Assembly (NCBI RefSeq): GCF_000143415.4
Contig: NW_003314359.1
Location: 467,477 to 531,476 of the forward strand
Direction of reading: 5' to 3'
Source: Selaginella moellendorffii
Taxonomy: Eukaryota; Plantae; Lycopodiophyta
DNA: 64,000 bases
Shown piece after piece: positions 1-64,000 of this stretch (the first letter of the stretch is position 1; the number at the start of each line of letters is the position of its first letter). Under the pieces are notes generated by a model. The model was not told the DNA's origin, did not search any database, and saw only the letters and a program-made list of their open reading frames with translations. Position numbers and translations under genes: made by a program.

Positions 1-1406
1 ATCTTCCTCCCAAAGGTACGCGAAGACTGTCCCGGGGATTTGGACTATTTCCATCGACATATATCAAATGGAGCATGGCCATTGTCTAACAGAGATCACG
101 GATGGCCTATATCTGATTGTACTTCTGAAGGCTTGAAGGTATTATTGACCATGAGCTATCTATCTTGTGATGGAACATTTTGTTACAGAGTGTGTTGCTT
201 CTATCCCGCATTTCATCGGACGTTGTTGGGAAGCCCTTATCTCCAGAACGACTCTATGATTGCGTCAATATGATCATTTCATATCAGGTACAATACTCCT
301 CGGATAAGTTGGCCGCTAACTCGTGAAATCAGAACGCTAATGGAGGAGTCGCATCATACGAGTTGACACGGTCATATGCTTGGATCGAGGTGAGATGAAA
401 GGATGGGTTTTAAGTGATAACATGTCGAAACTGCAGCTGTTCAACCCTTCAGAAACATTTGGGGACATCACAATCGATTACTCGTAAGAACTACAGCTAT
501 CTAAGTATGCCCTCTAACTGTGCGTTTGGTCTTTTTCTAGCTATGTGGAATGTACATCAGCTTGCGTTCAGGCGCTCTGTGCTTTCAGCAGGCTCTACCC
601 TGACCATCGGTCCAAGGAAATCGAACTATTTGTGGCCAAAGGATGCAAATATATTGAAAGCATTCAAAGACCTGATGGCTCTTGGTAAGCTTGCATTCTT
701 TTTTCTATTCTCATACGTTTTTAAGGTACGGGTCATGGGGTGTTTGTTTCACGTACGGCATCTGGTTTGGAGTCCTAGGCTTGGTTGCCGCTGGCAAAAG
801 CTATAAGCACTCCGCAGCGATCCGCAAGGCCTGCGATTTCCTTCTTTCTAAGCAGCTCCCATCAGGTGGCTGGGGTGAGAGCTACCTCTCCTCTCAAAAC
901 AAGGTGTGGCTAATTTTCTCTTTCTCGTGATACATGTAAGCTTCTCTTCTTTGCAGGTTTATACGAACCTGGAAGGTGGTAAGCACCACCTCGTTAACAC
1001 GGCCTGGGCGATGCTAGCGCTTATTGCAGGTGGACAGGCAAGTCTAGACAATTTAGTTTCAGAAATGTTTTGGTTTCAAAATGTTTCTCTCTTTATCTTG
1101 TTTAGGCTGAAAGAGATTCCACGCCTCTGCATAAAGCCGCTGCTCTTTTGGTAAACGGACAGCTTGAAGATGGCGATTTTCCACAGGAGGTACGTAATGC
1201 TTACATATGGTTTTTCCGTCACCTTGTTTGCTTCTTTCTTGCAGGAAATAATTGGAGTGTTTAACGGCAACTGCACGATCAGCTACTCCGCCTACAGGTG
1301 TATCTTCCCAATCTGGGCACTCGGACAATACCGCAGCCGCGTGCTCAAGCATCCAGCAATTGAGTCTTTTATTAGTTTTCAGCAACACATAAACCATGAC
1401 ACATAA
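1..1406 (+). CDS. Oxidosqualene cyclase (cycloartenol synthase-like), copy A; 3' part only, 5' end lies before the window
   Basis: Spliced exons encode [50 protein letters not shown] and [27 protein letters not shown]; stop at 1406. Confidence 0.93.
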
Positions 1407-1439
1407 AGCATCGCTTTGCTAAAATTTTACCCATGGAAT

Positions 1440-1725
1440 CCCAGCTCGTTTTTAGCTGGCTCGCTGCCGTCCAGTGTTGTTGTGGAAGCCCTGGAAGTCA
1501 AACATGTCTTCTTCAATATGGCAGTGGCATCCTGAAACAAAACGTGTGCTTATCAAAAACAGATGTACCGTCTTCCCCAGGCTCGATCACCACTCTCACT
1601 GATTCATCGTTCTTCTGGGGAATGGACTCCCACCCTTGACGTGTCCATCATGTATAAGAAGCTACCAATAGTGAATATCTTCGTTGATAGTATCATCTCT
1701 ACTGCACATTTGTTTGCTTGGGCAC
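1440..1725 (-). pseudogene. Degenerate copy of the 3' half of the neighbouring PDI gene
   Basis: Minus strand gives ESIPQKNDESVRVV (PDI: [14 protein letters not shown]), DATA..EEDMFDFQGF (PDI: [17 protein letters not shown]) and EPAKNEL (PDI: EPSKDEL), with deletions and frameshifts. Confidence 0.8.
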
Positions 1726-2468
1726 GTATATTATACAATAACTTTGAATTCAAATTAAAGTTCTTCATTTATATATCGACGACTCAAAGCCCCAGATTGG
1801 CACTAGTGGAAGTGGACTGTAAAAGTTATATATATATATAGAGAGAGAGAGAAGGTTCTTTTCTTCCAAAACTCAGCAATCTCAGCTGACAACGTCTAAA
1901 TTATCAAGATACTACTGCTGAACTGTCAAGATATTGCTGCTGAACTATCATTATCTTGACTAAAGTTTTCATATCTATTAGAACTGCATAATGATCCAAA
2001 GCTTAACACAGTCTGTCATAAACTCAAACCATTGTTGGCATACCAATCTTTGCAGCTTTTCGGTAATTGGGGGTAGAATAGAGTTTCTTCATTAAATGTG
2101 CCATCAATCAATTCTACAACAGGATGAGAAAATAAATTACTTATTTCACAAGGGATAGACAAACTTGAAGCCAATGGAATAAAACACTTCATGGACAGTG
2201 TTTCATAAGTCGAACTTGAAGCCAATGGCATAAAACAGTTTATGCATTTTTGGTGCTATAAACCCTCTAAAACCCTAGTATTGACTTTTTAATTTAAAAA
2301 AAGGGTGTGAAGAATAAACCTAAAATATCTAAATATTTCTCAATCCAACGGTTGAGATTTTCAGCTGTTAAACTTCTCTAATCAAGGTTTAATGTTAAAA
2401 TTCTTACCTATTAAAATTAAATTGGTGCATGTGACAGTTAAAAAGCCAAGAGCCACCACCAAGAGAGA

Positions 2469-3458
2469 ATGTGGCCAGCATTCCATCTCCCGGCCTTCAA
2501 TGGCGAGGGGGACGTAGACGAATGGATCTCCAAGCTCGAGTGCTTCTTTAACACAGTCGCCATCCACGAGGACAGCCACAAGATTCTCTATGCCGCAAAC
2601 TATCTCACAGGCCCCGCCCACGCCAAGTGGAGAGCTCTTCACCACCAGGACGGCGCCGCCACCACCACCTGGGAGGATTTCAAGAATCTCATACTTCGCT
2701 GCTTCAAGCCGTGCGCCGCTGGCGATGACGCTGCCACTGCGATCAAACAGAAAGAGCTCTCAGTCGGAGAATACGCCGATAACTTTCTCGACTCGCGCAA
2801 GCTCAACCGGTACATCTCGGGTCTCAACCCGCCGCTGGCAAACTTCGTCAACGTGAGGAAGCCCAGGAACTTGCAGGAGGCCATAACTCTGGCGCTCCAG
2901 GCGGAGAGGGCCGCAAAGGCCGCTGCCGAGGCAAAGCCGAAAGAATCACCACCCCTGACAGCTCGCTACTACCAGAGTTTCGTGGCCTTACCTCCAAAGG
3001 AGGAGCAGCCGCCGAGCGCTCCAAAGAAGGACGTGAAGCTCCACTTTGTGGTGTACTACGGCGACGACGACTTCGGGAAATGGCTGCGCGGGAGAGTGAA
3101 CGGGCACACAGTCAGCTTCGTGGCCAGCAACAGCTCCGACAACTTCGTGTCCGAGAGCACCGTGTCCCGCCTCGGCCTGCGAACGGAGGAGTGCACGGAG
3201 TTTAGCGTCGAGACACCGCTGGGAACCAGTACTTACACCGGCAACTTGGTGGCCCCGAAGCTCGAGTTCGAGATCGATGGCGGGTACATGGGCCGGATGG
3301 ACTTTGCCGTGATGAAGTTCTCCCGCCACGACTTTGTCCTCGGCCACTCTTTCTTCGGGAACAACTTCCAGATGTTCGCCACCGAGCTGAGGGTCGAGTC
3401 GGATGGCTATGTGTACAGCTTCACGCTCCACTCGGATCCTCCCTGCTCGGTCATATGA
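2469..3458 (+). CDS. Intronless Ty3/Gypsy-derived Gag capsid plus retropepsin-like protein (catalytic DSG absent); possibly domesticated
   Basis: Capsid motifs LPAFNG..DVDEWISKLECFF, YLTGPAHAKW, TWEDFK, SVGEY, YISGL, PRNLQEAI; retropepsin-like GRVNGHTVSFVASNSSDNFVS and HDFVLGHSFF; no RT or integrase follows. Confidence 0.8.
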   Translation: MWPAFHLPAFNGEGDVDEWISKLECFFNTVAIHEDSHKILYAANYLTGPAHAKWRALHHQDGAATTTWEDFKNLILRCFKPCAAGDDAATAIKQKELSVGEYADNFLDSRKLNRYISGLNPPLANFVNVRKPRNLQEAITLALQAERAAKAAAEAKPKESPPLTARYYQSFVALPPKEEQPPSAPKKDVKLHFVVYYGDDDFGKWLRGRVNGHTVSFVASNSSDNFVSESTVSRLGLRTEECTEFSVETPLGTSTYTGNLVAPKLEFEIDGGYMGRMDFAVMKFSRHDFVLGHSFFGNNFQMFATELRVESDGYVYSFTLHSDPPCSVI

Positions 3459-3703
3459 TTGGAAAGCTCTTCCTCTCGAGGACAAATTAGCGTGATCACA
3501 ATTAAACATCTTTCCTAAGTACAAGGAAAGAGACACTAACTTTCCTTTTTCTCTTTGGAGTTCCCGAGATAAAAGAAAAGCAAACCAAGACAAACCAAAG
3601 ACTATAGAATGAAAATTCACAAGAAAAGCTTGCTTGTGTGATTCTATGCAGCGAACGTGGAATTATATACACAAATGGCTGTCGAGTAGCCTTGCAGGAG
3701 GAA

Positions 3704-4198
3704 TCAATGCGAGAGCACCGAGGTGGTCTCTCCAGAGCCATACGGGTCACCCCCCTGGCTAAGCCTGATGACGTTCTTAACTAGAAAATGGAGGGATTGG
3801 AGCAAACATACCCAGCACGCGACCTGGTGGAAAAAGCTGAGAAGCGCCCTCCTCGATCCCTCGTCCCTCCACCACCACCACGATCCATCGTCGCTCCAGC
3901 TCTCACCCCACCAATCGGACGATCCGCCACCGCCGCTGCCGTTGTCGCCGGCCCCATTTCCATTTCCCCCGTTGCCATCGGAGAAATCCTCCTCGGAGCC
4001 CGAAGAATACGATCTGCGCCTGCCGCGGCCGCGAATCGTCCTGGCACGCTTCCTCACCCGCGAGCACAGCCTCCTCGGCGGCGACGCCACGGCGTCCTGG
4101 ACGAGCGATTGAGCGCCGTGGCAATCCACCCCCAGGCTGTAGATGAGCGCGGCGGAAGCTTGCGCCTCCACACCCCGGATCAGCGCAGCCCCCGCCAT
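3704..4198 (-). CDS. Small uncharacterised protein with Gly-rich linker, Trp-rich patch and C-terminal hydrophobic helix
   Basis: 164-aa ORF from ATG 4198 (MAGAALIRG); C-terminal FFHQVACWVCLLQSLHFLVKNVIR resembles a conserved plant hypothetical family. Confidence 0.65.
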   Translation of the reverse strand: MAGAALIRGVEAQASAALIYSLGVDCHGAQSLVQDAVASPPRRLCSRVRKRARTIRGRGRRRSYSSGSEEDFSDGNGGNGNGAGDNGSGGGGSSDWWGESWSDDGSWWWWRDEGSRRALLSFFHQVACWVCLLQSLHFLVKNVIRLSQGGDPYGSGETTSVLSH

Positions 4199-4260
4199 AA
4201 AAATGAGAAAATGCTTCTTTGCCCTAATCAGGAGTAAGAACAGGATCTCTTCAGCATATT

Positions 4261-4340
4261 CCAATAAACGTCCACGTCAGCGAAAACGTGAATAATGTGG
4301 CTGCCTTGCACGTCAAGTGCCCAACCGATGAATGCCACGT
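4261..4340 (+). promoter_or_regulatory. ER-stress (UPRE/ERSE-like) elements upstream of PDI
   Basis: CCAAT at 4261, CCACGTCA (UPRE, reverse of TGACGTGG) at 4272-4279, and CCAAC-N9-CCACG at 4321-4339. Confidence 0.6.
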
Positions 4341-4504
4341 GTACGCAAAGGAAGCTCTTTGCCATGTCATGACCAGATGGACGGCTACGATTCCCGCATT
4401 GCATGGCTAAGTGGCAATCTAGCCGTTCGTACACATCGTACACAGTTCCTGTTCTGTGTGGGGTTTTAAGCTCTCGCCTAGGGCTTTGTTACTGGATAAT
4501 TTCC

Positions 4505-6499
4505 ATGGCGCGAGCGGGAGTGATATTCCTGGCGCTAGCGCTGCTGGCGGTCACTGCTGCCAGAGTCATCGATGCATCGAGCGAGAGCAGCGATGTTCTT
4601 GAGCTCGACGACTCCAACTTCGCGGACGAGATCAAGAAGCACGACTTCATCGTCGTCGAGTTCTACGCGCCCTGGTAAGATCGATCGATCGATCGACTGG
4701 CGTCTCGCTGATGATGGCTAATCTGATATTTCGATTGACAGGTGTGGGCACTGTAAGAAGCTAGCTCCCGAGGTGAGATTATTCTCCTCTTCACAGCGAA
4801 GAACTAACTATTGATTTGCTCTTTTGCTCCAGTACGAGAAGGCGGCGACCGCACTGAAAGAACACAACATTGTTTTGGCCAAAGTAGACGCGAACGAGGA
4901 GAAGAACAAGAAGATTGCGTCGGACTATGAGATCCGGGGTTTCCCCACCTTGAAGATCATTCGCAAGGGGACCGTGGAGGAGTACAAGGGGCCGCGCGAC
5001 GCAGATGGCATTGTGAGCTACTTGAAGAAACAAGCCGGGCCAGCCACAGTGGAGCTAACTTCTACTGAAGAGGCTGGTGATTTCGTTGGACAGAACAAGA
5101 TAGCCATTGTAAGTTTTGAAGCTCAAAATTCTTTTTTGCTTGACTCTCTTCCAGATTGGAGTTTTCAAGTCATATGATAGCGAAGAGTTCCAAAACTTCA
5201 CGGCTCTCGCGGAAGCGCTCAGATCTGAGTACGACTTTCGTCACACACTGGACGCTTCCGTGCTGCCTCTGAAGGACGAGCCACTGAAAGCTCCGGCAGT
5301 CAGGCTGTTCAAGGTTTTCGACGAACGTTTTAACGACTTCACGGTAAGCTCTGACTGGTTGCCATCTATCTTGCTTAACGCTACCTTCTTAGAATTTCTA
5401 TGTCGAGGAGCTCAAAAAGTTTGTGGAGGAATCGAGCTTGCCTCTTGTGACCGAGCTGAATCAGGACCCCGAAATGCAGCCGTTTCTAATGAAGTTTTTC
5501 AACAAGGAGGCGCCAAAGGTTTTGTTTTCTCAATGTTTGGATTGATGTTTACCTTTTTTTGGGGAGGATAGGTGTTTCTGTTTGTCGAGTCGAGCCATGA
5601 CGAAGAATATCGACCTGCTTACAAGAAGGTTGCAGAGTCAAACAAACCAAAAGGCCTTCTTTTCCTTGCTGCCAACAGCGCAGGAAACGACCATGCTCTT
5701 CAGGTCTGCTAATTCTAATTTGGTATCCTCACATTCTTAAATCTTTTCTTTTGTGCAGCACTTTGGTCTTGCAGCTGCGAAGCTGCCGTCCATTGTTGTA
5801 CAAGACGCTCAAGGGAAAAAGTTCGCAGTAGAGACGATCGAATCATCAAAGCTATCCAGTTTTGTGGACGACTATTTGGTAAGTTCTCTCACGGAAGCTC
5901 ACATTTTCTCTTACACTTGACATTGGACACAGGCTGGAAAGCTCAAGCCGTGGGTAAAGTCCGAGCCCGTTCCCGAGAAAAACGATGAACCAGTCAAAGT
6001 GGTGGTGAGGAACACTTTGAACGACCTCGTTATCGAGTCTGGGAAAGATGGTAATGCACAAGAACATAACCACGTTATAGTTTACACTCTACTAACATCT
6101 ATTCGTACCTCCAGTTCTTTTGGAATTCTACGCGCCGTGGTGTGGCCACTGTAAGAAACTGGCGCCCACGCTGGACGAAGTCGCGGAACACTTCAAGGAT
6201 GATCCCAAGGTCGTCATCGCGAAACTGGTGAGTTTTCTTGCACAGTTGCGTTGCCTTCCTAAGTAACCAGTCTCTTTCTTTCCTCTACGCAGGATGCCAC
6301 TGCCAACGACGTTGAAGACGACACGTTTGACGTCCAGGGCTTCCCCACGCTCTACCTCTACACGGGCGCCAAGCAAGCCGTCAAGTACGAGGGCGATCGA
6401 AGCAAGGAGGATTTGATCAGCTTCGTTGACAAGCACAGAACCTCGGCTGCTCCTTCGGCGGCACCGGACGCCGGCGAGCCTTCTAAAGACGAGCTGTGA
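4505..6499 (+). CDS. PDI: Protein disulfide isomerase, PDIL1 type (a-b-b'-a'), multi-exon
   Basis: Signal peptide, two [14 protein letters not shown] active sites, GFPTL motifs, C-terminal KDEL followed by TGA. Confidence 0.97.
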
Positions 6500-6584
6500 T
6501 TTCCGTCGGGAGAATTTTTGCGAAGCGATGGAATGGTGCTTTATGTTATGTGTTGCCGGAAACTAATAAGACGAGATCAATCCA

Positions 6585-9500
6585 TCACTTCGCTGGACGC
6601 TTGAGCACGCGGCTGCGGTATTGTCCGAGTGCCCAGATTGGGAAGATACACCTGTAGGCGGAGTAGCTGATCATGCAGTTGCCGTTAAACACTCCACTTA
6701 TTTCCTGCAAGAAATAAGCAAACAAGGTGACGGAAAAACCATATGTAAGCATTACGTACCTCCTGTGGAAAATCGCCATCTTCAAGCTGTCCGTTTACCA
6801 AAAGAGCAGCGGCTTTATGCAGAGGCGTGGAATCTCTTTCGGCCTAAACAAGATAAAGAGAGAAACATTTTGAAACCAAAACATTTCTGAAACTAAATTG
6901 TTTAGACTTGCCTGTCCACCTGCAATAAGCGCTAGCATCGCCCAGGCCGTGTTAACGAGGTGGTGCTTACCACCTTCCAGGTTCGTATAAACCTGCAAAG
7001 AAGAGAAGCTTACATGTATCACGAGAAAGAGAAAATTAGCCACACCTTGTTTTGAGAGGAGAGGTAGCTCTCACCCCAGCCACCCGATGGGAGCTGCTTA
7101 GAAAGAAGGAAATCGCAGGCCTTGCGGATCGCTGCAGAGTGCTTATAGCTTTTGCCAGCGGCAACCAAGCCTAGGACTCCAAACCAGATGCCGTACGTGA
7201 AACAAACACCCCATGACCCGTACCTTAAAAACGTATGAGAATAGAAAAAAGAATGCAAGCTTACCAGGAGCCATCAGGTCTTTGAATGCTTTCAATATAT
7301 TGGCATCCTTTAGCTACAAATAGCTCGATTTCCTTGGACCGATGGTCAGGGTAGAGCCTGCTGAAAGCACAGAGCGCCTGAACGCAAGCTGATGTACATT
7401 CCACATAGCTAGAAAAAGACCACACGCACAGTTAGAGAGCGTACTTAGATAGCTGTAGTTCTTACGAGTAATCGATTGTAATGTCCCCAAATGTTTCTGA
7501 AGGGTTGAACAGCTGCAGTTTCGACATGTTATCACTTAAAACCCATCCTTTCATCTCACCTCGATCCAAGCATATGACCGTGTCAACTCGTATGATGCGA
7601 CTCCTCCATTGGCGTTCTGATTTCACGAGTTAGCGGCCAACTTATCCGAGGAGTATTGTACCTGATATGAAATGATCATATTGACGCAATCATAGAGTCG
7701 TTCTGGAGATAAGGGCTTCCCAACAAGGTCCGATGAAATGCGTGATAGAAGCAACACACTCTGTAACAAAATGTTCCATCACAAAATAGATAGCTCATGG
7801 TCAATAATACCTTTAAGCCTTCAGAAGTACAATCAGATATAGGCCATCCGTGATCTCTGTTAGAAAATGGCCATGCTCCATTTGATATATGTCGATGGAA
7901 ATAGTCCAAATCCCCGGGACAGTCTTCGCGTACCTTTGGGAGGAAGATCGTGATAACCAGCGTATAGTGATTCTTGTTACAAACCTGTGATTTTTCTATG
8001 TAGGAATGAGCTTTCTTCAGCATCTCCCCGGATTCTTCAAGCATGTCCGTTGATATTATCGCTTGTACAGCAAAAGCTGTATCCCAAAGTTGACTGCCAT
8101 TGTATCCCTTATATGTTTCTTGGTTACGTAACAAATAGAAAAAAAAAAATCTAAAAAAATCCTTTTACCTGCATTTTCAGCCCATCTTCCGCAACCCAGA
8201 GATAATCATGAATTCGGGGCAAGTGCTGTTTGAAAGCTTCGGAGTTTGGGTCCTCCGCCCAACAGCAAAGCATGTTGATGACCTGAGTGGAACAATAAAC
8301 TAAATAGATAGAGGAGCAAAACGATTCCCACCTTGTTAACAGGCCCAATGCATGTATATCTCGTATTGACATCCTCGTAGTGGATATGCTCGAGAACGGT
8401 ATCAAGCGCCTTTTTACGCAGCAATGATCCTGGCCAACACATTAAAAGAGGCTCCACACCTTTATGCAAAACTCCCCAAAGAACGTCTTGTATGAGCGGA
8501 TGAGGATAATACAGATCTTCCTGCATACCAGTCATCAAGAAATGCTTTCTGTAAGTTGATAAAAATACATGCACCCTTCTCGGGTGCGCAGAAAATTTTA
8601 CCTTTGCACAAGTATTTCGCGCACGATTCCAATCCACGTCTTCAAAGGGTCCGTTAAAGAGCTCCTTTCTCAGAGCTTCAACCTTGGGTGTGATTTTTCC
8701 AGTGAAACGACGACCATAGATATAGCTCATAGGAAGATAAACCATCCGGCAATGACACCACATACGTCCTAAAGAAAGATTTGAGCATACGTAGAAAACA
8801 AATAATTAAGGAGATACCTGGATGAAGGGGAATCGCATACGGCAGCAAATACATTTCTGGCGGTAGGGGATTGACTCCCGACCAATCGAACACTCCAAGA
8901 ACCTTACAGAAACAGGTTATCGTCAATAACAAAGAAACAACTTGAATTTTCCTTCACGTACCGCGAGCCAAAACTTTCCCCAGGACGGAATGGCGATGGT
9001 CCCTCCATGACCAAAAATCCATGAAAGGGCGCTCTCCATGGCTGGCTTGTCTGGTTCTTGGCCAAGTAGCCGTAGAGAAACATAAACAAGTACAGTGCCA
9101 AACATCGTGCTGTGCCCTTCAATGTGCAATCCCCAGCCGCCATCTTCGTTCTTCCAGAAAGACGAAAATTCACGAACATCGCTAGAAAGAAAGATTACAC
9201 ACCTGGTGGTTGAAAAAGTATCTACACATTTCTCGGTGGTGCTCCGGTGACAAAACCACGTTGATCGCTCCAGTGACGTACAAAGCAATGATCTGATAAT
9301 ACACCATCGTTTGGCATGTAAGAAATCCCAAAGATAAGCTCATACCAATCCCGGCATGAGAAACATGGGACCTCCGTAATCGCCAGGCCAGTGGCCGTCC
9401 TCGGCTTGAATGGTGGAGTAAAATCGCAAGGCACGACGAATCGTGGTCTCGACATCGCTCTGCTTGATCTCCGCATCGCCTTGGACCTTCACTGGAGGAG

Positions 9501-9802
9501 GGATTTGGGGCAGCGGCTGTGCAGCCTTGGAGAGCTATGCGAGAAGAGAAGAAAGATTGGAGATTCGAAAATCAGGAATTCCACCAGCATACCTGCATTC
9601 GCATGAGGAGATCGGAGCTGTGCTTCTGGACATGGCGATTCTTGGCGAAGTGATCCCGAGCCTCTTGGACGCGCGCGCGATCATCGTCGCTGCCGAGGGC
9701 CTCGTCGTAGCACCAGATCTGGCGGCCGACGAGATCGTTGAGAGTGCTGAGGGGCGCGGCGGAAGAAGAATCGCCACCGCTGGCGACATGGAGCTTCCAC
9801 AT
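6585..9802 (-). CDS. Oxidosqualene cyclase (cycloartenol synthase-like), copy B; complete, multi-exon
   Basis: MWKLHVA start, [68 protein letters not shown] repeats; carries CAS-type Y410/H477/I481 equivalents. Confidence 0.95.
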
Positions 9803-9894
9803 TGCTAGCAAGAACCCTAAATATTCTAATGCGTTAACGAATACATATAATGAATATAGACCGATGGATGCATGAGATCCAACGGCCAATAATA

Positions 9895-9981
9895 GATCAA
9901 TGTTTACAAAATAGATATTTCATGGATCAATGTTTACAGAATAGACATTTCATGGATCAATGTTTACAGAATAGACATTTC
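9895..9981. repeat. 30-bp tandem repeat (about 3 copies) in the OSC copy B promoter
   Basis: Unit gatcaatgtttacagaatagacatttcatg. Confidence 0.9.
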
Positions 9982-9989
9982 GTTGCTAT

Positions 9990-11360
9990 CGAAAGGCATT
10001 GCCAAGGCCACTCGTCTCGACCATAGAGATCGAGTAGTGGTCGATGCTTGGATCAACACCACACCTCATCGTCCACAAAACTTCTCTCGCCTTGTGAGCC
10101 ACCCCAGTGTGGCTGCAAAGTCACTCCACCAGGCCTCAAAATCCCTCTCCATCATCCGGTCGAAGAGATCAAACATCTCCTGCGTGTTGCCTTGGCGAAT
10201 ATAGCCTTCGATCAAGCCACTCCATGCCACTACGGCCCCCTTTGTCAGCAATCGCGCCGAAAGCTTCCCTGGCCTCGCTTCCACACTTTCCGTAGAAATT
10301 CACCAGAGAGCTCGCTACTGCGAGCTTTTCATCGAGTCCACGCGATGAGAGCTGCGAGTGGATCCTTCTTCCGGCCTCCAAGTAAATCCTACAGAGGCCT
10401 TGAGAGCAGTCACGAAGTTTGAGCGTTGGGTTCACAGCCTTCCAGTTGCATCAAGGCGAAGAGCTGCAAGGTTGGCTTCTCCATTTCGAGCGTAGGCCGA
10501 GAGCAAAGCCGCCCACGAAACCACACTTTGAGAGTGTCAAAGACCCTGCTAGTGTTGCTCAAGCTTCCACACTTCCCGTAAACTTCGATAAAGGTGCTGG
10601 CCACGAAAGCGTCTAGACCATGTCCACTTCGAACAGCCAGACACTCTACTTCGATGATCTTGTCCAAAATTTTTGGCGATGGCTGGTTCTTTTCTTTAGC
10701 TGCGAGTGCGACCTGTAAAGCAGCGACAATCGTTAGAGCATTCGGCTGGCAGCCTTCCGTTTGCACTGGTGCAAACAAGCAAAGCTTCCTCACCTTGCCC
10801 GAGTTGAGCATGTCCCACAGTGAGAACAGTCCACGAGACCACGCTGTGGCGTTTCATCGTGTTGAAAACCCGACGCGAGCTCAGCTTAAGCTCCCACACT
10901 TCGCGTACATATCCACCAGGCTATTTGCCACGAAATCAGCCACTGGAGAAAGCTTAAGAATGAACATACATACCTCTCTCCAAAGCCTTCATCTTCATCC
11001 ATCGACACTTCGCTCTCCGCGAGGCAGCCAAGCCTAGCCACGAAAGCTGAGAACCCGGAAGACATCCCTCGTACTGCATGACCGCAAACAGCAGTAGAGC
11101 TTCTTCGCCATCGCCATCCCACTCCCAGGCATCCTGTCGGCCAGCGTCCACCCATTCAAGATGAAAACGTCCCGGAGTGGATTCTCGCGCCTTGGGCCAG
11201 AGCCTTGATCTTCATACTTTCGTCTTTCGCAGCTAGAGCAAGCCTTGAGAGCGACGAGAAAAGTAACACGGTCTGGTGAGAGAACAGAAGTAAAGTAGCC
11301 AATCCCCGCACGGTTTGACCTCCGATCGAAAATCTCTCAAGGGTCCGGTGCTTCCACACC
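9990..11360 (-). pseudogene. PLS-type PPR pseudogene
   Basis: Fragments VASSLVNFYGKCGS, VASTFIEVYGKCGSL, VVAWSGLIEGY and EGCQPNALT are spread over several frames. Confidence 0.85.
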
Positions 11361-11578
11361 TGGAATCTGTTCTCCGGAGACTCCTCTTTGAACGCCAGCT
11401 CCGCGCACGCCTTGAGAGGAGCGCGGTGCCTCTCGCATCACTCGAACGCTCTCTTCCTAGCCGTGCCCCCCCTGCGCATCGCTCAATCTTCCCGAAAACT
11501 TTCTCTGACCTAATTGAAACCTAACAAAGGATCATACTGATCTCAAGTCATAGATTTACTACTTTGGAATTTTGATTT

Positions 11579-11740
11579 GGAGAGGGCCGCGCGTACGCGA
11601 GCCCTCAACTTCCACAAATTACGACGTCCACTCCTCCACTTTGGGAAGATGGTAGGCTGGCCAAGCCATAGTGCAATGGGAAAGCCAAACCTAGGCCATT
11701 AGCCTTTACGATCGCCAATAGACCCCGTCCAGGTAAGTAT
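11579..11740 (-). ncRNA. U1: U1 spliceosomal snRNA (variant copy)
   Basis: 5' ATACTTACCTGGACGGGGTC, U1A-site ATTGCAC, Sm site AATTTGTGG, terminal GC hairpin; 162 nt. Confidence 0.97.
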
Positions 11741-11760
11741 GGAACACTTCCCAGGTCCTA

Positions 11761-11810
11761 GCTTATATAACGTTTTAGTGGCCTCACTCTACGCCCCGGC
11801 ATGTGGGATA
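11761..11810 (-). promoter_or_regulatory. Plant snRNA promoter (USE plus TATA) of the U1 copy
   Basis: ATCCCACATGC at about -70 and TATATAA at about -30 on the minus strand. Confidence 0.85.
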
Positions 11811-12057
11811 GGTTTAATTCCAGGATCCTTTGGTCAAAAAACCTAGCAACAGTCAACAATGTTGGAGACAAAAAAACTTTCGAAGGTTTTTGAGAAACAA
11901 GGCTTTCGATCGTTTCCTTTTCGCCTGGAGAGCTTCAGTCCACATTTTGAGGAAGTCGCCATATGCTACGCCATTCTTCGATCAAAGAGGCACTGGCTCT
12001 TCTTAGCAATCGTTTCCATGCCCTAGATATTCCCAGTTCTTAGGGTTTATCGAGGCG

Positions 12058-13277
12058 ATGGGATCGCCCGCCTTGTTCCTGCTGCTCGTCATCGCGGCGA
12101 TCGGAGCTTGCGATGGCTACTTTTTAGGAGAATACGTGCCGCTGGCGCGCAGGGGACAGTACCACAACGTGAGTAGAGCTACATTCTCTTTCCCTCTTTT
12201 GACGGAAGTTTCTTGCTTGCTAGATGCGAACGCCCTGGCACGATTACTTGGGGCGTCATTGCCCTCGATTTGGGATCGACAGAGAGGTAGAGCATTCTAG
12301 ATTTTCTTTCAGAAAACTTTACTTCCTCCTAGACAGAGTGCTTTCTTTTTTCGTCTAGAAACCACTTCGGTGTAAATTAGTAGATGTGAGATTAACATTT
12401 CTTTGGAGAACACGTAAAATCAGTTTCTTCCTGCTTGAATTCCTCTTTTTATTCCTCGAATCTAACGACCATGAAAACTCTCAGGTTGTTGTCCCAATTC
12501 CAAAGCCTGTTGGCTACAGCGGCGCCGACCCCTACAAAATGTACGCCTCTTCTATATCTCCTTTGTAGCTAAAGTTTGATGCACAGATCTTTGCAATTTG
12601 GGCACGAGAGGATTACCACCCCATGGCTGTTTATCGTGGGCCGACAGTCCAGCAAAATGCCTATGATTGACGTGACTCTGGTGGGATGTTTAAGTTGTGC
12701 ATAAGATGCGTGCTTACTGTTTGTCCGCCAGAGGTACACAGGTGGTGATTTGGAAGGCGTTTCTGCCAAAGTCGTCGAGATGCCTGAGGATTGTAAGTAA
12801 AGCGCGTACCCTTGGATGCCTTTCATGACATGTTTTATTCGTTTGTAGATGCCGCCGAACACGAAGGGACGTTCAAAGAGTTTTGGGATCCTTCGCAGTG
12901 GCCAAAACACGTACTAGTTCGATATAATTGGTACGCTTACGTGTTCACAGAGCTTTTGAGGTGTCGTTTGTGCGTTTCATTGCAGGGAAGAGAAGTCAGA
13001 GATTGACGTTGCAACAGGTTTCTACATATTGTTTGGATCTGGTAAGCAGCGTGGTCCTCCATATCGTCTTATCTGACCGGGAACTGGGCTCTGCAGCTTT
13101 TCTATTAACCTTGGTTATGTCCATTTATATTCTGCAATCGTCCAAGGATAAGCTATCCAGGTAAGCCTCGACTTTGTTATGGCCCCCGCACTAATGAGGT
13201 GATAATTGCACAGGTTTGTCAGAGAAAACGTGATTGACACGGGTATAACAATGGAAGAACTCCAAAAAGCGGAATGA
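12058..13277 (+). CDS. NPU-like (At3g51610, no primexine and plasma membrane undulation) membrane protein
   Basis: Signal peptide; exons give GQYHN.RT.WHD.LGRHCP.FG, PIPKPVGYSGADPYK, FWDPSQWPKHVLVRY and a TM segment ending YILQSSKDKL. Confidence 0.82.
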
Positions 13278-13877
13278 AAAAATTATACAGGCCTCGATTT
13301 CTTTCTAGACTCTTGGGATCACTAATATATGTGTTGGAATGGAATCATCTGCAGTAGAGATTGCCACGCAAATCGAAAGGGAAAGGAGCACGTTGCTCGT
13401 AGCACTGAGAGAAAAGGTGAGCCTCTTCTTCAAATTGAGTTTTTAGACTCGTATATATCGCAGTGTCTGCTTGCTCGCATATGGTTTGCAGCTGTCAGTC
13501 GTGGTCCTCTTAAGCTAGCTGAGAACATTTATTTTTTGAGTCCATTCCTCGTGTGTCGCTGTCGATAGAAGCTCTCATCCTTGTTCCTTTGCTCAGGTTG
13601 CTCAACAAGAATTGGTTTCACTAAATTTTGGAGGGAGTTACTGGTGTAAGTAAATGCTCGGTCCAGTCTGTCGATGGTGATGTTGGCTTCGATTCTTTGG
13701 TTGGTTTTCTAGTTTTTTTTATTTTTTTTTATTTTTTATATTTTCTTGTCGTACTTCGGTTTTTCTTCAGAAGCAACCCGGATAAATTTCTAGTGTGTTA
13801 GGTTTGGTGGATCCTCTTCAAGGAGGAGTGATCTCATCTCCTCTCATCAACTCGCTTGGTTTGTTTTCGCCTTCTTC

Positions 13878-15125
13878 ATGGAAACAGTGACGGAGGCGAA
13901 TCATCGACAGCATTTACTGTTTAAAGTTCCTGTGGTGATTCTCAACACTGACGCCTGCATTTCAGTTCTGGGTTCGGCAGCGAGGCACNNNNNNNNNNNN
14001 NNNNNNNNNNNNNNNNNNNNNNNNNNNNNNNNNNNNNNNNNNNNNNNNNNNNNNNNNNNNNNNNNNNNNNNNNNNNNNNNNNNNNNNNAAGCGAGATTCA
14101 GGATGCTGTGTCTCCGGCTCTGAAGGTAAAGAGCTCACTTTAGTAGTTTTCCTCTCGAGCTAACTCGGAAGTGGTGCTGGACGTTTGTGTACAGATGGGC
14201 TATCGACATTTCGACACTGCAGCTGCTCATGGCACGGAAGAAGCCGTTGGGAAGGGCCTCAAGAAGGGATTTGTGGATGGCCTGGTGAAACGCGAGGAGG
14301 TTTTTGTGACATATAAGTTTCACCTTCTTGATGCCGGTGAAGTTCGCTCTGCTGTCGAAAAGAGCCTCAGGTAGTCCCTTCTCATCAAAGAGCGTCTTTC
14401 GGCCTCCTGAAAGTGTGATTCTGGTGGCTTTGCAGCGCTCTACAGCTTGAGTACCTGGATCTTTGCTTGGTCCAGTCCCCATCGAAGCTTCTGAAATCTT
14501 GCACATACCCTCCCAATCAGCGGGAGAGCGCTTCCCTTCCATCAAGCGTGCAGGAGATATGGGAGGCTCTCGAAGACTGTGTGCAAAGCGGCCTGACAAA
14601 GGCGATGGGTGTTTGCAACTTCTCAGCGAAAAACGTGAAAGAGATATTGGAGAGCGCTAGCGTGGTCCCCGCAGTAAACCAGGTACCGAAACTTTCGCTC
14701 TAGTTTTGGAAGTGGCTAAGCAAAAAAAAACACTCGATGCAGGTTGAGTTGCATCCTATGTGGCAACAGAAACAGCTCCGTGAGTTCTGTCAGAGTGTGG
14801 GCGTTCGTGTGAGCTCATGGCGTCCTTTAGGCGGGCAACCTCCACTCTCAGTTCTTAACAATTCCGTCATCAAAGAAATCGCCGAAACCCATGGAAAGAC
14901 TCCGAATCAGGTGGGCTATACATTACAGTCGAATGCTCAACTTTGTGCTCCAAATTACAGATTGCGCTCCGGTGGTTACTTGAGAATGGTGTAATCTCAG
15001 TAATTCAAAGCTACGATCCAGAGAAACTGCTAGAGTACATAAACTTGTTTGACTTCAAGTTTTCTGTTGAGGATCTTGAGAAACTGGCGAGTCTCGACCA
15101 GGATCTGCCATTTTATGTGGTTTGA
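13878..15125 (+). CDS. Aldo-keto reductase family protein with substituted catalytic residues; first exon spans the assembly gap
   Basis: GYRHFDTAAAHGTE, REEVFVTYK, YLDLCLVQSP, GLTKAMGVCNFS, PAVNQVELHP, HGKTPNQIALRW. Confidence 0.85.
13989..14088. other. Assembly gap (100 N)
   Basis: Run of N. Confidence 1.
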
Positions 15126-15248
15126 TGGTCGAACGCTTTGCGCTTTTCTTTCGTTTTTGTTTTGTTCTTCATTTAGTCAACTGTACAGCACAGTGAGCTT
15201 CTTTCTGATTTGCATTTTGTTTTTCTAGCAGATGATTTACAGCTCTTT

Positions 15249-15855
15249 TCAAGTCGAAGAGAGGTTTGCTTGTAATTGTTGGACAGTGGTTGTTTGTTCG
15301 GTCACCGTTGTTGTAACGTTGTGCACGGTTGAAGGTGGTGGCGCTGGAGGAGGTGGCTCCGATTCAGATGGAGTAGGCGACTGCTGTCCATCAGTCCGAC
15401 TAGTCCACTGAACAAGGCAGGCAAGAATTACTTCTTCTTTTCTTCCTTAGGGAGCTCTTTCCATCATACCATGTCAAGCAGCAACTGGTACTTGAAGTCG
15501 AGCAAGTTGAGCCTCTCTCTCAGCTCGTTCATTTCTTGCGACCTCCTTGCGTACTTCTCTAGCTCTTTTCTCTGCAATCACGTCTCTTACTTACGCCTGT
15601 GTCTTTGTGTCTCAGGCAGGAAAACGAATAATCTCACCAGCCTCCGTCTGTCCTGGCGAAGCTCGGCAATCTCCGCTTGCATGCCTCCGCCGAAGTGGGC
15701 GACTCCAAGTCCTGTGCACGCTCCAAACCATCACCACGAAGAAGCAACGAAGCGGGAGAGACCGAGCGACCTGTTGTCCACAAGCCTTCCAAGCAGGTAA
15801 AGCGCTGGTCGTCGAGTATGAGATCGATAGGCCCGAGTCCGTCCAGCACTGACAT
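15249..15855 (-). CDS. Chibby-family (CBY-like) coiled-coil protein; at least 4 exons, exact start uncertain (possible extra exons to ~16030)
   Basis: Spliced product LGPIDLILDDQRFTCLEGLWTTG..MQAEIAELRQDRRRLRKELEKYARRSQEMNELRERLNLLDFKYQLLLDMWT plus a Pro/Thr tail; three GT-AG introns keep the frame. Confidence 0.7.
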
Positions 15856-17015
15856 GCTTTGCTCGGATCTAATGCATCTCCTTTTTCTGCATTCCAGGCC
15901 TTAGAACGAACAAAGCCGCGACCATCAGTTTCAACTCTCGCTCTCACCGGCAGAATCCAAGCACGAAAAGCCTGTGCAACGCCAGTCCCTCGAGGTACCC
16001 CCAAATAGCGGCCGCCACTCTCACCATTCTTCGTTCTTTTTTTCCTACTGGTTGTTATACTTCAACTGGTTCTAGTGACTCTGGTAGTTGCGAACTTCAC
16101 GGCCAATCTCCACCGTCGACAGCGAATATCCAAAGTAAGACAATTTACGAGGCTTGCGCGGACTCCGGAAGTTTGCTATGAAAACGGAGACGTGGGTAGG
16201 AGGCTGTGTGGACTTGGCTCGCGGTTAAAGGCTGCCTCCTTCGAAAGGGGGCAATTTGATGTTTCGCAGCGTTTTAATCATAGGTATCACCTCCTCCATA
16301 GTTTTGGTTACATTCATTCATTCATTCATGCACCTTATACCATGCTATGAACTTGAATTGAGTCGATTCAATCGAGAAAGAGAGATCATCCGGGAAAAAT
16401 ACCGGACGTGTCTGCTCTATGTGTCTTGAGCAAACATCGCTGTTTACAAGTCTTGCAGCGCATGAGACCGATTAGATTCAATAACATTGCTCATTTCAAA
16501 GCACGCTTGACTTCAGAAAGAAGCTCAAGCTTACTTTAACGTGGAAGTCGTGAAAGGAGAGGCGGACACATATGTGCCTCGCTTGCAACCGGATTGAGGC
16601 ACGGTGTCAGTGCCACCGTTCGTGCCAGTGTCTACAGCGAGAACACAAACAGCAGACACACTCATGTAATATTGCAGATCATGTGCTGGAACTTGCCAAG
16701 AAGCTTCATCCATGCACGAGGATTCTTTTGAGTAGGTGGACCTTGGAAATATGATCCCATTACGAAAGATATCAGATCAATGACTCTTAGAAGCTTGGTT
16801 TTGATCCATATTTTAAGTTGGTTGCCTGAGTGCCGGAAATAATTGCACTCGGGCATTTCGTGGAAGATTCTTGCTGCAGCTAGCTAAAACAAAAACAAAA
16901 ACAAAAACCAAATCCATTTAGATTTTCAAATTCCAGAAAACACACTAGTGCTTTGGAAAGAGACCTCAGCCTGCTGATTAGCTAGAGGCCAGCTTCTTAG
17001 AGGGACTATTCGCCA

Positions 17016-18119
17016 TCAATTGACCCGGGAGCAATTGAGCCGGATCTGTCCATTCGGAGCTTGGAGCGGACTCTCGTTCCCCATGTTGATCATCCCAGTC
17101 ACGAAATCCAGGAAGAAGCGCGTCTGGTTGGACGCATAAGTCCACACCAGCGACTCGGCAGTGGAGTTGCCACCGATGGCGAGCGTCTCGTCTGAGAAGA
17201 GCACCCCGGTGCCATTCAAGAGATCCACGAAATACTTGTTGTCGAACACCACCGGCGTGAGCTGGTCCAGATCCACGAGATTGTTGTCGCTGGAGCTCAC
17301 GTTGGGGCACTGGCTCTGCAGCGAAGTGTTGAAGGTGGGATTCATGGCGTCCCCGGCCTGGAAGGGGCCGTAGAGGCGGCGCTTGAAGCTGGAGCAGTGG
17401 GATTTCCCGACGGTGTGGGCTCCAGAGAGGGCGACCATGTCCTGGAGCGACAGGCCGTGGGCCTGGAAGTTTGCGATGAGCGCCGAGACGTTGAAGGTGG
17501 GAGGTGGGAGGTTTGTGTTCGCTGCCGACTGGCTCGCGTTTAGGCTGTCCCTTCGTCCGAAGAGGACGCTCCAGGATGGGCCTCCGAGCTGCACGTAGCA
17601 TGGAAGATCAATTAGTAAATGATCATGGGATGATCAATATATCGCATTGTTGATATACGTACTGCGGTGACGCATTGTTGGGCGATCAAGACGAGCTCGT
17701 CCGCGCAAGACACCTTCCTGGGGCACTGGGCCTCGATGAGAGCCTTGATGTTGTTGACAACGTCGTATCCTCGCACCGAGTTTATGTTTGGGAACGCGTT
17801 CTGCTCGAGGCTCGCTCCGGCCAAGAGAATCGACGCATCGCAGCCCTGCATATGATCCATTGAATTCCAGAGGTTATATCATTTAAAAGAAGAAAAATGC
17901 GATGTTCGAGCTTACGTTCACGTGACAATCGTGGAAGAAGAGGCGGATTAGCGAAGCACACATTCTGGGCTCGGACGCCACGACTTGCTGCACTGCGGCA
18001 TGCACGATGTTGGTGAGATTCGGGCATGAGGTGGCGTAGAACGAGGAGCTGAGAGCTCCCAGTGCACAATCACCTAGGCTTAAAGCTAGGAATGCAACGA
18101 AGAGAAGTTTACAAGCCAT
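17016..18119 (-). CDS. Class III secretory peroxidase
   Basis: Signal peptide, [58 protein letters not shown]. Confidence 0.97.
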
Positions 18120-18769
18120 GAGAAACTGATATATTTGTGAAGGAGGAGATGGGATGTTAAGTTGCATTGGTTGAGTTTTTATACTACTGACGATGATCTT
18201 TGATAATCGTATCTGCAACGTACTTGATTCTCCCACCTTTTTTCCCGGAAAATTGCGTGAAGTAGCGTGATCTTGTGCATAGCTAAACTCCCCATGACTT
18301 ACATGATCTCTTGAATTTTATATATTGTTTTGGTGAAACAACTTTAGCAACTTGCTTTAGTAGTTTAAACATGTTTATAGATAAATTAATCTATGTGAGC
18401 ATATTCTAAGAACATTCTTCCCAAGAACAGTAAGATCGATCGAAGCGCACAAAGACTGCGAATGGCGCCTTTAGAATCATCTGTTTTGCTGCTCGTCATC
18501 CGCTCCCTCCTCCTCCTCCTCCTCCCCCATCGCGCAGCCATCGCGATGAGTCGTCCTCGAAATCTGGATCGGACTTCCGCCCTCCCGGGGGATAGGAAAT
18601 TTCCTTCTCGATCGATCGACGCTTGATCAGGCTCGTTTGCAGTACTCCGTAAGCGAAGATTTCAAAGTGTGCCTAAGCCCTAACTAACAAATGACTTTTT
18701 CTTTCGCGCTCATTTGCTCACTTTTTCAGCTGACTTTGGAAGGTAGCGAGGAAAAAAGAAAGAACCACC

Positions 18770-19893
18770 ATGGACGAATACGTGATGCATATGACTCGTT
18801 CCAATCTCTTGGACGTTTTGCTGGAAGATCTCCCGATAACAGCCAAGGTAATCAAGTACTCATTCGCAATCGAGAGTCAAAAATCTCTCTCTCGTTTTTT
18901 CTTTCTTCTTGTTTTGTAGAAAACCACTGTAAGCAGGATGATGTACGCTGCGAGGAATGTTTCAAAGGAGAATGACAAGGAGCGTCTCACAGGTATAAAA
19001 TTCAAACGATCTCTGTTCCTTACTCACGTTTTGTTTTTACTTTCGTGTAGAATATCACAAGGAGGTTTTAGAACAAGCTGCTGAACACATTGAGAGAGTC
19101 TCGGGCTTTCTCCTCATTTATCCAACATGCTGCCTACATTTGGTCGAGGTTTGCTCGTTTGTTGGCTTTTTACTGATAGAACGTTGCCCTTTCAGGCGGA
19201 GACTCCAGTCTTGATTGAGATTTTGAAGGTTCTGGATTCAGATACCAGATACATAGACTCGGTTTCAGTGTTTTCATTTACCGAAGACGTCAGTTCTTAT
19301 CGTTTTTACTTGTGTTTTTTGGGACGCTGACAGTGAGATTGCTCTCAGGTTCCCTATAGACTCTTCATGGGCTGGATGAACGGCTTCATCATCTCATCCA
19401 ATCTGGGACCTTACGAAGCTCATCCACGAAACACGCTCGTTAACGCTGTAAGATCCTTGCATTCCTTTCCTATTTTTTGGAGGCGATTTAGTACTTTGTT
19501 TTTCAGATGTCGGAGTTTAACATCAACATGCTCAAATGGGGGAAACAGCTCTCTGAAATGGACAGGGTAAGAAGATTGATATTTTATCTCAGTCCCAGAT
19601 TTTCAAAAGAACTTTGCTGTACCAGGAGCAACAAACGGTGGCTCTCGAGTCCATAAGAACTGCAGCTGAAGAACTTCTTCCCGACGACGCTGGAATCATC
19701 TATGGAAGTGGGTAGTGAAAACCAAAAATCTCTTGTTTGCTTCAAGCGTTTTTTCTGGTGAATAGTTATATTGTGTGAGGACGTGCCGAAGCTCAAAGAA
19801 GTTCTAGAGCTCTTTGACAAACGCCAAGCCACGATAATGTACGACGCGGATCTCGTCTGGCCCAAACCGAAGCTACCGTACAAATTGAACTAA
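18770..19893 (+). CDS. TEX47/MOT7/DYBLUP-like protein with BLUF-like fold (8 exons, about 235 aa)
   Basis: Spliced: VSRMMYAARN..VSGFLLIYPTCCLHLVEAE..LDSDTRY..EDVPYRLFMGW..ELLP..MYDADLVWPKP; all introns GT-AG and frame-preserving. Confidence 0.8.
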
Positions 19894-19948
19894 GTTTGGC
19901 CGAAATCGTACGGCTTGGTCTATTGTACGTAAACCCTAAACCCTCTTT

Positions 19949-20576
19949 GATGATGAAGAGGGGACTTGGATTGAGGCTGCGTGAAGAAGATTGGCCGGAG
20001 CACTTCGCTAATCCATGGTGCTGCTCGCGATTCGTCTCCTACTGCACGGGCAAGCGGATTCCACTGCAGCAGTGCGATGATCTTCGTAATTCCTTGTCAA
20101 TCAAGTGCCATGACGCGTCGCAATTTGGCGGCCGCGAGCAGCAGGGGAGCTCCTGCTGCCTCGAAGCCGCTTGCTTGAGCTGCATCTCGAATTCCAGTGG
20201 GCAGCTCGCGGGCCTGGATGGATTCCTGGGCAAGGCCGGAAAACTCGAGGGCTTGTGGGCGAGGGTGAAGGCTAAATGGTGGGGAATGTCCAAAATCCAG
20301 GACAGGTGCTTGCTGGTTCTGGATAAAGAAAAGCTTGCCAAGGCCTGCGCGAGCAGTGCGGTTGTGGAGAAGATCCGAGGATTCGTGTTTGTTCCAGAGC
20401 CCAGCGTGGCAACCACCAGAGGTCTCCTGGAAAACAATCTCGGGCTCATTGCTCATTCAGGAGGGTCTTGTGTTGCGTTGGTTGGATGGGACGAGGGTGG
20501 CTGGATCATCGAGGGCACACCCTCGAAACTAAGCTACGAGAGTAATCTGTCAATGATCCTGGTGCTTCTCGTGTAG
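19949..20576 (+). CDS. Hypothetical intronless protein
   Basis: ORF of about 208 aa from the MMKRG ATG, preceded by aaaccct motifs; no recognised domain. Confidence 0.35.
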
Positions 20577-23500
20577 TAGAGATTCATCAATGCAAATTTC
20601 TTCCTTGCACAAGTGAGAAGGTGGAGAATCACCGCGGGAAAAACTTGCACTTCCATCGCCAAAGCTTATTAGAGCTTAGGGTCTATTGATTCTATTTCGG
20701 GCTCCATCTTGCCCATAATTGCTATTAAAGAATAGCAACTATTTTGGGAAGAAAATTAATGATATAAACTGTAAGTTCAAATAAATTATAACTAGTAGTT
20801 TGCTATAGCATTGGGGACATGCATGCAAGGCAGACGTGAATGCGCTTTTAGATGCCAGATTGCACACATATCGAGCGGACTATGCAGTTGCTGTGGAAGC
20901 TTTGCACGGCTGGGGCCGGCAATCAGACACTCTTCCAGGAGCCAGCAGCTCTAGGACGGTGCGTCCATGAGGTTTCCAGCATTCTATCATCATGGAGGTT
21001 CGATACAATCTACGGCGGAGTAGGAAGCTGCTTGGGGGGCTCGTCCTCAGAGTGCATGAAGGCCTCTTTAGCTGTGAAGTACCCGTCCTCGTCCTCCTCG
21101 GCCATACAAGAGTACTGTGGCGACTTGCAAGATTCCCACAAGACACTTGCAATTGAGGCAAGATGGTGGACATAGATTGCGAACTACTAGCCAAAGTGGC
21201 AGCCGACGGAGGAGGGTCTCGGAGCTCCTAATGCCCCTGCAACCACCATTCGGCCATGACGCTGAGTAAAAGCCCCTCCACTCTGCGTGCCGTGGAGGAA
21301 ATCCAGAAATCTGCAAGGCGAGAGTATAACGACATTGGGGAGAGAACAATATGCTCACCTCAGCACTGGACGCCTAAAGTCCGTGTTCATCAGGTCCCCG
21401 ATGAAATAAGAACCACACCTTGTCCGGCGTAAGTTCGTGCTCGACCTGTATACTCCTGTGCTAGACTCTCCAAATAGAAACTTTCACGTAATTCTAGTTC
21501 ATATAAGGCTTATACGCCAAAGAGGAAGACCTGTGGAAAAAGAAAGGGAAAGGCCAGAGCTCAAAGAGGTGTCCCAGACGTTTGGCTTTCCTCCTATACA
21601 GCAAGGGCTTTGATTTCACGAAAGTCTTGGCAATAAATCCTTGGCTTGCTCTCGCACCAAAACAGCAAGGTCGGTGAAAATCTTATGCACTTCTCCTACG
21701 TCATTGAGTGCCGTCTTTGCTCGACTAGCATTCGTTCCAGATCAACCGTCTTCAAGAAGCTCGTCAATAATTTTCTGAAGTACGCAAGTCCTGGAACATT
21801 TGTCGACTTTGCTTGCTTCCTTCACCGTCCAGTCACAAATTGCAGCAACATATTGGGAACATGGTGATGAACACCTTGAATGCGTGACTTAAGCTGAGTG
21901 TAAGATCATCTTCTTACAAATACGAAGATGCAAAGCTTGCAAGAGATTGACATTCAAGCAGTCAAAGCTGCCGAATGGAAAGCAGCGGACCCTTCGTCCT
22001 TCGAGGACATAAATAAAGTTTCCGTCTTATTTCATATAGCGCTGAGCTTCACTGGCTGGTGGCAACACAAAAAAAATGGGGCTAAAAGTAATTCTCCTTA
22101 TTTTAGGGCTATACAGAACGGATGCGACTGTGGGGGAGTGCAGGAGCGAGTTGTGTTAATTTTCCATGTAGCTTATCCGAGCGTAAGAGATATTTCTATT
22201 CTGTACATCTCGAACTTCGCCGATCTCGACTCATGGTCACATTCTCTGGAGCTGTCAACGTTCGGTACTGAGCTCGCATTCACAAAGTAAGATGCATTGT
22301 ACTTTTTCAAAACACGGGCTCTGGTAGGAACATCAGATTGCTGGGTATGTTCTTGTCAGATGGATTGCTGCTGTTGCTGTAAATGTTTGCTTTGGTTTTG
22401 GTTATAGGATTGGTGTGCGCGAAACGTGGTGCTTGGAGACTCACATGTGCATGTGTTTGGCGAGGCCTTTGCGTCGGTGATGCTGTGCCGAAGCGGGAAG
22501 GACGAGATGCTGACCCGTCCAAGTTCTCTCTACCGTCTCAAAAATGCTAGTCCCCCGCAAAGTAGCAGTGAACCTTTTTATTACCACAAGGCTCTTTTGT
22601 TGAAATTTGTTATTCTGAAGCTTGTGGACGCAGGAGTGGCTGACTACAGCAGACTCCTATCTTCTCGTTGCATCAGCACACCTAAATTGTCACATGGATG
22701 GCTATTATAGTAGCGTTTTCACCACTCGGATTGACGCACTGGGGAGTATTGTATACTTTTGATCTGCAAACGAGCTTGTAATGTGCGAACTAGTACAGGA
22801 GGAAGCTTGCCGCCAGATTGCCATAGGGACCGATGAATGCAGGACATTCGCACTAGTTCCTGTTGGAGAGCTGCTGTGACAGAAAGTGGCCAATGGAGTA
22901 GAGGACAAAGAGGAAGACCCAATCAATTTAAATCCCGAGCCTGTGGATGAATATGAGTCTGAAGATGAAGATGAGTCTGAAGACGAAGAAGCGATGTTAG
23001 ACCCTGTGGTTTCCGCCCCCTAGGTACGTACAGTACATCAATTATAGCTATATGACCATATTACTGTTTTCATTCAATGTGAACGCTCAAGTACCCGAAC
23101 CCTTTACCTGTTGACCCCGATGGACCTCAAGGTAATAATACTTCAAATTTGGCTTTTGATAAGGAAAAGGACCTCAAGCTTGTTTGTAAAGTCGGCTCTT
23201 GCAAGTTTGTGATTAAAAGAGGGTACACGGAAGGAAGGACGCTATTGTAGTTCCTGTTGGAGGTCAGATACACAGAGGTAAAGTTTTTGTCCTTTCTTTT
23301 CTTTTCAGAAATATGTATTGCTACTAGGTCGAGCTTTACTGGCTTGGATATCATGTAACTGTCTTTCTTTATTTCGTTTTTACCTTTTAACTGACTTGTT
23401 TCTCAGCCCTTCAGGAGGACTGCCAGCAACTAAAATCATTATTACTAGAGGCCCAAAATACTTCAAAGACCAGTTCAAAGTCGGATTAGACATAACAGTG

Positions 23501-24299
23501 GAAGTAATTCAAATGATTTTAGATGGAAAATTGAGGTAAAAAAGGGAAGATATAAACATTAAAGGAGATTATCATTTTTATTGTGAGAATAAATGTTATC
23601 ATACCTATCTCTAATGCAAAAAAGAATAGAAGGATATAAAAACATTTAGAAGTGGTACCCAAGCGGGCAATCTAATTATTAAAACATGATAAACTCATTG
23701 CTTGGAAATGATATCTTGAATTTCTGAAGGAAATTTACAATAAAATGAATTAACATGTTTTAAAGAATGAAATTATAGTGGCTTTGTTTTTATAACATAT
23801 ATGATTTTCACCCCAAGTGGAACCTAACCGTTAAATATGTGTGTTAAATAAAATGTATATTTAAGGGCTTTGGGCCATTAAATAAAGGAATGGCGTTGAC
23901 ATATTGTTAAAAAATGAAGGAGTTAAAGCATTAAATAACTCCTAAACATATAACCAAAGATTGAAAGAATAAAAGTATGAAAAATTCTTGAACATATAAC
24001 CATAGAGCAAAGGAGTATAAACATAGAGTAACATTAAAACAGTCCTAAAACATACCAAAACTAACATACACAATAGAATTAAATAGAGTTTAGTATTATT
24101 TCAATATAGTGGTGACATTCTCCTACGTTCATCAGTTGCTTTGGTGAGATCAATCAACCCATCAAAGCACACATGACAAGTTTTTTTTTCTCTTTGCAGC
24201 TCATCCTCTTCCAAGTTCTTCTCTTTAGCACCATTGTTTGTGCGATTGTCTGGTAAGAGTTTTTTAATTTTTGCCTTGGATTTCCGTTTGCTCATCTCG

Positions 24300-25043
24300 T
24301 GTCAGGCTTGGCAAACGCTCATCCGAGGACTTCTCTGTGTTCCTTAGGTAAGTCTGTGAATGTTAGTTATAGGACTGAAAGGATCGTCCATGCCAGGAGC
24401 TTCTGCCATTGCATTCTTCACCATAACACTGGGTGCACCGTTTGGAATCGAGTCAGTGAAGTTAAAAGAATGAAAAACAGCATTTTTCATTTGCTGGCAG
24501 GTTTTTCTGGCCGACCTTCACTTTGGAGCGTTTCCATGTCAACTTTGATGGTCTCTCGGTTTTTTTTTTGTTTGATTCCCCTAGTTCTTATCCCGCTCTT
24601 GCAACGCAGGTCACTCCCGCTGGAATGGTTCTAGGCCCTTCATGGCGACGCTGGCAACAAGTTTTCGCATTCACGAGGTTCAAGCTTCATCGAATACTTT
24701 TCTCTTCTCAGCTTCTCAAGTAGTAAAGTTTGCTCTCGACTTTGCAGGCCAAGCGGTTCTCTGGAGCTGCTAGTTTGCGTGCCTGCTCATGGTGCTGCTG
24801 TGGGAGCCTGGATCGGTGCCTGGCCAATGCCCCTGGACTGGGAACGCGAATGGCAGGTCAGATACATCCGCTCCTTTTCCACTCTAGTTTTCTACCCTCG
24901 CTCCTTTTCCACTCTAGTTTTCTACCCTCGCTCCTTTTCCGCAATGGCCAATCTCATGTACTTATGGAGCAACCGGTGGCTACTTGCTGGGATCTCTCTT
25001 GACATTCATCCTGTTCGTGCACAAGAGCGGGAAAAAGGACTAA
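24300..25043 (+). pseudogene. PIG-F (GPI11) pseudogene, 5'-truncated, introns retained
   Basis: PAHGAAVGAWIGAWPMPLDWEREWQ, then QWPISCTYGA..GKKD-stop; frame lesions near 24345 and 24520; last acceptor AG missing. Confidence 0.82.
24871..24940. repeat. 30-bp tandem duplication (about 2.3 copies) in the last PIG-F intron
   Basis: Unit ctccttttccactctagttttctaccctcg. Confidence 0.9.
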
Positions 25044-25954
25044 AGCAAATCGAAAGAGTCACAAACCAGAGAAAGGTTTGATCTATCTACTGCGTGATTT
25101 TGTTCATGTAATTTCTTAGATCACCTCTTCCAGAACAAGGAGGATCTGGAACTATTTCACGTGTGTGTGAGTCGGCAACAATTCGCTCCAACAGTCCCAA
25201 TGACCAAAGCATGAACTTGGCTGAAAGAAAAAAAAAGAGGACAAAAAAGAAACTAACAGTACCGCCAGGAATAACCCGTGACGAGTGGAAGCACACACTT
25301 TCGGATGATTCCAAGGCTTACATCACACTGCATGGATCAGACTACAAGCCAAAACCAACCAAAAGGCTAGCTCCAAAGACCAACATGACAAAAAAAAAAA
25401 GGGCCCACTCGCAAAGTCACAGGTTAAAATCAACAATTATTTGAAACCTTGCATTCTTCCAAACAGGGGTCCCCATTGACGCTTCAAAATCTTCCATTCT
25501 CTCCACACCCTAGAAGTCCTCAAATATCTCTCTCCCACACACCAACTGGATGGACTTGGTTTTTTGCCGATTTCTCCCCTTGCAAGCTTTTCTCTGTGTG
25601 TGCGTCCAAAGAGCCCATTGACTTCTCTCCAGCTGCTCTTTCTTCTGTTCTTCTCTGACCCCTCCGTGTAAGAACCCCCGTGGCTTGTTGGCTGGCGGCC
25701 TCCAAATCCAAGTTGGTGAAGCCTCGCGAACATCACAAGCTTTTCCTCTGGCCTTCTCCAACGACCGAGTAAATGCGCGTCGCCCCCCAAGCTCAAGATC
25801 ATCCACCCAGCCTCTCGTGGACTCCAGGAGAGTTTTAGCGTGATCGCCGATGATCAACCAAGCTCCATATTATATCACCCTGGAAGCGGTCGTGCGTTGT
25901 CCGCGTGGTGGTGTAGCGCGTAAGTGACCGCGTCACTCGCTCTCCGGGGGCTTA

Positions 25955-27559
25955 CTACAAGCACACCGGGCAGCGGATGAGCCCGTTCTCGTTGCAGTAC
26001 GAGCAGCGGACCACCACGCCCGAGCCCGAGAAGTCGCCGACGCCGCCGCCAAACACCACCACCTTGCAGCTGCCGCTACACTCGAGGCACGGCACGAACC
26101 TCACGCCGCCGCACCCCTCGCACGCCGCCACCGAGCTCTGCCGCGGGAGCCCCTCCACCAGCCGCCCAATCAGCCCGTCCTCGTTCATCTGGCTCACCTC
26201 CTCCACGCCTCCCACGTATCGGCCCCCGATAAACAGCCTAGGAACCGGCATTGGCGGCGCCGGGGAGCCCTTGGCGGCGGCGTTCTTGCGCTCCGCCACC
26301 TCCACGAGCAGCTCCTTGAGCTCCTGCCGAAACTCCGCGTGCATGGACACGTCCCGCTCGTCGATGGCCACCCCGAACCCCTGGAGGATCATGCGCACCT
26401 TGCCGCAGTCCTCGAACGTTTTCCTGATGCCCCGCAGGCTCGTCACGTACAACACGGCTCTCCTCTCCCCGCGAGGCGGGCACACGGCAGCCAGGCCGTC
26501 GAGCAGCGTCTTCTCCTCCACCTGGTCGATCGCCAAGACTTTGCTCGACATCATCTTCTTTGAGACCACCGGCGGCGCCACCTTTTGGATCGAGCGCTGC
26601 TGCTGCTCGCCTTGCCCCTCCTCCGGCTGCTGGAACGTCTTGAGCACCTCCGGGTCGAACAGGGACGACGATTCCTCCGAGTCGCCACACGAGGACGAGG
26701 CGTCGTATGAGCTCGAAGAGGACGAGGACGACGAACTGGTTGACGCCACTGTGGCGATTGAAGTGCTCTGTGCTCTCAGCTCCTCCAATGTAGCCCCGTA
26801 GAACAAGCCCTTCATGGACTTCGTGCTGTCGATGATCCCCCTGGCCGGGCTCGACTTGACCGAATTGCTCTGGAAATCCTCGCGGCTCTTCCTGTAGCGA
26901 AAAAAGACCTGTTCCTCCTCGTCGGCCACCCCGCGGCTGATCGAGTTGAGCGCGTCCAAAGCCCGCAGCTTCTTCTCGAAATTCGGCAGCGCCAGTGCCA
27001 CGCTCCTGATCTTCACGTCCAGCTCGCGCATCGAGTCCACTGAAGAGATTGATCGGCTGAGCGCCCTGCTCCTCATCGCCCTGCGCTTGCTTACCATGCT
27101 CTTGTGCCGGGAGCCAGCGGAGCTGTCCTCCTCGACATTCTCGGTCTCGTCCGTGAGGTCCTTCATCAACTCCCAGAGATCGATCACCTCGGCCTCGGGG
27201 ACGCTGGGCAGCGCCGCCGGTTTAGAGAGGTCGAGTGGAGCCGGCGGAGAAGCCTCGATCCTCCCCTCTAAATCCTTGGCGCCCGCTGCCAAGGGAGCTG
27301 CCATGGCTGCTTCTTCTTCCTTCTCCCCATTCTCGATGCTGGCGTATCCAATTCCATCCTCGTCAACATCGGGGATCTTGAGCGCGCCATAGGTGCTCGA
27401 CGTGAGCGCGACCGAGTGGAACCGGAGGGGCTGGGGAAGAGACTTTTGCTGCTGACGAAGGGGCATCGACAGGCTGCGCACAAAGCTCCGGGAAATCGGT
27501 GGATTCCATCCATCCCTCCGCGCCTGCATTTCCAAGCTCTTGGACGACGAGCAGCCCAT
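25955..27559 (-). CDS. Glutaredoxin-domain protein (At5g39865/GRXCR-like), intronless
   Basis: MGCSSSK N-terminus (acylation-type), YVTSLRGIRKTFEDC, ERDVSMH, PRLFIGGRYVGG, CxxC zinc tail ending CNENGLIRCPVC. Confidence 0.93.
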   Translation of the reverse strand: MGCSSSKSLEMQARRDGWNPPISRSFVRSLSMPLRQQQKSLPQPLRFHSVALTSSTYGALKIPDVDEDGIGYASIENGEKEEEAAMAAPLAAGAKDLEGRIEASPPAPLDLSKPAALPSVPEAEVIDLWELMKDLTDETENVEEDSSAGSRHKSMVSKRRAMRSRALSRSISSVDSMRELDVKIRSVALALPNFEKKLRALDALNSISRGVADEEEQVFFRYRKSREDFQSNSVKSSPARGIIDSTKSMKGLFYGATLEELRAQSTSIATVASTSSSSSSSSSSYDASSSCGDSEESSSLFDPEVLKTFQQPEEGQGEQQQRSIQKVAPPVVSKKMMSSKVLAIDQVEEKTLLDGLAAVCPPRGERRAVLYVTSLRGIRKTFEDCGKVRMILQGFGVAIDERDVSMHAEFRQELKELLVEVAERKNAAAKGSPAPPMPVPRLFIGGRYVGGVEEVSQMNEDGLIGRLVEGLPRQSSVAACEGCGGVRFVPCLECSGSCKVVVFGGGVGDFSGSGVVVRCSYCNENGLIRCPVCL

Positions 27560-29049
27560 GGCCGATCACTGCGAAGCTGTGATTTCCTGTCTAGGATCAA
27601 CCCCGCTGCTGTGAAATTCGGCCCCGGACCCTACCGCGCGCATGCATTGATCGATCGCTGCTCGGATTTGGGGCGGATTTCCCCAGCTGCGCGGAGCGGC
27701 CGAAGCATTGCGGGCTGTTTTGTCCCAAGATCAAGAAAAACCCGGCCCTAGCAGCGATCCAAGACGGAGTAACTCCGCGAAATCCAGAGGCCAGAGGCGA
27801 GAAAGATTGGAAGAGGGAACAAACCAGCTCCAAAATATTTGGGGGATTTCCCTCTCGCGCGATGCCGGCGATGGAAGATCAAACCATCAATGAAGAGCGA
27901 GTGAAGAGATCGTTTATCCGCCCCGGTCCTCCTCCCGCATCGTTGTGCGCATTGAATTCCTTTCCTCTCCACGACGAAACGAGCGAAACCAAAACGAGCA
28001 AATACGCTACAAATGAATCTCTCCTCTTATAACTGGAGCCCCCAGAATGAATGAGCCACCCCTTTCAAACCAGTCCCCTCGCCATGCAAGCCCATGGCTA
28101 TAGCTTCCCATTCCCCAACGCATGGGACAGTGGCGGGAGTGGAAAGCTTTAGCCTGGGAGCTCAAAAGCCCTGGACAAACTTAGCGTAGCTACCTCTGGC
28201 GAGACCTCGGACAAATGCCACAGCTCTATACTTGCCAAAGTTCCTTTGGTAAAGTCTCGGGATTCTAGTCCTGTTGCGCTAAATGTAGCGGTCCGCTATC
28301 TCTCTCGTTGGTCACATACGACGGCGCAGCAGCGTGTATCCTCGCGTGAAGGGTTGAATGGTTGAATATACCGGGTCATACGCCTTGGACTTTCTTGGAT
28401 TCTAGTGATCGGCGGTTCGATTCCTGGGAAGCTCACAACGCGTAACAGAGTGTTTTAAGCTTGTGTGTAAAGTGCGAGCTTCTGGCTGGCACTAGTGAAG
28501 TACAACTGGATTCGAATGGGTGAATATCCCATTTCCAGATTCCAGTACTTTGCCTTGTTTGTTGGATCACGCATCACAGCTTTCGGGACCATGGTTTGAT
28601 TTTTTCGTCCGTTGGAAAGATAGAAATTCTTGTCTAGCTCCGTGGGGTGTGTTTGTTTTCAATCATGAAGGATTCCTTGGAGCACTTAAAAACTTGTCAA
28701 AGTTCTTTGAGCCTTGGATTCCAGAATTTTCTTATCAAAGGCTTAGCTCGAGGAGGTCTGTAGCAGCAATCCAGATATCCAAATCCAACAGTAAAAGCTC
28801 ACACAGATCTACGCAAGCCTTGCCGGTAAAAAGCGAGACCATGAAAGCGATAGAACGACCACCAGATTTTCAGATTTTCTGCGTGTCGGAGAGAACCAAC
28901 CATCCTTGCGTAAACTCATCTGATTAAACTTATAAACACCCTTTAGTGTACAAACAGCCCAAAACCAAGAACAAAAAACACAGAGCAAGACGACTACAAA
29001 GAATCCCATCACACATACCTCCCTCCCTAAACAATTTTGTTCACACCCT

Positions 29050-30766
29050 TCACTCGTGAATTATCATGTTTAGCCTGCGCAGCCACACCGAATGAAGTAT
29101 CATGTTGAAAACATCGTACCTCTCAGGAGGCTGGTTGAACCGAAAATGCCTCCTGACTTTGGAAGCTCTCGCCTGCATTTCAAGATACCTGGCCGTGGGA
29201 ATCGCCTGGAGGATCGTCTTGAGCCGCGGTATGTCCCTCTCCAGCACCTTGACGGAGAAGGCGTCCCAGTCCAAGACATCGCTGAACGGAAGAACGAAGT
29301 CGTCCGCTATCACCACCGGAACACAGTCGTTGTAAATGGCCTCGACAATGCGAGGACTGTTCACCTCGTAGCCCCCCGGACACAGGCAGTACTTGCTGTG
29401 GCTCATGTAGTCGAGGTATGCGTCTCGAGATGGCAGCTTCTCAAAAACCCGGACGTCCTCGTCCTTCTCCTTCCAGTACTTGAAGAGAACTGGCCTGACG
29501 GGGCCGTGGTCGCCACCAGCGAAAAATGCCAAGTACCTGCGCTCCTCCGGCGGTGGCCCCCCAAGCACGCTTGGAACTTGGCCGCCGACGAGGTGGATTT
29601 CCGGAAGGCTTGCGTCCTTGCTCGGCACGTAGCCTTCGGACGTGTTTGCGTTGCACAGCACACGGATCGAGTTCGCCATCAAGTCCGGATGTGCTCTGGA
29701 GATATGAGGTCCCTGAAAGAAGATAAGAGAAAGAGACCGTGAAAAGAACAAGAAACACGTATCTTTGGACGATGAAAGCTTACCCAGTCGTGGCAGGAAA
29801 CCATAAAATGATCGGCACCCCTGCTTCGATTCCAGGAAGAGTATCTGTGGCTTATCACGTCGATGTAGTCCCTTGTAAAACGCCCCAGTGGTCCCATGTC
29901 GTGCGATCCGGGCGTGTAAAGATAAGTCACCATCATGGCCACGCTGAAGGGGAGAAAAAACAAGTGCGCCTTCTCAGGATCGGAGGTCAGGTAGCTGTTC
30001 TTCCCTTGAAGCTCTTGAATGAATCGCCCTTCGATGGCATAGATCTCCTTACACGGCCCGTTGTGCACCAGGGGTTCTTCTCCTTCCGGGTACGCAAACA
30101 CCTTCAGACGTTTCTCCATTTCTCTATAGCTTCTGCAAAATCCAGAGTTTGAAACCGAGCACAAAATTGCATTTTTTTTTCTGTTTTGTTCTCACTGTTG
30201 GAAAATCGTAGCGTTGAGGTATACATCAGGCGAAAGATCGTCCTTTTCTTGAAGTCCGTGGATCACTGCGTTTCTTATTGCGGCTCGAGCATGGCTCATG
30301 CCGGCTTCAAGCTTTTGCAAACTAGTAAGCTCCGCATCTGGTTTCTACAAATCACAATACAGCACTTAACAATTCAACTTCAAAACGAAAAGCAAAAGCA
30401 TACCTTTGGAGCTTCTCGTCGCACCGGAGAGTAGCTAGCCGGCGCTGGTCGAGAGTTTTTAGTCTCAGGAAGAACTTTGTTCTCTTCTTCAACGTCAGGT
30501 GGTGATGGCTCTTTCGCTAAAGTTCTCTGCCATTCCTTGGTCGCCGCGGCAATGGCCGCCTCTGCCTCCTCGGGGCTTACAATCCTCGCGTGGTGCCTGG
30601 AATCATTGACGCCCGTGAGCGAGCTAGCGAACTTAGAGTAAGCCCAGGGAACTGATAAAAGTCTCCATGTGTACGAATCGAGGACGACGAAGACGGAGAC
30701 GAGGAGCAGCGCAATCACAATGGCGGAGCGAACGTTGCAGAAGGCACTGCTCGTCAGTGCTCTCAT
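29050..30766 (-). CDS. Exostosin family (GT47) glycosyltransferase, At5g03795-like
   Basis: N-terminal TM; HNGPCKEIYAIEGRF, GADHFMVSCHDW, CNANTSEG, SKYCLCPGGYEVNSPR, HSVWLRRLN. Confidence 0.93.
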
Positions 30767-31467
30767 TGCTATGTATCAGCCTTTGGCTTGGAACTTTGTA
30801 TCCATCAAAGATTAATTTACCTGACAAAAGCGAGATAGATTCGTTACTGGAAAAAATCTAAGATGATCAACACAGATACATGGATTTCGCAACAAAAACC
30901 AGATAGATTCGTTACTTCTGAAGCATTCTCTAGCGCTGAATCTAACTCGGGGAAGGTAGAGAGAAAATGCAAAGCAGGAAGAGATTTTGGTCATCGAAAT
31001 ATCTTGAGATTCGCTCGAAATCAGTCACGACACAGCATTTGGACGATCGATCGAATGAGAGAACTTACACGAGGATCCAGCAGATCTGAGATCGACGCCT
31101 AGAATGCTGGGCGCCACCTCCTCGCCTTCCTCCTCCTCCTCAATGCTCCTGCCATGGGACGCAAAACAATAATCCCGTGAGACCTAGGTAATGAGCTCTC
31201 TCGCTCTCGTGGATGTCTATCTTGGCAATAACACGAGTCACCCAGGGGTCGAACCCGCGACCACTGCTTTGATTTGCACAGCAAGCTATGGATCTCAGTT
31301 AACTCCAACGCAAGCAAAAGAGCTCAAACTTTCAAACTCAAAATGTCAAAGACTCGAATGATACAAAATTCTCCCCGTGATTTGGTGCTTCCCCTCTCAA
31401 TTTTTTTTTCTCTCTCTCTCTCTCTTTCTTTCTTCTTGAAGATGATCGATCGGGACGAATGGATGAA

Positions 31468-31913
31468 TCAACGCTGCATCTTGCGCAGTATGAGAACGCT
31501 TGCCTCCATGAACCTCTGGGCGCAATTGGTGAGACAATTGGTTTCGCTGGAACTAAACTTCCCGGATGGAGTTCCAGTGATGCATTTCTCCCAGCACACA
31601 TCGGTGAGCTTCCCCACGAGCTCGTTCACCATCGCCTTCTGCTTCTCTTGCTGGGAAAGAAGAAAAAAAATTTCATAGAATCAAAACTCAAGGACTAAAG
31701 AAACCAGTGTGTGCCAAGCAATGGAACAGGCAGAGAAAAGATTAAGAGAAAAGAAATCTTTGGAGTCGCAGCTAAGCAAGGCTCTCGACCAAATGAAAAA
31801 CTATCAAAACCCTTGCGCGAAGATCAATCGATGCCACGAAAAAATGCAATGCGCTGCGCGATACGTACCTCGAGGAAGTTTTGGAGCTCGGGAGACATCG
31901 AGTGCTCCTCCAT
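31468..31913 (-). CDS. TIM8: Mitochondrial small Tim chaperone Tim8 (2 exons)
   Basis: MEEHSMSPELQNFLE|QEKQKAMVNELVGKLTDVCWEKC..CLTNCAQRFME; twin CX3C motif. Confidence 0.93.
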
Positions 31914-32014
31914 CGCTAGGCGCAAGGCGAATCGACGAAGGAGAGGAACCAAATACCCTAAAACCCTATAAACCCTAATGTCCCCAGGAATATTATTTCA
32001 TTCCTCGAGAGGCC

Positions 32015-32919
32015 ATGTCGCTCCTGCTTGGAGGCGCCAAGCTCATCACAATCGATTTCTCCAGGCCCTCCATCCAGGTTTCCGACAGCGCCAGGAGAAA
32101 TGCCCCTGCGGCAACGATCTGCAGTGCTGAATCCGCCTCCGCAAGGCGCTCCGGTTTGCCGATGGCGATGGCGAAGCTCGCCATGGTTCCTCTCTCGGTG
32201 CTCGCAGTGAGCGCTTCTTGCCCGGATTTAGGTGCGTTTTCTTACAATTCTTCGCATTCTCCTAAGGATCTTGCTTGCTCATCGCGAAATAATTGCAGCA
32301 CAAGCTGGAATCCTCTCTGGATATCGCGGCTGGGACTTCCAGCTCCCCCAAATTTCGGTCCCAGATTCGCTCAAAGAGAATTCAGGTCTTACATTTTGCT
32401 CTTATCTCCCCCTTGATTCTTGTTTCTCTTTCTCTTGTTTTCTCCCTTCCATCGCCAGAGAAACAGAGAAAGAAGTACGAAGAATTCGACTCAAACATGA
32501 AGAATTCCCCGCTGATCAAGGAGCTGCTCAAGCGATCGAAGGACAACGCTGCCAAGTAAGTCCTCTTCTTAGTTCATACGTCTTTGCGAACTTCGGAAAA
32601 CCTTTCCAGGCGCAAGCAAGAGATTGAAGACAAGTACTGCGAGCGCCAAGCCGAGTGGGGAGTGGGCGACTGCTCGCTCGAGTATTCCACTCCAGAGGAG
32701 AAGGAAAAGTTCCTGGAGCTCATGAAGAAGAGGCGGGCCGAGACCGAGAAACTGGGCGACGCGGTGGCGCAAGAAAACAAAGAGGAGGAATCAACCCAAC
32801 CAACAGCAGGCACTCCTCTCGCTCAAGAAAACCAAGAAGGAACAACGCAACCAACGACGAACGCGTCGGTCGCGCAACAAGAGAACGACGAGGGAACAAT
32901 GCAAACAACAATGGACTAA
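32015..32919 (+). CDS. Plastid/thylakoid protein, At1g49975-like (PsaN-related)
   Basis: Transit-peptide-like N-terminus; SPLIKELLKRSK..EIEDKYCERQAEWGVGDCS. Confidence 0.75.
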
Positions 32920-33019
32920 GCGAGAAAGATCTCATGAAATTCCAAGTCAAAACAAGCCCTAAACAGTCACAACTGTCAAGTTAGGGCTCTGGATTGGGCT
33001 GCCACGTGGAATTAAACCT

Positions 33020-33066
33020 ATCCCACATGCCGGAGCGTGGAATGAGGCCACTAAAACAGTATATAA
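33020..33066 (+). promoter_or_regulatory. Plant snRNA promoter (USE plus TATA) of the second U1
   Basis: ATCCCACATGC at 33020-33030 and TATATAA at 33060-33066. Confidence 0.87.
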
Positions 33067-33089
33067 CCTAGGGCCTGGGGAAGAGTCCC

Positions 33090-33251
33090 ATACTTACCTG
33101 GACGGGGTCTATTGGTGATCATGAAGGCCAATGGCCTAGGTTTGGCTTTCCCATTGCACTTCGGCTTGGCCAGCCTACCATCTTCCCAAAGTGGAGGAGT
33201 GGACGTCGTAATTTGTGGAAGTTGAGGGCTCGCGTACGCGCGGCCCTCTCC
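33090..33251 (+). ncRNA. U1: U1 spliceosomal snRNA
   Basis: ATACTTACCTGGACGGGGTC, loop I GATCATGAAG, ATTGCAC, Sm site AATTTGTGG, 3' hairpin. Confidence 0.98.
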
Positions 33252-33364
33252 AAATATTAAAGCACTAAGTTGATTGAATTAAAACTATAGTTACGTTCGT
33301 GTAACTATTTCGTATAGAAAACAAATATATTATCAGATAAGTTCGTGACATAGTAACAAATACC

Positions 33365-34249
33365 TTAGTAGCGAGCGCTTTGCATCCTCGTTACTGCTAC
33401 CACGGCTGGGAATCCAGCCTGCTGGAGCAAGGGATCGACGTCTTTCACACCGACGTGATTGAAAGCCAAAGGGGCTCCATCGCCAGCTCCTTGGATCCGG
33501 ACATTGGGACCTTGTCCACACATCCCCATACACTTACACGAAGTTGCCGAAGACAGTGAAGGCGAGGAAGAAGAAGAGATCTTTGCTTGGAACGCGGCTA
33601 AAACTTGCTGAGAGCCGGCCTTTCGACACTTCCCACCCGTGCAAACCTCCACTCTCGCACAAACCGGCGGCGCTAGAACGCATTTCCCCCCATTCACTTG
33701 TTCCAGAGCGGCTTCGCTGGCCACAGCATCGATGATGGATCTTGGAGAGGCCGCTGCTCGCAGCTCCTCCCGGAGCAAGCTCATGTCGAATCGGCTGCTA
33801 CCGCACTCGCCACCTGACGAATCCGAAGACTCCGAGCTCGAAGACGACGATTCCTTCTTCCTCTTCTTCATCGCCGGCCCCGCCGCCATCGCTGACTGCT
33901 TCTTCTCCTTTTCCTTCTTGCATTTGAGCTCTTTCTTCTTAGCCTTGGCCTTGAGCTGGAGCTCCTCGAGCTGCCGGATCACCTCCTGGACGGACTCGTC
34001 GTCCACTGTTGCCATCTCAAACTTACCGGCGGAGCCGCGCGGGCTGGAGGTCGCCGAGCGCCGCTGCTTCCTCGGCCGCGCGTAGAACACGACATGGCTT
34101 TGATCCGCGAACCGTGCGTTGCGGCAAGCTGCGAGGCACGATCTTCCGCGCCCTAGCAACGATTGGCGCCCCACTGCTGCTGGGTGCGACCCATTCCCGC
34201 GGCCGAGAGACAGAAACCCTGCAATCCTGTGCACTGCTGTCGAATCCAT
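33365..34249 (-). CDS. DGAT3: DGAT3-like protein with thioredoxin-like [2Fe-2S] domain
   Basis: Lys-rich and poly-Ser segments; VEVCTGGKCRKAGS and CKCMGMCGQGPNVRI. Confidence 0.85.
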   Translation of the reverse strand: MDSTAVHRIAGFLSLGRGNGSHPAAVGRQSLLGRGRSCLAACRNARFADQSHVVFYARPRKQRRSATSSPRGSAGKFEMATVDDESVQEVIRQLEELQLKAKAKKKELKCKKEKEKKQSAMAAGPAMKKRKKESSSSSSESSDSSGGECGSSRFDMSLLREELRAAASPRSIIDAVASEAALEQVNGGKCVLAPPVCARVEVCTGGKCRKAGSQQVLAAFQAKISSSSSPSLSSATSCKCMGMCGQGPNVRIQGAGDGAPLAFNHVGVKDVDPLLQQAGFPAVVAVTRMQSARY

Positions 34250-34712
34250 CGCTCTCTCCTTGCCCCAGGAACCCTAAAATGGGGTACGGCAAAACGAAGA
34301 AACCACGTGTCAGCAATTCAAGGAATATGCTTGGAGCTGTAAAAACCCTTCTATGACGCAAGCCCTAGGGAGCTTCCCGGGTAGTTGCTAAGATTTCAAA
34401 CATGGCGCATCGTGGCCGCCCAATGCAGGATATCGACGGTCCCATTCGCGCCAGCGGGGTGTCGTCCTCCTCTCGGGAGGCCAGGAATGACCATGGTTCC
34501 ATTGTGGCAGCGCTCGCCCATTTTCTAGGGTTACACAGAATGTGATGGTGGCGGGAGAGACTTTCTGGTGTTTTGGAGCAAGGGGAATCGATCCAGGAGG
34601 TATGGTTATGGCGGTTCCTCCTCTGAGCTACAAGAAAAGATGGACGAGAGCCATCTCTGGCGATGGATGCGCTTGAGGAGAAGCTGTGGCGGCGATTTAG
34701 CTTGTTTTTGCA

Positions 34713-36830
34713 ATGGAAATAGTCGCAAACAAGTACAAGCTTGGTCGGAAGCTTGGCAGTGGCTCGTTTGGGGAGATTTATTTGGGTAAGTGGCTCAGCT
34801 TGCGTGGATGAAGCTTCGAAACTTTTTTCTTTCTTTCTTTTTTTTCTTCTCCAAGGAACGCATGTACAAACTCATGAAGAAGTGGGTGTCAAATTGGTAA
34901 GCTTTTTGCTGTTCAAGGTCTCCGGGAGGAGTGCTCATTGTAAGTTCTCTTGCTCTTCAGGAAAATGCAAAAACAAGGAATCCACAGCTTCAATACGAAT
35001 CCAAAATTTACAAGAGTCTCCAAGGAGGAAGTACGTGATAATCAGAAGCCATCGTTCTTTAAAAGTCACCTTAAAGGAGTCGGATCTTTTTTCTGTCAGC
35101 TGGCATTCCCAGTTTGAGATGGTATGGGGTTGAGGGTGACTACAATGTGCTGGTGCTTGATTTTCTTGGCCCTAGCTTGGAAGATCTTTTCAACTTCTGC
35201 AACCGGAGGTTTTCGCTCAAGACGGTTCTAATGCTAGCGGACCAAATGGTAACGAGGCCGCATTTTTGTGTTTTCATCTTTGCTAAGGCTTTCTACTTTT
35301 GTGTAGATCTCGAGGCTGGAGTTCGTCCATTCCAAAAGCTTTCTTCACCGTGACGTGAAGCCTGATAACTTTTTAATGGGCCGAGGCAAGCGAGCAAACC
35401 AGGTGAGGCCTTGAGTTTTTCGCTTTAAGCAAGTTTTGGTGACTTCCCACGCTGCTTGCAGGTTTTCATCATCGATTTTGGGCTCGCCAAGAAGTATCGG
35501 GATCCAAACACTCACCAACATATCTCATACAGGTTAGCAAGTACGTTTTTCTCCCGTTTTCATTCATCTAGCTCGATGTTTGTTGATCGATACATGGTGG
35601 TGACGATATAGGGAGGACAAAAGCTTGACAGGGACTGCAAGATATGCCAGTATCAACACTCATATTGGCATTGGTACGTTCAGTTCCTCAGCACAGCTTT
35701 GTAACTCGGGTTCTTCCTCAGAGCAAAGCCGGAGGGATGACCTTGAGTCTCTTGGTTACGTTCTACTCTACTTCTTGAGGGGAAGGTGATCATAGCCTCT
35801 TACGCAGTTTCTGGAACTTATGCATTTGTTTGTGCGCTATAACAGTCTTCCTTGGCAAGGCCTGAAAGCAGGAAACAAGAAGCAGAAGTACGATAGGATC
35901 AGCTCAAAGAAGATCTCAACTCCCATTGAGGTTTGTCATTTGGTGCACGAGTTCACATGAATGACAAAAAACCATAGTTTGCAGGTTTTGTGCAAGTCAT
36001 GTCCAACGGAATTTATAACGTTTCTACACTATTGCCGGGCTCTTCGCTTCGAGGAAAAGCCAGACTACAATTACCTGAAGCGCCTGTTTCATGATCTCTT
36101 CATCCGAGAGGGTATCTAAGCTCTCTGTGCTCATAAATTCTGATTACAAGGCAATCTTTGATACTAGGATATCAATACGATTGTATGTTCGACTGGACCA
36201 TTTTGAAGAGGCAGCTCGCCACTGCACAGCAGCAATCTCCAGTAAGTTTACCAGTAAGCATGCATTGATCTTTCATCTTGCTCCTTTTCTCGTAAACTTA
36301 AATCCCTCCATTCCAGGCAACTGCCTTGGTGAACAAAGCTGAGAAGCCAGCAGGTAATTCTTCCTTTTTCTACAAAAACTGGATTTTGCTGACTAAACAA
36401 AGCTAGCAGCCGGAGCCGGCCAACAAGACGCTGCAAAGTCCCGGAACTTAACCTCTCCGGAGCCGCCAAAGAGGCGAATTCACGACTTGTGCACCAAAGA
36501 CAGCGTAAGTGATTACCATTGTCATTGTCATTTTTTTTTTCTAAATACATCGTTTCTCAGGCTGATGCAACCGGCGAGCTGTCCAAGCAATCGCTCACGA
36601 CATCTTCCAAGCAGAGGCTTTTGGCGTCGCCATTTAGCAAGGCCCAAGTTTACAAGCCGGGAGGGGTTCAAAACCCACTCCAAACAAGCAAGCTACAACT
36701 CAAGCTTCCCACGACCTCGGAGATGAAGAGACCATCCTCGAATCGCCACGCATCCACGATACGGAGCTATGAGGCCACCCTCAAAGGGATCGAAAGCCTG
36801 TCCTTTGAGGCACAGAAGAAAATCAAGTAG
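34713..36830 (+). CDS. Casein kinase I-like protein kinase, multi-exon
   Basis: [63 protein letters not shown]. Confidence 0.95.
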
Positions 36831-36903
36831 CTTCTTAATACTCGCTCCATATTGTTCTTCATGGTCATTCGATGCTAGCAAATATCTAGGGTTCTTGCGA
36901 TGG

Positions 36904-39584
36904 ATGGGAAGAGTTTGCTTGTTCCGCGGCTTGGCGACGGCAGCGATTCGATGCGCCGCACCAGCTTCGGCAGCGCCGCCGCGGGCGCCCGATCAGCAGG
37001 CGGCCGCGCTGGTGTCGGCGCTGAAGGTATGTGGCAGCATAAGGGATCTGCGCAAGGGCAAGGCGATCCACGCCCAGGCGGCGGAGAGCAGGCAGCTGGG
37101 GATCCATGTCGTCAATGCGCTGGTGGACATGTACGCGAAATGTGGCAGCATGGAGGATTCCCGCCGCGTGTTCGACAGCATTCTTCACCCAAACGTGATG
37201 TCCTGGAACGTTTTGATGCTGGGCTACGTCTCCAATGGCGAGAGCGATGTGGCTCTGGATCTCTTCGAGAGGATGCAAGCCAGGCGGTCGGGCTGCAAGC
37301 CAAACTCCAGGAGCTTCATGGCCGCGTCCAAGGCTTGTAGCAGCCTCGCGGCGAAGGAAGACGCTGTTTTGGTCGATGGGAAGCTCGTCAAAGAGGCTAG
37401 TCTCGAGACTGGCAGAGGCATCCATTCTCAAGCCAAGCAGATGGGACCATCTTGCAGCGAAGACGCTTTCCTCTCGAGCTCGCTGATCGATATGTACTCC
37501 AAGTGCGGCAGCATGCTCGATGCTCGATCGGTCTTCGATGAGATGCCACGGCGAGACGCGGTCTCCTGGAACGCTTTGATACTGGGCTACGTAGAGAATG
37601 GAGAAAGCGAGGTCGCTCTCGAGTTCTTTGGGAAGATGGACTGCTCGCCAAACTCTCGGACTTTCGTTGCTGCTGCCAAGGCCTGTGCGAATCTAGCAGT
37701 GAAAGAGGAGGCCACTCAAGAAGATGGAAAGATGGTGAAGACGAGGTGCCTGGAGAAGGGGCTCGCTGTTCACGCTGGAGCTATGGAAAGCCACTGCTGT
37801 GGAGATATTTTCGTGGGGAGTAGCCTCGTGGACATGTACTCGAAGTGTGGGAGCATGGCCGACGCGCGGATGGTTTTCGAGAGCATGCCTCGTCGTGATG
37901 TCGTGCTCTGGACGAGCTTGATGCAAGGCTTTGTGGACAACGGGGAAAGCGAGCTGGCTCTCGTGTTCTTCGAAGATATGAAGCTATCCGGGTGCTGTCC
38001 AAACTCTCGAACGTATGTTGCTGCGCTTGCCGCCTGTGCGAGCTCGGCAATGCGAGAAGAAGCGGTGAATGTCGACGGGAAACTCGTGAAGAGAAAGAGC
38101 TTGGAAACTGGGGTGGCTATCCAGGGTGAAGCTTCAAACAACAGGTGCTGTGCGGACGTATTCGTGGGGAACACACTGATCGATATGTACGCGAAGTGTG
38201 GGAAGCTAGAGGAAGCTCGCAAGGTCTTCGATGGCATGGCTGGCCGAGACGTGGTTTCGTGGAACGCAATGATCCAGGGATCTGTTGGAAGTGGAGACAG
38301 CAAGCTGGCCTTGGAGCTATTCTTCATCATGGCTCGGGAGAACGATCTGGACGAGAGAACGTTTATTGCTGCGCTCATGGCCTGCGTCCATCTTTCAGCG
38401 TCCGAACAACCTGTTATGGAAAGCTACTGCGAATCCAGAGCCTAGAAAAGGGGATGGAGATTCATTCTCTCGCCACGAAGTTTGGATGCTGTGAGCACAG
38501 ATTTGTCGGGAGCAGCTTGGTGGACATGTATGCCAAGTGTGGAGATATGGTGAAAGCTCGAGCAGTTTTCAAACGCATGCCTAGCCGGGACGTTGTCGTT
38601 TGGACGAGCTTGATCCAGGGATATGTAGACAACGGTGAGAGCGAGCTCGGGCTGGAACTCTTGGAGAGCATGGACTGTGCTCCAAACTCTCGGACTCTTG
38701 TAGCGGGACTTACAGCCTGTGGGGACGTTGGGTCCAGTGAAGCTGGAAGGAAAATCCAGGCTGAGCTTTACAGGCGTGGGCTGGAAGACGACCAAGTTGT
38801 GGGGACGTGCATGGTAAACTTCTACGGGAAGTGCGGATTTATGAGTGCGGCCGAGCACTTATTTGGATCTCTGGCAGTCCGAGATATCGTCGCCTGGAAT
38901 GCAATGATCACAGGATTCGGCCAACAGGGTGACACGTCGCGCGTTTTCGAAGCCTTTCGCGAGATGCGAGAAGATGGCGTGCGAGCAAACGCGATCACGT
39001 TTGTCTCGGTCATCACTGCTTGCAGCCACGGCGGCCTGGTTGAACGAGGCAGGGAGTTTTTCCAGGCAATGGACCCGGACTCTGGCATTGTTTGCGGGAT
39101 TCATCACTACAGCAGCTTGGTGGATCTCTTCGGGCGTGCAAACCGACTGGAAGAGGCCGTGAAAGTCCTCGAGAGCATGCCTTTGAGAGCGGATGCTGTG
39201 GTTTGGAGGAGCGTCCTCGGGGCCTGCCGTAAGTGGAAGAACGTGGAAGTGGGGAGGATTGCGTTCGAGGCACTGACGAAGATCGACGAGAAAGACTCGG
39301 CTGCGTACGTTCTGATGGCGAGCATCTACCAGAGCGCGGGGCTGTGGGAGTATCATGATAAGCTCAAGACTATACAGGAGGCGGCCTTGAAAGCGGATAG
39401 GAAGAGTTTAAGGATTCAGATTGATCTTCATCAAGCGGTCACACGCTCGATGGTGATGGATTACGAACTGGAAGCTAGAAAGGACGGCAGGAACATGGTG
39501 GACGAGCTGCCAGCATCCACCGAGCTGGGAACCAGCTTTGTGGGTTGCCGCAAAGTACACAGGAAAGTCCAGAAGAACGCGTAG
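36904..39584 (+). pseudogene. PLS-class PPR-E gene split by a 1-bp deletion frameshift near 38415 (pseudogene or sequencing error)
   Basis: Two long PPR ORFs in different frames (36769-38445 and 38145-39584); restoring one G regenerates the repeated VDGKL..SLEKG motif. Confidence 0.8.
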
Positions 39585-41623
39585 AAGAAGGCTGCCACGA
39601 AGATGGCGACGCTGACAAGTGTTGTCACGCCTCCTTGGTCCTGTTCGCTACCACCTTGCCCGTCTCTTCTAGGCCTATGCGGCCGCGTAGCAGTGCTCGA
39701 ACAGGTGTTGATCAGTGGCAAGTCACAGAGCTGGTTCCCAGCGAAGAGAGCCGCGTCCATGGACGAGAGTTGCGGGCTGTCAGGTATCCGTCCCACCAGG
39801 CTGTTGTTGGAGACGTCGAAGGTGGTGAGAAACGAGAGGTCTGCCACGGACGATGGTATGGAGCCATTCAGACGATTGCTCGCGAGCGCCACCCTGGAGA
39901 GATTCCTTGCGTTTCCCAGGGACTCGGGAATGGGACCGGTTAACCGGTTGTGGCTCAGGTCCAGCACCTGGAGATTGTAGAGGTCGCCGATGGCCGCCGG
40001 AATGCTTCCACTCAGCTGGTTGGAGGAGAAGTCCATGGTTGTCGGGAAGGCGAAGCCAGCGTAGATGAGGCTTTGCGCGTGAACCAGCGGGGTGGTGGTG
40101 GTCATGTTGTAGAGCTGGACGTTGGCAAACAGTCGGCCGATGCTTGCCGGTATCTCGCCTGAGAACCTGTTAAGCGAGAAGTCCATGGCTCGTAAGTTCC
40201 TGAGCCGGGGAAGCCAGTCCGGGATGGAGCCGCTGAAGCTGTTGTCCGAGAGGAAGAGGAACTGCAATGTCAAGACATTTTGGAGCATGGCTGGGACTTC
40301 TCCAGAGAGGTCGTTCGATCCAACGTCGAGGCCGATCAGTGAGCTCATCTTGCCGTAGGAGGCTGGGATTGAACCGATAAGATTGTTGCCGGAAAGCGAC
40401 AGGAGGAGCAGGCGGCTCAAATTTCCAAAGCTGTCAGGGAGATTTCCAGAGAATTTGTTCTGTTCCAGATAGAGGGTGACGAGCTCCGTGCAGTTGGAGA
40501 GTCCGGAAGGGAGCTCCCCACCGATGTCGTTGCCGTCAAGAGTTAGCTGCTGGAGATGCGAGAGCTTCGAGAGCTCGCCTGGGATGGTTCCAGTCAAGTC
40601 ATTGTTGTTGAGCCATATCTCTCTGATGTTTGAGCAGTTTCCAAGCTCCGGAGGTATAGAGCCACTGAAACGATTTCTCGTGAGAACCAGCAGCCTCAAG
40701 TTCGTCAAGCTTCCCACCCTCGCTGGTACCGTCCCGTTAAACAAGTTTCGCAAGAGGTGCAAAGTCTCGATGCTCGCAAAGTCGCCATCTTCCAGCTCCA
40801 GTGGCCCGGAGAGAAAGTTGTTTCCAGCGCTTAAAACCGAGAGTTTGCGTAGCCTTCGCAAGCTCGGTGGCAAACCACCCTGGAGCGAATTGCTGGAGAT
40901 ATCCAAGTACCTGAGCTCCAAGTTCTTGCTCCAGATATCGGGTAGATCTCCGCTAAACTTGTTATACGATATGTCCAGGCGCATCAAGTTCGACATCTCC
41001 CCGAAAGTCTCTGGAATGGAGCCGCTGAGTCCGTTGTGCGAGAGCTCCAGTGCCTCCAGTCCCAAGTTACCACCAATGGAGACGCTCCCAGTCAAGTTGT
41101 TCATGGACAGGTTGAGCGATCGCAGCGTGGAGCTAAGCTTTGGAACTCTAGCCACTCCCAAGAAGTTCCCACTGAGGTCCAAGCTTTCCATGCTCTCGAG
41201 GCTGGAGAGGTTTGCTGGGACCTCTCGCAGAGAATTGGAGCTCAAGTTGAGGAGCTTGAGCTGCGTGTTCTTGCAACCAGCCACCTCCAGCGAGAAGATG
41301 TTGTTTTGCGAGAGGTCCAAGCGAGCCAGCGATGGAAGCTCGTCCCAGATGGAAGGAAGAACTCCCAAGAGATTAAACCTGGACAGGGTGAGGGCTTCCA
41401 CTCGGTTGTCCGAGCTCCACTCCACACCCCGCCATGCTCCTGGATTGGCGGTCTCCTTCCACACTTTGATGCCAAGCCTGTCCCCGAGAGAGAGCAGAGC
41501 CTGTGTGTCGTTGACGATCCCGGATGGATTCGTGGGGCACTGTGACCGAGATGTTGCGAGAAAGACGAGTAGAAACAAACCCAGCAGCAAATCCGTGAGA
41601 GACATGGCCGATACTTTATTCAA
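39461..41623 (-). CDS. LRR receptor-like protein (no kinase), intronless
   Basis: Signal peptide, about 20 plant-type LxxLxLxxNxLxGxIP repeats, island-like segment before the last LRRs, GNQLC cap, TM helix, short tail. Confidence 0.92.
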   Translation of the reverse strand: MNKVSAMSLTDLLLGLFLLVFLATSRSQCPTNPSGIVNDTQALLSLGDRLGIKVWKETANPGAWRGVEWSSDNRVEALTLSRFNLLGVLPSIWDELPSLARLDLSQNNIFSLEVAGCKNTQLKLLNLSSNSLREVPANLSSLESMESLDLSGNFLGVARVPKLSSTLRSLNLSMNNLTGSVSIGGNLGLEALELSHNGLSGSIPETFGEMSNLMRLDISYNKFSGDLPDIWSKNLELRYLDISSNSLQGGLPPSLRRLRKLSVLSAGNNFLSGPLELEDGDFASIETLHLLRNLFNGTVPARVGSLTNLRLLVLTRNRFSGSIPPELGNCSNIREIWLNNNDLTGTIPGELSKLSHLQQLTLDGNDIGGELPSGLSNCTELVTLYLEQNKFSGNLPDSFGNLSRLLLLSLSGNNLIGSIPASYGKMSSLIGLDVGSNDLSGEVPAMLQNVLTLQFLFLSDNSFSGSIPDWLPRLRNLRAMDFSLNRFSGEIPASIGRLFANVQLYNMTTTTPLVHAQSLIYAGFAFPTTMDFSSNQLSGSIPAAIGDLYNLQVLDLSHNRLTGPIPESLGNARNLSRVALASNRLNGSIPSSVADLSFLTTFDVSNNSLVGRIPDSPQLSSMDAALFAGNQLCDLPLINTCSSTATRPHRPRRDGQGGSEQDQGGVTTLVSVAIFVAAFFYAFFWTFLCTLRQPTKLVPSSVDAGSSSTMFLPSFLASSS

Positions 41624-42333
41624 ACCAACTTAATCTTTCATGTTCTAGTAATCCATTCATCCAGAGTGCAGTCGTCGATAAAAGACCAGGAAACTCCACA
41701 AGCTATCATCAAAGATGAACGCTCAGGAATATAGAATCTGGACTTGGAACTTCTTTTGATTCGGACCATGACCACCAGTTGGATGGACTGGACCGACTGA
41801 TGTTCAAAGAAAACCAAGTCAACGAGAATCTAGAAAACAACATGCGCTGCATTTCCAAGCGCTTTGAAACATCAAAACTGGAAGAAACTTATCCTCGTTA
41901 CGAATCATTTCATCTTTCGAGCGTATTAGTGCTTTCAAGCCGGGATTTGTCTAGATTTTCCAAGTCAAGCAGGCTGGAGTGAATCGCAGTATGGGACCAG
42001 CCAACTTGGATCAAGCGGTCATAGTTCAGCAGCGATCCCCGATGAGCTTCAAACATCTATGTGACACCAACCGGTCCTCCATCCATACATTTTAATTTTT
42101 TAGGCACTACATCAATTTTCAACTCAGTCATAATTTTCAGTCTTCCTAAGTCAAATTTTTATATGTTGTTACGTTCATACAATAAAATTAGCATATGTAC
42201 TGAAAATATATTCGGGAAATGTGAAAAGAAGATAACTTATAACAAAGGCACAAAGTAACAAACAAAAGTCTAAAACTTTCAATTTTCAAAAGCTGGAAAT
42301 ATTGTCTAGTTGAAAAGTAATAGTTCAATTCAA

Positions 42334-45176
42334 CTACCAAGAATCACCACATGAGCATTCTTCTTTCCTACCGTCAAATACATGAATAACACTTGTGTCT
42401 CTCACAATTATCCTTCTCCCTTCCAATTTTGCAATGGCCTTACAGACCCTGTGGCAGCCCTCACACATTCTCATATTGTTTACAATTCTGACGGTAGCAT
42501 TTTTGCTTGTGCTGATCAAGGCAAAAACTACTGCCAATCTTTCACTGTGAGCTTCCGCATCGTCATCGTCTTCCTCAACCTTCGTAAGTTTCTTATGCTT
42601 ACTCTTTATCCTTGCATGCAAGCTCTTCAATTTCACCAAGATATCTTCACTTCGAGGATGAGAAACAACATCCCCAACCACAAAACTATGTGTCTTATCA
42701 GCACCGTCGACCCAAAAGCTCTCCCCAGCCTTTTTCCAAGCCCCCGCCAACTTTCTCGTCCTCTCGACTTGCTCCTGCTTGTCCTCCATCCCCACAGTCC
42801 GATAGATCTGGGCCATCAACACATACGGGATCGAGTTCGTCGGGTCCAGCCCCACCAGGGCCTCAAACGCAACCTTCCCAAACTCCACACTTCCCCACTT
42901 GCGGCAGGCGCTCAACACGGCCGTCCACACCGCCACATCGGGCTCGTACGGCATCGCACGGACCATGTCCACGGCCTCCCCGATCAAACCGGCCCGGCCG
43001 AGAAGATCCACCATGCAACCATAATGTTCCAGCGTGGGGGTTATTCCGTACACCTTGGCCATTGTATGGAAGTAGGCCTTGCCCCTGGCAACCAATCCGC
43101 CCCGGCTGCAAGCTCGCAGCACACAGACAAGAGTGACTTTATCCACCCCGACATTCTCGTCCACCATCTTGTCGAAAACATCACAAGCCCGGGAGCTGTC
43201 TCCCTGCTGGGAGTAGGCCGACAGAAGCGCATTCCGTGCAGCCGTGTCTTTGACTGGCATCTCATTAAACGCCCTCTCCGCTTCCTCTATGTCTCCACAC
43301 TTGGCGTAGAAGTTTATCACGCTGGTGGCTGCCAGGAACGGATCATGGCCGCCGCCGCCTTTTTGGAGCAGCTTCGCGCCACCTTGATCCTCCAGGATGA
43401 TCGCCCGTCCGGCGTCGAGCGCCATTAAGTTGCCGCAGGCCATGAGCGCGGCCACCAGCGTGATGGAGTTTGCTTGGCAGCTTGATCTCGTCATCTGGCG
43501 ATAGAGGTCAAGAGCCAACGCACTCTCGCCGTTCTCAGCGTATCCCAGGAGCATCGCATTCCAGGTTGCTACCGTGCGTGATCCGAGATCGATGCCATCA
43601 AACACTGCTCGAGCCTCTGAGGTGCTGCCGCAGCTCGAGTACATGTCGACCAGGGTGGTTTGCACGTAAATGTCGAGCAGTCTTTCCGGGTCCTGGAGAG
43701 CCTGCGAGTGGAAATCTTGTCCTAGCTTCAAGAACTTTGGCTTGTCAGCGGGATTCTTCTTGGCGCAGCGAGCGCAGGCAGCCAGTCCAGCAACCAGCGT
43801 CCGAGAGTCTGGTATCACACAACTCCGAACAAGCTCTAGAGCGGACTCGCTCTCTTCGTTGTCAACGTAGCCGAGCATGAGCGAGTTGACAGTCACTGTG
43901 TCCGGGCTCACCATCTGGTCGAAAACAGCCCGAGCTTCGGTCATGCTGCCGCACTTGGAGTACATGCTGACGAGCGTGCTCTCCACAAAACTGTTGATCA
44001 AGCCGCTCTTTCGAGCTCGAGCATGAAGCTCTCGACCTTTGTCCAGTATCTCCTTCGAACTTCCAGTGGCGGCAAGCTTCGCACACGCCATGAGTGCCGC
44101 CACCAAAACTTTGGCATCCACAACACAGCTCCTGTCCTCCTTCATCCTCTCAAACAGCTCCAAAGCCAGAAGATCTTCGCCATTCTCGACATAGCCGAGC
44201 ATGAGAGCCGTCCACGAGACTGCGTTGCGCTCTTTCATCTCGTCAAAAACGTTGCGAGCTTGCGCCATGCTCCCACACTTTGCGTACATGTCCACCATCG
44301 TGCTCGCTACGTACAAGTCGGAGACAAAGCCACGCTTCGCCGCTGCGGCATGCAAAGCCATGCCCCTCTCCAAGCACCGCTTCTTGACAAGCTTGCCGAG
44401 GACCGGATCCTTTCCTTCCCGAGCAGCCAAGCCGGCACAGGCCTTGAGCGCGAAGACAAAGCTCCGCGCGTCCGGCTCGCAGTCCATGGCGTCAAAGAGC
44501 CGTAACGCAGCGTCACTGTCCCCGGCCGTGACGTATCCCAGGATCAACGAGTTCCAGGTGAAAACGTCGTGCTGCGGCATGCCGTCAAAGAGCTGCTGCG
44601 CGAGCGGCATGCTGCCACACCTCCCATACATGGCGATCAGGCTACACGCCATGAAAGGATTGGAGACGAGGCCACACTCGTCCGCCTGCCGGTGAAGCTC
44701 CTTCCCCGTGGATAAATGCGTGGAGCTTCGGCAGGATTTGAGGGCAGCGAGTACGCTGGCTGCTGTCACTCCAGATGCATCGCGTTTCTGCGAGGAGCAT
44801 GGGAGTGTACTTACTGGTTGTGCGAGCTGGAGAGAAGAGCTTCCATGGTTGGTTTCGATCTCTCTCTTTTTGTATTGTGCTCTTCCAGATTGTCCCGCGG
44901 CCAGAGTTTTCAGCGAGGCGAGCTTGCTGTGGACCCATTCCGGGCACTCCCTGGCGTTGAGCCACAAGCACTCGCCGGTGGTGGAATGCTTGAAGTCTGG
45001 AAACTTGGGCCACTGTACAGACGAAGATCTAAGAAAAAGAAGAGGAAGATCACAAAAGTTCGTAGCATTCTTACGTTTTTAGCGCGATTGTCCCACCAAA
45101 GAGAAGGATCTGCGAAGAACTCGTGCCATGCCTGCTCTACTCGCTTTTCTATCGGGAGGAGCCGCTTAAAGACCAT
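42334..45176 (-). CDS. PLS-PPR-E-DYW-type RNA editing factor with N-terminal OSB-type PDF motif (one intron, ~45011-45074)
   Basis: WWDNRAKN|WPKFPDFKHSTTGECLWLN..PEWV, PPR array, HSERLA, CEGCH, terminal CSCGDSW. Confidence 0.88.
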
Positions 45177-45403
45177 CTGACCGAATAGGGTTCTTTGTGT
45201 AAGTTTATATTGGTCATATATCAAAGGACAAAAGAAGAGTCTCATCTCAAACCAATGAATGGAGTCACTCGCTTGCATTGTCCACGCGATGAACCGTTGC
45301 CAGGATTATTTCCTTGGAATCAAATCGATAACATGGGAGCTTGCCTTGCGAGTTTGGAGAAGTAAAAACAAAAAGAATTTATTGCAGCTGCTGAAAGTGT
45401 CTC

Positions 45404-47269
45404 TTACTCTGCAGCGAGAGGAATGAGCTCCGAAAACACGGGGAAAATCAAAGGAGAACTTACCGGGCTTGTATAAGATTGTGGTCTCGGCGATCATCGA
45501 GGTAACGATGTATGGATCCATGTTGGAAGCTGGGCGCCTATCCTCGAAATATCCTGTGCCAGGAAAAAGGAGCACACAGTCAACAATCTCAGCCTGGATC
45601 CTGCAGATGGAATATTGACTGGAAAAAGAAAAAAAACAATGCGGAAAGTCTAGCAAATGCCTACTGCGTGATACGTACCTTTCCCATCTTTCTCAGTATC
45701 GCGACCAACGCGGACAGACGCGCCACGATTCGCAACGCCCTGGAGTAAAAGTTTTGAGCTTTGAATGGAACAAAAAAAAGAGAGAACTTTCGTACCCAGG
45801 AGAAGGAGTGAATGCTCGCTGTCTCGTGCCTGCCAGTGAGTCTTCTGTCGTTGCCTTCGCCGTAGGCCGAGATGTGCTCCTTGTGCCTCAGTCCAAGCTT
45901 CTCGATGGCACTCTTTATGACCTCGTAGCCTCCCTCTTCACGCATCGACTTGGTGCTGTTCATCGAAAGTCAAGCGTCGAGACAAAAGAATAACAAACAA
46001 CGACGCATACCTGTAGTTCGTGTGGGCACCCGCCCCATTCCAATCTCCTTCGATTGGTTTCGGGTCAAATGAGAGGACCACCCCTGCAATCTCGGTGATC
46101 CTCTGAAAAAACAAAGACAGCGTTTGTTAACGATCTCCACAGGATTTTAAGTTTCACCTCGAGGATGTATCGTGCGGCCCAGAGTTGATCGCCGGCCGAG
46201 ATCCCCTCGACGGGGCCAACCTGAAACTCCCACTGGCCAACACAACAAAACGAGCGATAAGAGCTTGAACGAGAAAAAACGAATGCTTCCGAAGCTCTTA
46301 CTTGACCCGGCATGACTTCCCCGTTGATGCCGCTGATCTTGACTCCTGCGTATAGGCAAGCCTTGTAGTGAGCGTTCACAATGTCTCTGCCCCAGGCTTT
46401 GTCAGCACCAGTTCCACAGTAGTATGGTCCCTGAAGAAACAAAATATCAGTTGAGGCAAAGGAGGAGGAAATGGATTGATTGTGATCGCACCTGAGCTCC
46501 TGGATATCCGTTAATCGGCCAGCCCAAAGGCCACTTCACATCCTTCTGAAGGAGCGTGTATTCTTGCTCAATCCCGTACCTTCAAAATGGAGACGAAGTG
46601 GAAATCACAACAGACCTTTCAGCTGGAAGAGAAAACTTTACCATGTCTCCTCTTTTGCAACGTCCGGGTGGCTGAAGATCTTCGCAGCAGCAGCCCTCTT
46701 GTTCGAAGGGATTGGCTCGCCGGTCGGTGTGTAGGCATCGCAGATCACCTGACCAAGGAACCAGTGGATATAATCTCAGACAAGAGCAAAGAGAAAACTC
46801 ACGAGGATGTTGTTGCCTCTCCTGAATGGATCATTGAATTTCGCCTGGGGACTGGAGACAAACAGAGTTTTAGAACTTATCCTCGAGAGCAAACGAGCAA
46901 AACGTACTAGAGAATGACTTCACTGTCCTCCCCAGGAGCCTGGCCCGTGCTGGAGCCATCGAAATTCCACTTTGGGATCTGCTTTAGATCTTCCACCTTT
47001 GGGACATCCAAGGTCTGGAGGAGAAGAAGCACAGTGAGCAAGCTCACACAACAAGAAGATCCACCAATGCCGGCTGCCGGCCGCTCACCCTGGCTTTGCT
47101 CCGGAGATCCATCCCCGATCCGCCGATCCTGCCAACAAAATCCAAGAATCTCAGCAAGAACGAGAGCACGGGGAGCTGGCATTGTCCGAGCGACGCACCA
47201 TATGTACTCCGCGATCACCTTCTTGCTGCCCGAGATGTCAAGATCGACGAGATCCGTGAGACGCGACAT
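45404..47269 (-). CDS. GLN1: Cytosolic-type glutamine synthetase (GS1)
   Basis: [71 protein letters not shown]; no transit peptide. Confidence 0.96.
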
Positions 47270-47300
47270 GGTCGATCGCTCCCCACGAAAACCTAGAAAT

Positions 47301-47336
<36 letters not shown>

Positions 47337-47755
47337 GAGCTCTTTAGCTCCTCCAAGGAATGAAAAGCTATGGAGGGAGGGCAAGCATAAATAGGACCGT
47401 CACATGACGCGTACGGCAGCCATGGTTCCGTACGAGTTTGTACGCTAACGTTTGCGCCAGTTTGCGATGCTGGCCAGGCACGAGATAAGTCCCATCTTAC
47501 AATTCGCAAGCCGTACAGGTGTGGCCACCACCGGCCTACGTACGAAACAGCTTTTATGCGGCGCCCCTTCGAAAGCTCCGTGACAATAGCTACAATACAA
47601 TGAATCTATGTGACGACCAGGAGAAAAGTTTATATTCTTCCACTTCGATTCGAGAAGATTCCACTCCACCTAGTAGATTATCCAAAAGCTACCACACTCA
47701 AGCTAACAAATTACCGTATATTTTATAGTACAGACCACTGTGAGCGTGCTCAAGC

Positions 47756-49082
47756 TCAAACATGCCGCAATGCAGCTAGCCTTTGCTCCAGATCGTCCAC
47801 TCCGGAGCTAAACAACAGCAAAAAGGAAAAAAAGGTGAGTTTTTCCCTTCGTTTTCTTTCGAGAAGAGAGTCGAGAGAACGAGAATTACCTTCCTAAAGT
47901 TTGAGATCTCGTTTTGCTGGCTTTTCCCCTGGGAGCCGACGATAGCTGTGCTGCGATGTCCACTCCAATCTCGTCGAGTACCTGGTCGGTTTGTGAGAAA
48001 GAGTGGGGGAACGAAGCTCAAGTGATTTGTGTACCTGGTTTGTGAGCTCGTCGGTCTCCTCCTCGGCATCGTCATTGTCTAGTGCATCGTCGATGGAATC
48101 CGACATCATCTCGGTCTGGGAAAGCGATGGAAGAATAAAAGAAAGAATTTTAACCGCTCGCTATGCAGCATCAAAGAAAACAGGAAATGTACCGTCATGT
48201 CCATTTTCGCGGACTGCCGCTGGAACTCTTGCATTACTTTAGCTTGCTTCGAAGGCTCCATTTTCTGCGAGATGAAAGAAAGCAACTTAGCAAAGCTGGA
48301 AGCCATAGCCGAAAGCAAGAAAAACTAGAAACTCTGGACGACACGAAAAGGAAGAAGAACTAAACTTAAAATTCTCAGAGGAGGAAGAAGTATCTATCTG
48401 ACCGACCTTATTCATGGCTTCCATGGCTTTATTAGCTCCTTTCATTGCTCCACCAACAGCAGTATTCGCGTACATAGCCTGGAACAAGCAATCAATCCAT
48501 CAACAGTCGGTGGCTCAAAACTTAGACATCTTGAATCTTCTGTTCTTTCTCAGCTGCTAACCTGAGTGTGTGTGGCAACACCCCGCATTTGTGCCCGGCT
48601 TCCCTGAAGCTTTGCTATTTGCTGCCGAAGCCTGATAAGTTGCCTGGCAAGGATTTTCACTGCTGCCTGCTCGATCCCATTACACAAACACACATTAAAA
48701 CTTCTTCCAGAGAACTGTAAGAGCAAGTACCTCATTTCCACTCTTGGCAGTCTTCTTAATCTCGGCCACAAGCTTCTTCTCCTGGACAAATTCAAGGCTC
48801 AAATCCACCGTGAACAAGGGAAAAAGCCATTGTTTCCTGGCCAAAGTTTCATACCTCGAGCTGCAGGCTCCCAATCTCTCGCTCAATCCCTGGATTTCCC
48901 AATGTCAGCGACATCCGGACAAGGAAAACCCCAAATACCTCGTGTCGCCACCGCCATCTCCCGCTTGCTCGTCCGCAACGCATCTGAAATCCAGAGGCTA
49001 GGTCAGAGAAGAGCGCGTGGGAACGAGAAAACAATGTGGCTCCACCTTTGGCAGTGGTCTTCTTCTTGAAAAACTTGAGCAT
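47756..49082 (-). CDS. VPS2: ESCRT-III subunit VPS2.3-like (CHMP2B type)
   Basis: ILARQLIRLRQQIAKLQGSRAQMRG, MMSDSIDDALDND, C-terminal DDLEQRLAALR (MIM1). Confidence 0.92.
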
Positions 49083-49338
49083 CTTCGACGAGGATCTCTA
49101 GAAACCCTAAATCCCAACCCTTTGCTGGCACAAAGTTACCGTTGATAGCCAATCTCAGCCGTCAAACGCCCCCACTAAGATTCTGTACAGATCAACGCCA
49201 TCGATGTAGTCAAACAAGCTATCGATTAATTTTGCCAAAGATTTGCTTCAAAATGCAAGAATATAACATTTTTGTTTAATAGAAAAGAAGAATAAGAGCT
49301 AGAATAGCTAGATAGCTAAGCAGCAAAGCCTACTTACA

Positions 49339-51005
49339 TTAGATCTTTTTAATAATCTGAACCACGTCTTCATCGTCTAGCTCGTGCTCCTGGAACAAAG
49401 GCAGAGGTTTTCTAAACGATCGAGGCGCAAAAACAAAGAAGAACATCTAACATACCTTTCCTACACGTTGCGGCTTGTGTTTCGCACTAGATCCCCAGAC
49501 TAACGCGCTGGAAGACGCAGACAAGCGCGTTTTAATCAGCTCCAAAGATTTCAGAGATGTGCGTGGATACTTACTACTTGAATTGTTTGAGCATGTCCTT
49601 GTGGATTCTCAGGCAAAAGTCCTCCACGGTGCGCTTCTTCGCTGAAAGTATAACCGGATCCTCGTAGTCCGGACTCATGGCCTTCGGTTTCGTGTACACT
49701 CTCACCAAGTCCAAGTACTCCCAGACTTTTTCCAAGAGTCCATCCAAGTTCCACTCCAGATGTGCACTATGGAAACAGGAAAACTTTAGAGCCGGCGACA
49801 TTTTTGCAAGAAAACCGAGCTCACCTCACTGGACAGTAATGCGGCAGCTTATCCAGAATCTCGAGCTCTTCCAACGTGACCTGATCAATCTTGTTGACGG
49901 CATAGACGCAGGGTATGTACATGCGATTCCCTTCAATGACGTCGATCAGATCATCTGCAGTGGCATCGTATCTCAGCGACACGTCCGCGTTGTGTATCCT
50001 GTATTCCCCGCAGATTGCCTTCACCGTTTCCAGGTCCAGGAGCGTGTTTGAAACAGTAGATGTGAAGTTTATGCCTCCTTTGTCTTTCCTCCTGAACGTA
50101 AGATTTGGTGGTTCTTTATTGAGCCTGAAAACGAACACAGACATTCTTAGGCAATGAAGAGAGAGAGAATCAAGAAAGCAAAGCAAGCTTGCCTTATTCC
50201 AAATCCTTCGAGCTCTTTCTCGATGAGCCTCTTGTGTGTAATGGGCTTGATTGCGTCCAGAACTATGATGATGCAGTTGCAAGTTCTTGCGGTACTGATA
50301 ACCTGCCAGGACAAAGACATTTGAATAGCTCTTCATAGCAATATTCTCAAAAAATTCACCTTACCTGGCGACCTCGTCCTTTTCCATCTTTTGCACCTTC
50401 GATGATACCAGGGAGATCAAGAAGCTGGAAAGAAAAGATTAGAGTTACACATAACGTTTTTAAGTTTGGCCAAGAAACAAACTATCCACACCTGGATCTT
50501 TGCTCCCCGGTACTTGATCACACCAGGAATGCAAGTAAGAGTTGTGAATTCGTAAGAAGCAACCTACAAGAAAAAACACACAAGAAAGCTCAGCGAGAAA
50601 GACAAGTAAAAGAAAACTAGCAAAGCGAGAAGTACCTCAGAGAAAGTTCCCGTTAGCTTGTTCAAGAGTGTCGACTTCCCGACGGAAGGAAATCCAACGA
50701 GTCCCACACGCGAATCTCCACTCTTGGTCACGTCGAATCCCTCTCCAGCTCCACCGCCTCCTTTGGAAGTCGGGGCCAAAATCTCCCTTCTCAGTTTCGC
50801 GAGCTTTGCCTACACGCCCGGATCATCACATTGGAACTGTGTATAGCGCATTTACCTTGAGCAGTCCCAGATGGTGCGCTGTGGCCTTGTTCTTTTGAGT
50901 CCTCGCCATCTACGCAAACAAGAAACCATCGATCGGGCGACCAATGCAGCCGAGAAAGCGCACCTCATCTTCGATGTCCTTGATCTTCTGCATCACGGTC
51001 GCCAT
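49339..51005 (-). CDS. DRG: Developmentally regulated GTP-binding protein (DRG1/Rbg1 type)
   Basis: [57 protein letters not shown] end [11 protein letters not shown]. Confidence 0.95.
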
Positions 51006-51128
51006 GGCGCCCGCCTCTCCTCGCTCGTTCCTCTCGCGCAAATATTTAGGGTTCTTCCAGACCTATCGTTACTTAACCAGCATTTAAAAAAAATTCGTTT
51101 TCCTTCCATCAAAACTTTGTAACAAGAG

Positions 51129-52804
51129 TCACGAGCCTGTGTCCATTGGATAGCATCCCAAAACACGCATGAATGGAGCAATCTCCTGAGAGAAAACAAG
51201 AGAAACGGGAACTTTAGCTTGGATCGAGTGAACTCGATACGAACCTGTAAGTGGCCGAGAGCGTTTTGTGCTCTTGGGTCCGCCATAGATGCTTGAAAGT
51301 CTATGTAAAACAAGTAGTCGAAGTACCTGATGGAAGAGAAAAGCATGTAAGACATGGAAAAGAGTTTGTTTCTCAGTACAGACTTGGCTACTCCGGTGTT
51401 GCTATCGTCCACAATCCTCAGTGGTTTCTTCCGCTGCGGTCTGCTCTCTATCTGCAGAGACAATGTAAACGAAGAGAAAAGATAAGCAAAAGATGTACCT
51501 TGGTAAGATTTATATCTCGCAGCGCAAACACTGCAAGCGCCTTAAACAGGACACCCGGCCCCTCTTCAAGTGTAAACACAACACTTGTCTTACACAACGA
51601 AACAATTGGATAAGATTGTTAAAAATCCAACGCTGGCTACCTTGAACGGACGATCATTCCTTGGAATGACAGGATCCCTTGCCAGCATTAAGAAACGAGT
51701 GATGTTATCGGAGTCATCCTGTTTTGGTTTTGAGACGATTAAAACGAAAAAACCCGAATGAAAATTCTACCTGTATGCCTTCGGCTAAAACGTCAAGCCC
51801 GTATATCTGAGCTGCTCGGGCACTGGCAACTGCCCCTGCATCTCTCAAGTTATTTTGCGAGACATACTGGAGCACGGAAGCATAGAAAGTAAGAAACAAT
51901 ACTCCAAATAAAAAGGATGCCTTGCCTGGGCTGCTCCGGCCGTGTCGTCGACTGCCTCGCGTGTAACTCCCAGCTTAGACAGTGTCTGCTCACACTGCGC
52001 TAGAGCCTGAAGAAAAACCTCAAGACCAAAATAAACAACGCTAGAGAAGTACAACTAACTTGAGAGTGACTAAGGACGCGCTTCAGCTCCTCTGTCTTGA
52101 CGCCGGGAAGGCCCAAGAGGCAATGGTTAACTGGGAACTGCACTTCACCCACAATATGTAGCCGGTGGCGTAGCAGAAGGTCGTAGTTACGATGAATGCT
52201 TCCTCCTAGCGAGTTCTCAATCGGTAGCACCGCCCTGTCCACCAGCCAGAGTTCCACAGCCTACCTCCAAAGTTTAGAGCCATACAACACTAAGAACAAT
52301 GCAAACCTGGAATGCACTGTCGAACTGCTCGCAAGGGACGGCTTCGCAATTCGGATAAGCCTTACAAGCGGCAGCTTCACTGTAGGCACCAGGCACGCCC
52401 TGCAAGCCGAGCCAAGTGATTGAGGACAAGAAAAACGAAAAAGACTACCTGATAAGCAACTCGTAACTTGGACCCTTGTCCAGGCGATGTCAAGCTTGTC
52501 ACAGAAAGAGGCCCTGGAACAGCACAAAGAGTTCGGATAGGAATGTAGCAAAAGGTCACTCACTTGGCAGCGTATCCAGCTCAAATCTGGGCTCCATGTC
52601 GGGCTTGGAGTCCTGTTGCTGACTAACACAGGCTCCCCGGACGAGCTGACGCTGGCCCGAGACGCAACGGTAATTCTCTTGCCTGCGAGCTTCCATGGAG
52701 ACCCAACAAGGCCATGCAGAGGAAGAACAAGACGAGGAAGACGATACTATTTGAGATGGGCCACAGTGAGTAATAATACCCTTTGGATGGAGGGCAATGG
52801 CCAT
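51129..52804 (-). CDS. ADT: Arogenate/prephenate dehydratase (intron-rich ADT1/ADT2 type), plastid-targeted
   Basis: [74 protein letters not shown]. Confidence 0.95.
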
Positions 52805-53010
52805 GAGCAAAATATTCCTACACGAATCAAAATAGTCAAGACAGCAGAGACAAAGAGAAGTCTCTTACCTCGCATCAAATAGTTTCTTCGCCGATCCTCG
52901 CGCGCATCGAATGATGCATCTGTTCCAACCGGGAGTTAGAAGGAGAACGATGGTGGAAGAGGTGTGTCTTACCAGCGCTCTCCCTCCCAGCGACCAAGAA
53001 CCCTAATTCT

Positions 53011-55044
53011 TCATCTTGCGAGCATTAGATATGGGGCTGCGTTCGTCGGATCCAGCTTCCTGGCCGCCTCGGCCGCCCGCGCCGGATCGCAATGGATCTT
53101 GGAAGATCCCAGCAGGCTCGTCCAGGTAGCGTCGTTGGGAGAATGAGGCATCCCCCTGAGCAGTTCCTCCGCGTCGCCGAGCTTCCCTGCCCGCCCCAGC
53201 GCGTCCAACACGCAGTGGTAGTGCTCCACGCCCGGAATCACGCCGAAATCCACGATCATCGAGCACAGGCAGCGCTTGGCGCCCTGGACGAGGCCGATGT
53301 AGCTGCACGCCGCCAGCGCGCCGATGAAGCTCACGCCATCCGGCGCCAATCCCTCGGCACACATCTCGCGGAGGATTTCCAGCGCCTCGCGGAGATTCCC
53401 GTTCTGGGCAAACGCTTGAATGACCCCATTCCAGGACACCGCATTGGGACATGGCATTCGATCAAGAACCATCCTGGCCGTTGCCAGGCCGCCGTTGATG
53501 GCCTCGCCGTGGATCAGAGCCGTCCACGCCACCACGTCGCGCTCGCAGTCCATCCTCCAGAAGGCCCTCCTCGCGTCCTCCAGATGCCCGCTCCCGGCAT
53601 AAGCCGCGACCATGGCCGTCCACGTCACCACGTCCTTCTCCGCCGTCCGATCGAAGAGCCAGCCGGCCAGCTCCACATCGGACGACGCCGCGGCGATCAT
53701 CGCGTTCCACGAGACCGAGTTCCACTCGGGCATGGCGTCCAGGAGCCCTAGCGCGTGATCGAGGTTTCCAGCCATGGCGTGCGCGGACACCATGGCGCTC
53801 ATCGATGCGAGGTTCTTGGCCGGCATTCTCGCGAAGATCTCTTCCGCGCGGGCGATTTGCCCCGCGCAGGTGTACGCACCCAGGATCGCGTTCCAGGAGA
53901 GGGAATCGTGCTCGGGCATGGCGTCGAAGATCAATCGCGCTTGCTCGACCGCTCCATCCGACGCTTGCGCCTGGAGGATCGTGTTCCAGGAGACGATGTC
54001 GCGCTGCGGCATTTTCTTGAAGATCTTGGCGGCCTCGTGAAGATTTCCGGCCTGGGCAAGCGCCGCAATTGCCAGATTCCAGGAGACTGTGTCGCGGGCG
54101 GGCATCTTGTAGAAGATCGACATCGCGGTGCGGTGGTTGCCGCTGTGGCTGAATCCGGAGATCATTGTGTTCCAGGAAATCAAGCTCGTCAGTGGCATTC
54201 GTGAGAAGAGCTCTAGCGCTAGATCCAGATGCCCGGCTTGGGCATATGCTCCAAGCATGCAATTCCAGGAAACTAGATCTGGATGTGGGATCTGATCAAA
54301 CACTTTCCTTGCCCTCTCGATCTGGCCGCGCTGGGAAATCGCAGTGAGAATCGTGTTCCAGGAGATTATGTTGATTTCTGGCATGGAATCAAACGTTCTT
54401 TTGGCGCTATCAAGGTCTCCGTCCTGGGCAAACGCTTGGATCATCGCGGTTCTTGAGACGATATCCGGGGCCGGGGATCGATTGAAGAGATCAATCGCTT
54501 GCTCGAGATCTCCGGCAGTGACGCACGCCTGGATCATCACATTCCAAGACACCGCGTCCCGATCGGCCATGGCATCGAAAAACTCTCTGGCGCGATCGAA
54601 ATCCCCGCCGGTGGAGTACGCCCGGAGCATCGTGTTGCTCGACACTAGATCCCTCCTGGGCATCGCCAAGAACAGCGACTCTGCCTCTTGGATCTCCCCC
54701 CGATCGGCGTAGGCCTTGATCAGGGAATTCCCGGCCACGGCATCTTGCTGCGGCATCTGGTGGAAGAGATCGCGCGCGCGCTGGAGCTGGCCATTGCGGA
54801 TCAGGGCCGCGATCATGAGATTCCAGCTGAAGGAGTTCTTGGCAGCGGTGGCGGAGAAGAGCGCCGCCGCCTCCTCCACGGCGCCGCAGCGGCCATACAT
54901 CTCGACGAGGAGATTGGCGAGGAAGACATTGGAGTAGAGAGCGCCATCGCGGAGGATCCGAGCGTGGAGCTCGCGGCCCAGCGAGAGATCCCTAGCATGG
55001 CCGCAGTGCCTGATCGAGTCGGGCAAGCTTGGCGGCGGCGGCAT
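53011..55044 (-). CDS. PPR protein dominated by tandem 31-aa S-type repeats, with truncated E domain
   Basis: Many consecutive D.VSWN.MI.AYAQ.G....A..IF..MP units; HYHCVLDALGRAG. Confidence 0.92.
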   Translation of the reverse strand: MPPPPSLPDSIRHCGHARDLSLGRELHARILRDGALYSNVFLANLLVEMYGRCGAVEEAAALFSATAAKNSFSWNLMIAALIRNGQLQRARDLFHQMPQQDAVAGNSLIKAYADRGEIQEAESLFLAMPRRDLVSSNTMLRAYSTGGDFDRAREFFDAMADRDAVSWNVMIQACVTAGDLEQAIDLFNRSPAPDIVSRTAMIQAFAQDGDLDSAKRTFDSMPEINIISWNTILTAISQRGQIERARKVFDQIPHPDLVSWNCMLGAYAQAGHLDLALELFSRMPLTSLISWNTMISGFSHSGNHRTAMSIFYKMPARDTVSWNLAIAALAQAGNLHEAAKIFKKMPQRDIVSWNTILQAQASDGAVEQARLIFDAMPEHDSLSWNAILGAYTCAGQIARAEEIFARMPAKNLASMSAMVSAHAMAGNLDHALGLLDAMPEWNSVSWNAMIAAASSDVELAGWLFDRTAEKDVVTWTAMVAAYAGSGHLEDARRAFWRMDCERDVVAWTALIHGEAINGGLATARMVLDRMPCPNAVSWNGVIQAFAQNGNLREALEILREMCAEGLAPDGVSFIGALAACSYIGLVQGAKRCLCSMIVDFGVIPGVEHYHCVLDALGRAGKLGDAEELLRGMPHSPNDATWTSLLGSSKIHCDPARAAEAARKLDPTNAAPYLMLAR

Positions 55045-55140
55045 TTCCGGATGGGATTCGAACCATGGCGTCCTTTAGCCCTTGGAGAGGAGATTTTTAG
55101 GGTTTATAGCTTTAGGGCAGAGAGGATGAGATGAGAGACG

Positions 55141-56798
55141 ATGGAGCTCGGCAGCGTCGTGGAGCTCAGCTCGTCGGATGAGAATGACGATTTTCTCCTG
55201 CCGATGAAGCGCACTGCTATCGCTCCCGATGACGATGACGACGACGATGTGATTATTATCGAGAAGTCGCAGTGCACGGCGGCAACCCGGCGCTCCTCCT
55301 CCAGGCGGCCTCCGCGGAAGATCGAGGCGCTGGTCGAGGATGATTTCGAGTGCTGTATCGTGGCTAGCGCTTCCAACTCCAGGCTATTCCAGGCGGTGGA
55401 TGTGGATGGGGACGAATTGGTGGTCACTGGAGAAACTGGACCGGTAAGTTCACGATGATCTAGAGTTTTTCTTCGCTGTTCTTGTGTTCTTGTTTTTTCA
55501 CCGATTGTTTTGTTCTAAAGGAAGGAATGGGCTTTGTAGGTGGCATGCAGGGATTTTCCTCACGCTCGACATCTTTGCGTGCGTTTTCCTTTCAGTGCTA
55601 CGCCACACATAGACTTCTGTGAACAAGTAAGTGCCGGATTAAACTTTCTTCCTGGACGAACTCGACACTTATAGATCATCAATCCATTTTTCTTTTTTCT
55701 TTTTTTTTTTCTTCTTTGTTCTAGTGCCACTGCTTTGTTTGCGACACATTAGCACCCTGTGCTTACTGGTCGACTCACTGCGACGCTTCCGACAAGGAAG
55801 CTCAGTGGCTGACGATGCGAAAATCGAATAAGACGCCCGAGTTGGCTCTCTTACCGCCGGTTGCGAAGATCCAGAGACCAAGACCACCTCAAGCAACTCA
55901 TGCAAGAAGACTAACAGCAGCGCCACTTCCTCGGCCAACAGTAGTAGCAGCAACAGTGACACGACCACCGCCACCACCTTTAGTACCGCCGCAGTTTCCA
56001 CCATTCGCCTCAAGCCTGGCGAAGCCGCCGGCAGTGGGAACAGCGACCATGTCCGACTATGCTCTGGGCCTCGCGAAGCGAGTTCCCAAAGTCAGGTACT
56101 ACACAACGTCAGGCTCAACGAGCAGTGTGACTAGAAATCTAGGTGGGGTGAGAGGCGTCCGTCCTCCAGCTCCGACGGTGACAGGGAAGAATGCTCCTTC
56201 TAGACAGCCGCCAGGAAGCGCTACCGGCAGTGTTAGACAATTCAGAACAGCGGCGTCCGTGATGGAACAACAGCAAAGTGGTGCTCAGCACTTATCACCA
56301 ACAAGACCGACAAATGGTGGTGTGGTTAGAGCCGACTTAGCATCAACAGCGGCTACAGCAACAGCAACAGCAACAGCAAGAAAAGCAACGGCGTCATCGC
56401 TATCACCAGGGGCACCGACAGCAGGACCGACATTAGGAGGATGGACAGTATCCGCAGCACCGCCATCGATTATGACGGAAGGAGCAGCAGTGGACAAGAA
56501 CAGTGGTGCTTTAAGGCCGGACGCGAGCGCGAGCTCCATCCGGCTGGTGAAGAGGACGGCGAGGCCCACCGCTCAGGCCACCGTCCAGAAGGCACGGACG
56601 CAGCAAACGAAGAAGCGATCTTCCGGCAAAGTGGCGGTCGCCCCTGTGCCGGGTACTACGAGCGCTCCAGCGCAAGTCCTTCCAGCCGCTCACCCGCCGA
56701 CGGTATCGCCGTGCCCGAGCCTCCATAACTTGGTTGGCGGAAGTGGATCCCAGTGCGGGGATTTGGAGAGGATGAGCAGTGGTGGCTTTGGCGGTGGT

Positions 56799-56832
<34 letters not shown>

Positions 56833-56882
56833 ACGAGTACCTTCTCGCCCTGGAAGCTCTTTTCGAGTTAAACCAGCCGTGA
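55141..56882 (+). CDS. RIN13-like Cys/His-rich domain protein with Pro/Ala/Thr-rich tail (3 exons)
   Basis: ELVVTGETG|VACRDFPHARHLCVRFPF..H..FCEQ|CHCFVCD..APC..W..HCDA. Confidence 0.8.
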
Positions 56883-57385
56883 TTCGTAGTCGTCATGAAT
56901 CTTGCTAGTATCGGGCCGCGTGTAAATTTTCACGTGACGCGGAGGTACAAAAATCTCGCTTTTTCTTTCGTGAAAGAAGATTTTGTTCCTTTCTTGCAGC
57001 TATAAACTGGACTGGACAAGCGAAAGTGCGCGCAATCACGTGTCCGCCACGCCAGCTCGTGGATGACGTGGCATTGGGAAGTGGTGCTGACGTGTGCCCT
57101 AGACTTTTTCAAGGGCTTTCCTTTCTTTTTAAAGGGGAGCTGCTAGGCAGTTTGGGAACCAGATTCGACACATGTCTGATATGCTAGGCTTTTCTTTTAC
57201 GGCAGAAATTAAAAACTAGCTTTTTCCAACCTTTTCCGGGTATACTAGTATTTTTTTTTTTGTGCTTGTGTGCCATTGGCTACCTATATATACCTGTTGA
57301 TCCTGTTGGTCGGTGAGTTTCCTGTTAAGATTCGTCTATATCGAGCGAGCTATGGCGAAACAAAAGGAAAGCTCGAGAGAAGTTT

Positions 57386-58868
57386 TTAGCTGCTGGCTTC
57401 CACGGTCGTCTGGACGCTGCGGATGCACGCCTTGCCGTCGAGCTTGGCGTAGAAGCGCTTCTTATAGTCGGAGAAGGTAAACTCCTTGTAGAGTGGAGGG
57501 TGGCTCTCGTCCAGCAGCTCCTCCACCGGCGACACCACCGTGTTGAAGGACGGGTTGTAGAAGAGCGCGATGGAAAGCCTGGGGCACTCCGAGTTGAGCA
57601 CCACCCGGTGCTCGACGCTCTTGTACTTCCCGTTGCTCAAAACCTGCCCAAGGGGGATAAAAAAGATAAAGAATGACATGAGTGCGAGCCAAAGAATAAA
57701 ACCAGATCTCTCTTTTTTGCACTTCTGTCCCTGTATCTTATGCTTGATTCTCTCGGACACAGGGAAGGACTTGAAAATCATTTTACCTGTAGCTGGTCTC
57801 CCACGTTTACAACGAAGGCACCGGGGAGTGGCTTGACAGGAATCCATTGACCGTCGTTGAGCACTTGGAGGCCCGAGGTTGCGTCCTGGAGCAGAATTGT
57901 GATCCCTCCCACGTCGGAATGGCTGCTCAGGCCGAGAGCCAGCGCCGGGTCGGGACAAGGCGGATAGTAATTGAGCAGGAGGAAGCGCTCGTTTGGTGTG
58001 CCGAATGCCGCGTCCAGGAACTCGGGAGAGAGGCCGAGGCTTTCCGAGAGAGCCCGCAATAGTGACTTGCAGAGAGAGCCCACTGCCTCGCTGTAGTTAA
58101 CTGCAGTTTCCCTGGATGTGCAGACAGAAACAGAGTAAGCCTTGGAGCTTTTGTAGAAATGGAGAGAAGCAAAACGGAGGAAAGTGTGGGTGGAGTGAGT
58201 GGCTTGCCTGTAGGAGGGAGGATTCGCCGGCCACGACGAGACGTTTTCTTCCGAGAGAGGATTGCAGGAGTGGCGGAGGTAGTCGCGCCAGTCGAAGGTT
58301 TTGTCCTCGTAAGGATTGAAGCTCGTCCCGTACATTGTCATCTTGGAAGACATGCTGGTGGCGTGATACGCCATCTTCTCCTCCACCGGCAATTCAAAGA
58401 ACTCATAGGCCACTTCTTTCATCTTCTCCGTCGTCGCCACCGGGACTCCGTGATTTGTCACCTGAGAAACAGACAAAAGGTGATTTTGGAGGAAGAGTTA
58501 GATCGGCGGACTGAAAACAACACATGTATATCCTAGCTGGAAGAAACATACAAAACTTTAGATCGCAGACAGCAAGAAAAAACAAGCCTTGGAAGAAAGA
58601 TCCAAACCTGGAAAAATCCCCACTTTTGGCAGGCTTGTCCGATAGCCGCGATGGCCTTGGGCCTGTTGCCACTGTTGCTGAGTTCCCGGAGGTCGATCAC
58701 TGGAATGTCTTGTGTGTCGGGGCAAACTTTGGACTTGCACAAGCGCTGGTGCTCGGGCTGGATATAAATATCCGGGACGATATCCATACCACCATCCACC
58801 AGCACCTTAACACCTCTCAGATATGGACGCTTGTGCTCTACTGTACTGCTCGCGCTCAAAACTCCCAT
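57386..58868 (-). CDS. 2-oxoglutarate/Fe(II) dioxygenase (DOXC class, DMR6/FLS-like), 4 exons
   Basis: IPVIDL, WGFFQV.NHG, DWRDYL, NYYPPCP, HSD..H iron ligands, RLS. Confidence 0.95.
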
Positions 58869-59186
58869 GGCTAGCCTCTTTTACCCTTAACCCTCAACTT
58901 CACACACTCATGCAAGGCTTTGCTCGAACTGCATTTCTGCTTTATAGGCAGGAGAGGCAGGACAAGTCAAAGTATCAGGCCGTATGTCATGTACAGGGAG
59001 ACGTAAAATAAGCGTATAGATATCACTAGAACGTAGAAAACACATAAAAGGAAGAAACTAAATGCATTTGGTAAGAAAGAGAGCGGGCTTACACTGACAT
59101 GTTGATATCCCCTCTCCTTCTCGCCGCAGAAAAGCTATCTTGCGTGGTCTTCTGTGAGCCAGTAGTACACAATCCTGAAAAAAATA

Positions 59187-59213
59187 CAGAGAGAGAGAGG
59201 GAGAGAGGGAGGG

Positions 59214-59244
<31 letters not shown>

Positions 59245-59250
59245 AGGGGA
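59187..59250. repeat. GA-rich microsatellite
   Basis: (GA)n and GGGA runs. Confidence 0.9.
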
Positions 59251-59654
59251 TTAGTTTAATTCTTCGAGGCAAGAGAAGAGTGATCTACTTAAAACTCCAC
59301 TTTCTGTAATCAGCTGTCAGCTCCTCCGGAATCCATGAGATCACCGCTGAGGCAGTGCATGACCCCACCCTGTGAGATCATCCTTGAAAGACCATCCGCT
59401 CGCTCTACACCGTCCAATTGTCTTTCTGGAAAACGAGCAGCGAGAGGATTGGTCTCTCCCGCGAAGAAAATGCGGCACATAGAAAAAGCCTCGACACTTG
59501 AATTTCAAAACCCGGAGAGCGTCCCACCTTTTCTCCATCGATGTAGAAAGGACTGCCTTGACAATGCCGTGCCAACCATCCTTAAAAACCCGAGACCCCC
59601 GAGCTCTCCATTCCAACTAAACTTCCAAAGCTTGCTTCTTCTTCCTTGTTGCTA

Positions 59655-60800
59655 CTATGTCTTTTTCACCAGATCAGCCCCGCTGACAAACTGGGCAACC
59701 ATGGATATGACTCGGATTGAAGCTCCCATCAATGGAGCATCAGAGAATGGAACTGCGGCCATGGAAGTGGCCTCCTCCTTCCTCCCGTCTCCTTCATCAC
59801 CCTGTTTTTCTTCTCCGGCAAGTGGGTGTGACTGATAACGATGAAACACGAGGGAACTTAAAGACGAATCAGGCCATGGCAGTGTCATCAAGGGGGTGGT
59901 GAATGGTGGAGGGGAAGCAGCAGCAGTAATAGCAGGAAAAGTGGAAGGCGGATATTTTTCCGCACATTGTTGTAATTGTCATCCACAGCCACTTGCTCCA
60001 TCCCTTTTCGAGCGGTGGTGGTGGTCTGCATGTCAACTTCATCTTCTGGGGATGCGCTCGTCATCTTCCGAGCAGCCGGAGCCAATCCGATTGATCCGAC
60101 ACTGTGGCCATTTGTCAGCTGACTGATAACCAAGCTTTGGTCGTTCAACTGCAAAAGAAAACAGAAAGCATGACACGAAAAACAACTTACCTACAGAATC
60201 GAAGAAAAAAGAACAAGAGACTTTTCTCGCAGGCCTTTGAAGTTAGCTTGCCATTCTCGGCAACGAGATTCTCCAGCACCGAAGCCGCTGCTGCTTGCTG
60301 GAGTTTTAAATCATCCACCACTGTAGGCTCCTCCTCACAAATGCCGTCCTGGATTGAAAGTCTTGATACACAGAATCCATCACATTTTTTATGCCAACCT
60401 GGGCGTGATCATTTCGATGAGCGCGAGCTTCCAGGTCCAGCAAGCGAGCAGCAACATTGTCTCTTTCCTGTATCAAACTATCCACGCGACCTTGCAAGAA
60501 CTCAATCTTGCATGGCATCCGAGACATATAAAAGAGAGAAAGGACAAATAGACTCCATATCTTTGTGACGAGGCCTTGGATCTCTCCTCGAATGGCCTGC
60601 ATTTCTTGCTGCCAACCATTCTACTAGCACACAGGTGTCGTCGATCCAGGCGCGCCTCCTGGATATTAGCTTGTTTGAGCTCATCAACGCCCGACAGATC
60701 GATCTCATGGCCTGGCTCCTTCTGCACCAGATCCTCGTTAGCATTGCCAGATTTGCCCCCCTGTCTCTCTTTCTTCCATGTATCTAGCTCTAGCATCGTT
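59655..60800 (-). pseudogene. At2g38580-like coiled-coil protein, apparently disrupted
   Basis: ASVLENLVAENGKL and C-terminal VPFSDAPLMGASIRVISMVAQFVSGADL; I could not splice a clean full-length frame. Confidence 0.5.
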
Positions 60801-62171
60801 TAAATGGAAACATATACTATGTTCATTATGATATTAAATTTATTTACCTAGATAAACTAAATTATAAGCGCCTGGAATTAGTATTAGTTTCATTAGTATA
60901 GATCTTAATTATTTCTCTTCTATTTCTAAACAGGAAAGATGAATCTTCCACCACCGAAATCCAACAAGCATAAAAATTACAATATAATAGTTGAATATAA
61001 TAATCCTCTAAACTCTAGCTAGTTGGCGAATGAAAATCTTTGTGGATTTCTCAGCTGGGTTGTATGATAGAGCAGATATTCTCTGCTTTCTTGTGCGGAA
61101 CTTTACTGTAAATCCTTGAAATTAGGCATATATAAAAATCCTTTCACCACCGACCTCTGCGTTGCAGCAGCAGCAGATAAGCTCCACTCCCAAGGCTTCC
61201 ACTCCACTGAAGGCCTTGCATTGTAGTGGAGAGTAGTGCGTGGCAATGTCTCTCAGCGTGGGGGAGCTGACACAGTCTTTCTTGGCTGCCTACAGATTGA
61301 CACTTAGGCCGCGTTGTCATCGCCTTGAGCCATTGTCATGCTAGCTCTTTTCCAGCTAGTCTCTTAGCCATTTATCACTTTATGGCTGCATGGAAACTCT
61401 GTGCGCTTATCAGTACGAAGAACTTGACGAGCGAACCAGCCTTTTTCATGCGCCACGAGTGCCTGTTGAGTTCTTCTGGCCATGATGTACGGGTATGACT
61501 TCCTAGTGCTTGTGCACTTTCTCGCGATGCGTGATTCCAGGTAGCAAAGAGGGAGGAAAGATTAATCTATACGGGAGGAAGATCGCTGCAGCATTGCGGG
61601 GATAGATCCCTAGCGGGCAGCAGCTGCGGCTGGATTTTGCCATGAGCAGCGTCAGAGGAGGTATCAATAGTACTCTCACTTGGTGCTTTAATTCTATCCA
61701 ATTTTCCCATTGTTGTACTTTGGAAAGCTCTAGCTGGTGTTGCTCTCTCCTTCTTCACCAAGGAAGCTCTAGATGATAACTAGAACAGCTATAGCCAAGC
61801 CAGCTCAAAAGAAATCGCCTACTAACATATTATTTATTATTATGTCATTTATCTAAATGTGATCTTTTTCTCATGTTATTTTTATTAACTTATGTTATTT
61901 TTTTGGGACTAACATTTCAGACATTGGTTTTGGTATAATAATTTGTTGAGGAACTTCATGAGCATTCTTTTGCACCATTTTTTAATACTTCCTCACTTAA
62001 TATTTTTTAAATATATGTAATATTGCATTACTTATATCTAAATGTTTATTTTTTGTGAATTCTTAATTTTTATGAAGATTTTTCATTTCTGCTGGTTGGG
62101 GATGGCTTTTCCAGATTCATACTCTTGGATGACCTGAGGCTTCTCGTTGATTTATACATTATTAAAAAATA

Positions 62172-62175
<4 letters not shown>

Positions 62176-62246
<71 letters not shown>
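62176..62246. repeat. (TA)n microsatellite, about 35 units
   Basis: Perfect TA run. Confidence 0.98.
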
Positions 62247-62248
<2 letters not shown>

Positions 62249-62469
62249 CTTATTATATCTGTTATTAAAAATTATGAATCACTCTGTGAGGTACAACACA
62301 TGTACTTCGGGTGGAGGTTGTCCCAAAACATTGAATTATACTATAAGATATATGAATTTCAAATATATATGTGCTTCAATTGTTTAATGACTCACAAAAA
62401 CATGTTTAGATATGGTTTTTTTTTTCAAGAATGTATGAATTCTTAATATGCCATAATCATACTAGCAGG

Positions 62470-63060
62470 ATTGAGCTTTTTGAATCTTGCCCCAAATTCT
62501 CTAACAAGGAGGATAGATCTTTACACATTGCTAGGTGCAGCTCAAGAAGCTCAACCTCTCCACAAATTTCTTATTGAGTTTTGACTAGCAACTATATACT
62601 AGGCAAGATCATTGTTTAGAGGAGCTTGTTCGCCTCTCCAGCCACATCCTTCCATTAATTTTCTCCCTAACAGCATTGTGGCAACTGGATTTGAGCAGCA
62701 ATCTTTTGTCCAGCCACATTCTTAGTGAGGCTTAATTGTTCAGAAGGTCAAGGATCTAGAGTGAGTGTGGGTGCTCACTCTAGATCCTTGACTTTGTAAA
62801 CAATTCCCTCTTCAGTGAGATCCCAACCAGCATCGGTAATCTCTCCAACCTCACTGAGCTCTTGCTCGGCCTTAACACTACACTACTTAGGTCCTTGGTT
62901 GACAGTGTGCTATGGTAGTGTGGCAATCTCACAAAGCTTGACATCATTGGCAATTGGCTCACAAGTGAAATCCTGAGCTACCTTGCAGATCTCCCCAAGT
63001 TTATGATCTTAGACATCAGCATGAAGTTCTCTGTGGGATCCATCCTTGACAAACTGTGGC
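62470..63060 (+). pseudogene. LRR receptor gene remnant
   Basis: LKKLNLSTN, LWQLDLSSNLL, EIPTSIGNLSNLTELLLGLN and GNWLTSEI..LADL interrupted by stops and frameshifts. Confidence 0.7.
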
Positions 63061-63820
63061 ATGTGACATATGACTTGTATTATAATATTTATATGGGACA
63101 TCCCACATTCATGAGTGCACAGGTGCACAGACACTTCATCCACATGTGCAGCAATGTCATGTCCTCTTTTTTGCGTGATTCAATTTTTATGGAAATGTAA
63201 AGCATTATAAAATCTTGTTGTGAGTGATTAGTGATTGATTTTTGTATGGTTTTCTTGGCTCCTCGAGATTTTGGGGTACTTAACACTGGAAATACAAACT
63301 GATTGTACAATTATGTTTAAATTGCTATATAATAATTTCATGTGCAATTCAAAAAAATAAATAAATTGTGCATGAGTTATACTATCAGATATTATTTATC
63401 ATAGTTATGTCTTATTGAATGATGTTTGTATAATTTCTGTTTTGTTTTTTAAAAATTCTTTGGTACCTTACGATAGATTGAGAAATATCCTAGAATATAT
63501 TCCTAATTAAAACTTTTGTTAATAGCCTTATAAAGTAATTGTCTTGGAATTTAAAATAGTAAAATTGGTCAGACGTGACGACCAACGAACCTTCCATTGA
63601 ACTTTGGCAACCAGAAAAGACAAAATACACATTGATTTTGCTATTCAACATTGTAGGCTTGTACTTACTCGGCTTTCAAATTCTCCCTAGGAGTGCCACA
63701 CGCGAAAAGCAACACCGTATTCCTTGGCATATATAATCCCACAAATCTCCCCAGCACCAATCCATTCCATCTCATTCATTCGATCAAAGCAATACAAGAG
63801 CTTGTGTGTCTATCGTAGCC

Positions 63821-64000
63821 ATGGCTGTATCTAAATCCATAATCTTCGTGTTCTTCACATTCTTGGCCGTTTCCTTGGTTTCATCTGACCCAGATCCACT
63901 TCAAGACTTTTGCATTGGAGATCTAAGCGCCAGGCCGAGCATCAATGGCTTCCCATGCAGGAACGCGTCGCTCGTCACGGTGGACGACTTCATCTACAGC
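63821..64000 (+). CDS. Germin-like protein, 5' part (runs off the window)
   Basis: Signal peptide then SDPDPLQDFCIGD..INGFPC..VTVDDF; TATA-like box near 63730. Confidence 0.93.
   Translation, partial: MAVSKSIIFVFFTFLAVSLVSSDPDPLQDFCIGDLSARPSINGFPCRNASLVTVDDFIYS

What the first reader, a model, noticed from the sequence alone, without database searches (positions are those of the whole stretch)
18770..19893. BLUF-fold protein (MOT7/DYBLUP/TEX47 family): candidate flagellar light sensor in a land plant
Seen: an 8-exon gene absent as a unit from the ORF track. Its product follows the BLUF pattern: RMMY (conserved Tyr), VSGFLL (ITGxLL), CLHLVEA (FxQxLEG with Gln->His), DSDTRY (DxRH) and RLFMGW (RxFxxW), and ends with the family motif DADLVWP. 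Established: DYBLUP/MOT7 is a BLUF-domain protein tethered to inner-arm dynein f/I1, and BLUF proteins are not among the canonical land-plant photoreceptors. Inference: sperm of this plant may keep a dynein-linked blue-light module, or a flavin-free structural derivative given the Gln->His change. It lies about 3 kb from the Chibby-like gene.
Basis: partly seen in the sequence, partly recalled or inferred. Interest (0 to 1): 0.8.

Follow-up and report, generated by a model that had tools for sequence, protein, structure and literature searches.

The report
Spikemoss sperm dynein-tether protein (MOT7/TEX47)
This is a real, intact 8-exon gene of the spikemoss Selaginella moellendorffii for the MOT7/DYBLUP/TEX47 protein. 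In other organisms that protein sits in the tether of the flagellar inner-arm dynein, so it is an expected sperm-flagellum part and not a convincing new plant light sensor.

Summary
**Observation: confirmed.** Eight GT-AG exons at 18770-19893 (+) splice into a 236-aa ORF.
- Residues 1-232 are identical to the N-terminal half of the public model SELMODRAFT_428126.
- A spliced transcript contig confirms introns 5 and 6.
- The two haplotypes differ by 9 synonymous and 4 non-synonymous changes (omega about 0.12).

**Family membership is firm.**
- Pfam TEX47: E 1.4e-23.
- End-to-end match to Chlamydomonas MOT7 (8glv_D9): E 3e-22.
- Match to bovine sperm TEX47: E 2e-14.

**The light-sensor reading is not supported.**
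- Pfam BLUF is below its cutoff (17 vs 25 bits).
- BLUF's Gln is His80, its flavin-binding Asn is Glu62 and its Met is Asn125. Only Tyr35 and Trp123 remain.
- The His is invariant across all 15 family members I examined, including MOT7 and mammalian TEX47. It is therefore not a plant-specific loss.

**Other points.**
- Orthologues exist in another lycophyte and in ferns.
- No paper in the held library mentions a land-plant member.
- The public 436-aa model is probably a false fusion with the downstream gene.
- The scan's first readers noted this family on three other pieces of this genome, so it was found before on other DNA.

**Verdict:** new member of a known kind, of modest interest.

The parts
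18770..18847 (+). Exon 1 (ATG at 18770; 26 codons; N-terminal region, low confidence in the model)
   Evidence: Start and sequence are identical to public model P0019. The orthologue in Diphasiastrum starts MDDY.
18920..18992 (+). Exon 2 (beta-1 strand with RMMY; Tyr35 aligns with the BLUF electron-donor Tyr)
   Evidence: Pfam BLUF residues 32-124 match profile positions 3-90. Model strand 30-39.
19051..19148 (+). Exon 3 (alpha-1, beta-2 and beta-3: VSGFLLIYPTCCLHLVE, with the family-invariant His80)
   Evidence: This exon alone hits Pfam TEX47 at E 1.1e-6, 28.9 bits. Its only PDB hits are MOT7 and TEX47.
19196..19288 (+). Exon 4 (alpha-2 and beta-4; DSDTRY, SFTED)
19349..19447 (+). Exon 5 (beta-5 with RLFMGW; Arg118 and Trp123 are invariant)
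   Evidence: The 3' junction 19447|19507 is seen in a spliced contig of run X1.
19507..19566 (+). Exon 6 (start of the C-terminal helical domain; NINMLKWGK)
   Evidence: Both flanking introns are removed in the X1 contig. Model helix 141-163.
19626..19707 (+). Exon 7 (helical domain). The donor is GT at 19708, not the GT at 19712.
   Evidence: Only this donor keeps the reading frame. It is the same as in P0019. The 5' junction 19566|19626 is seen in X1.
19766..19893 (+). Exon 8 (the last helix, the family C-terminal motif DADLVWPKP, then LPYKLN and stop TAA at 19891-19893)
   Evidence: The tail is conserved in Diphasiastrum (WPKPQMPFKLL) and Ceratopteris (WPMPKEPFKWT). The stop is kept in the other haplotype.

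Best explanation
The gene encodes the Selaginella moellendorffii orthologue of MOT7/DYBLUP/TEX47.

**Shown here.**
- It is a 236-aa protein with an N-terminal BLUF-type beta-alpha-beta-beta-alpha-beta-beta domain (residues 30-127) and a C-terminal helical domain (141-218).
- It ends in the family's VWPxP tail.
- It is under purifying selection, and at least one allele is spliced and transcribed.

**Inferred from solved axonemes of Chlamydomonas, bull sperm and Leishmania.**
- In the spikemoss sperm flagellum it sits at the centre of the FAP43/FAP44 tether/tetherhead complex.
- There it contacts the beta motor and linker of the two-headed inner-arm dynein f/I1, restraining and tuning that dynein.
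- This role would matter in a plant whose axonemes have no outer dynein arms.

**Inferred from the residues.**
- The BLUF-like pocket does not run the canonical flavin Tyr-Gln photocycle. Gln, Asn and Met are replaced by His80, Glu62 and Asn125.
- The domain is therefore most likely a structural or ligand/redox-sensing module, not a blue-light receptor.
For: **Gene model and function as a live gene.**
- Gene model. It is identical to public prediction residues 1-232.
- Spliced contig across introns 5 and 6.
- Both haplotypes are intact with all splice sites; 9 synonymous against 4 non-synonymous changes, omega 0.12.

**Sequence homology.**
- Pfam TEX47: E 1.4e-23, 84 bits against a cutoff of 25, covering 2-191 of 192 profile positions.
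- phmmer against PDB: 8glv_D9 'Inner-arm dynein f/I1 light chain' (MOT7) at E 3.2e-22 over residues 10-229; 9fqr_H0 TEX47 at E 2.2e-14.

**Structure.**
- AF2 model: pLDDT 79.6, pTM 0.75.
- Foldseek: MOT7 at E 2e-15 (TM 0.72), then bovine TEX47 and Leishmania 9y6s_7M, then BLUF domains at 1e-6 to 1e-4.

**Literature on the location of the homologues.**
- MOT7 lies at the centre of the T/TH stellate structure (PMC10266980).
- TEX47 is a sperm-specific T/TH subunit that touches the f-beta linker (PMC11779644).
- MOT7 is lost from fap44 axonemes (PMC5921573).
- All flagellate land plants keep DHC1, DHC10, IC138 and IC140 and have no outer-arm heavy chains (PMC9237703).

**Pocket residues.** Profile alignment to bPAC and OaPAC.
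Against: - No protein-level or localisation data exist for any land plant.
- I could not test whether FAP43 and FAP44 are present in Selaginella.
- The RNA evidence is one 198-nt contig from a run whose RNA status is only guessed. It carries the other haplotype's variants, so it comes from the allele and not from this copy.
- Three raw RNA-seq runs gave no reads on the CDS, and their tissue is unknown.
- The mapping of the BLUF Asn onto Glu62 lies at the edge of a weak local alignment (E about 0.1).
- Kutomi et al. do report a blue-light phenotype for the mot7 mutant, even though MOT7 has the same His.
Confidence: 0.8

Rival explanations
1. [quoted passage not shown]
For: - It is homologous to MOT7, whose mutant fails to avoid strong blue light (PMC7909887).
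- It has a BLUF fold.
- Tyr35 and Trp123 are kept, and Selaginella also has D99-x-R101 where BLUF has DxRH.
- Ferns' orthologues carry a precomputed Pfam BLUF hit.
Against: - Pfam BLUF scores 17 bits, below the 25-bit cutoff.
- Gln->His80, Asn->Glu62 and Met->Asn125.
- MOT7 binds FAD/FMN only weakly and flavin is 'unlikely to be an intrinsic ligand' (PMC7909887).
- The same His-type domain serves in mammalian sperm and in Leishmania, where light is irrelevant (PMC11779644, bioRxiv 10.1101/782888).
- To my knowledge no light response of lycophyte sperm is known.
Confidence: 0.1
2. The true product is the 436-aa protein of the public annotation (SELMODRAFT_428126). In that model a further intron (19878-19960) removes the stop and fuses the TEX47 domain to the downstream ORF.
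For: - Both haplotypes were predicted this way.
- The GT-AG sites exist and the frames fit.
Against: - The unspliced ending ...WPKPKLPYKLN* matches the natural C-termini of the Diphasiastrum and Ceratopteris orthologues.
- MOT7 (238 aa) and TEX47 (252 aa) end just after their VWPxP tail, and the complete orthologues retrieved here are 232-264 aa.
- The stop is conserved in the other haplotype.
- A transcript contig starts at 19928, inside the supposed intron, and runs on unspliced, at three times the depth of the TEX47 contig.
- Raw reads cover 19939-20100 but not the TEX47 CDS.
- The downstream ORF has its own ATG at 19950, just after a telo-box (AAACCCTAA, 19931-19939).
- The tail has no Pfam family.
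Confidence: 0.08
3. It is a decaying or idle relic of the flagellar gene set, with no present function.
For: No reads on the CDS in three raw RNA-seq runs.
Against: - The ORF is intact and all 14 splice sites are kept in both haplotypes, with omega 0.12.
- It is 58% identical to the Diphasiastrum orthologue and about 50% to the fern orthologues, with 46 invariant columns among six lycophyte and fern sequences.
- A spliced transcript exists.
Confidence: 0.03

Closest known systems
Chlamydomonas reinhardtii MOT7 / DYBLUP (PDB 8glv chain D9, 'Inner-arm dynein f/I1 light chain')
   Same: - Same length class (236 against 238 aa).
- End-to-end alignment at E 3.2e-22.
- Same His at the BLUF Gln position, and the same C-terminal VWPxP tail.
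   Different: - Only about 24-28% identity.
- The plants have a Cys-Cys pair before the His (TCCLH), where MOT7 has LCYIH.
- The host is a land plant whose sperm lack outer dynein arms.
- Nothing experimental is known for the plant protein.
Mammalian TEX47 (C7orf62), sperm-specific tether/tetherhead subunit (PDB 9fqr chain H0)
   Same: - Pfam family PF24787.
- E 2.2e-14 over residues 6-230.
- His in beta-3, Arg-x-F-x-x-Trp in beta-5 and a DSExVWPxP tail.
- Sperm-restricted use is plausible for both.
   Different: - The one mammalian TEX47 in alignment A4 (Marmota) has no Tyr at the column of the BLUF Tyr, whereas the plant keeps Tyr35.
- Lower similarity than to MOT7.
Bacterial and euglenid BLUF photoreceptors (AppA, PixD/Slr1694, BlrB, bPAC, OaPAC, BlsA; Pfam PF04940)
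   Same: - The Tyr in beta-1 and the Trp in beta-5 are conserved.
- ITGxLL-like and LEG-like motifs.
   Different: - Sequence score is below Pfam's cutoff.
- The photoactive Gln is His, the flavin-binding Asn is Glu and the Met is Asn.
- There is no evidence of a flavin.
Leishmania LAX28 (most likely PDB 9y6s chain 7M; the chain's identity is my assumption)
   Different: 12-15% identity. No sequence-level match was found.

Membership tests
TEX47 / MOT7 / DYBLUP family (Pfam PF24787) | Pfam TEX47 profile match above the gathering score, over most of the profile | tested here: met
   E 1.4e-23, 84 bits against a cutoff of 25; residues 30-212 match profile positions 2-191 of 192. Exon 3 alone gives 28.9 bits.
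TEX47 / MOT7 / DYBLUP family (Pfam PF24787) | Colinear full-length similarity to experimentally placed members (MOT7, TEX47) | tested here: met
   8glv_D9 at E 3.2e-22 (10-229 against 14-233). 9fqr_H0 at E 2.2e-14 (6-230 against 22-250).
TEX47 / MOT7 / DYBLUP family (Pfam PF24787) | BLUF-like N-terminal domain plus a C-terminal helical domain, as in the solved axonemal chains | tested here: met
   [not shown]
TEX47 / MOT7 / DYBLUP family (Pfam PF24787) | Family-invariant residues: His in beta-3, Glu three residues after it, Arg and Trp in beta-5, and the VWPxP C-terminal tail | tested here: met
   H80, E83, R118 and W123 are invariant in the 13-sequence alignment A4 and are present in MOT7 and TEX47. 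The tail reads DADLVWPKP.
TEX47 / MOT7 / DYBLUP family (Pfam PF24787) | Physical place in the FAP43/FAP44 tether complex next to dynein f/I1 | not testable with these tools
   Known for Chlamydomonas and bull sperm (PMC10266980, PMC11779644). Selaginella is reported to keep DHC1, DHC10, IC138 and IC140 (PMC9237703). I did not look for FAP43/44.
BLUF photoreceptor domain (Pfam PF04940) | Pfam BLUF profile match above the gathering score | tested here: not met
   E 0.0064, 17 bits against a cutoff of 25, although the match spans profile positions 3-90 of 92.
BLUF photoreceptor domain (Pfam PF04940) | BLUF fold | tested here: met
   [not shown]
BLUF photoreceptor domain (Pfam PF04940) | Photoactive Tyr in beta-1 | tested here: met
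   Tyr35 in RMMY, in model strand 30-39, with Pfam BLUF aligned from residue 32. It is nearly invariant in A4.
BLUF photoreceptor domain (Pfam PF04940) | Photoactive Gln in beta-3 (AppA Q63, PixD Q50) | tested here: not met
   bPAC FFQILEG and OaPAC FFQILEG align to CLHLVEA, so the Gln position is His80. His is invariant family-wide.
BLUF photoreceptor domain (Pfam PF04940) | Flavin-binding Asn at the end of alpha-1, and the Met two residues after the beta-5 Trp | tested here: not met
   In the bPAC and OaPAC alignments the Asn column falls on Glu62 (Gly in ferns) and the Met column on Asn125 (Ser, Ala or Thr in relatives). Trp123 is kept. The Asn mapping is at the edge of a weak alignment.
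BLUF photoreceptor domain (Pfam PF04940) | Binds FAD or FMN and shows a light-induced red shift | not testable with these tools
   For MOT7 only weak binding was reported (PMC7909887).

The most novel reading that the evidence does not exclude
The His-type BLUF-like pocket of this family is lined by Tyr35, His80 and, in green plants, Cys77/Cys78. It may bind a non-flavin or modified-flavin ligand, and so make the only two-headed dynein of spikemoss and fern sperm responsive to light or redox state. That would give land plants a previously unrecognised sensory input acting directly on the axoneme.
Probability: 0.08. Interest if true: 0.7.

Novelty: new member of a known kind. Interest (0 to 1): 0.3.

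Why it matters
- **Wider distribution.** It extends the MOT7/DYBLUP/TEX47 family to vascular land plants (lycophytes and ferns). The paper that defined DYBLUP reported no clear BLUF-bearing orthologues outside animals except in Chlamydomonas, a chytrid and Paramecium (PMC7909887). No paper in the held library mentions a plant member.
- **Annotation fix.** It corrects a public gene model that fuses two genes.
- **A test case.** Plant sperm axonemes have no outer dynein arms, so they are a clean setting for asking what the I1 tether and its BLUF-like subunit do. Ceratopteris would be the tractable system for this (my knowledge).
- **A caution on the photoreceptor label.** Every family member examined carries His where BLUF photochemistry needs Gln.

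None of this is very surprising. A plant that keeps dynein I1 would be expected to keep its tether subunit.

Tried and rejected
- **Splice choices.** My first picks for exons 3-8 were off by one to four bases. For exon 7, only donor 19708 with acceptor 19766 keeps the frame.
- **No reference for the spliced protein.** I searched the exons separately instead.
  - In Pfam only exon 3 hit TEX47; exons 4-8 gave nothing.
  - In PDB exons 4 and 5 gave nothing, and exon 8 gave a weak colinear match to MOT7 at E 2.
- **How I got a reference.** The exhaustive representative search with exon 3 (32 aa) returned the public Selaginella model. Its haplotype twin P0019 is identical over residues 1-232. From then on I used P0001:1-232, which differs at three residues.
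- **Limits of the homologue searches.** The word-index searches found no bryophyte, gymnosperm or angiosperm member. I do not read this as absence, because the method needs shared 5-mers and these tiny-exon genes are easily missed by annotators.
- **RNA.** Three raw RNA-seq runs gave no reads on the CDS. The tissue is unknown, so this says little.
- **Literature.** Searches for a plant MOT7, TEX47 or BLUF paper found none.
- **Scan notes.** No notes exist for CFAP43 or CFAP44 in this genome.
- **Pocket geometry.** Model coordinates are not exposed to scripts, so it could not be measured.

Full report
**What is there**

Reading 18300-20400 and splicing by eye and by script gives eight exons on the + strand:

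| Exon | Coordinates |
|---|---|
| 1 | 18770-18847 |
| 2 | 18920-18992 |
| 3 | 19051-19148 |
| 4 | 19196-19288 |
| 5 | 19349-19447 |
| 6 | 19507-19566 |
| 7 | 19626-19707 |
| 8 | 19766-19893 |

- All seven introns are GT-AG and 47-72 nt long.
- The CDS is 711 nt and encodes 236 aa, from the ATG at 18770 (context ACCACCATGG) to the TAA at 19891-19893.
- The ORF list holds only pieces of it.

**Independent checks of the model**

- The spliced protein has no single reference, so I first searched the exons one at a time.
  - Exon 3 (32 aa) alone passes Pfam TEX47's own cutoff (E 1.1e-6, 28.9 bits against 25).
  - Its only two PDB matches are the Chlamydomonas 'Inner-arm dynein f/I1 light chain' (8glv_D9, i.e. 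MOT7) and 'Testis expressed 47' (9fqr_H0).
- An exhaustive search with exon 3 returned P0001. This is EFJ34962.1, SELMODRAFT_406029 of Selaginella moellendorffii.
- Its cluster mate P0019 (EFJ09389.1, SELMODRAFT_428126) is identical to my model over residues 1-232. It lies on scaffold GL377663.1, which matches the window.
- The organism is therefore the spikemoss, and an independent gene predictor chose the same eight exons.
- Run X1 holds a 198-nt contig that joins 19447 to 19507 and 19566 to 19626, which removes introns 5 and 6 exactly.
  - Its variants (19397 T>G, 19441 T>C) are those of the other haplotype. It therefore shows that the allele is spliced and transcribed.
- Three raw RNA-seq runs, each about 12% sampled, gave no reads on the CDS although they cover the next gene. 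This fits restricted expression but proves nothing, because the tissue is unknown.

**Is it a live gene?**

I aligned the other haplotype (L002) to the window.
- There are 13 differences in 711 exon bases against 14 in 413 intron bases.
- All splice sites and the stop are kept.
- There are 9 synonymous and 4 non-synonymous changes: dN 0.007, dS 0.061, omega 0.12.
- The counts are small, but the direction is clear. It agrees with 58% identity to Diphasiastrum and about 50% to ferns.

**What family**

Using P0001:1-232 (three substitutions relative to the window):
- Pfam TEX47 gives E 1.4e-23 over nearly the whole profile. Pfam BLUF gives E 0.0064, 17 bits, below its 25-bit cutoff but spanning profile positions 3-90 of 92.
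- phmmer against PDB gives MOT7 at E 3.2e-22 (10-229 against 14-233) and bovine TEX47 at E 2.2e-14. Both matches are end to end.
- An AlphaFold model built on a 13-sequence alignment (pLDDT 79.6, pTM 0.75) has strands and helices in the order b1 a1 b2 b3 a2 b4 b5 over residues 30-127, then helices over 141-218.
- Foldseek ranks MOT7 first, then bovine sperm TEX47, then a Leishmania axoneme chain (most likely LAX28). After those come about 40 BLUF photoreceptor structures.

|---|---|
| MOT7 | 24.5 |
| Leishmania chain | 20.3 |
| BLUF proteins | 9.3-10.7 |
| Other ferredoxin-like folds | about 8-8.8 |

- The protein language-model and Atlas structure searches agree.

Membership of the MOT7/DYBLUP/TEX47 family is therefore secure, and so is the BLUF-type fold.

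**Is it a light sensor?**

- A profile of the plant sequences aligns at E about 0.1 to the BLUF domains of bPAC and OaPAC. That alignment, together with the Pfam coordinates, maps the BLUF key residues as follows:

| BLUF residue | Position here | Status |
|---|---|---|
| Tyr | Tyr35 | kept |
| Trp | Trp123 | kept |
| Photoactive Gln | His80 | replaced |
| Flavin-binding Asn | Glu62 (Gly in ferns) | replaced |
| Met | Asn125 | replaced |

- His80 is invariant in all 13 aligned family members, from lycophytes, ferns, green algae and a mammal. It is also present in MOT7 (CYIHVIE) and bovine TEX47 (SILHILE).
  - The Gln-to-His change is therefore a hallmark of the whole family, not a plant-specific decay.
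- Kutomi et al. found that MOT7 binds FAD and FMN only weakly and called flavin 'unlikely to be an intrinsic ligand' (PMC7909887).
- The cryo-EM map could not show a cofactor (PMC10266980).
- The same domain works in mammalian sperm and in Leishmania, where light is irrelevant.

I therefore read the BLUF-like domain as a structural, or at most ligand/redox-sensing, module.

**How it most likely works**

*Known from other organisms:*
- In Chlamydomonas, MOT7 sits at the centre of the six-armed FAP43/FAP44 tether/tetherhead structure that ties the dynein f/I1 motors to the doublet (PMC10266980). It is lost when FAP44 is lost (PMC5921573).
- In bull sperm, TEX47 touches the f-beta linker (PMC11779644).
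- All land plants with swimming sperm keep the I1 heavy chains DHC1 and DHC10 and the intermediate chains IC138 and IC140. They have no outer-arm heavy chains (PMC9237703; see also PMC4361367).

*Inferred for Selaginella:*
- The protein takes the same place and helps restrain and tune I1. In these axonemes I1 is the only two-headed dynein.
- I did not test for FAP43/44 in this genome.

**The public gene model is probably a false fusion**

SELMODRAFT_428126 and SELMODRAFT_406029 (436 aa) splice from 19877 to 19961. This skips the last four codons and the stop, and runs into the ORF at 19896-20576. Five points speak against the fusion:
- The unspliced ending WPKPKLPYKLN* matches the true C-termini of the Diphasiastrum (WPKPQMPFKLL) and Ceratopteris (WPMPKEPFKWT) proteins. 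MOT7 (238 aa) and TEX47 (252 aa) end just after their own VWPxP tail, and complete orthologues retrieved here are 232-264 aa.
- The stop is kept in the other haplotype.
- A transcript contig begins at 19928, inside the supposed intron, at three times the depth.
- Raw reads cover the downstream part only.
- The downstream ORF has its own ATG at 19950, right after a telo-box (AAACCCTAA, 19931-19939). From my own knowledge this is a common plant promoter and 5'-UTR element.

**Distribution and novelty**

- Homologues were found in Diphasiastrum complanatum, Ceratopteris richardii, Adiantum capillus-veneris, A. nelumboides, Tetraselmis, Myrmecia, a chytrid and mammals.
- UniRef already calls the fern proteins 'BLUF domain-containing protein'.
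- No bryophyte or seed-plant hit appeared, but the word-index method cannot show absence.
- No paper in the held library links MOT7, TEX47 or BLUF to a land plant.
- The DYBLUP paper stated that clear BLUF-bearing orthologues outside animals were found only in Chlamydomonas, Batrachochytrium and Paramecium.
- The scan's own first readers had already noted this family on three other pieces of the same genome. At least one of these is presumably the other haplotype, which I examined as L002.

**Verdict**

This is a correct and careful observation of a real gene. It is a new, unpublished but database-visible member of a known family, and it has an expected role in a plant with swimming sperm. The photoreceptor idea is the weakest part of the finding.

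Noticed in passing
window 19878-20576 (+): The public models SELMODRAFT_428126 and SELMODRAFT_406029 (436 aa) fuse the TEX47-like gene to the downstream ORF through a predicted intron at 19878-19960. The downstream ORF (own ATG at 19950, about 208 aa, no Pfam family) appears to be a separate and more widely expressed gene.
   Followed up: yes
window 19931-19944: A telomere-repeat-like telo-box, AAACCCTAAACCCT, lies 38 nt after the TEX47-like stop and just before the downstream gene's ATG. A transcript contig starts at 19928.
   Followed up: partly
window 15467-15577 (-): An exon-sized open frame (…NELRERLNLLDFKYQLLLDMV) gives a sub-threshold Pfam Chibby hit (E 0.025, profile positions 70-99 of 114). 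The public annotation has only a 110-aa + strand ORF there.
   Followed up: partly
window 18400-18688: Reads of run X9 and a 204-nt contig of X1 cover the region upstream of the ATG, around a (CCT)n run at 18496-18535, while the CDS itself has no X9 reads. This may be a long 5' UTR, or a separate or divergent transcript shared with the peroxidase gene at 17016-18236 (-). Unresolved.
   Followed up: no
window 13878-14123: A run of 100 N (an assembly gap) lies between the neighbouring genes, next to the aldo-keto reductase gene.
   Followed up: no
P0003 (ENA, 200 aa; not in the window): A protein of unknown origin made of three tandem copies of a unit that contains SGFLLIYPRYMVHMLEVG. This resembles the TEX47 beta-2/beta-3 motif. 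It could be a repeat artefact or a mis-assembled animal TEX47 exon.
   Followed up: no
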